In this document: positions 1-64,000 of the stretch, in pieces | Numbering within the stretch: position 1 is the stretch's first letter | How the letters are laid out: each line of letters begins with the position of its first letter | Source: Eledone cirrhosa | Lineage: Eukaryota | DNA length: 64,000 nt | Assembly: GCA_964016885.1 (NCBI GenBank) | Contig: OZ024740.1 | Coordinates: 59,210,001 to 59,274,000 of the forward strand | Direction of reading: 5' to 3' | Notes under the pieces: generated by a model | Told to the model about the DNA's origin: nothing | The model's input: only the letters and a program-made list of their open reading frames with translations | Databases searched by the model: none | Program-made: the position numbers and the translations under genes

Positions 1-2070
1 AAAAGACTAGCATGGAAGGCTTGGAATAAGGGTGGGAGTAGGGAAGAATATACAGCCACTAAGAGAGAAGCTAGACGTCAGGTGTACTTAGCACGCAGGG
101 AGGCAGAGAGTAGGAGGTTTGCCAATGTTCTGCGACGGGAAGATCAGAGGCGTGCGGTGTTCCACATTGCAAGGCAGTGTGTCAATGCAAATCAGGATGT
201 TGTTGGTGATAAATGTGTCCGGGATGATGCCGGTGTACTTAGTGTCACGAATGACCAGAAAAAGGAGGCCTGGAAATGTCATTATGAGAGACTGATGAAT
301 GTGGAGAACGAATGGGGGAGAGAGAAATTACCCTTGGTAGATCCGACAGAGGGACTAGCTATTGAGATTGATGAATATAGGGTCCAAGAGGCGATTAGGG
401 AAATGAAAAATGGTAAGGCGGCCGGACCATCGGGAATAGTTGCTGAGATGCTGAAGGCATCAGGGGACGTAGGCACTAAACTGGTTGCACGCATAATCAA
501 TCAGGCTATATATGGTGGTGTCATACCCAAAGACTGGTGCAGCAGTATTCTCATAAATTGCTACAAAGGTAAAGGGGATGCTTTGGAGAGGAGCAATTAT
601 AGGGGTATAAAACTGATAGATCAGGTTATGAAAGTGGCAGAAAGGATTTTAGCACAACTAATTAGAGAAAGGGTCAAACTAGATGAGATGCAGTTTGGTT
701 TTGTGCCTGGGAAGAGTACAACAGATGCCCTCTTCTTGGTGAGACAAATGCAAGAGAGGTTCTTAGAGAAGAATAAGCCACTATACTTAGCCTTTGTTGA
801 CTTAGAGAAGGCCTTTGATAGGGTACCCCGATCTGTCATCTGGTGGTCCCTAAGGAAGCTGGGTGTTGAGGAATGGCTTGTAAGGACAGTGCAAACTTTG
901 TACAGAGGTACTCTCAGTAAAGTCAGGGTAGGAATGGAGTTTAGTGAGGAATTCCAGATACAAGTAGGAGTACATCAGGGTTCGGTCCTCAGCCCGCTCT
1001 TGTTCATTATAGTCCTCCAAGCCATAACAGAGGAGTTTAAGACTGGCTGTCCATGGGAACTTCTCTATGCTGACGATCTGGCTCTTATGGCAGAATCAGT
1101 AGAGGAGCTAGAGAATAAATTCCGGCTATGGAAACAGCAGTTGGAAGCAAGAGGACTGAGAGTAAATCTAGCTAAGACAAAAGTGTTGATGAGTAGAAAA
1201 GAGGACAAAACCCTGATTCCGTCAGGGAAATGGCCATGTTCGATATGCAGAAAAGGAACTGGCATAAATTCTATAAAATGCACACAATGTAGGTCCTGGG
1301 TACACAAGAGATGTAGCGGGATAGCAGGCAAACTAACAGGTAGGGAGAAATATGTATGCAGTAGATGTACAGGGAAATTAGACAGTAGAAGTCGCACTGA
1401 TAGACACATTTTTCAAATGCGAGAGGGCGCTATAGAAGTGGTGGATAGCTTCCGGTACCTAGGAGATCAGATTAGCATGGGAGGAGGGTGTTCCGAGGCC
1501 ATAGTATCTAGAATAAGGACGGGTTGGAAGAAGTTTAGGGAGCTGCTTCCTCTGTTGACGAAGAAGGGTTTCTCCCTGCGTACGAAAGGCCGGTTGTATG
1601 ATGCCTGTGTGAGGAGCGCGATGCTGCATGGTAGTGAGACATGGGCAGCTACCGCAGAAGATATGCGACGGCTGGAGAGAAATGAGGCAAGCATGCTCCG
1701 TTGGATGTGCAGTGTAAATGTGCGTGAACGACCCAGCATAAATGTGTTGAGAGAGAAACTGTGTCTGAGAGGGATAGAATGTAGTGTACGGGAGAGGAGA
1801 CTGAGGTGGTATGGACATGTGATGCGCATGGAGGATGACCGATGGGTGAAGAAGTGCCAGGAAATGCCAGTTGAAGGAAGACGTGGTAGAGGTAGACCAC
1901 GAAAAACATGGGCGGAGGTGGTGAGAACAGACCTCAGATCATTGAAGCTCACGGTGGAGATGACGAGGGACCGTGACGAGTGGAGAGATGCTGTGCTGAA
2001 TAAGACCCGTCCCACCCTTGCAAGCAGGGAAAAGCGGACGTAAAATGATGATGATGATGATGATGATGAT
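1..2070 (+). mobile_element. RTE-clade LINE, family A, 3' part (runs off the window start), (GAT)n tail
   Basis: RT ORF ends KTRPTLASREKRT* and runs directly into TAAAATGATGATG...; near-identical to 23702-26620. Confidence 0.92.
82..2043 (+). CDS. RTE ORF, reverse transcriptase part with inserted PHD-type finger (frame probably begins upstream of the window)
   Basis: NYRGIKL, QFGF, FVDLEKAFDRV, GVHQGSVLSPLLF, LYADD, C4HC3 finger at 1237-1368, RRLRWYGHV, RGRGRPRKTW. Confidence 0.92.
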   Translation: MYLARREAESRRFANVLRREDQRRAVFHIARQCVNANQDVVGDKCVRDDAGVLSVTNDQKKEAWKCHYERLMNVENEWGREKLPLVDPTEGLAIEIDEYRVQEAIREMKNGKAAGPSGIVAEMLKASGDVGTKLVARIINQAIYGGVIPKDWCSSILINCYKGKGDALERSNYRGIKLIDQVMKVAERILAQLIRERVKLDEMQFGFVPGKSTTDALFLVRQMQERFLEKNKPLYLAFVDLEKAFDRVPRSVIWWSLRKLGVEEWLVRTVQTLYRGTLSKVRVGMEFSEEFQIQVGVHQGSVLSPLLFIIVLQAITEEFKTGCPWELLYADDLALMAESVEELENKFRLWKQQLEARGLRVNLAKTKVLMSRKEDKTLIPSGKWPCSICRKGTGINSIKCTQCRSWVHKRCSGIAGKLTGREKYVCSRCTGKLDSRSRTDRHIFQMREGAIEVVDSFRYLGDQISMGGGCSEAIVSRIRTGWKKFRELLPLLTKKGFSLRTKGRLYDACVRSAMLHGSETWAATAEDMRRLERNEASMLRWMCSVNVRERPSINVLREKLCLRGIECSVRERRLRWYGHVMRMEDDRWVKKCQEMPVEGRRGRGRPRKTWAEVVRTDLRSLKLTVEMTRDRDEWRDAVLNKTRPTLASREKRT

Positions 2071-2280
2071 ATATGATATATAATATATATATGATATATA
2101 ATATATATATGATATATAATATATATTTATATATACATATATATATATGATATATAATACATATATGATATATAATATATATTTATATATGATATATAAT
2201 ATATATATATATATATATGATATATAATATTTATATATATATATACGATATATATATATATATATATAATATATATATAT

Positions 2281-2500
2281 AGGAACGATCGACTTTCGTC
2301 AAATCGGACCGAGGGAACAATGTTTCCGTTGGTCTTTCCAATTGCTAATACTATCTATCGGGCGCAACTCCAGGTAGAAGGAGCAACGTGAAATAAAGTG
2401 TCTTGCTCAAGGACATAACGCATCGCCTGGTCCAGGAATCGAACTCACAACCTTACGATTGCGAATCCAATTCTCTAACCACTCAGCCACACGCCTTCAC
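2281..2500 (-). mobile_element. tRNA-derived SINE fragment with CORE-like segment
   Basis: Minus strand: A box TGGCTGAGTGG, B box GTTCGATTCC, then GTCCTTGAGCAAGACACTTTATTTCAC, shared with the SINE at 2605-2949. Confidence 0.8.
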
Positions 2501-2604
2501 TATAATATATATATATATAATATATATATAATATATAATATATATGATATATAATATATAATATATATATATATGATATATATTATATATATATATATAT
2601 AATA

Positions 2605-2949
2605 TCATCATCATCATCATTTCATTTTACGTACGCTTTTCCCTGCTTGCAAGGCTGGGACGGGAACTGATTCTGGCTTGATTTCTACAGCTGGATTCCC
2701 TTCGTAACACCAACCTCATTTACAGTGAGTGCTGGGTGCTTTTTTGCCGTGGCACCTCCACGACCACTTTGCAGTGGAATGATAGGGACCTCAGTCCCTA
2801 TCATCTCATTTCTACAGCTGAGTAAACTGGAGCAATGTGAAATAAAGTGTCTTGCTCAAGGGAACAACACATCACCCAGTCTGAGAATTGAACTCACAAC
2901 CTTTCGATTGCAAGGCCAATGCTCTAACCACTAAGGCATGTGCCTCCAT
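2605..2949 (-). mobile_element. tRNA/CORE-like SINE with RTE-derived body and (GAT)n tail
   Basis: tRNA-like head (TAGTGGTTAGAGC...GAGTTCAATTC), CORE-like segment, RTE-B-like 3'UTR piece, RTE-A-like terminus; second copy at 62705-63045. Confidence 0.88.
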
Positions 2950-2991
2950 ATATATATATATAATATATATATATATATAATATATATATAT

Positions 2992-3686
2992 ACCTGGGCG
3001 CTGAAGGTGGAAGACTTACGTAGATTAGAGAGAAACAAAGCCTGCATGCTCCGATGGACGTGTAACAGTAATATACGTGAACGACAAAGCATAAATGAAT
3101 TGAGAGAGAGACTGAGCATAAGAGGAATCAAATGCTGTGTGCAGGAGAGGCGGTTGCGCTGGTATGGACATGTGATGCGTATGAAGGATGACAGCTGCAT
3201 AAAAAGGTGCAGAGCACTAGAAGTTGATGGAAACCGCAGAGTGGGGAGACCCAAGATGACCTGGGATGAGGTGATAAAAGCCAACCTTACCCAATTACAC
3301 CTCTCAAAGACAATGACACACGACCGTGACTTCTGGCGTCACGCAGTAATACAGAGTACCCGACCTCCCATGGGTACATGCTGAAGCATATAAACAATAT
3401 GTCCCCACACCACCCACCGCAAGGTGGTCGTGGAGGTGCCACGGCAAAAAAGCACCCAGCCCACACTGTAAAGTGGACGTGTAGGCGCCACGAAAAAGCA
3501 CCCAGCACTCACTGTAAATGAGGTTGGTGTTAGGAAGGGCATCCAGCTGTAGAAATCAAGCCAGATCAGTTCCTGTATGAGCAAGGCATGGTCAGCCGAC
3601 CAGACACTGCACACAACAGGACAACCCGTCTAACCCATGCTAGCGTGGAAGAACGGACGTAAAACGGTGATGATGATGATGATGAT
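2992..3686 (+). mobile_element. RTE family B, 5'-truncated copy
   Basis: TWALKVEDLRRLER...TRPPMGTC*, family B 3'UTR, (GAT)n tail. Confidence 0.92.
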
Positions 3687-3895
3687 ATATATGATATATA
3701 ATATATATATATGTAATATATATATATTTATATATATGATATATATATATATATATTATATATAATATATATAATATATATATATATGATATAAATATAT
3801 ATATACATTATATATAATATATATATATGATATATGATATATAATATATATAATATTATATATAATATATATATATGATATATGATATATAATAT

Positions 3896-4419
3896 ATGGG
3901 TCTGGACGGGAATTGTCCCACTTGAGTCAAGATTGCTCAGGACTATCTGGCGCGTTTTGTACGGCTGGATGCCCTTCCTAACACCAACCACGTTTACAGT
4001 GTGGACTGGGAGGTTTTATGTTACGGTACGAAGAAGAGACTGACTAATACATAGTTAAAATTTCAAGCAAATCGGTCTGACGTAACGCCTCAAAAAACCT
4101 CTAAAAATGTTAAACAACGCAGTCTTTCACCTAGGAGATGAAAAAAGTGGAATTTTTTTATGTGCAATCCCTGACGCATGTAAAGTTTAAAAAAAATCTC
4201 TGGGTACTTCTCGAGTGACCAACACAGACATCCACAGAGAATTGACATAATGCAGACAAACAGACATACAAATTTGAAATTCTCTTTGTTCAGAACACTC
4301 CCTGAAACATAAGTATTACATGTGTAAAGTTTGACAACAGTCGGTTGGGTGGTTCTCGAATTTCAGGAATTCGAACTCACACACACACAGACAGACATCC
4401 TCAATTTTATATATATAGA
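3896..4419 (-). mobile_element. Helitron-head/RTE-tail chimeric element, copy 1 (tail end clipped)
   Basis: Minus strand starts TCTATATATATAAAATTGAGGATGTCTGTC and ends in RTE 3'UTR sequence containing GGAAGGGCATCC. Confidence 0.7.
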
Positions 4420-5058
4420 TATATATGATATATACTATATATATATATGATATATAATATATATATATATGATATATAATATATATATATGATATATAAT
4501 ATATATATATATATATATGATATATAATATATGATATATAATATATATATATGATATATAATATATATATATGATATGTAATATATATATATATATATGA
4601 TATATAATATATATCTGATATATAATATATATGAATATATATGATATATAATATATATATGATGATATATAATATATATATATATATGATATATATAATA
4701 TATATATATGATATATAATATATATATATGTGATATATCTATAACATATATAATATATATATATATGATATATAATATATATACATGATAAATAATATAT
4801 ATATATGATATATAATATATATATATATATGATATATAATATATATATATATATGATATATAATATAAATATATATATGATATATAATATATATATATAT
4901 ATGATTTATAATATATATATATGATATATAATATATATATATGATATATAATATATATAAGATATATAATATATATATATATATATGATATATAATATAT
5001 ATATATATGATATATAATATATATATATGATATATATATATGATATATATATATGATA

Positions 5059-6016
5059 TGAAACAGCAAGCAAACAGCCACAGGAAACAAGTACCACCAA
5101 TCTCTGGGAGGGCCCTGTAGAAACAGTAGACAGCTTCTGCTACCTAGGTGACCGAATTAGCAACGGAGGTGGGTGCTCAGAAAGTACAATAACTAGGGTA
5201 AGAACGGGATGGAAGAAGTTTAGGGAACTACTACCACTGCTAGCTGCAAAAGGCTTCTCCCTCAGAATGAAAGGCAGACTGTATGATGCGTGTATCCGAA
5301 CAGCGATGTTGCATGGTAGTGAGACCTGGGCGCTGAAGGTGGAAGACTTACGTAGATTAGAGAGAAACGAAGCCTGCATGCTCCGATGGATGTGTAACAG
5401 TAATATACGTGAACGACAAAGCATAAATGAATTGAGAGAGAGACTGAGCATAAGAGGAATCAAATGCTGCGTGCAGGAGAGGCGGTTACGCTGGTATGGA
5501 CATGTGATGCGTATGAAGGATGACAGCTGCATAAAAAGGTGCAGAGCACTAGAAGTTGATGGAAACCGCGGAGTGGGGAGACCCAAGATGACTTGGGATG
5601 AGGTGATAAAAGCCGACCTTACCCAACTACACCTCTCAAAGTCAATGACACACGACCGTGACATCTGGCGTCACGCAGTAATACAGGGTACCCGACCTCC
5701 CATGGGTACATGCTGAAGCATATAAACAATATGCCCCCCCCCCACCGCAAGGTGGTCGTGGAGGTGCCACGGCAAAAAAGCACCCAGCCCACACTGTAAA
5801 GTGGACGTCTAGGCGCCACGAAAAAGCACCCAGCACTCACTGTAAATGAGGTTGGTGTTAGGAAGGGCATCCAGCTGTAGAAATCAAGCCAGATCAGTTC
5901 CTGTATGAGCAAGGCATGGTCAGCCGACCAGACACTGCCCACAACAAGACAACCCGTCTAACCCATGCTAGCGTGGAAGAACGGACGTAAAACGGTGATG
6001 ATGATGATGATGATGA
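5059..6016 (+). mobile_element. RTE family B, 5'-truncated copy
   Basis: Matches the 3' ~950 bp of the full-length B element; ORF 5267-5716; (GAT)n tail. Confidence 0.93.
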
Positions 6017-6040
6017 ATATATATATATATATAATATATG

Positions 6041-6071
<31 letters not shown>

Positions 6072-6224
6072 AATATATAATATATAATATATATATATAA
6101 TATATAATATATATATATAATATATAATATAATATATAATATATATATATATATATAATATATATATATATAATATATATAATATATAATATATATATAT
6201 ATATATATATAATATATATATATA

Positions 6225-6256
<32 letters not shown>

Positions 6257-6391
6257 ATATATATATATGATATATAATATATATATGATATATAATATAT
6301 ATATGATATATCATATATATATATATAATATATAATATATATATATATGATATATAATATATATAATATATATATGATATCTGTATCATAT

Positions 6392-6568
6392 CACACTGTA
6401 AATGTGGTTGGTGTTAGGAAGGGCATCCAACTGTAGAAAACCTGCCAGACAGTCCTATGCGAGCAAGAAAATCACTCTTGCCTCAAGTGGGACTACCCCC
6501 GTCCAAACCCATGCAAGCATGGAACACGGACGTTAAACGTTGATGATGATGATGATGATGATGATGAT
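6392..6568 (+). mobile_element. RTE family C 3'-terminal mini-copy
   Basis: CACTGTAAATGTGGTTGGTGTTAGGAAGGGCATCC...GGACGTTAAACGTTGATGATG. Confidence 0.88.
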
Positions 6569-6607
6569 ATGATATATAATATATATATGAAATATAATAT
6601 ATATATG

Positions 6608-6638
<31 letters not shown>

Positions 6639-6688
6639 GATATATAATATATATATATATATGATATATATATATACATGATATATAT

Positions 6689-7390
6689 CATCATCATCAT
6701 CGTTTAACGTCCATCTTCCACGCTAGCATGGGTCTGGACGGGAATTGTTCCACTTGAGGTAAGATTGCTCAGGACTGTCTGGCGGGTTTTATATGGCTGG
6801 ATGCCCTTCCTAACACCAACCACGTTTACAGTGTGGACTGGGAGGTTTTTATCGTGTTACCTACACGTCCATATGACAGCGTGGACTGTGTGTTATGGTA
6901 TGAAGAAGAGACTGACTAATACATAGTTACATTTTCAAGGAAATCAGTCTGACGTAACGCCTCAAAAAACCTCTAAAAGTGTTAAACAACGCAGTTTTTC
7001 ACCTAATGCTGGCCCCAGGAGATACAAAAAGTATTACACATGTAAAGTTTAAAAAAAATCGGATGGGTACTTCTCGAGTACCCAACGCAGACATCCTCAG
7101 GGAAGGGACGTAATGCAGACAGCCAGACATACAGACAGATATTATAAGGCACAACGTTATAAGTATCTATCTAAAAAGAGAAATACTAAGAATTATAGAG
7201 CGAGATCGCTAAATCGTCTAATGTGGTCCCTGGGACATAAAAAATTTGAAATTCTTTTTGCTCAGAACACTCCGTGAAACATAAGTTTACATGTGTAAAG
7301 TTAGACAACAGTCGGTTGGGTGGTTCTCGAATTTCAGGGATTCAAACTCACACACACACAGACAGACATCCTCAGTTTTATATATATAGA
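6689..7390 (-). mobile_element. Helitron-head/RTE-tail chimeric element, copy 2
   Basis: TC-TATATATAAAACTGAGGATGTC start at 7390, about 490 bp similar to the Helitron at 62.1-62.7 kb, about 200 bp RTE-C-like 3'UTR, (GAT)n tail. Confidence 0.75.
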
Positions 7391-7509
7391 TATATATATA
7401 TATGATATATACTATATATATATATATGATATATAATATATATATATAGAAATGATATATAATATATATATATGATATATAATATATATATATGATATAT
7501 AATATATAT

Positions 7510-9065
7510 CATCATCATCATCAACGTTTAACGTCCGTGTTCCACGCTTGCATGGGTTTGGACGGGGGTATTCCCACTTGAGGCAAGAGTGATTGTCTTG
7601 CTCGCATAGGACTGTCTGGCAGGTTTTCTACAGTTGGATGCCCTTCCTAACACCAACCACATTTACAGTGTGGGGCTGGGAGGTTTTTACCGTGTTGCCT
7701 ACACGACCACATTACAGCGTGGACTGGGTGTTTTTTTGTTGTGACACCTACACGATCTCATTTGTTTCGGCCTGGATGGTGTGGCACCAACATAACTTTA
7801 CATAGAAGGGGGCGGTGTGGATGGGGTGGGGTGGTGGGACGGGGGGTGTATTTTGTTAGAGATGCCTACTGAGTGTAGTAGGTTTTACTAAGTATTTAGG
7901 TAAGGCGGGTCTTCTCTATTACTGAGTACCGCCAAAGGTCTCGGTCCAGTGACATTGTCCTGGAGAGGTGTAAGTGTGTGAGGTCGGAGTTTATCAGCTC
8001 GTCCCAGGTTTTTCTAGGTCTGCCTATTCCGTGGCTACCGTCTATCTTTATTGCCCTGCACTTTGTTATACAGCTATCGACTTTCATGCGCATCACGTGT
8101 CCATACCAACGTAGCCTTCTCTCGAGTAAACAACATCTGATCCCTCTTATTTCTAATTTTTTCCTTAGTTCGTTTATGCTTTGCCGTTCACGTATATTAC
8201 TATTACACATCCAGCGGAGCATGCAAGCTTCGTTCCTCTCTAGTCTGCGTATATCCTCTGCACACAATGCCCAGGTCTCACTGCCATGCAACATTGCTGT
8301 TCGTATGCAGGCATCATACAACCTGCCTTTCATTTTTAGGGAGAACCCTTTAGCGGCTAATAGTGGTATAAGCTCTCTGAACTTTTTCCATCCAGTTCTG
8401 ACTCTAGCTACTGTACTTTCAGATCACCCTCCCCCACTGCTGATTTTGTCACCCAGGTAACGGAAGCTGTCCACTATTTCTATAGAGCCCTCTGCGCAGT
8501 TGAAAGAGCTAGTATTTTGTGGGCACTTGCTGCTACTTATTGCACCATAGCACCGGCCACATGTGAAATCTATGTTCTTAGTTAGCTTACCTGTGATCCC
8601 ACTACATCTTTTATGCACCCATACTTTGCATTTCTGACACAAAATGGAGTTTCTACCTACGCCTTTCCTACACACTGAGCATGGCCACTTCCCAGAAGGG
8701 ACTGCCGCCTTATTTTCTTTCCTACAAATTAGAACTTTGGTCTTAGCCAGGTTAATTTTAAGGCCTTTTGATTCTAGGCCGTGCTTCCATGTTTGGAATT
8801 TCTTCTCTAGCTCGGCCATTGATTCAGCTATGAGTGTTAGGTCGTCTGCGTATAGGGGTTCCCATGGGCAGCCGGTCTTGAACTCCTCTGTTATAGCCTG
8901 AAGGGCAATAATAAATAGTAGGGGGCTGAGAACAGAGCCCTGATGGACGCCAACTTTTACGCTAAACTCTTCACTATATTCGTTGTCAATTCTAAGCTTG
9001 CTGACTGTTTCTTTATACATGGCTTGTATAGCTCTCACAAGCCATTCGTCGACACCTAGTTTTCT
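7510..9065 (-). mobile_element. RTE family C, 5'-truncated copy with a premature stop
   Basis: ORF pieces 8424-9038 (YADD, PHD finger) and 7896-8333 ending EKTRLT*; family C 3'UTR and tail. Confidence 0.92.
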
Positions 9066-9861
9066 ATGATATATATATATATGATATATAATACATATAT
9101 ATATATGATATATAATATATATATATATATATAAGATATATTATATATATATATATGATATATAATATATATATATATATGATATATAATATATATATAT
9201 GATATATAATACATATATATATATATGATATATAATATATATATATATGATATATAATATATATATATGATATATATATATGATATATAATATATATATA
9301 TATGATATAATATATATATATATATATGATATATAATATATAATATATATATATATAATATATATATATATACGATATATAATATATTATATATATATAT
9401 ATAATGTATAATATATATATATATAATATATATATATGATATATAATATATAATATATATATATATAATATATAATATATATATATAATATATAATATAA
9501 TATATAATATAATATATAATATAATATATAATATAATATATAATATAATATATAATATAATATATAATATAATATATCATATATATAATATATAATATAG
9601 ATATATATATAATATATATATATATATGATATATATATATATATAATATATATATATATAATATATAATATATATATATATGATATATATATATAATATA
9701 TATATATATATTGTTATACTTTGGGAGGGTCATGTTGCCAATAAGAAACACACGCACCAGTTGCTTTCACTTCAATTTATTATAATAAATTTATAAATTG
9801 ACGAATTTATAAATTTCCGGTTGGTTGGCTGGTTCCACAACCGGATGGTTGTTTATATATT

Positions 9862-9904
9862 GTCAAAGTTCTTTCGTCACACATTCTGTGACCTCTTCAG
9901 TGAC
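9862..9904 (-). ncRNA. Minimal type I hammerhead ribozyme in the PLE 3' region
   Basis: GUCA-CUGAAGA-G-GUCACA gaaug UGUGAC-GAAA-G aa C-UU-UGAC on the minus strand. Confidence 0.72.
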
Positions 9905-10104
9905 TGGGGATTCTTTTCTTTGTTTTTGTGCCTCTCCTTTGTTCTGTCCTACGCCATTTTGTTTCTGTGTGTGTTTTGTGTGCTCAGTCTGCGCATGTGC
10001 CACATCCGGGTGTCTGTGTGTGTTTATATTCGTTTATTTATTTGTTTATTTACATGTTACAGGTTGGTTGTTTGTTCTATGTGCATGTGTGTTTTCATTT
10101 GTCC

Positions 10105-13100
10105 TTAATTGTAATTTGCGATGTTGCTGTTCCACTCATGTTTTCTATTTAATTTTGGTTGTAATTCTTTTATGTTTATTGCCTCTGTGATTTGTCTAAA
10201 CATTGCGTCTTTTCTGTGTGTAGATTCTATTTTTATTTCTCTGTTCTCTAATTTACCCTTATGTTCTATTTTAGCATGTTGGTAGAGTACAGATGATTCT
10301 TTACTATCTTGAAGGTCTCGCCAGTGTTCATTTATCCGTTCCCCTACACTACGAGCTGTCTCACCTATGTACACTATATTTTTGTCTCTACATTGTCCTT
10401 CAGTACATCTTATGCTATATACTACATTTCTAGTTTTACAGTTAATATGGGGGCTTAATTTACAGGTTATACATTTCTTATCTATACAGGGGGGTCTTTG
10501 AAAAGGGTATGTCTTGCTAATAAGTGTTTTTACGGAGGTACCTGGTCTTTCTACTATCTTAATATTGAGTTTATGTTTATCTAGGGCCCTTCTAAATTTG
10601 TAAGCTAATTCACCTCTAGGGGTTGTATCGATGAACATTACACTCTGGTATTTATTGCTATCATACCATGAGTTTATTCTATTAGACTTATTCCTAGTTC
10701 TTTCTATTCTATTCCAAAATTTGCTCCTATACAAGGGGCAGGCCCGATTTGTGTCATTATTTACCATTTTTTCCCATTTGGTTCTGGCTCCTCTATACAC
10801 TCTGATTTTATCTCTCTGATTGTAACCAGAGAACTGCATACGGTGGATGAAGTGTTGTATGTGTCTCTCTAGTTCTTCGGGGTTGCACATGCGGGACACG
10901 TTTCTCATCACCCGTACCAAATCCGCAATCAGTATGTTGATTTTGGTATGGTCCGAAACAGCTGAGTTTCGGCGGATCAGATATTTGGAAGCCATGGGTT
11001 AGGCATAATGGAAATGGAGGATTTGTTTTTTGTTATTAATGGTATCTAACCAGAGTTCTGTGTCTAGTACAGGTAATCAATGGTTGGGGTGTTTACTTGG
11101 GTAGTCTATAGGAACTCTAATACTCTGGTGGATGGAGTTAGCTATTTGTTGGATGCTCTCCATTCTGTTTTTCTCTAGTTCCTGACTCTTCTCTAGTGGG
11201 GGTGTTTTAACTACGATGTTTATATCACCAACGTAGCGGGAGTACATTATCAGGGTTAAGGGGTCTTCTAATTGTTCTTTAAGTTTAAGTCTACTGTCCC
11301 ACCATACCATGAATAAGTTAGCTATGTCGCCTGCAATGCTAACACCAATGGCTGCTCCTTCCTCTTGGGCATATGTTTTTCCATTAAATTTGAACATATG
11401 TTCCTTAAGGGTTAATTTTATGCTGGCCCCCACCGCATGTGCAATCATTTTCTTTAGTTCATCGTGGTTTTCGGGTGTCCGTATGGCTCTGGTCCACCCG
11501 TTCCATCTATCTGTGTGGGTTTTCTTGGCCATTGAGGTAATAGTAGGTGGTCTGCCTCTTGCTGGTCTTGTAGGGCACAGGTTGCTAAGGTATTATGTGT
11601 CTAGGTAATTGTTACTATAGGTAAGTTTAAGTAGAAGTCCCAGCTCACTGGTATCAATCCCACGGAACTCAACATTGCTCTCACTGATCATTTCTACGCA
11701 TTTTTCCACAGCAAAATCCACGTCAATAGATGGATACAGGGACACAACATCCATACTACCTATTATGCAGTTTGTTAGGTCCCTAGATCGGTTACTCTCG
11801 CCGATTCTGCTGAGGAGGTCCTCCATGCTGTCACATACATCTGGGGACATTTCAATGATGGGGCATATGATCAGGGAGAGGAAGTAGGACAGTCTGTAGT
11901 TACTAGCAATGTTAGCTCCACAGACTGGCCGTGTTGGTGGTCTTGTGACAGGGTCACTGCCCGTTTTATGGTCTTTTCGAAGCCCATACAATGCCGGCAC
12001 GTCATTGTTCCAGGCCTGGAAGTTGTTGGCAGTCCTTTTGTTGGGCTGCATTATATTCGTCCACATCACCATGTGGGCATTGAGGGCTTTTTCTCTATCC
12101 TCATGCTCTTGTGGTGTTACTTCTCTTGTGTTAGTGATGTGGGGTTGTATTGCCTGGATGTAGTTTGGCAGACTGTCAACCGACATTCTGTCAGACTTGT
12201 CTGTAGGAAAGCATGCTATCTCTCCATTACGCGAGCGCTGCATGAGCTTACGCAAGCCATTTGCAGATTTTTCTCCCAGTTGCTGGGCCTCCATTCTATT
12301 ATGCTTCTTGCTATACTGTTCTATAATATTTCTAAGTTCGGATCTAGCTATACTATTTGTGCTTCTGTTTGTTCATCGACCTGCGACGGCAATTGCGTGC
12401 ATTTGTTAAATGGTAAAGTCGTGGCGTGGACTCGTCGCAGGTCGAACGACTTATCGGAGGGATTATAAAAAGTAGAGTTCCAGGCTGCTGCTTTATGTGT
12501 ACTTGTGCTATTGTTATTGTTAGTTGTGTTGTTTCTATTTCTATTTCCACCAACAGCCTCATGGTTGTTTCTATGTCTCTCATTATTACTCCTGTCTCTT
12601 TCCTCTGGCTCATTGTTATTATTTACTCTATTTTGTGTGTCTGTGTGTTCGTCTTGGTTATTTTCTTTGTCCATAGTCTCCCTTCTCCTTTCAATCCTAC
12701 TACCTTCCCTTATTTCTGTGCTACTGTCATTACCTGTTTTCTGTGTCTGTGTGTTTGTTAAGATTGTGGTGGTGGTGAGAGGCATTGAATGTGTGTGTGT
12801 TGTTGTTGTTGATGTGTGCTGTTGTTGATGTGTGTTGTTGTTGTCTCCGTGTGTGTTATTATTGTTGTGTATGTTGTTATTGTTGTTTGTGTCTGCGTGT
12901 CTGTTGTTGTTGTTTCTGAGTATGTTATTATTGTTGATGTGTGTGTTGTTGTTATTGTTGTTGGTGTCTGTGTGTCTGTTGTTGTTGGGATGTGTGTTGT
13001 ATATGTGTGTGCGTATGTTGTTACTTTTGTTTTTGTTTTTGTTTTTGAGGCTCCAACGTAATTTTGTAAATGATTTTTCTATTTCTGACAAGCAACTAAT

Positions 13101-13426
13101 TATATTTACCTTCTTGAATGTCGCATACTTAGGTGGAAGTTGTAATACAGATAATTCATCAGAGTCGACCGTATTGTTGCCGTATATATTTGTGTTGTTG
13201 TTGTTGAACTCATCTGTTAATGAGATGTCGGCCATATTTATACCGTCAATTTTGTCGGGATATCTATGGGTATTCTCTAAAGTATCTTCATTTAGTTTTA
13301 TCTGCTTAAGCCACTTTAGTTTCTTGTTAAAGTGCTTATCACATTCTTGAACAATGTACTGTTCTTCAGGACGTATAAGGCTTATAAATATTAGTTTTTC
13401 TCTTGGTGTGGTGATCCTAGTTATTC
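10105..13426 (-). pseudogene. PLE RT/GIY-YIG polyprotein broken by stops and frameshifts; Asn-rich low-complexity N-terminal insert
   Basis: Collinear ORF fragments 12348-13235, 11593-12294, 11077-11532, 10105-10995; catalytic YVDD reads YVGD. Confidence 0.85.
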
Positions 13427-14473
13427 CTCAGCTGTTTCAGACCATACCAAAATCAACATACTGATTGCAGATTTGGTACGGGTGATGAGAAATGTGTCCC
13501 GCATGTGCAACCCCGAAGAACTAGAGAGACACATACAACACTTCATCCACCGTATACAGTTCTCTGGTTACAATCAGAGAGATAAAATCAGAGTGTATAG
13601 AGGAGCCAGAACCAAATGGGAAAAAATGGTAAATAATGACACAAATCGGACCTGCACCTTGTATAGGAGCAAATTTTGGAATAGAATAGAAAGAACTAGG
13701 AATAAGGCTAATAGAATAAACTCAAGGTATGATAGCAATAAATACCAGAGTGTAATGTTCATCGATACAACCCCTAGAGGTGAATTAGCTTACAAATTTA
13801 GAAGGGCCTTAGATATACATAAACTCAATATTAAGATAGTAGAAAGACCAGGTACCTCCGTAAAAACACTTATTAGCAAGACATACCCTTTTCAAAGACC
13901 CCCTGTATAGATAAGAAATGTATAACCTGTAAATTAAGCCCCTATATTAACTGTAAAACTAGAAATGTAGTATATAGCATAAGATGTACTGAAGGACAAT
14001 GTAGAGACAAAAATATAGTGTACATAGGTGAGACAGCTCGTAGTGTAGGGGAACGGATAAATGAACACTGGCGAGACCTTCAAGATAGTAAAGAATCATC
14101 TGTACTTTACCAACATGCTAAAATAGAACATAAGGGTAAATTAGAGAACATAGAAATAAAAATAGAATCTACACACAGAAAAGACGCAATGTTTAAACAA
14201 ATCATAAAAGAATTACAACCAAAATTAAATAGAAAACATGAGTGGAACAGCAACATCACAACTTACAATTAAGGACAAAATGAAAACACACACGCACATA
14301 GAACAAACAACCAACCTGTAACATGTAAATAAACAAATAAATAAACAAATATAAACACACACAGACACCCGGATGTGGCACATGCGCAGACTGAGCACAC
14401 AACACACACACAGAAACAAAATGGCGTAGAACAGAACAAAGGAGAGGCACAAAAACAAAGAAAAGAATCCACA

Positions 14474-14516
14474 GTCACTGAAGAGGTCACAGAATGTGTG
14501 ACGAAAGAACTTTGAC
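14474..14516 (+). ncRNA. Minimal type I hammerhead ribozyme (copy in the inverted arm)
   Basis: Same sequence as 9862-9904, on the plus strand. Confidence 0.72.
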
Positions 14517-14921
14517 AATATATAAACAACCATCCGGTTGTGGGACCAACCAACCAACCGGAAATTTATAAATTCCTCAATTTATAAATTTATTATAATA
14601 AATTGAAGTGAAAGCAACTGGTGCGTGTGTTTCTTATTGGCAACATGACCCTCCCAAAGTATAACAATATCGGTTTCAACACACGTTTTCAGATAAAGAA
14701 TCTTGCTAAACAAATTCAGAAACGAAATATATATATATATATATATATATGATATATCTATATGATATATAATATATATATATATGATATATAATATATA
14801 TATATATGATATATAATATATATTTGATATATAATATATATATATGATATATAATATATATATATATGATATATAATATATATATATGATATATAATATA
14901 TATATATATATATGATATATA

Positions 14922-14964
<43 letters not shown>

Positions 14965-15425
14965 ATATAATATATATATATATATATGATATAATATATA
15001 TATATATATATGATATATAATATATATATATGATATATAATATATATATATGATATATATATATAATATATAATATATATATAATATATAATATATATAA
15101 TATATAATACAATATATAATATATATAATATATAATATATATATATATATATAATATATATATGATATATAATATATATATAAGATATATAATATATATA
15201 TATGATATATAATATATATATGTGATATATAATATATATATATGATATATAATATATATATGTGATATATAATATATATATCTGATATATAATATATATA
15301 TATGATATATAATATATATATGTGATATATAATATATATATGTGATATATAATATATATATCTGATATATAAGAGATATATATATGATATATAATATATA
15401 TATATGATATATAATATATATATAT

Positions 15426-16024
15426 CATCATCATCATCATCATCACCGTTTTACGTCCGTTCTTCCACGCTAGCATGGGTTAGACGGGTTGTCCTGTTGT
15501 GGGCAGTGTCTGGTCGGCTGACCATGCCTTGCTCATACAGGAACTGATCTGGCTTGATTTCTACAGCTGGATGCCCTTCCTAACACCAACCTCATTTACA
15601 GTGAGTGCTGGGTGCTTTTTCGTGGCACCTACACGTCCACTTTACAGTGTGGGCTGGGTGCTTTTTTGCCGTGGCACCTCCACGGCCACCTTGCGGTGGG
15701 GGGGGGGGGGCATATTATTTATATGCTTCAGCATGTACCCATGGGAGGTCGGGTACCCTGTACTACTGCGTGACGCCAGAAGTCACGGTCGTGTGTCATT
15801 GACTTTGAGAGGTGTAGTTTGGTAGGGTCGGCTTTTATCACCTCATCCCAAGTCATCTTGGGTCTCCCCACTCCGCGGTTTCCATCAACTTCTAGTGCTC
15901 TGCACCTTTTTATGCAGCTGTCATCCTTCATACGCATCACATGTCCATACCAGCGTAACCGCCTCTCCTGCACGCAGCATTTGATTCCTCTTATGCTCAG
16001 TCTCTCTCTCAATTCCTTTATGCT
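15426..16024 (-). mobile_element. RTE family B, 5'-truncated copy
   Basis: ORF end 15728-16012, B 3'UTR, (CAT)n on the plus strand. Confidence 0.92.
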
Positions 16025-16465
16025 ATATTATATATATGATATATAATATATATATGATATATAATATATATATATGATATATAATATCTATATATATGAT
16101 ATATCTATATGATATATAATATATATTTATATGATATATAATATATATATATATCATCATCATCATCATCATCATCACCGTTTTACGTCCGTTCTTCCAC
16201 GCTAGCATGGGTTAGACGGGTTGTCCTGTTGTGGGCAGTGTCTGGTCGGCTGACCATGCCTTGCTCATACAGGAACTGATCTGGCTTGATTTCTACAGCT
16301 GGATGCCCTTCCTAACACCAACCTCATTTACAGTGAGTGCTGGGTGCTTTTTCGTGGCGCCTACACGTCCACTTTACAGTGTGGGCTGGGTGCTTTTTTG
16401 CCGTGGCACCTCCACGACCACCTTGCGGTGGGTGGGGGGGGGGGGGGGCATATTGTTTATATGCT

Positions 16466-19400
16466 TCAGCATGTACCCATGGGAGGTCGGGTACCCTGTA
16501 TTACTGCGTGACGCCAGAAGTCACGGTCGTGTGTCATTGACTTTGAGAGGTGTAGTTGGGTAAGGTCGGCTTTTATCACCTCATCCCAAGTCATCTTGGG
16601 TCTCCCCACTCCGCGGTTTCCATCAACTTCTAGTGCTCTGCACCTTTTTATGCAGCTGTCATCCTTCATACGCATCACATGTCCATACCAGCGTAACCGC
16701 CTCTCCTGCACGCAGCATTTGATTCCTCTTATGCTCAGTCTCTCTCTCAATTCATTTATGCTTTGTCGTTCACGTATATTACTGTTACACATCCATCGGA
16801 GCATGCAGGCTTCGTTTCTCTCTAATCTACGTAAGTCTTCCACCTTCAGCGCCCAGGTCTCACTACCATGCAACATCGCTGTTCGGATACACGCATCATA
16901 CAGTCTGCCTTTCATTCTGAGGGAGAAGCCTTTTGCAGCTAGCAGTGGTAGTAGTTCCCTAAACTTCTTCCATCCCGTTCTTACCCTAGTTATTGTACTT
17001 TCTGAGCACCCACCTCCGTTGCTAATTCGGTCACCTAGGTAGCAGAAGCTGTCTACTGTTTCTACAGGGCCCTCCCAGAGATTGGTGGTACTTGTTTCCT
17101 GTGGCTGTTTGCTTGCTGTTTCAGCACAGCTGCTGCATGTGAATCCTACATTCTTAATTAAGCTTCCTGAGATCCCGCTACATCTCTTGTGTACCCATTG
17201 TTTGCATTTGGGGCAAAGAATGGAGTTCCTACCTACACCTTTCCTACATACTGAGCAAGGCCATTTCCCTGAGGGGATCTGGGTTCTGTTTTCTCGTCTA
17301 CTTATAAGGACCTTAGTCTTTGTCATGTTGACTTTGAGGCCCTTTCTCTCTAGTCCCTGCTTCCAGGTTTGGAATTTATTCTCTAGTTCTACCATAGATT
17401 CAGCTATGAGTGCGAGGTCATCAGCATACAGGAGTTCCCATGGGCATCCGGTCTTAAACTCCTCCGTTATTGCCTGCAGGACTATGATGAACAGGAGAGG
17501 GCTAAGAACAGAGCCCTGGTGGACCCCAACCTGTACGCTAAATTCCTCGCTATACTCATTGCCAATCCTAACTTTGCTGACTGCTCCCCTATACATGGCT
17601 TGTACCGCTTTCACAAGCCATTCATCTACTCCTAGTTTTCTAAGAGCCCACCAGATTACTGCACGTGGAACTCTGTCAAAGGCTTTCTCAAGGTCGACAA
17701 ATGCCAAGTAGAGTGGCTTACTTTTAGCTAGGTACTTTTCCTGTAATTGCCTCACAAGGAAGAGCGCATCAGTGGTGCCTTTCCCTGGAACAAACCCAAA
17801 TTGCATCTCGTCTATATTCACCCGGTCCCTAATCAGCTGTGCTATAACTCTTTCTGTTACTTTCATGACCTGGTCCATCAACTTTATACCTCTATAGTTT
17901 CCTCTATCTAGTGCATCGCCTTTACCTTTGTAGCAGTTGACAATGATGCTACTGCACCAATCTTTTGGTATGGCCCCCTCTAGTATTACCTGGTTAACGA
18001 TACGTGTGGTTATAGTGTGACCTACAGACCCAGATGCCTTCAGCATCTCGGCAGCTATACCCGATGGACCGGTTGCCTTCCCTATCTTCATATCTCTGAT
18101 TGCCTTACTTACTACGCTGCCGCTGACTTGTACTGCTGGTCCCTCTATAGGGTCTACGTGGGGTAGGGTCTCTTCTTCCCATGCATTCTCCTCATTTAGT
18201 AATCTATCATAATGACTCTTCCATGCATCTTTCTTCTCAGCACTTGTGAGGGCAAGCTCACCTTTATCATTCCGGATACACTTCTCTCCAATGACATCAC
18301 AACTATCTCTGACACACTGCCTCGCAATCTTGAATACCTCCTGTTTCTGGTCCTCACGTTGTAAAACATGCTTGAATTTTCTATCCTCTGCTTCCCTCCT
18401 AGCTAAGTATACTTGTCGCCTAGCTTCCCTCTTGGTCTCTATGTAATGTACCCTGCTCCCCCCGTTCTTCCATTCTTTCCATGCCTGTCTCTTGGCCTTG
18501 ACTGCTTCATCTACTTTATTGTTCCACCACCAAGTCACTCTCCTCCTGCTTGAGGTCTTACTCCAGCCACAAACCTCATCCGTCGCCTCTAGTAAGTTAT
18601 TTTTTAGGAACTCCCAGTTCTCTTCTACGTTAAATGTCTCTATCTGTTCTTCTTTACTGTCGTAGGCGTTGAGTAAAATATCTTTAAATCTGTTACTGGT
18701 TGAGGGGACTTTCAGCTTCCAGATCTTTCTTCTCCAGGTTGGCCTCTGTTTCAGGGCTCGTCTAGTTCTGACCGTGAGGTCGCTGACAACTAAGCTATGT
18801 TGGGATGTACATTCCTCACTAGGGAAGGCTTTTGTGTTTACGACCGTCCATCTGTCACGTCCTCTGATGAGAATAAAATCTAACTGACTAGAGTGCTCCC
18901 CTGATCTATAGGTGATCAGGTGGTTGTCGGGTTTTTTAAAGTTTGTGTTACATATCGACATGTCATTGGCGTCGCAGAATTCTAGAAGTCTGAATCCTTC
19001 CTCATTCCTTGTGCCAACTCCATGGCCTCCATGTACTCTATTGAAGCCGTCGCAGTGTTTACCTACGTGTCCGTTAAAATCTCCTGCAATGATTAGGAAG
19101 TCCTTGTCGTCTGTTAGAGCAGTAGTGTGTATTAGGGACTCGTAAAACCTATCCTTAAGTTCGTCTGGCAGCCCCGATTGGGGTGCGTAAGCTGATATTA
19201 TTGTGGTAATTGTCTTATTCAGGACTAGTCTGAGTTTAATGATTCTTGCATTTACCCTGTACACTGAGATTACTTTATCTACCCACTTGTCAGCTAATAG
19301 TATACCTACACCACCCATCCCATCGTCGTTTCCCACCCAGAAAAATTTGTAGCACTGGCTTTTTCCTACAAGGACTCTAGCAGACCCTCCTCTCCATCTA

Positions 19401-19585
19401 GTCTCTTGCACACAGCATACATCAACTTCCTTTCGCTCTAGCATTTCTACGATTTCTCCTGCTCTTCCTTTCATTGAGCCTACATTGATGGTACCAACTC
19501 GGAGTTTTGGGCATTTGTCGACACTCGTAGGGGAGGGTCTCTGGGTTGGCGCTTCACGTGGGTGCTTGGTAGCTCGCAGATTCAT
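16466..19585 (-). CDS. RTE polyprotein: APE endonuclease + reverse transcriptase + PHD-type finger, 1039 aa, uninterrupted
   Basis: APE motifs GTINVGS, CVQETRW, SAYAPQ, GDFNGH, LDFIL, SQH; RT motifs QFGF, DLEKAFDRV, QGSVLSP, YADD; C4HC3 finger at 17126-17257. Confidence 0.96.
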   Translation of the reverse strand: MNLRATKHPREAPTQRPSPTSVDKCPKLRVGTINVGSMKGRAGEIVEMLERKEVDVCCVQETRWRGGSARVLVGKSQCYKFFWVGNDDGMGGVGILLADKWVDKVISVYRVNARIIKLRLVLNKTITTIISAYAPQSGLPDELKDRFYESLIHTTALTDDKDFLIIAGDFNGHVGKHCDGFNRVHGGHGVGTRNEEGFRLLEFCDANDMSICNTNFKKPDNHLITYRSGEHSSQLDFILIRGRDRWTVVNTKAFPSEECTSQHSLVVSDLTVRTRRALKQRPTWRRKIWKLKVPSTSNRFKDILLNAYDSKEEQIETFNVEENWEFLKNNLLEATDEVCGWSKTSSRRRVTWWWNNKVDEAVKAKRQAWKEWKNGGSRVHYIETKREARRQVYLARREAEDRKFKHVLQREDQKQEVFKIARQCVRDSCDVIGEKCIRNDKGELALTSAEKKDAWKSHYDRLLNEENAWEEETLPHVDPIEGPAVQVSGSVVSKAIRDMKIGKATGPSGIAAEMLKASGSVGHTITTRIVNQVILEGAIPKDWCSSIIVNCYKGKGDALDRGNYRGIKLMDQVMKVTERVIAQLIRDRVNIDEMQFGFVPGKGTTDALFLVRQLQEKYLAKSKPLYLAFVDLEKAFDRVPRAVIWWALRKLGVDEWLVKAVQAMYRGAVSKVRIGNEYSEEFSVQVGVHQGSVLSPLLFIIVLQAITEEFKTGCPWELLYADDLALIAESMVELENKFQTWKQGLERKGLKVNMTKTKVLISRRENRTQIPSGKWPCSVCRKGVGRNSILCPKCKQWVHKRCSGISGSLIKNVGFTCSSCAETASKQPQETSTTNLWEGPVETVDSFCYLGDRISNGGGCSESTITRVRTGWKKFRELLPLLAAKGFSLRMKGRLYDACIRTAMLHGSETWALKVEDLRRLERNEACMLRWMCNSNIRERQSINELRERLSIRGIKCCVQERRLRWYGHVMRMKDDSCIKRCRALEVDGNRGVGRPKMTWDEVIKADLTQLHLSKSMTHDRDFWRHAVIQGTRPPMGTC

Positions 19586-19828
19586 ATTTCATCTATTGAT
19601 TCAGAGTTGCTCGTGTATTCCCAGCTCATCCATCCATAACGGTGGGAAAATTGAGGGCTAGAAGGACAGTGGTGGTGGGGTAATGGCAGGGTGTGTTGGG
19701 ATGCGCCAGAGGAGGAGAGAGTTAGTTAGGCAGGTAGTAGCAGCAGCAGCAGTGGAAATGGCATGCTAGGTTTGATTGGTCGAATAGACTATGGTGGTGT
19801 GTGGGGGTGGGGGGGAGGGAAATTGTGA

Positions 19829-21625
19829 GGTAGGAACTGAGGGTCGCATGGTAAATATCCAAGTTAATACTACATCAGTAAAATTAACAATAATAACGTC
19901 ATGAAAAAAGCTACTAAGAGAAACCCTCGAAAATTTATCGTTAGTACAGCAGGGAAAATTTAACGCTAATACAGCAGGGAACATCATAATATTAACGACA
20001 TGAAAAAGCTACTAAGAGAATCCCTCGAAAATTTATCGCTAATACAGCAGGGAAAATTTAACGCTAATACAGCAGGGAACATCATAATATTAACGACATG
20101 AAAAAGCTACTAAGAGAATCCCTCGAAAATTTATCGCTAATACAGCAGGGAAAATTTAACGCTAATACAGCAGGGAACATCATAATATTAACGACATGAA
20201 AAAGCTACTAAGAGAAACCCTCGAAAATTTATCGCTAATACAGCAGGGAAAATTTAACGCTAATACAGCAGGGAACATCATAATATTAACGACAATATGT
20301 AGGCTAAAATACCTTCGTAGATTAGGTGGATGGCTGGCTGGGAAAATTTGAATCAGCTCTACTGGTACATTTTAGCAGAGAAGAATGGCAAAGTGTCTTA
20401 TCTCTTCAATATTTTCAGATTGAATGAATTAGGTTAAAGACAGGGTAGTAAGCCTTAAAGAAGTGCATAGAGGGGGGGGGGGGGGGTAGGAACTGAGGGT
20501 CGCATGGTAAATAACTGAAAGAGATACAATAGGATTAGAATACCGCATGGTAAATATCCAAGTTAATAAGTTAATACTACATCAGTAAAATTAACAATAA
20601 TAACGTCATGAAAAAAGCTACTAAGAGAAACCCTCGAAAATTTATCGTTAATACAGCAGGGAAAATTTAACGCTAATACAGCAGGGAACATCATAATATT
20701 AACGACATGAAAAAGCTACTAAGAGAATCCCTCGAAAATTTATCGCTAATACAGCAGGGAAAATTTAACGCTAATACAGCAGGGAACATCATAATATTAA
20801 CGACATGAAAAAGCTACTAAGAGAATCCCTCGAAAATTTATCGCTAATACAGCAGGGAAAATTTAACGCTAATACAGCAGGGAACATCATAATATTAACG
20901 ACATGAAAAAGCTACTAAGAGAAACCCTCGAAAATTTATCGCTAATACAGCAGGGAAAATTTAACGCTAATACAGCAGGGAACATCATAATATTAACGAC
21001 AATATGTAGGCTAAAATACCTTCGTAGATTAGGTGGATGGCTGGCTGGGAAAATTTGAATCAGCTCTACTGGTACATTTTAGCAGAGAAGAATGGCAAAG
21101 TGTCTTATCTCTTCAATATTTTCAGATTGAATGAATTAGGTTAAAGACAGGGTAGTAAGCCTTAAAGAAGTGCATAGAGGGGGGGGGGGTAGGAACTGAG
21201 GGTCGCATGGTAAATAACTGAAAGAGATACAATAGGATTAGAATACCGCATGGTAAATATCCAAGTTAATAAGTTAATACTACATCAGTAAAATTAACAA
21301 TAATAACGTCATGAAAAAAGCTACTAAGAGAAACCCTCGAAAATTTATCGTTAATACAGCAGGGAAAATTTAACGCTAATACAGCAGGGAACATCATAAT
21401 ATTAACGACATGAAAAAGCTACTAAGAGAATCCCTCGAAAATTTATCGCTAATACAGCAGGGAAAATTTAACGCTAATACAGCAGGGAACATCATAATAT
21501 TAACGACATGAAAAAGCTACTAAGAGAATCCCTCGAAAATTTATCGCTAATACAGCAGGGAAAATTTAACGCTAATACAGCAGGGAACATCATAATATTA
21601 ACGACATGAAAAAGCTACTAAGAGA
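19829..21625. repeat. Hierarchical tandem repeat: 98-bp units grouped in ~700-bp higher-order blocks
   Basis: CCCTCGAAAATTTATCG recurs every 98 bp (20021, 20119, 20217); AACTGAGGGTCGCATGG recurs at 19835, 20491 and 21194. Confidence 0.93.
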
Positions 21626-21685
21626 TATATATATATAAGAGATATATATATATATGATATATAATATATATATATATGATATATA

Positions 21686-21901
21686 CATGTTCGTATCAAG
21701 GAACATGTCAACACCAATGCATCTTCCTTCCGTAAACACATCCTTAAATGCGGAAACCCACAAGGCAGACCCTTGGTCACAGTCCTAGCGACTGAACGCA
21801 GCATCGGATCCTTAAGGATAAAGGAAGCACTTGTTATTAAGAACCTCAGACCCCCACTTAACAACCGGGCTGAGAGAAATGAACTGACATGGCTAATCTA
21901 A
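21686..21901 (+). pseudogene. C-terminal GIY-YIG fragment of a second Penelope-like family
   Basis: Hand translation: HVRIKEHVNTNASSFRKHILKC...LRIKEALVIKNLRPPLNNR...*, matching the R-x2-EH / E-A-x2-I-x4-P-x-LN pattern of the PLE at 10105-10995. Confidence 0.72.
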
Positions 21902-21907
21902 CCATAG

Positions 21908-23255
21908 TGACCAAGTTCTAGTTTGTAGGAAAGAAAATAAGGCTGCGGTCTCTTCCGGGAAATGGCCATGCTCAGTGTGTAGGAAAGGCGTAGGTAGAAA
22001 CTCCATTTTATGTCCCAAATGCAAAATATGGGTGCATAAAAGATGTAGTGGGATCACAAGTAAGCTAACTAAGAACATAGATTTTACATGTGGCCGGTGC
22101 TCTGGTGCAATAAGTAGCAGCAAGTGCCCACAAAATACTAGCTCTTTCAATTGCGCAGAGGGTTCTATAGAAATAGTGGACAGCTTCCGTTACCTGGGTG
22201 ACTAAATCAGCAGTGGGGGAGGGTGCTCTGAAAGTACAGTAGCTAGAGTCAGAACTGGATGGAAAAAGTTCAGAGAGCTTATACCACTATTAGCCGCTAA
22301 AGCGTTCTCCCTAAAAATGAAAGGCAGGTTGTATGATGCCTGCATACGAACAGCAATGTTGCATGGCAGTGAGACCTGGGCATTGTGTGCAGAGGATATA
22401 CGCAGACTAGAGAGGAACGAAGCTTGCATGCTCGGCTGGATGTGTAATAGTAATATACGTGAACGGCTAAGCATAAACGAACTAAGGAAAAAATTAGAAA
22501 TAAGAGGGATCAGATGTTGTTTACTCGAGAGAAGGCTACGTTGGTATGGTCACGTGATGCGCATGAAAGACGACAGCTGTATAACAAAGTGCAGGGCAAT
22601 AAAGATAGACAGTAGCCACGGAGTAGGCAGACCCAGAAAAACCTGGGACGACATGATAAATTCCGACCTCACACACTTACACCTCACCAAGACAATGTCA
22701 CTGGACCAAGACCTTTGGCGGTACTCAGTAATAGAGAAGACCCGCCTTACCTAAATACAAAGTAAAACCTACTACTGTCAGTAGGCATCTCTAACAAAAC
22801 ACACCCCCGTCCCACCAACCCCACCCCATCTACACCGCCCCTTTCAATGTAAAGTTATGTTGGTGCCACAACATCCAGGCCGAAACAAATGAGATCGTGT
22901 AGGTGTCACGACAAAAAACACACAGTCCACGCTGTAATGTGGCCGTGTAGGCAACACAGTAAAATCTCCCAGCCCCACACTGTAAATGTGGTTGGTGTTA
23001 GGAAGGGCATCCAGCTGTAGAAAACCCGCCAGACAGACCACGCTGTAATGTGGCCGTGTAGGCAACACGGTAAAAATCTCCCAGCCCCACACTGTAAATG
23101 TGGTTGGTGTTAGGAAGGGCATCCAGCTGTAGAAAACCCGCCAGACAGTCCTATGCGAGCAAGACAATCACTCTTGCCTCAAGTGGGAAAACCCCCGTCC
23201 AAACCCATGCAAGCGTGGAACACGGACGTTAAACGTTGATGGTGATGATGATGAT
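21908..23255 (+). mobile_element. RTE family C, 5'-truncated, with an internal ~110-bp tandem duplication in the 3'UTR
   Basis: ORF pieces 21975-22205 and 22317-22754; the GGAAGGGCATCC module occurs twice (about 23000 and 23112). Confidence 0.9.
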
Positions 23256-23491
23256 ATATAATATATGTATGATATATAATATATATATGATATATAATAT
23301 ATATATATGATATATAATATATATATATATGATATATCTATATGATATATAATATATATATATATATATATGATATATAATATATATATATGATATATAA
23401 TATATATATATGATATATAATATATATATATATGATATATAATATATATATATATATGATATATAATATATATATATATGATATATAATAT

Positions 23492-23654
23492 CATCATCAT
23501 CATCATCAACGTTTAACGTCCGTGTTCCACGCTTGCATGGGTTTGGACGGGGTTTTTCCCACTTGAGGCAAGAGTTATTGTCTTGCTCGCATAGGACTGT
23601 CTGGCGGGTTTTCTACAGCTGGATGCCCTTCCTAACACCAACCACATTTACAGT
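23492..23654 (-). mobile_element. RTE family C 3'-terminal mini-copy
   Basis: Reverse complement of the C tail, starting at ACTGTAAATGTGG. Confidence 0.88.
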
Positions 23655-23701
23655 ATATATATGATATATAATATATATATATGATATATAATATATAATA
23701 T

Positions 23702-26620
23702 CATCATCATCATCATCATCATTTTACGTCCGCTTTTCCCTGCTTGCAAGGGTGGGATGGGTCTTATTCAGCACAGCATCTCTCCAATCGTCACGGTCCT
23801 TCGTCATCTCCACCATGAGCTTTAATGATCTGAGGTCTGTTCTCACCACCTCCACCCATGTTTTTCGTGGTGTACCTCTACCACGTCTTCCTTCAACTGG
23901 TATTTCCTGGCACTTCTTCACCCATCGGTCATCCTCCATGCGCATCACATGTCCATACCGCCTCAGTGTCCTCTCCCGTACACTACATTCTATCCCTCTC
24001 AGACACAGTTTCTCTCTCAACACATTTATGCTGGGTCGTTCACGCACATTTACGCACATTTAACGGAGCATGCTTGCCTCATTTCTCTCCAGCCGTCGCA
24101 TATCCTCTGCAATTGCTGCCCATGTCTCACTACCATGCAGCATCGCGCTTATCACACAGGCATCATACAACCGGCCTTTCGTACGCAGGAGAAACCCTTC
24201 TTCATCAACAGAGGAAGCAGCTCCCTAAACTTCTTCCAACCCGTCCTTATTCTAGATACAATGGCCTCGGAACACCCTCCTCCCATGCTAATCTGATCTC
24301 CTAGATACCGGAAGCTATCCACCACTTCTATAGCGCCCTCCTGCATTTGAAAAATGTGTCTATCAATGCGACTTCTACTGTCAAATTTCCCTGTACATCT
24401 ACTGCATAAATATTTCTCCCTTCCTGTTAGTTTGCCTGCTATCCCGCTACATCTCTTGTGTACCCAGGATCTGCATTGTGTGCATTTTATAGAATTTATG
24501 CCAGTTCCATTTCTGCATATCGAACATGGCCATTTCCCTGACGGAATCAGGGTTTTGTCCTCTTTTCTACTCATCAACACTTTTGTCTTAGCTAGATTCA
24601 CTCTCAGTCCTCTTGCTTCCAACTGTTGTTTCCATAGCCAGAATTTATTCTCTAGCTCCTCTACTGATTCTGTTATAAGAACCAGATCGTCAGCATAAAG
24701 AAGTTCCCATGGACAGCCAGTCTTAAACTCCTCTGTTATGGCTTGGAGGACTATAATGAACAAGAGCGGGCTGAGGACCAAACCCTGATGTACTCCTACT
24801 TGTATCTGGAATTCCTCACTAAACTCCATTCCTACCCTGACTTTACTGAGAGTACCTCTGTACAAAGTTTGCACTGTCCTCACAAGCAATTCCTCAACAC
24901 CTAGTTTCCTTAGGGACCACCAGGTGACAGATCGGGGTACCCTATCAAAGGCCTTCTCTAGGTCAACAAAGGCTAAGTATAGTGGCTTATTCTTCTCTAA
25001 GAACCTCTCTTGCAATTGTCTCACCAAGAAGAGGGCATCTGTTGTACTCTTCCCAGACACAAAACCAACTGCATCTCATCTAGTTTGACCCGTTCTCTAA
25101 TTAGTTGCGCTAAAATCCTTTCTGCCACTTTCATAACCTGATCTATCAGTTTTATACCCCTATAATTGCTCCTCTCCAGAGCATCCACTTTACCTTTGTA
25201 GCAATTTACAAGAATACTGCTGCACCAGTCTTTGGGTATGACACCACCATATATAGCCTCATTGATGATGTGTGCAACCAGTTTAGTGCCTACGTCCCCT
25301 GATGCCTTCAGCATCTCAGCAACTATTCCCGATGGTCCGGCAGCCTTACCATTTTTCATTTCCCTAATCGCCTCTTGGACCCTATAATCGTCAATCTCAA
25401 TAGCTGGTCCCTCTGTCGGATCTACCAAGGGTAATTTCTCTCTCTCCCATTTGTTCTCCACATTCATCAGTCTCTCATAATGACATTTCAAGGCCTCCTT
25501 TTTTCTGATCATTTGTGACACTAAGTACACCGGCATCATCCCGGACACATTTATCTCCAACAACATCCTGATTTGCATTCACACACTGCCTTGCAATGTG
25601 GAACACCGCACGCATCTGATCTTCCCATCGCAGAACATTAGCAAACCTCCTACTCTCTGCCTCCCTGCGTGCTAAGTACACCTGACGTCTAGCTTCTCTC
25701 TTAGTGGCTGTATATTCTTCCCTACTCCCACCCTTTTTCCAAGCCTTCCATGCTAGTCTTTTGTCTCTAATAGCCTTATCTACTGTGCTGTTCCACCACC
25801 AGGTCACTCTTTGTCTGGTTGGAGCTCTGCTCCAGCCACAAGTTTCATTAGTCTGCAGCAAGTTGTCACGTAGGAAATTCCAGTTATTATCTATGTCATA
25901 CGTCTCTAAATCGTCTTCTTTTTCGTCATATACATCTTGAAGGGCTTTCCTAAATTTGTATTTTAGTGAAAGGTCTTTTAGCTTCCAGACCTTTCTTCTC
26001 CACACCTTCCTATATGTCTCATTCCATCTCTTGCTTACTGAGATATCATTAACAACTAACCTATGCTGTGGGGTACATTCTTCCCCAGGGTATGCCTTGG
26101 TATTAGACACTATCTGCCTGTCCCGCTGCCTAACTAGTAAGAAGTCAATCTAGCTTATGTGCTCACCAGATTTGTAGGTTATTAGGTGATTGGCAGGTTT
26201 CTGGAAGTTTGTGCTGCAAATAGTCAATGTAACTGCATCACAAAATTCAAGAAGTCTCACTCCTTCTTCGTTTCTTGAACCGTAACTGTGCCCATCATGT
26301 ACCCCAGTGTAACCATCCTGGAGCTGTCCAACATGACCATTGAAGTCTCCTGCTAGCATAACGATGTCTCCGTCCTCTGTCATTGCGGTTGTTTGCAAAA
26401 GTTGCTCATAAAAGCAGTCTTTCTCATCTTTGCATAGGCCTGCTTGGGGAGCATAGGCCGAGATGATTGTCAGTAGTCTCCTACCTACAACTAATCTAAG
26501 CTTAATTATTCGATTACTAACTCAAACTACCTCTATTGTCTTATTGATCCATTTCTCAGCCAGGAAAATGCCTACTCCCCCTAACCCATCATCCTTACCT
26601 ACCCAGAATAGCTTATAGCT
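23702..26620 (-). mobile_element. RTE family A, decayed, 5'-truncated within the APE domain
   Basis: Frameshifted ORF pieces with GDFNGH, PQHRLV, YADD, PHD finger, and end KTHPTLASREKRT* followed by the tail. Confidence 0.92.
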
Positions 26621-26813
26621 AATATATATATAAATGATATATAATATATTATATATATATATATAATATATAATATATATAATATATTATATATATATAT
26701 ATGTAATATATAATATAATATATAATATATATAATATATAATGTAATATATAATATAATATATAATATAATATATAATATATATAATATATAATATAATA
26801 TATAATATATATA

Positions 26814-26853
<40 letters not shown>

Positions 26854-26913
26854 ATATATATGATATATATATATATATAATATATATATATATAATATAT
26901 AATATATATATTA

Positions 26914-27898
26914 TCTATATATATAAAACTGAGGTTGTCTGTCTGTCTATCGATTTTTGGCACACATCTCCTCTTAGAATCTCTCACGGAATTGCACCGA
27001 AATTGCTATACTTGTACATTGAGCCCTAGCGAAGACATCGGAAAAAAAATATTTCAAATTGACCCGCCCTATCTGACGAAATCGAATATAATGTATCGAT
27101 TTTTGAGCGTAAGTTATCAGTTATTTCCCTTTGTTCTGTTTACATTGAGCGTCCTACGTAAAAAATTACGCTGGCTTTCTCAGCGTTTAAAATGACATTA
27201 ACACAATACATGAACAGTTGTCGAGCCAGCAAAATATTGACCTGCAAAATTCATCAGTTCGAACACTAAGCTTCCGTTTTGCTTCATTTCCATTTAAAAG
27301 CATTTTAAAACAATATTTTTACTTGAAAACAAGTCTATTTAAAGACTACGTAAAACAAGCAAATATTTCGTCGTTAGGCGTGCAGACAGACAGTCGTGCA
27401 GACAGACAGTCGTGCAGAGAGGTGATATACGCGTGCAGACAGACAGTCGTGCAGAGAGGTGATATAGGCGTGCAGACAGACAGTCGTGCAGAGAGGTGAT
27501 ATAGGCGTGCAGACAGACAGTCGTGCAGAGAGGTGATATAGGCGTGCAGACAGACAGTCGTGCAGAGAGGTGATATAGGCGTGCAGACAGACATAACTGA
27601 TAATTTGGTTACGCTAATGTTTTTCTCTGCGTTGCAGTGTTTACATTTTCGATCTTTGTTAATAAATAACCAGTGCAGTTTCTATCCCCAGCATCCTCTT
27701 TTGTTATAACATTCGGGTTATCGTTATGTTTTCTTAACTTCATAAGGCATATTGTTGGTTGAGGGAATATTAATCAAAAACACCACATGCAAGTCTGCAC
27801 AGTAGACACTACAGTTTTTAAGCCAAGAAAGAAACTTAACATTGTAACTTTAACACAGCTACTGAGCGACCCCGAGCAACGCCAGGCTTTACTGCTAG
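26914..27898 (+). mobile_element. Non-autonomous Helitron
   Basis: A|TC start (TCTATATATATAAAACTGAGG), GC-rich imperfect subterminal hairpin CCCGAGCAACGCCAGG, CTAG|T end, no TSD, internal minisatellite. Confidence 0.82.
27377..27592. repeat. 37-bp minisatellite inside the Helitron (about 5-6 units)
   Basis: GGCGTGCAGACAGACAGTCGTGCAGAGAGGTGATATA repeats with period 37 (e.g. 27504, 27541). Confidence 0.92.
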
Positions 27899-27989
27899 TA
27901 TATAATATATATATATGATATATAATATATATATGATATAATAGATAATATATATATGATATATAATATATATATATGAAATATAATAT

Positions 27990-28940
27990 CAAACAGCCAC
28001 AGGAAACAAGTACCACCAATCTCTGGGAGGGCCCTGTAGAAACAGTAGACAGCTTCTGCTACCTAGGTGACCGAATTAGCAACGGAGGTGGGTGCTCAGA
28101 AAGTACAATAACTAGGGTAAGAACGGGATGGAAGAAGTTTAGGGAACTACTACCACTGCTAGCTGCAAAAGGCTTCTCCCTCAGAATGAAAGGCAGACTG
28201 TATGATGCGTGTATCCGAACAGCGATGTTGCATGGTAGTGAGACCTGGGCGCTGAAGGTGGAAGACTTACGTAGATTAGAGAGAAACGAAGCCTGCATGC
28301 TCCGATGGATGTGTAACAGTAATATACGTGAACGACAAAGCATAAATGAATTCAGAGAGAGACTGAGCATAAGAGGAATCAAATGCTGCGTGCAGGAGAG
28401 GCGGTTACGCTGGTATGGACATGTGATGCGTATGAAGGATGACAGCTGCATAAAAAGGTGCAGAGCACTAGAAGTTGATGGAAACCGCGGAGTGGGGAGA
28501 CCCAAGATGACTTGGGATGAGGTGATAAAAGCCGACCTTACCCAACTACACCTCTCAAAGTCAATGACACACGACCGTGACTTCTGGCGTCACGCAGTAA
28601 TACAGGGTACCCGACCTCCCATGGGTACATGCTGAAGCATATAAACAATATGCCCCCCCCCCCCACCGCAAGGTGGTCGTGGAGGTGCCACGGCAAAAAA
28701 GCACCCAGCCCACACTGTAAAGTGGACGTGTAGGCGCCACGAAAAAGCACCCAGCACTCACTGTAAATGAGGTTGGTGTTAGGAAGGGCATCCAGCTGTA
28801 GAAATCAAGCCAGATCAGTTCCTGTATGAGCAAGGCATGGTCAGCCGACCAGACACTGCCCACAACAGGACAACCCGTCTAACCCATGCTAGCGTGGAAG
28901 AACGGACGTAAAACGGTGATGATGATGATGATGATGATGA
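27990..28940 (+). mobile_element. RTE family B, 5'-truncated copy
   Basis: ORF 27976-28635 matches the B C-terminus; 3'UTR and tail present. Confidence 0.93.
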
Positions 28941-29085
28941 TATATAATATATATATGATATATAATATATATATGATATATAATATATATATGATATATA
29001 ATATATATATGTTATAAAATATATATATATAATATATATATGATATATAATATATATATATATGATATATATATATGATATATAT

Positions 29086-29782
29086 CATCATCATCATTTA
29101 ACGTCCGTCTTCCACGCTAGCATGGGTCTGGATGGGAATTGTCCCACTTGAGGCAAGATTGCTCAGGACTGTCTAGCGGGTTTTATACGTCTGGATGCCC
29201 TTCCTAACACCAACCAAGTTTACAGTGTGGACTGGGAGGTTTTTATCGTGTTACCTACACGTCCATATTACAGCGTGGACTGTGTGTTATGGTATGTAAA
29301 AGAGACTGACTAATACATAGTTACAATTTCAAGGAAATCGGTCAGACGTAACGCCTCAAAAAACCTCTAAACGTGTTAAACAAAGCAGTTTTTCACCTAA
29401 TGCGGGCCCAAGGAGATAATAAAAATTTTTCACATGTAAAGTTTGAAAAAAATCGGTTGGGTACTTCTCGAGTACCCATCACAGACATCCCCAGGGAAGT
29501 GACGTAACGCAGACAGTCAGTCATACAGACAGATATTATAAGGGCACGACGTTATAAGTATGTATCTATCTAAAAAGAGAAATACTAAGAATTATAGAGC
29601 GAGATCGCTAAATCGCCTAAGTTGTTCCCTGGGACATAGCAAATTTGAAATTCTTTTTGCCCAGAACACTCGCTGAAACATAAGTATTACATGTGTAAAG
29701 TTTGACAACAGTCGGTTGGGTGGTTCGCGAATTTCAGGGATTTGAACTCACACACAGACATCCTCAGTTTTATATATATAGA
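29086..29782 (-). mobile_element. Helitron-head/RTE-tail chimeric element, copy 3
   Basis: Same structure and junction as 6689-7390, with many substitutions. Confidence 0.75.
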
Positions 29783-29819
29783 TATATATATGAAATACAC
29801 TATATATATATATGTTATG

Positions 29820-29878
<59 letters not shown>

Positions 29879-30775
29879 ATAGATATAGATATATTATATA
29901 TGATATATAATATATATATGATATATAATATATATGATATATAATATATATATGTATTATATATATATGATATATAATATATATATATGATATATAATAT
30001 ATATATATGATATATGATATATAATATATATATATGATATATAATATATATATATGTTATATAATATATATATATGATATATAATTTATATATATGATAT
30101 ATAATATATATATATACATGATATATGATATATAATATATATATAGATATGATATATAATATAAATATATATATGATATATAATATATATATATATGATA
30201 TATATGATATATATGATATATAATATATATATGATATATAATATATATATATATATGATATCTAATATATATATATGATATGTAATATATATATGATATA
30301 TATATATATGATATATAATATATATATATGATATATAATATATATATATATATGATATATAATATATATATGATATATATATATATGATATATAATATAT
30401 ATATATATGATATATAATATATATATATATGATATAAAATATATATATATAAGATATATAATATATATATATGATATATAATATATATATATATATGATA
30501 TATAATATATATATGATATATAATATATATATGATATATAATATATATGATATATAATATATATATATGATATATAATATATATATGATATATATATATA
30601 TGATATATAATATATATATATATGATATATAATATATATATATATATATAATATATATATATATATATGATATATAATATATATATGATATATAATATAT
30701 ATATATATGATATATAATATATATATATGATATATAATATATATATATATGATATATATATATAATATATAATAT

Positions 30776-31240
30776 GAAATATAAGAATCAAAGAACTGTT
30801 CAAAACATTATTGTGCTTACAGCTGTTTCCTCCAAACCGAGGTTTGGATTCTTCGGAGCAATTTATTAATGAATGGACAGTTATATGACCTCCTTTTCAG
30901 CCAAGAGACATACCGATACATATGCAAATATTGTGGGTCAACATTCATTACAGCATTTAGAGTGGCAGTACATACTTCGAGATTACATTCATATTAAGAG
31001 GTACAATCAAAAATCAAAAATACAGGTTAAAATACAACATGAAGATAAGCGGTTATATAGTGAAAATGTTATATGTGTGGCAAGCACGTGCGTCTTGTTT
31101 ATATAGTGTGGCAGAGAGTTACGTGTGGTAGGAGCACTTAGGTAGGTAAACAAGTGTGTTAGATTGGTTGATCTGGTGGCAAATTCTCTATATGATTGTT
31201 ATAGTCTGTGTGTGGAGAAATGATATAAGCATTAAATTAA
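30776..31240 (-). mobile_element. Probable PLE 3'-end relic with a hammerhead-like motif
   Basis: Non-coding island in (TA)n; minus strand 30814-30860 reads UGCU-CCGAAGA-A-UCCAAACC uc GGUUUGGA-G-GAAA-CAGCUG-UA-AGCA. Confidence 0.5.
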
Positions 31241-31869
31241 TACTATAATATATAATATATATATATAATATATATATATTATATATATATATATATAATA
31301 TATATATATATATATAATATAATATATAATATAATATATATATATAATATATGATATAATATATAATATATATAATATTTATATATGATATATAATATAT
31401 ATATATGATATATAATATATATATATATATAATATATAATATATAATATATATATATAATATATAATATATAATATATATATATATGATATATAATATAT
31501 ATATATATAATATATGTATATGATATACAATATACAGATATATAATATATAATATGTATATATGATATATAATATATATATATATGATATATATCATATA
31601 TATATGATATATAATATATATATATATATATATATGATATATAATATATATATATATGATATATAATATATATATATGATATGTAATCTATATATATATA
31701 TGATATATAATATATATATATATGATATATAATATACATATATATTTGATATATAATATATATATATATATGATATATAATATATATATATATATATAAT
31801 ATATATATATATGATATAGTATATATATATGATATATAATATTATATATATGATATATATATGATATAT

Positions 31870-32195
31870 CATCATCATCATCATCATCACCGTTTTACGT
31901 CCGTTCTTCCATGCTAGCATGGGTTAGACGGGTTGTCCTGTTGTGTGCAGTGTCTGGTCGGCTGACCATGCCTTGCTCATACAGGAACTGATTTGGCTTA
32001 ATTTCGGGGGGGGGGGGCATATTGTTTATATGCTTCAGCATGTACCCATGGGAGGTCGTGTACTCTGTATTACTGTGTGACGCCAGAAGTCACGGTCGGG
32101 TGTCATTGTCTTTGAGAGGTGTAATTGGGTAAGGTCGGGTTTTATCACCTCATCCCAGGTCATCTTGGGTCTCCCCACTCCGCAGTTTCCATCAA
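31870..32195 (-). mobile_element. RTE family B 3' fragment with an internal 3'UTR deletion
   Basis: B tail jumps at about 32005 directly to the G-run, skipping the structured cassette. Confidence 0.85.
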
Positions 32196-32962
32196 TATAT
32201 TAAATATCATATATGATATATATGATATTTAATATATATATGATATATAATATATATATGTTTATGATATATAATATATATATGATATATAATATATATA
32301 TGTTTATGATATATAATATATATATGATATATAATATATATATATGATATATAATATATATATATGTATATGATATATAATATATATATGATATATAATA
32401 TATATATTATATATAATATATATATGATATATAATATATATATATATATATATGATATATAATATATATATATATGATATAATATATGTATATATAATAT
32501 ATTATATATATATGATATATAATGTATATATATATGATATAATATATATATATATATAATATATATATATATATGATATATAATATATATATATGATATA
32601 TAATATATATATATATATGATATATAATATATATATATATATGATATATAATATATATATATATGATATATAATATATATATATATATATGATATATAAT
32701 ATATATATATATATATGATATATAATATATATATGATATATGATATAATATATATATATGATATATAATATATATATATTATATAATATATATATATATG
32801 ATATATAATGTATATATATATATGATATATAATATATATATGATATATATATATGATATATAATATATATATATGATATATAATATATATATGATATATA
32901 TATATATGATATATAATATATAAATATATATGATATATAATATCTATATATATATATTATAT

Positions 32963-33426
32963 CACCATCATCATCATCATCACCGTTTTACGTCCGTTCT
33001 TCCACGCTAGCATGGGTTAGACGGGTTGTCCTGTTGTGGGCAGTGTCTGGTCGGCTGATCATGCCTTGCTCATACAGGAACTGATTTGGCTTGATTTCTG
33101 CAGCTGGATGCCCTTCCTAACACCAACCTTATTTACAGTGAGTGCTGGGTGCTTTTTCGTGGCGCCTACACGTCCACTTTACAGTGTGGGCTGGGTGCTT
33201 TTTTGCCGTGGCACCTCCACGACCACCTTGCGGTGGTGGGTGTGGGGGTATATTGTCTGTATGCTTCAGCTTGTACCCATGGGAGGTCGGGTACTCTGTA
33301 TTACTGTGTGACGCCAGAAGTCACGGTCGGGTGTCATTGTCTTTGAGAGGTGCAATTGGGTAAGGTCGGGTTTTATCACCTCATCCCAGGTCATCTTGGG
33401 TCTCCCCACTCCGCAGTTTCCATCAA
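32963..33426 (-). mobile_element. RTE family B 3' fragment
   Basis: B 3'UTR and ORF end; same truncation point and flank as 31870-32195. Confidence 0.9.
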
Positions 33427-33575
33427 TATATTAAATATCATATATGATATATATGATATTTAATATATATATGATATATAATATATATATGTTTATGATA
33501 TATAATATATATATGATATATAATATATATATGTTTATGATATATAATATATATATTATATATAATATATATATG

Positions 33576-33608
<33 letters not shown>

Positions 33609-34311
33609 GATATATAATATATATATATATATATGATATAATATATGTATATATAATATATTATATTTATATGATATATAATGTATATATATATGATATA
33701 ATATATATATATATATAATATATATATATATATGATATATAATATATATATGATATATAATATATATATATATGATATATAATATATATATATGATATAT
33801 AATATATATATATATGATATATAATATATATATATGATATATAATATATATATATGATATATAATATATATATATGATATATAATATATATATATATGAT
33901 ATATTATATATATATGATATATATAATATATATATATATATATATGATATATAATATATATATATATATATATGATATATAATATATATATATATATGAT
34001 ATATAATATATATATGATATATGATATATAATATATATATATGATATATAATATATATATATTATATAATATATATATATATGATATATAATATATATAT
34101 ATTATATAATATATATATATATGATATATAATGTATATATATATATGATATATAATATATATATGATATATATATATGATATATAATATATATATATGAT
34201 ATATAATATATATATATATATATGATATATAATATATATATGATATATATATATATGATATATAATATATAAATATATATGATATATAATATCTATATAT
34301 ATATATTATAT

Positions 34312-35049
34312 CACCATCATCATCATCATCACCGTTTTACGTCCGTTCTTCCACGCTAGCATGGGTTAGACGGGTTGTCCTGTTGTGTGCAGTGTCTGGT
34401 CGGCTGACCATGCCTTGCTCATACAGGAACTGATTTGGCTTGATTTCTGCAGCTGGATGCCCTTCCTAACACCAACCTCATTTACAGTGAGTGCTGGGTG
34501 CTTTTTCGTGGCGCCTACACGTGCACTTTACAGTGTGGGCTGGGTGCTTTTTTGCCGTGGCACCTCCACGACCACCTTGCGGTGGCGGGTGTGGGGGTAT
34601 ATTGTCTGTATGCTTCAGCTTGTACCCATGGGAGGTCGGGTACTCTGTATTACTGTGTGACGCCAGAAGTCACGGTCGGGTGTCATTGTCTTTGAGAGGT
34701 GCAATTGGGTAAGGTCGGGTTTTATCACTTCATCCCAAGTCATCTTGGGTCTCCCCACTCCGCGGTTTCCATCAACTTTTCGTGCTCTGCACCTTTTTGA
34801 AATATGAAATCCTTCATATGCATCACATGTCCATACCAGCGCAACCGCCTCTCCTGCACACAGCATTTGATTCCTCTTATGCTCAGTCTCTCTCTCTCAA
34901 TTCATTTATGCTTTGTCGTTCACGTATATTACTGTTACACATCCATCGGAGCATGCAGGCTTCGTTTCTTTCTAATCTACATAAGTCTTCCACCTTCAGC
35001 GCCCAGGTCTCACTACCATGTAACATTGCTGTTCGGATACACGCATCAT
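34312..35049 (-). mobile_element. RTE family B 3' fragment, decayed
   Basis: B 3'UTR plus frameshifted C-terminal coding sequence. Confidence 0.9.
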
Positions 35050-35057
35050 TATATATA

Positions 35058-35088
<31 letters not shown>

Positions 35089-35807
35089 GATATATGATAT
35101 ATATATATGATATATAATATATATATGATATATATATATATGATATATAATATATATATATAATATATAATATATATATATATGATATATAATATATATA
35201 TATGATATATAATATATATATGATATATATATATATGATATATAATATATATATATATATGATATATAACATATATATATATATGATATATAATATATAT
35301 ATATGATATATAATATATATATATATATATGATATATAATATATATATATATGATATATAATATATATATATATATGATATATAATATATATATATGATA
35401 TATATTATATATATATATATGATATATAATATATACATGATATATAATATATATAAATATGATATATAATATATATATATGATATATAATATATATATGA
35501 TATATAATATATATATGATATATAATATATATATGATATATAATATATATATGATATATAATATATATATATATATGATATATAATATATATTTATGATA
35601 TATAATATATATATATATATGATATATAATATATACATGATATATAATATATATATATATATGATATATAATATATATATATGATATATAATATATATAT
35701 GATATATAATATATATATGATATATAATATATATATGATATATAATATATATATGATATATAATATATATATGATATATAATATATATATATATATATGA
35801 CATATAT

Positions 35808-36625
35808 ATTTATTCAGGTTTGAGGTTCACCACTGTATAGAGCTGGTCTATTCCGTATGGTCAATCGTAATGCAATAATATAGAGAGTACTCAACGTAAA
35901 GCAGTTCAATCGTCTCTTAACCGCCACATAGTACCTTTAAATTACAGATCAAATCGGAACTATTAGATATATCAACCTGAAAATGTTAAACTGTTTAACT
36001 TTAAATTTTCTAACCTCCTTAATATTGAATATTGATTATTAATTTTTTAACTTCATCCTATCAGTCTAAACATTTTAACACACTGACTCCCAATATATTC
36101 ACCTCTGCTAAGATGCGGGTCCTTATGAAAATTTTCTCGTGCCACTCCTGGCCTGACTGTGGTCTGACATTAATATCGATCTTTCTTCCTCTTTCTTTCT
36201 ATCTTCCTTCTTGTAGCCATCAACCCTTACCTTTCTACTTCTCTCTTCTCTTCCTTCTCTTCTCCCCTCTTCTTGTCTTCCTCCCACAGACTTATCTTCC
36301 TTCCCCCATTTGTTTGCCTATATCTGACCGGTAGTAGTTGTCTTTCTTCTTATAGCTGACATTAACCCTGGCTTCTCTTCTTCTTCCTCCCCCCTTCTTC
36401 TCTATCCTTCCTTTCTTTCTTTCTTTTATCTTGTGGCATGAGATTGACGCTAACTTATGTTCCCATCCCTTTCTGTTTTCGTTTATCTGACCGGTAGTAG
36501 CACACTGTGAACTTTAGCCACGTCACTCGAGGGCGACCGGCTGAGGTTGAAGGAGCGGAATAGCGGTCGACTTCGGGTCCTCGATTTTCAGCCCCATGGA
36601 TTTTATCTATTACATTCACGTATTA
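35808..36625. other. Unclassified non-coding insert with a pyrimidine-rich tract
   Basis: Non-microsatellite island with no credible ORF; minus strand ends CCTGAATAAAT running into (TA)n. Confidence 0.35.
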
Positions 36626-36687
36626 TAAATATTATATATATATTATATATCATATGTATATATTATAGATATTTTATATATCATATT

Positions 36688-36875
36688 TAGGTAACACGGT
36701 AAAAACCTCCCAGTCCCACACTGTAAATGTGGTTAGTGTTAGGAAGGGCATCCAACTGTAGAAAACCTGCCAGACAGTCCTATGCGAGCAAGACAATCAC
36801 TCTTGCCTCAAGTGGGAATACCCCCGTCCAAACCCATGCAAGCGTGGAACACGGACGTTAAACGTTGATGATGAT
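36688..36875 (+). mobile_element. RTE family C 3'-terminal mini-copy
   Basis: C 3'UTR from AGGTAACACGG to (GAT)n. Confidence 0.88.
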
Positions 36876-36960
36876 ATATAATAATATATATATGATATAT
36901 AATATATCTATGATATATATATATATATGATATATAATATATATATATATATGATATATA

Positions 36961-36991
<31 letters not shown>

Positions 36992-37206
36992 GATATATAA
37001 TATATATATATATGATATATAATATATATAATATATATATATATATATGATATATCATTTATATATATATGATATATAATATATATTTATATATATTATA
37101 TACTTATATATATGATATATCATATATATATATATATGATATATAATATATATTTATATATATTATATATTTATATATATATTTATATATATATATATAT
37201 ATATAT

Positions 37207-40200
37207 AACTGTTCAAAGGAAGAACAGAAAGCACCGAGACACTGGGAGCAAAAAAACCCAAGTAATGTGCAAGTTTTTCAAGAACGGGACATGCTGGCAT
37301 GGAGAGACAGGGATGGGATGCAGATTCGCCCACCCTAGGTCTCAAACGAACTATGCCCATCATACTCGCGCAACATGCCCCAGCCAAAGCCGAAATAAGC
37401 CGCTCCAGAAGTATGCTGATGTCGTGCATGCCGCACCAACAAGGAGAAGGCACACACATGCTGACGAGATACAGATGGCAGCAGCAGATCAGAAAAATTT
37501 TTTAGTGATGGCAGAGAAGATTGTGGGACAGCTGACCTGGCTGCATCGTCTCCAGAGCCAGGGTCATCCACACCAGCACTCGAGACCACCACAGTTAGGG
37601 GACCCAGAGTGGCCGCCGCTGACACCAGACCAGGTGTCATACCGACAGCCATTACTGGCACCCCAAAAGTCACACCAGTTCTGCTGCTGAATGTCAGGGG
37701 CCTGGTGAAACTCAGTAACATGAGTAAAATTTCCTACCTGGGAGACTTAGCCATAAGCAATCAAGCACTATGCATGGCACTAACCGAAACGCACCTGACA
37801 AGCAGTATAGCAGATGCAGAAATACATATACCGAAATATACTGTATTTCGTTCGGACAGGAAGGAGAGAACTCATGGTGGGTTGCTCTGTATATCCGTGA
37901 AGATGTCACACCAATTGTACTGTTGACACATTCAAACTCAGTCTGTGACACACTGATAATACATATGAAGCAACTACAGACAGTAATAAGTGTCACATAT
38001 CGGCCGCCCGATGCCCCCAGTCATGAGGGTAAATTTGAGGATAGCCTAAGTAGGATAGAAGAGGTCCTTGACAAACTGGACCAGGGTGTCAACATCCTAC
38101 TGCTGGGAGACTTCAACCTACCAAAGGTCAAATGGCCTGAGGGCCACCTCCTCCCTGGAATGACGTCAATAGAACAGAGACAGATGGAATCCCTGCTGGC
38201 CCTCACACACAGGCTGTTCATGGAGCAAGCAATACTCCTCCCAACAAGAGGCGAAAATGTCCTGGACCTCTGTTTTACAAACAACGAAGTGCTCATCCAC
38301 AATGTAAAGGTGACACCAACAATTCTCTCGGATCATAACTTAGTAGAGCTAATGATATGTGGTCCAAGAGGACCAACAGAGACAAAACCACCAAGAAGCT
38401 CCGGGACGCTATCCAGCCTTAACTTCTACAAGGCTAACTGGAAAAAGATTAAGAGTGAAATCCGGAAGCAAACATGGAGTGAAAACACCGCCACACAAGA
38501 CACTAACACACAATTTCAACACTTCATGACAACGATACACACTATATGCAAAAAGTTTGTCCCGGAGAAAGAGGCAAACAGACACAAAAATCTTATTCCC
38601 AGAGATAGGAAAATCCTTATGAGACGTAGAACTAAACTCTCAAACCAGTTGAATAGTCAACAAAACAAAAACAAGGAATCCTATTTGAAACGTGCACTAC
38701 TTGACACCGAGATTGCACTCGAACTTTCACATGAGAATGAGAGGGCAAAGAAAGAGAACAGGGCCATAGAAAACATTAAAACAAACCCTAAGGCCTTCTT
38801 TAAATTTGCAAAAGAAACTGCCTCAGTACACTGCAAGATTGGGCCACTCTTCCACACGGACGGTTCATTAACCGAAAACCCCCAAGAAATATGTGAAATA
38901 CTGAACGAACAGTACAAAAGTGTCTTCACATGTCCACTGAGGCACATGCAAATAACGAAGCCAGAGGAGTTCTTTGATGCCACAACACTACATCAATAAA
39001 TGGCAACCATCAACCACATAGACATAACGGAGGAGGATGTGGTGTACGCCATTGATGAAATTAGAACAGACTCGGCTGCTGGACCTGATGGATTCCCAGC
39101 AGTTCTCTTAAAAATATGTAAGCGGGCCTTAGCAACTCCACTGAAGATGCTCTTCAGAAGCTCCTTGGCTAGCGGTGTACTACCCAGGGAGCTGAAAGAA
39201 GGCACAATATGCCCTATCCATAAAGGAGGTAGTAGAGCGGAGGCCAAGAACTATAGGCCAGTCTCCCTGACGTCGCATATCAGTAAGGGCATGGAGCGAG
39301 TTGTCAGAAAGAAACTAATCACTTTCCTCGAAGAAAATGACCGCCTGACTAGCACGCAACATGGCTTCCGCCCAGGAAGAAGCTGCCTTACACAGCTGCT
39401 ACATCACTACGACTGGGTACTGAGACAACTACTAGACAGCTCACATGTGGACGTGATATATCTTGACTTTGCGAAGGCCTTTGACAAGGTCGACCACGGA
39501 ATGATATGTCACAAACTACACGGACTCGGCATAGCTGGAAAAGTAGGTGAGTGGCTGCATGGCTTCCTAAGGGACAGAAGCCAGGCAGTCACAGCAAATG
39601 GGCCCTCTCGAGGGAAACACTGATAACGAGTGGGGTACCCCAGGGGACAGTCCTGGGACCACTACTGATTTTGGTGGCTCTCTCGGACATGCCCTCTGTG
39701 GTGCATGCAACAACATCCCTCACTAGCTATGCTGATGACACTAAGGTAGCACAGGCAATCAAAAACCCGGCTGACGCTGCCCTTTTACAGCAGGATCTGG
39801 ATGCCATATACAGATGGGCGGAAGAAAACAACATGCAGTTTAATGCTGGCAAATTCCAAGCCCTACAATACAAACCTGCAAACACAAATATAGTGGAATA
39901 CAGCTACACAGGACCAGGAGGGACCGATATCCCCGTGTCAAAATCGATACGAGACCTGGGCATAGACATGAGCGATGATGCATCTTTTTCTTCACACATC
40001 ATGAAAGTGGCGACAACGTGCAGACGACTCACTGGCTGGACTTGAGGACTTTCCGGACAAGAGATCGAGACACCATGTTGACACTGTGGAGGACTTTTGT
40101 CCTAAGCCGCCTGGACTACTGCTCCCAGTTGTGGTCACCCCATAGTGTCAAACTAACCACGGAGCTTGAGGCACTCCAGCGAAGCTACACCAAGAGGATT

Positions 40201-40712
40201 GCCAAGATGAGGGAGACAAGCTACTGGGAGAGGCTAAAGGAACTGAACCTCTACTCCTTGGAGCGAAGACGGGAGAGATACGCAGTGATCTACATGTGGA
40301 AAATTCTGGAGGGACTAGCACCAAACTTTGGCATTGGGAGCTGGACCAACTGTCGAACAGAACGTCACTGTGTGGTGCCAAAGGTCCCGTCTTCCACATC
40401 TAGAATAAGGAGCAGGTATTGCAATAGCCTGGGATTCAAGGGCCCTCAACTCTTTAACAGGCTGCCGAGGTATTGAGAGACTTGCATGACGTGGAGGTGG
40501 ATGTCTTTAAGAAACATCTCGACACCTTGTTATCCAGGATCTCGGATGAGCCCACAGCAAGACACGAGGGAAACCTGAGGGCAGCAGCAACAAACTCCCT
40601 CTTACACCAGTGGCCAACCTATACAGGCTGGAGATAAAATGTGTAGCAACAAGGGCGGTGCCCCAGCATGGCCTCAGCCGGATGGCTGAAACAGGTAAAA
40701 GAGTAAAAGAGT
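37207..40712 (+). mobile_element. CR1-group LINE, 5'-truncated and frameshifted: ORF1 3' part (CCCH finger) + ORF2 (APE-RT)
   Basis: CKFFKNGTCWHGETGMGCRFAH; LNVRGL, LTETHL, YRPP, GDFNLP, SDHNLV; NYRPVSLTS, QHGFRPGRSC, YLDFAKAFDKV, GVPQGTVLGP, YADD, LYSLERRRER; 3' hairpin TCAGCC-GGAT-GGCTGA and GTAAAAGA tail repeats. Confidence 0.85.
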
Positions 40713-40985
40713 ATATGTATATAATATATATATATATATCATATATAATATATATATATGATATATAATATATATATATATATGATATATATAATATGTA
40801 TATATGATATATAATATATATATATATGATATATAATATATATATATATGATATATAATATATATATATATATAATATATAATATATATATATGTGATAT
40901 ATAATATATATATATATATGATATATAATATATACAATATATATATATGATATATAATATATATAATATATATATATGACATTTA

Positions 40986-41016
<31 letters not shown>

Positions 41017-41020
41017 CTAT

Positions 41021-41053
<33 letters not shown>

Positions 41054-41054
<1 letters not shown>

Positions 41055-41315
41055 ATGAAGGAAATGTGGTAAGGAACCAGGTGGACCATAACGCACCAAA
41101 GTACTCAATACTTAGGGCAGTAGAGTGGGTAATAGGAACAAGTAAGACCCCGACGGCTGAGCTCAAGCCGTTTCGACGGCTAATTCTGGACTAAATGAAA
41201 ATTTTTATCCTGGTATATGAATAGTCGAGCTTCTCAGGGGGTAATTCCAGAATTAGTCCAGAATTAGCCGTCGAAACGGCTTGAGCTCAGCCGTCGGGGT
41301 CTTACTTGTTCCTAT
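41054..41315 (-). mobile_element. Short inverted-arm relic (PLE-like terminus)
   Basis: 41132-41194 is the reverse complement of 41253-41315; about 80-bp one-sided extension; same family as 41558-42131. Confidence 0.55.
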
Positions 41316-41557
41316 ATATATATATATATTATATATATATATAATATGTATATATATATTATATATATATATAATATGTATATATATATATATAATATAT
41401 AATATAAATATATATATATAATATATATATAATATATTATGTAATATATATATATATATATATAATATATATGATATATATATATATGATATATAATATA
41501 TGATGTAATATATATATATATATATATAATATATATGATATATATATATGATATACA

Positions 41558-42131
41558 ATAACGATGGAAATGTGGTAAGGAACCAGGTGGACCATAACAC
41601 ACCAAAGTACTCAACACTTAGGGCAGTAGAGTGGGTAATAGGAACAAGTAAGACCCCGACGGCACAGCTCAAGCCGTTTCGACGGCTAATTCTGAACTAA
41701 ATGAAAATTTTTATCCTGGTATATGAATAGTCGAGCTTCTCAGGGGGTAATTCCATATATGGTAAAAGTGATTGTCACAAGGATTGGTCAAAAGTTTGTT
41801 GTTGAGACATAATAATTCTATCATGGCAATTTGTGGAGGGAAGGGGTAGCTGAACATGCCAGTAGAGCAAAGAGGGAGAGGGGGTGGAGGAGACCCAGTC
41901 GTGCATTGATGGTGCCAACTACAGCTGGGCAGGAGGTCAAATAATTTACTAGGCAGGAGGAGGGGGAGAAAGTCGAAACAATAAGTAAAACAATATGGAG
42001 TAAATATATAGTAAAATACCGAGAGTGTTAAAAAACAATTAAATGTAAAAAAAACAATTTCTGGTTACTATAACCTAAGGACAGCTATCAAGTCTCTCAC
42101 TGGTACTGCTAGACTAAAGAAAGGTTAACCT
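41558..42131 (-). mobile_element. Longer copy of the 41054 family (putative PLE 3' end)
   Basis: 41560-41755 is nearly identical to 41055-41248. Confidence 0.5.
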
Positions 42132-42479
42132 TATATAATATATAATATAAATATATATATAATATATATATATAATATATAATATATATATAATATATAT
42201 ATAATATATAATATATAATATATATATATAATATATAATATATAATATATATATATATATAATATATAAATATATATAATATATAAATATATATAATATA
42301 TAATATATATATAATATATAATATATAATATATATATAATATATAATATATATATAATATATATATATATATAATATATAATATATAATATATATATAAT
42401 ATATAATATATATATAATATATAATATATATATAATATATAATATATATATAATATATAATATATATATAATATATATA

Positions 42480-43197
42480 TTACAATTTAAAAAAATATGA
42501 TCAACACTAATGTGTTTTTTTTTGCAAATTGACAATAATTTTTTAGCCAGATAGAAATACCTTAATTCAAGTACATATAGTCCGCCTGTATCGATCTAGA
42601 AAATATTAAATATTAAATCTATACTTACAGACGTAAAATGGCAACTGCCTGGTGCCTAGACAAGTTTAAATTTCAAAATTCAAACCTTTTCAGCAGATCG
42701 GGCGGAACTTCAAAACATAAACCTGTTTCACAAGGGATGGTATATTAATGAAATAATTAATTATTAATTACGGAACAACTATTTATAAAATAATTATTAG
42801 TGAAGTAATCAATTTTCTGTGATCTTCGGTAGGCACCCAGAAATTAAAGTCACTTCTCCTAAGATAATAATCTTAAGACTGATCTGTCGCAAGCCTTGTG
42901 AAACAGGTTTATGTTTTGAAGTTCCGCCCGATCTGCTGAAAAGGTTTGAATTTTGAAATTTAAACTTGTCTAGGCACCAGGCAGTTGCCATTTTACGTCT
43001 GTAAGTATAGATTTAATATTTAATATTTTCTAGATCGATACAGGCGGACTATATGTACTTGAATTAAGGTATTTCTATCTGGCTAAAAAATTATTGTCAT
43101 TTTGCAAAAAAAAACACATTAGTGTTGATCATATTTTTTTAAATTGTAATGTAATGCTCAGAAGTATTTTCTTAGAGCTTAATATTTGTAATTGACT
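42480..43197. repeat. ~255-bp inverted repeat with ~160-bp spacer and ~48-bp one-sided extension
   Basis: 42480-42735 is the near-perfect reverse complement of 42894-43149. Confidence 0.88.
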
Positions 43198-43228
43198 ATA
43201 ATATATATTAATATATAATATATATATA

Positions 43229-43284
<56 letters not shown>

Positions 43285-43502
43285 ATATATATATATAATA
43301 TATATATATAATATATATATATAATATATATATATAATATATATATATAATATATATATATAATATATATATAATATATATATAATATATATATATAATA
43401 TATATATATAATATATATATATAATATATATATAATATATATATAGATCTGGATATATATATATAATATATATATATATATATTATATATATATATATGG
43501 AT

Positions 43503-43556
<54 letters not shown>

Positions 43557-43590
43557 AATATATATATATAATATATATATAATATATATA

Positions 43591-45769
43591 AAGATCTGGA
43601 AGCTGAAAGTCCCCTCAACCAGTAACAGATTTAAAGATATTTTACTCAACGCCTACGACAGTAAAGAAGAACAGATAGAGACATTTAACGTAGAAGAGAA
43701 CTGGGAGTTCCTAAAAAATAACTTACTAGAGGCGACGGATGAGGTTTGTGGCTGGAGTAAGACCTCAAGCAGGAGGAGAGTGACTTGGTGGTGGAACAAT
43801 AAGGTAGATGAAGCAGTCAAGGCCAAGAGACAGGCATGGAAAGAATGGAAGAACGGGGGGAGCAGGGTACATTACATAGAGACCAAGAGGGAAGCTAGGC
43901 GACAAGTATACTTAGCTAGGAGGGAAGCAGAGGATAGAACATTCAAGCATGTTTTACAACGTGAGGACCAGAAACAGGAGGTATTCAAGATTGCGAGGCA
44001 GTGTGTCAGAGATAGTTGTGATGTCATTGGAGAGAAGTGTATCCGGAATGATAAAGGTGAGCTTGCCCTCACAAGTGCTGAGAAGAAAGATGCATGGAAG
44101 AGTCATTATGATAGATTACTAAATGAGGAGAATGCATGGGAAGAAGAGACCCTACCTCACGTAGACCCTATAGAGGGACCAGCAGTACAAGTCAGCGGCA
44201 GCGTAGTAAGTAAGACAATCAGAGATATGAAGATAGGGAAGGCAACCGGTCCATCGGGTATAGCTGCCGAGATGCTGAAGGCATCTGGGTCTGTAGGTCA
44301 CACTATAACCACACGTATCGTTAACCAGGTAATACTAGAGGGGGCCATACCAAAAGATTGGTGCAGTAGCATCATTGTCAACTGCTACAAAGGTAAAGGC
44401 GATGCACTAGATAGAGGAAACTATAGAGGTATAAAGTTGATGGACCAGGTCATGAAAGTAACAGAAAGAGTTATAGCACAGCTGATTAGGGACCGGGTGA
44501 ATATAGACGAGATGCAATTTGGGTTTGTACCAGGGAAAGGCACCACTGATGCCCTCTTCCTTGTGAGGCAATTACAGGAAAAGTACCTAGCTAAAAGAAA
44601 GCCAATCTACTTGGCATTTGTCGACCTTGAGAAAGCCTTTGACAGAGTTCCACGTGCAGTAATCTGGTGGGCTCTTAGAAAACTAGGAGTAGATGAATGG
44701 CTTGTGAAAGCGGTACAAGCCATGTATAGGGGAGCAGTCAGCAAAGTTAGGATTGGCAATGAGTATAGCGAGGAATTTAGCGTACAGGTTGGGGTCCACC
44801 AGGGCTCTGTTCTTAGCCCTCTCCTGTTCATCATAGTCCTGCAGGCAATAACGGAGGAGTTTAAGACCGGATGCCCATGGGAACTCCTGTATGCTGATGA
44901 CCTCGCACTCATAGCTGAATCTATGGTAGAACTAGAGAATAAATTCCAAACCTGGAAGCAGGGACTAGAGAGAAAGGGCCTCAAAGTCAACATGACAAAG
45001 ACTAAGGTCCTTATAAGTAGACGAGAAAACAGAACCCAGATCCCCTCAGGGAAATGGCCTTGCTCAGTATGTAGGAAAGGTGTAGGTAGGAACTCCATTC
45101 TCTGCCCCAAATGCAAACAATGGGTACACAAGAGATGTGGCGGGATCTCAGGAAGCTTAATTAAGAATGTAGGATTCACATGCAGCAGCTGTGCTGAAAC
45201 AGCAAGCAAACAGCCACAGGAAACAAGTACCACCAATCTCTGGGAGGGCCCTGTAGAAACAGTAGACAGCTTCTGCTACCTAGGTGACCGAATTAGCAAC
45301 GGAGGTGGGTGCTCAGAAAGTACAATAACTAGGGTAAGAACGGGATGGAAGAAGTTTAGGGAACTACTACCACTGCTAGCTGCAAAAGGCTTCTCCCTCA
45401 GAATGAAAGGCAGACTGTATGATGCGTGTATCCGAACAGCGATGTTGCATGGTAGTGAGACCTGGGCGCTGAAGGTGGAAGACTTACGTAGATTAGAGAG
45501 AAACGAAGCCTGCATGCTCCGATGGATGTGTAACAGTAATATACCTGAACGACAGCTGTATAACAAAGTGCAGGGCAATAAAGATTGACGGTAGCTACGG
45601 AGTAGGTAGACCCAAAAAAACCTGGGACGAGCTGATAAATTCCGACCTCGCACACTTACACCTCTCCAACACAATGTCACTGGAACAAGACCTTTGGCGG
45701 TACTCAGTAATAGAGAGGACCCGCCTAACCTAAATACAAAGTAAAACCTACTACAGTCAGTAGGCATCT
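43591..45769 (+). mobile_element. RTE family B body (ORF 43780-45588) joined at about 45553 to a family C C-terminal segment
   Basis: Near-identical to full-length B up to CNSNI; then CAGCTGTATAACAAAGTGCAGGGCAATAAAG, which is family C sequence. Confidence 0.88.
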
Positions 45770-46588
45770 TATATATATATAATATAATATATATATATAT
45801 AATATAATATATATATATGATATAATATAATGTAATATATATATATAATATAATATAATATAATATAATATATATAATATAATATAATATAATATATATA
45901 ATATAATATAATATATATAATATAATATAATATATATATATAATATATATATATAATATAATATATATATATATAATATAATATATATATATAATATAAT
46001 ATATATAATATAATATATATATAAAATATAATATATATATATAATATAATATATATATATAATATAATATAATATATATATAATATAATATATATATATA
46101 ATATATATATATAATATAATACATATATATAATATATATATATAATATAATATATATATATAATATAATATAATATATATATATAATATATATATATAAT
46201 ATAATATATATATGTAATATAATATATATATATATAATATATATATATATAATATATATATATATATAATATATATATATAATATAATATAATATATATA
46301 TATAATATAATATATATGTGTAATATAATATATATATATATAATATATATATATATAATATATATATATAATATAATATAATATAATATAATATATATAT
46401 GTAATATAATATATATATATATAATATAATATATATATATATAATATAATATATATATAATATAATATAATATATATAATATATATATATATAATATATA
46501 TATATATAATATATATATATAATATAATATATATATATATAATATATATATATAATATAATATAATATATATATGTAATATAATATAT

Positions 46589-46897
46589 ATGCTGAAGCAT
46601 ATAAACAATATGCCCCCACTCCCCCCACCGCAAGGTGGTCGTGGAGGTGCCACGGCAAAAAAGCACCCAGCCCACACTGTAAAGTGGACGTGTAGGCGCC
46701 ACGAAAAAGCACCCAGCACTCACTGTAAATGAGGTTGGTGTTAGGAAGGGCATCCAGCTGTAGAAATCAAGCCAGATCAGTTCCTGTATGAGCAAGGCAT
46801 GGTCAGCCGACCAGACACTGCCCACAACAGGACAACCCGTCTAATCCATGCTAGCGTGGAAGAACGGACGTAAAACGGTGATGATGATGATGATGAT
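46589..46897 (+). mobile_element. RTE family B 3'UTR and tail
   Basis: Starts at the B stop codon (ATGCTGAAGC) and ends in (GAT)n. Confidence 0.9.
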
Positions 46898-47001
46898 ATA
46901 TATAATATAATATATATATATATAATATATATATAATATATATATATATAATATAATATATATATATATATAATATATATAATATATATATATAATTTAA
47001 T

Positions 47002-48231
47002 AAAGTTCTAGTTTGTAGGAAAGAAAATAAGGCGGCGGTCCCTTCTGGGAAATGGTCGTGCTCGGTGTGTAGGAAAGGCGTAGGTAGAAACTCCATTTTA
47101 TGTCCTAAATGCAAAGTATGGGTGCATAAAAGATGTAGTGGGATCACAGGTAAGCTAACTAAGAACATAGATTTTACATGTGGCCGGTGCTCTGGTGCAA
47201 TAAGTAGCAGCAAGTGCCCACAAAATACTAGCTCTTTCAATTGCGCAGTGGGTTCTATAGAGATAGTGGACAGCTTCCGTTACCTGGGCGATAAAATCAG
47301 CAGTGGGGGAGGGTGCTCTGAAAGTACAGTAGCTAGAGTCAGAACTGGTTGGAAAAAGTTCAGAGAGCTTATACCACTATTAGCTGCTAAAGGGTTCTCC
47401 CTAAAAATGAAAGGCAGGTTGTACGATGCCTGCATACGAACAGCAATGTTGCATGGCATTGAGACCTGGGCATTGTGTGCAGAGTATGTACGCAGACTAG
47501 AGAGAAACGAAGCTTGCATGCTCCGCTGGATGTGTAACAGTAATATACGTGAACGGCAAAGCATAAACGAACTAAGGAAAAAATTAGAAATAAGAGGGAT
47601 CAGATGTTGTTTACTCGAGAGAAGGCTACGTTGGTATGGACACGTGATGCGCATGAAAGTCGATAGCTGTATAACAAAGTGCAGGGCAATAAAGATAGAC
47701 GGTAGCCACGGAATAGGCAGACCTAGAAAAACCTGGGACGAGCTGATAAACTCCGACCTCACACACTTACACCTCACCAAGACAATGTCACTGGACCGAG
47801 ACCTTTGGCGGTCCTCAGTAACAGAGAAGACCAGCCTTACATAAATACATAGTAAAACTTACTACAGCCAGTAGGCATCTCTAACAAAATACACCCCGTC
47901 CCACCACCCCCACACCACCCCGTTCTATGTAAAGTTATGTTGGTGCCGCGCCATCCAGGCCGAAACAAATGAGATCGTGTAGGTGTCACGACAAAAAAAC
48001 ACACAGTCCACGCTGTAATGTGGCCGTGTAGGCAACACGGTAAAAACCTCCCAGATCCACACTGTAAATGTGGTTGGTGTTAGGAAGGGCATCCAACTGT
48101 AGAAAACCTGCCAGATAGTCCTATGCGAGTAAGACAATCACTCTTGCCTCAAGTGGGACTACCACCGTCCAAACCCATGCAAGCGTGGAACACGGACGTT
48201 AAACGTTGATGATGATGATGATGTTGATGAT
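47002..48231 (+). mobile_element. RTE family C, 5'-truncated copy
   Basis: ORF 47065-47844 with PHD finger; C 3'UTR and tail. Confidence 0.92.
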
Positions 48232-48256
48232 ATATATATATAATATATAATATATA

Positions 48257-48403
48257 TTTCGTTTCTGAATTTGTTTAGCAAGATTCTTTATCTGAAATCG
48301 TGTGTTGAAACCGATATTGTTATACTTTGGGAGGGGTCATGTTGCCAATAACTGGTGCGTGTGTTTCTTATTGCAACATGACCCTCCCAAAGTATAACAA
48401 TAT
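48257..48403 (-). mobile_element. Tiny fold-back relic of the 9708-14727 PLE terminus
   Basis: Reverse complement of 14637-14727, followed by an inverted copy ending CCCAAAGTATAACAATAT. Confidence 0.85.
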
Positions 48404-49040
48404 AATATATAATTTAATATATATATATATAATTTAATATATATATAATTTAATATATATATAATATATAATTTAATATATATATATATAATTTAATATA
48501 TATATAATATATATATATAATATATAATATATATATAATATATATAATATATAATATATTATATAATTTAATATATATATATAATATATATATGTAATAT
48601 ATAATATATATATATAATTAAATATATATATATAATATATATATATATAATTTAATATATATATAATATATATATATATATAATTTAATATATATATATA
48701 ATATATATATATAATTTAATATATATATAATATATATATATAATATATATATATAATATATATAATATATAATATATATATATTATATATAATATATATA
48801 TATAATATATAATATATATATATAAATTAATATATATATAATATATATATATAATATATATATATAATTTAATATATTTATATAATATATATAATATATA
48901 ATATATATATATAATATAATATATATATATAATATATATATATAATATATATATATATATATAATATACATATATAATATATATATATATAATATATATA
49001 ATACATAATATATATATATAATTTAATATATATATATAAT

Positions 49041-49074
<34 letters not shown>

Positions 49075-49956
49075 ATATATATATATAATATATATATATA
49101 ATATATATATATATATATAAATATATATATAATATATATATATATAATATATATATATATATATAAATATATATATAATATATATATATATAATATATAT
49201 ACAAAAGTTTTATTTAAGATTGTTGGGGTTACAACGAGTAAATATTTTATAACTGATATAAAAGCACTCAACAGTTTCTGGAGTATGTTTACGATATTAA
49301 ACAAATGGAAACTATATTTATAAAACCATATTTATTTCGTTATATATATTTCTGGGATATCATATTAAAAATATGGTATGCCTCCTCAGACAAAATACAA
49401 TACATAAGCTGTTTTATAAATAATTAGTGACATATATATATATATAATATATAATATATATATATAATATATAATATATATATATAATATATAATATATA
49501 TATATATATATAATATATAATATATATATATATAATATATAATATATATATATAATATATTATATATATATATAAATATATAATATATATATATATAATA
49601 TATAATATATATATATATAATATATAATATATATATATATAATATATAATATATATATATGTAATATATAATATATATATATAATATATATATATATATA
49701 TAATATATAATATATATATATAATACATATATATCTATATAATATATATATATAATATATATATATTATATATATATATATAATATATATATATATATAT
49801 AATATATATATATATATAATATATATATATATAATATATATATATATATAATATATATATATATATTATATATATATAATATATATAAATATATATATAT
49901 AATATATATATATATAATATATATATATATAATATATATATATAATATATATAAAT

Positions 49957-50001
<45 letters not shown>

Positions 50002-50286
50002 TAATATATATAGAATATATATAATATATATATATATATATAATATATATAATATATATAGAATATATATAATATATATATATATAATATATATAGAATA
50101 TATATAATATATATAGAATATATATAATATATATAGAATATATATAATATATATAGAATATATATATATATATATATAATATATATATATATATAATATA
50201 TATATATATAATATATATATATAATATATATATAAATATATATATAATATATATATATAATATATAATATATATAATATATATATG

Positions 50287-50325
<39 letters not shown>

Positions 50326-50329
<4 letters not shown>

Positions 50330-50495
50330 TGTAAATGTGGTTAGTGTTAGGAAGGGCATCCAACTGTAGAAAACCTGCCAGACAGTCCTATGCGAGCAAG
50401 AAAATCACTCTTGCCTCAAGTGGGACTACCCCCGTCCAAACCCATGCAAGCGTGGAACACGGACGTTAAACGTTGATGATGATGATGATGATGAT
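50326..50495 (+). mobile_element. RTE family C 3'-terminal mini-copy
   Basis: ACACTGTAAATGTGG...(GAT)n. Confidence 0.9.

Positions 50496-64000: not shown

What the first reader, a model, noticed from the sequence alone, without database searches (positions are those of the whole stretch)
47975..48112. Tandem covarying hairpin/pseudoknot cassette shared by RTE B, RTE C, the SINE and the Helitron chimera
Seen in C: TCGTG-taggtgt-CACGA caaaaaa ACAC; CCAC-gctgtaat-GTGG; CCGTGT-aggca-ACACGG taaaaa CCT; CCAC-actgtaaat-GTGG; GGA-agggca-TCC...agaaaa CCTGCC. Seen in B: TCGTGG-aggtg-CCACGG caaaaaa GCACC; CCAC-actgtaaa-GTGG; CGTG-tagg(c/t)gc-CACG aaaaa GCACC; CTCA-ctgtaaa-TGAG; same third module. Stems and loop partners change together (GGTG/CACC, GTGT/ACAC, AGG/CCT; CCAC/GTGG versus CTCA/TGAG), while the A-rich linker and the CTGTAA loop persist. 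Inference: repeated H-type pseudoknot + hairpin modules forming a portable functional RNA element (RT/RNP loading, nuclease block or catalytic RNA) that every non-autonomous passenger here retains. The GGAAGGGCATCC motif resembles RTE-derived segments of bipartite SINEs, but I know no description of this repeated fold.
Basis: partly seen in the sequence, partly recalled or inferred. Interest (0 to 1): 0.72.

Follow-up and report, generated by a model that had tools for sequence, protein, structure and literature searches.

The report
Repeated tail units of RTE retrotransposons
This is a repeated, conserved stretch in the untranslated tail of RTE-type jumping genes that their short passenger elements also carry; it likely helps the copying machinery recognise the RNA, but the proposed knot-like folds are not backed by the statistics.

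Summary
The letters are there as described. Window 47975-48112 lies in the 3' UTR of an RTE-like LINE ('C'; stop codon 47842-47844, (GAT)n from 48208). It holds two tandem ~49-nt units (small hairpin, A-run, GCACC/ACACA/CCTCC+CAG, second small hairpin) and then a block containing GGTGTTAGGAAGGGCATCC. RTE B, a chimeric short element and a fourth element share the cassette. That fourth element is a tRNA-derived SINE, not a Helitron chimera.

The cassette is as conserved between B and C as their coding ends, while the flanking UTR is not alignable. The 19-mer block recurs exactly in about 19 unrelated repeat families of other organisms.

The fold claim is weak:
- Folding energies match shuffles (z -1.1 to +0.6).
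- Covariation does not beat controls on the measures that resist relatedness.
- The pseudoknot helix is broken in one of the two C units.
- Rfam has no match.
- RTE A has the same terminal hairpin but no cassette.
- Unit number runs from 1 to about 35, like a minisatellite.

Best reading: a conserved, repeat-prone cis region of RTE 3' UTRs that SINEs borrow. Its function is likely RNP or RT recognition, which is unproven.

The parts
46996..47844 (+). 3' end of the RTE-C open reading frame (PHD finger and C-terminal part); stop TAA at 47842-47844
   Evidence: PHD PF00628, E 1.3e-6. A full B copy at 16466-19588 (-) has Exo_endo_phos + RVT_1 + PHD in one 1040-aa frame.
47845..47974 (+). Proximal 3' UTR with a C-rich tract; not conserved between B and C
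   Evidence: 13-50% identity in 30-nt windows
47975..48023 (+). Unit 1 (Cm1): TCGTG-TAGGTGT-CACGA, A-run, ACACACAG, CCAC-GCTGTAAT-GTGG
   Evidence: hairpin 1 predicted; z -0.53; hairpin 1 5/6 pairs, pseudoknot 4/5, hairpin 2 4/4
48024..48073 (+). Unit 2 (Cm2): CCGTGT-AGGCA-ACACGG, A-run, CCTCCCAG, CCACA-CTGTAAA-TGTGG
   Evidence: both hairpins are the minimum-energy fold; z -1.11; pseudoknot only 2/5 pairs in the common register
48072..48115 (+). Third module: conserved block GGTTGG-TGTTAGGAAGGGCAT-CCAACT, GTAGAAAA, CCTGCCAGA. The exact 19-mer is at 48076-48094.
   Evidence: 19-mer exact in 58 metagenome loci, 21 clusters; depth peak at 48065-48108 in 4 runs; 93% identity B vs C; predicted fold; no covariation
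48116..48163 (+). Spacer, poorly conserved between B and C
   Evidence: 43-60% identity
48164..48207 (+). Terminal conserved segment with the hairpin CCATG-CAAG-CGTGG and GGACGTTAAACG. It is homologous to the very end of RTE A's reading frame and is the likely site recognised for priming.
   Evidence: 80-87% identity B vs C. The same motif type precedes a microsatellite in metagenome family 1.
48208..48232 (+). (GAT)n terminal simple repeat
3427..3565 (+). The same cassette in an RTE B copy (units Bm1 and Bm2, then the third module). Further B copies hold the 12-mer at 5861, 28782, 46744 (+) and 15569, 16301, 33106, 34455 (-).
Order: tRNA-like head, body, one unit (62813-62862), third module (12-mer at 62792-62803), RTE-A-type terminal hairpin, (GATG)n.
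6697..6899 (-). Chimeric short element 'S'. An unrelated 5' part is joined inside the A-run of unit 1, followed by unit 2, the third module, a shortened spacer and the tail. Other copies lie at 29091-29291 and 3895-4017 (the latter joined in the A-run of unit 2).
1..2068 (+). RTE A. The reading frame runs into the terminal hairpin motif (stop inside CGTAAAATG at 2041-2043), followed directly by (ATG)n. There is no cassette.

Best explanation
The flagged 138 bases are two tandem ~49-nt units plus a deeply conserved ~44-nt block in the 3' untranslated region of an RTE-like LINE, a region that is likely a cis-acting recognition platform for the element's own copying machinery and is therefore carried along by its non-autonomous passengers.

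**Shown**
- The host element has one frame with AP-endonuclease, reverse transcriptase and a PHD finger, and ends in (GAT)n.
- The UTR has two conserved islands, the cassette and a terminal hairpin with GGACGTTAAACG. Segments that have diverged beyond alignment separate them.
- The units are repeat-prone. Copy number is 1 in the SINE, 2 in B and C, 3-5 in older copies, and 12 to about 35 in satellite-like arrays.
- The last block is shared with unrelated repeat families of other organisms. Where an end can be seen, it lies 115-215 nt upstream of a microsatellite tail.

**Inferred**
- The terminal hairpin plus simple repeat is where reverse transcription is primed, because RTE A has only that part.
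- The cassette adds affinity or specificity for the RTE protein or RNP. Recognition is likely through conserved sequence words (GGTG/CACC, CTGTAAA, the 19-mer) presented on small hairpins, with a pseudoknot possible but unproven.
- Units multiply and are lost by slippage or template switching at the A-runs.
For: - **Position and host:**
- **Enrichment:** 22 exact copies of the 12-mer against 1.1 expected. There are 265 units scoring 15 or more in 738 kb.
- **Conservation profile, B vs C:** coding end 70-83%, proximal UTR 13-50%, cassette 73-93%, spacer 43-60%, terminal segment 80-87%.
- **Retention in passengers:** the SINE H keeps one unit plus the block, although its terminal hairpin is of the A type. 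S keeps 1-1.5 units plus the block.
- **Other organisms:**
  - The exact 19-mer occurs in 58 metagenome loci forming 21 clusters. About 19 of these look like eukaryotic repeats.
  - The flanks of the two largest families are not found in the window's genome.
  - In family 1, all 8 distinct insertions begin about 29 nt upstream of the 19-mer and end 190-215 nt downstream. Where the end is held (7 of the 8), a GTTAAACG-like motif precedes a microsatellite there.
  - In 4 sequencing runs of 4 coded organisms, depth peaks at 48065-48108, and one run covers only 48054-48119.
- **Repeat-proneness:**
  - TRF finds 34.7 x 51 nt and 12.5 x 48 nt arrays in L081. Arrays also occur in L034, L058 and L087.
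  - One SINE copy has 2 units.
  - There are internal duplications at 23001-23124 and in L049.
  - The S junctions lie in the A-runs.
- **Subfamily substitutions in the block's 3' strand keep pairing:** 48096 A>G and 48098 T>C.
Against: - RTE A is autonomous-looking (680-aa frame open to the window edge) and has no cassette, so the cassette is not required for RTE-type retrotransposition as such.
- No structural signal supports a fold-based mechanism:
  - z-scores run from -1.11 to +0.57 for the units, and are -0.36 and -0.32 for the whole cassettes.
  - Covariation is not above shuffles on the robust measures.
- Free variation of unit number and growth into arrays is what a neutral minisatellite does.
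- Conservation between B and C could in part reflect exchange by template switching rather than selection.
- No protein-binding, expression or mobility data exist here.
Confidence: 0.55

Rival explanations
1. Each unit folds as an H-type pseudoknot (S1 CGTG(G)/(C)CACG, S2 GGTG(C)/(G)CACC, A-rich loop 3 lying in the S1 minor groove) followed by a CTGTAAA hairpin. The stacked folds are the functional entity.
For: - The geometry is feasible: loop 1 is 1 nt, loop 2 is 0, loop 3 is 9-12 nt and A-rich (sequence).
- S2 is intact (at least 4 of 5 pairs) in 6 of 7 multi-row unit clusters.
- Pair 12:28 shows CG 40, UG 29, UA 12.
- Column 12 pairs with column 28 more often than with its hairpin partner, column 6 (83 against 55 of 113 rows).
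- The A-run is nearly invariant.
That is a lead, not evidence.
Against: - S2 has 2 of 5 pairs in Cm2 and in the S unit, both young and successful. The substitute AGG/CCT is only 3 bp.
- The four core S2 pairs hardly vary, and where they do they break.
- Pairs with a change on both sides: 3 against 2.6 in shuffles (289 of 500).
- All helices are built from the same words (GTGG, CCAC, GGTG, CACC), so alternative pairings abound.
- Energies are no better than shuffles, but pseudoknots are not modelled there.
Confidence: 0.2
2. A neutral minisatellite. The units are a slippage-prone repeat that hitch-hikes in the UTR with no role. They look conserved because they were exchanged recently between lineages.
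For: - Copy number runs from 1 to about 35.
- The arrays are satellite-like.
- RTE A does without the units.
- There is no structural signal.
Against: - The cassette is about as conserved as the coding sequence, while both flanking UTR segments have diverged beyond alignment.
- Unit architecture persists in old, diverged families (L031, L081, L043) and in another organism's contigs (loose ends of X1).
- The third block is conserved across organisms.
Confidence: 0.2
3. A recombination or template-switch module. Its main effect is to give SINE and LINE RNAs a shared stretch at which reverse transcriptase can jump, so that SINEs swap tails and LINEs swap UTR parts. This idea has been raised for conserved SINE bodies (cited in PMC4758252, section 11, part 2, passages seen).
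For: - SINE H joins B-type units and block to an A-type terminal hairpin.
- The S junctions sit in the A-runs.
- Unit gain and loss occur within one SINE family.
- The block is duplicated in 23001-23124 and in L049.
Against: - Jumping at repeats follows from any shared sequence and does not explain why the 19-mer itself is kept letter for letter across organisms.
- No direct evidence of switch points inside the block.
Confidence: 0.1
4. A catalytic RNA or an exonuclease-blocking RNA (self-cleaving ribozyme, Xrn1-resistant knot).
For: None beyond the possible pseudoknot.
Against: - No Rfam family matches at gathering score over the window.
- None matches at E up to 10 over 47800-48240.
- No conserved core beyond the short helices.
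Confidence: 0.03

Closest known systems
LINE 3' tails shared with partner SINEs, 'stringent' recognition of a 3' stem-loop (eel and zebrafish L2-clade LINEs; PMC4176376, search listing and abstract start only; general principle in the PMC5786205 abstract)
   Same: - The autonomous LINE and short elements share the 3' region.
- There is a terminal hairpin followed by a simple repeat.
- Passengers keep the LINE-derived part.
   Different: - The shared part here has two islands. The flagged one lies 90-230 nt upstream of the terminus.
- The flagged island is tandemly repeated.
- It is absent from a sister RTE (A) that has the same terminal hairpin.
R2 retrotransposon 3' UTR, a structured RNA with a pseudoknot bound by the R2 protein (recalled; no paper read here)
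   Same: A non-LTR element whose 3' UTR RNA is proposed to be recognised by its own reverse transcriptase. A pseudoknot is possible.
   Different: - R2's fold is backed by covariation and by structures.
- The fold here is not supported statistically.
- The unit here is repeated and varies in number.
Highly conserved domains of SINE superfamilies (V, CORE, Deu, Meta and others; PMC4758252 section 11; PMC5786205 sections 15 and 22)
   Same: - A short block is kept almost letter for letter in otherwise unrelated short retroposons of different organisms.
- Some copies sit directly behind heads that look tRNA-like by eye (e.g. GTTCGATTCC in L101 and L138).
   Different: - Those domains are reported from SINE bodies, and their origin is stated to be unknown (PMC5786205). 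Here the block sits in the 3' UTR of an autonomous LINE.
- I recall the 12-mer from the 3' part of a zebrafish V-SINE. I could not test this: Ogiwara 2002 is not held, and no sequence match was found in the supplements searched (one file of PMC4758252 was not searchable).
Satellites and minisatellites born from tandem repeats in retrotransposon UTRs
   Same: A 48-51-nt UTR unit expands into arrays of 12 to about 35 copies.
   Different: The flagged copy has only two units and lies inside an otherwise intact young element.

Membership tests
RTE-clade non-LTR retrotransposon (host element) | Single frame with AP-type endonuclease and reverse transcriptase | tested here: met
   the 1040-aa frame 16466-19588 (-) has Exo_endo_phos (E 3.3e-8) and RVT_1 (E 8.3e-32), plus PHD (E 4.1e-6)
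RTE-clade non-LTR retrotransposon (host element) | 3' end in a short simple repeat rather than poly(A) | tested here: met
   (GAT)n or (ATG)n at every complete 3' end
RTE-clade non-LTR retrotransposon (host element) | Reverse-transcriptase phylogeny places it in the RTE clade | not tested
No reference set was at hand.
LINE-derived SINE tail | Sequence identity between the SINE 3' region and a LINE 3' UTR in the same genome | tested here: met
   H shares the unit and block with B, and the terminal hairpin with A. S shares with C.
LINE-derived SINE tail | The shared part is needed for mobilisation by the LINE protein | not testable with these tools
   Needs a retrotransposition assay
H-type pseudoknot | Two helices with the 3' strand of S2 downstream of S1, and loop lengths that can span the grooves | tested here: inconclusive
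   Met in Bm1 (5+5 bp) and Cm1 (5+4). Not met in Cm2 or S (S2 has 2 of 5 pairs).
H-type pseudoknot | Compensatory changes in both helices beyond what relatedness gives | tested here: not met
   pairs with a change on both sides 9 vs 8.5 (263/500) and 3 vs 2.6 (289/500). Only the measures known to be inflated by relatedness exceed the shuffles.
Known ribozymes and exonuclease-resistant RNAs (Rfam 15) | Match to a curated covariance model | tested here: not met
   0 matches
tRNA-derived SINE (element at 62705-63043, minus strand) | tRNA-related head | tested here: inconclusive
   RF00005, 28.1 bits against cut-off 29, E 8.6e-4, at 62977-63034 (-). ARAGORN finds none.
tRNA-derived SINE (element at 62705-63043, minus strand) | Many dispersed copies with one common 5' end and a LINE-type 3' end | tested here: met
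   18 copies in 738 kb. Of the 12 shown, 11 are full-length and begin at the same base with unrelated flanks; the twelfth (L064) is 5'-truncated. All end in the A-type hairpin plus a simple repeat.
   Not examined. The SINE reading accounts for the whole element.
Named conserved SINE body (V-domain or other) | Sequence match to the published domain | not testable with these tools
   No repeat library is held. The papers print no sequence in text. Supplements gave no match.
TE-derived minisatellite or satellite | Head-to-tail arrays of the unit with variable copy number | tested here: met
   34.7 and 12.5 copies; arrays in L034, L058, L087

The most novel reading that the evidence does not exclude
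The unit is a genuine H-type pseudoknot with an A-rich third loop, stacked in tandem and capped by a block conserved across animal phyla. That block marks the 5' edge of the smallest mobilisable 'tail-only' elements. Together they would form the RNP-loading platform of RTE LINEs, the RTE counterpart of the R2 3' UTR knot. The block in the LINE would be the long-sought LINE-side source of a conserved SINE body.
Probability: 0.15. Interest if true: 0.7.

Novelty: new member of a known kind. Interest (0 to 1): 0.35.

Why it matters
How RTE-clade elements pick their RNA template is not known, and the origin of the conserved bodies of SINE superfamilies is stated to be unknown (PMC5786205).

A block kept letter for letter in an autonomous LINE's 3' UTR, in its SINEs, and in unrelated short retroposons of other organisms is a concrete candidate for both questions. 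It can be tested with deletion and compensatory mutants.

If the block is simply the already catalogued RTE tail, the finding is ordinary repeat anatomy. In that case it mainly shows how UTR units seed satellites.

Tried and rejected
**RNA family and gene scans**
- Rfam scans gave no family.
- ARAGORN on the window and on 15 metagenome loci found no tRNA genes.
- Rfam at E up to 1 on 8 metagenome loci gave no tRNA hit, only sub-threshold miRNA and snoRNA chance matches. Their 'tRNA-like heads' therefore rest on my eye alone.

**Folding and covariation**
- Minimum-energy folding of the whole UTRs and of single units is not better than shuffles.
- Covariation of the stem around the 19-mer across 45 families: 78.0% paired against 77.6% in shuffles (176 of 500 as high).

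**Expression**
- No RNA holder is listed, so nothing can be said on expression, RNA ends or cleavage.

**Literature and the V-domain recollection**
- The 12-mer appears only in two unrelated papers. The 10-mer search returned only unrelated-looking papers among the 15 of 78 listed.
- Searches found no description of an RTE 3' UTR pseudoknot or of this block.
- Ogiwara 2002 is not held.
- The supplements of PMC4758252 (4 of 5 files) and PMC11481361 (8 files) do not hold the motif.
- My recollection that the 12-mer belongs to the V-domain could not be tested. On reflection it may instead lie in the LINE-derived tail of that SINE, so I do not rely on it.

**Other checks**
- The flanks of metagenome families 1 and 2 were not found in the window's genome (the tool warns that no match is weak evidence).
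- Look-ups of earlier notes near the window and by sequence returned nothing.
- A 5'-truncation hot spot at 48052-48057 is seen in 5 window copies but in none of the random sample. I take it as local duplication inside the AT-rich array, not as a stall site.
- The 28-nt direct repeat flanking SINE H begins 49 nt upstream of the SINE's common 5' end, so I do not call it a clean target-site duplication.

Full report
**What is there**

The window is a stretch of a 3.0-Gb animal genome rich in AT microsatellites. The finding lies in the 3' UTR of an RTE-like LINE, 'C'.
- Its reading frame ends with TAA at 47842-47844.
- The UTR runs to a (GAT)n repeat starting at 48208.
- A full copy of the sister lineage B has one 1040-aa frame with AP-endonuclease, reverse transcriptase and a PHD finger.
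- GGAAGGGCATCC occurs 22 times exactly in 64 kb against 1.1 expected.

**Anatomy**

The cassette is a tandem repeat of a ~49-nt unit. Each unit has four parts:
- a 4-6-bp hairpin around an AGG-containing loop;
- an A-run;
- GCACC, ACACA or CCTCC followed by CAG;
- a 4-5-bp hairpin with a CTGTAAA loop.

B and C have two units. A third, degenerate module follows at 48072-48115 and holds the invariant GGTGTTAGGAAGGGCATCC.

An HMM of the unit finds 265 copies scoring 15 or more in 738 kb (the window, 29 loci around C copies and 58 random 10-kb stretches). Copy number per element varies widely:

| Element | Units |
|---|---|
| SINE H | 1 (2 in one copy) |
| B and C | 2 |
| Older copies | 3-5 |
| Arrays | 12.5 x 48 nt and 34.7 x 51 nt in L081; further arrays in L034, L058, L087 |

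My arrays agree with it.

**Who carries it**

- B, C and the chimeric short element S carry it. S has an unrelated 5' part joined inside an A-run.
- The element at 62705-63043 on the minus strand also carries it. It is a tRNA-derived SINE:
  - Its head matches Rfam tRNA at 28.1 bits (cut-off 29, E 8.6e-4).
  - All 11 full-length copies among the 12 shown of the 18 found in the sample start at the same base, with unrelated flanks. The twelfth shown (L064) is 5'-truncated.
  - It combines B-type unit and block with the terminal hairpin of RTE A.
- RTE A has no cassette. Its frame runs into the terminal hairpin motif and is followed at once by (ATG)n.
- The last ~45 nt of B and C are homologous to that coding end of A. 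The long UTR of B and C therefore looks like an insertion between the frame and the terminal hairpin.

**Is it more than chance?**

By conservation, yes. Identity between B and C runs as follows:

| Segment | Identity |
|---|---|
| Coding end | 70-83% |
| First ~120 nt of the UTR | 13-50% |
| Cassette | 73-93% (peak on the third module) |
| Spacer | 43-60% |
| Terminal segment | 80-87% |

By folding energy, no. The units give z from -1.11 to +0.57. The whole cassettes give -0.36 and -0.32, and the whole UTRs -1.24 and -1.36.

For the third module, however, the fold pairs GGTTGG with CCA(A/G)CT around TGTTAGGAAGGGCAT. It does not form the GGA/TCC hairpin.

**Covariation**

I aligned 113 distinct units. 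The tool warns that relatedness alone can give this result. The robust measures show nothing:
- pairs with a change on both sides, 9 against 8.5 (263 of 500);
- further pair types, 27 against 25.3 (122 of 500).

Real examples of compensation exist:
- pair 1:17 — UA/UG against CG;
- pair 6:12 — GC 31 against UA 19, but 57 rows unpaired;
- hairpin 2, pair 40:52 — AU 21 against UA 13;
- pseudoknot pair 12:28 — CG 40, UG 29, UA 12.

Against these:
- The other four pseudoknot pairs almost never vary, and when they do they break.
- In Cm2 and the S unit the helix has 2 of 5 pairs.
- Part of the apparent compensation in hairpin 1 is paired CpG decay.
- All helices are built from the words GTGG, CCAC, GGTG and CACC, so alternative pairings are many.
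- The stem around the 19-mer shows no covariation across 45 families from this genome and from metagenomes. The two common subfamily substitutions there (48096 A>G, 48098 T>C) do keep pairing.

My counts are less favourable. I agree with it that the job is untested.

**Beyond this genome**

- The exact 19-mer occurs in 58 metagenome loci falling into 21 clusters. Two clusters (L111; L127 and L129) sit on long contigs that look bacterial by eye, and are likely chance hits.
- The unit upstream of the block is not found in these loci (2 insignificant hits).
- The flanks of the two largest families are not found in the window's genome.
- Family 1 is a ~260-nt retroposon. All 8 distinct insertions begin about 29 nt upstream of the 19-mer and end 190-215 nt downstream. 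Where the end is held (7 of the 8), a GTTAAACG-like motif precedes a microsatellite there.
- Family 2 ends about 115 nt downstream in (TAC)n.
- In contigs of 4 runs from 4 coded organisms, depth peaks at 48065-48108. One run covers only 48054-48119. Its loose ends show a unit-like GTGC-CGGTG-GCAC hairpin, an A-run and GCACCCAG upstream.
- The third block is therefore a widely conserved component of RTE-type tails and of short retroposons. The upstream units are specific to this lineage and its near relatives.

**How it likely works**

Shown: there are two conserved UTR islands, passengers retain them, and the units are repeat-prone.

Inferred:
- The terminal hairpin plus simple repeat is the priming site, because A has only that part.
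- The cassette is an added cis platform for the RTE protein or RNP. It is read mainly as conserved sequence words on small hairpins.
- Unit number drifts through slippage or template switching at the A-runs.

I give this reading 0.55. The rivals:

| Rival | Confidence |
|---|---|
| Neutral minisatellite | 0.2 |
| Template-switch module | 0.1 |
| Ribozyme or exonuclease block (no Rfam match) | 0.03 |

**Known relatives**

- The kind is known: LINE 3' tails shared with SINEs, and UTR repeats that seed satellites.
- Kojima 2018 (PMC5786205; abstract and sections 15 and 22 read) found only RTE and Vingi 5' regions in SINE bodies, and states that the origins of conserved bodies are unknown.
- Matetovici 2016 (PMC4758252; section 11 part 1 and passages read) describes a 39-bp conserved V subdomain with a predicted stem-loop in mollusc SINEs. 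Its sequence is not in the text.
- I recall the 12-mer from a zebrafish V-SINE but could not test this. Supplements that I could not search may bear on it.
- No search found a description of this block or of an RTE 3' UTR pseudoknot.

**Verdict**

This is a real, conserved and portable UTR cassette. The proposed fold is possible but unsupported, and the function is inferred. I rate it a new member of a known kind, interest 0.35.

Noticed in passing
window 19889-21625: Three blocks of a 98-nt tandem repeat (4.1, 4.1 and 3.3 copies, 97-98% matches), each with an inner 25-nt repeat. They lie just upstream (on the minus strand) of the 1040-aa RTE B frame, and may be 5' UTR monomers of the LINE.
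   Followed up: partly
window 48314-48403: A perfect 22-nt inverted repeat (arms 48314-48335 and 48382-48403, extended imperfectly to about 32 nt) sits in the AT-rich repeat right after the RTE C tail. It is a hairpin-like or MITE-like insert.
   Followed up: partly
window 48230-62000: About 14 kb of almost pure A+T simple repeats (GC 0-12%). Embedded in it are 5'-truncated RTE C tails at 50322-50477, 54786-54941 and 61129-61221, all starting at the same base. Two more such copies lie elsewhere (6391-6544, 23506-23663). None turned up in 580 kb of random sample.
   Followed up: partly
window 23001-23124; L049:3655-3864: RTE C copies in which unit 2 plus the third block is duplicated in tandem (112-nt period), so the GGAAGGGCATCC block occurs twice.
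   Followed up: no
window 62900-62925 (-) and the other 17 SINE H copies: The SINE body holds CTCA-GCTGTAGAAA-TGAG and, just before the unit, CCAC-TGCAAA-GTGG. Both resemble hairpin 2 of the unit. By recollection the body resembles the CORE domain of MIR-type SINEs, which raises the question whether part of that domain and the unit are related.
   Followed up: no
L081:2118-2667: A 550-nt C-rich (CCT / CCACCACCTCCTCCT) repeat lies between two unit arrays. RTE B and C also have a variable C-run or CCAC tract just upstream of unit 1.
   Followed up: no
window 63093-63120 and 62678-62705 (-): A 28-nt direct repeat (one mismatch) flanks SINE H. Its upstream copy lies 49 nt before the SINE's common 5' end, so the extra 49 nt are unexplained.
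   Followed up: partly
RTE A, B and C frames (e.g. window 46996-47844): All three lineages carry a PHD finger directly after the reverse-transcriptase domain (E 1e-5 to 1.3e-6).
   Followed up: no
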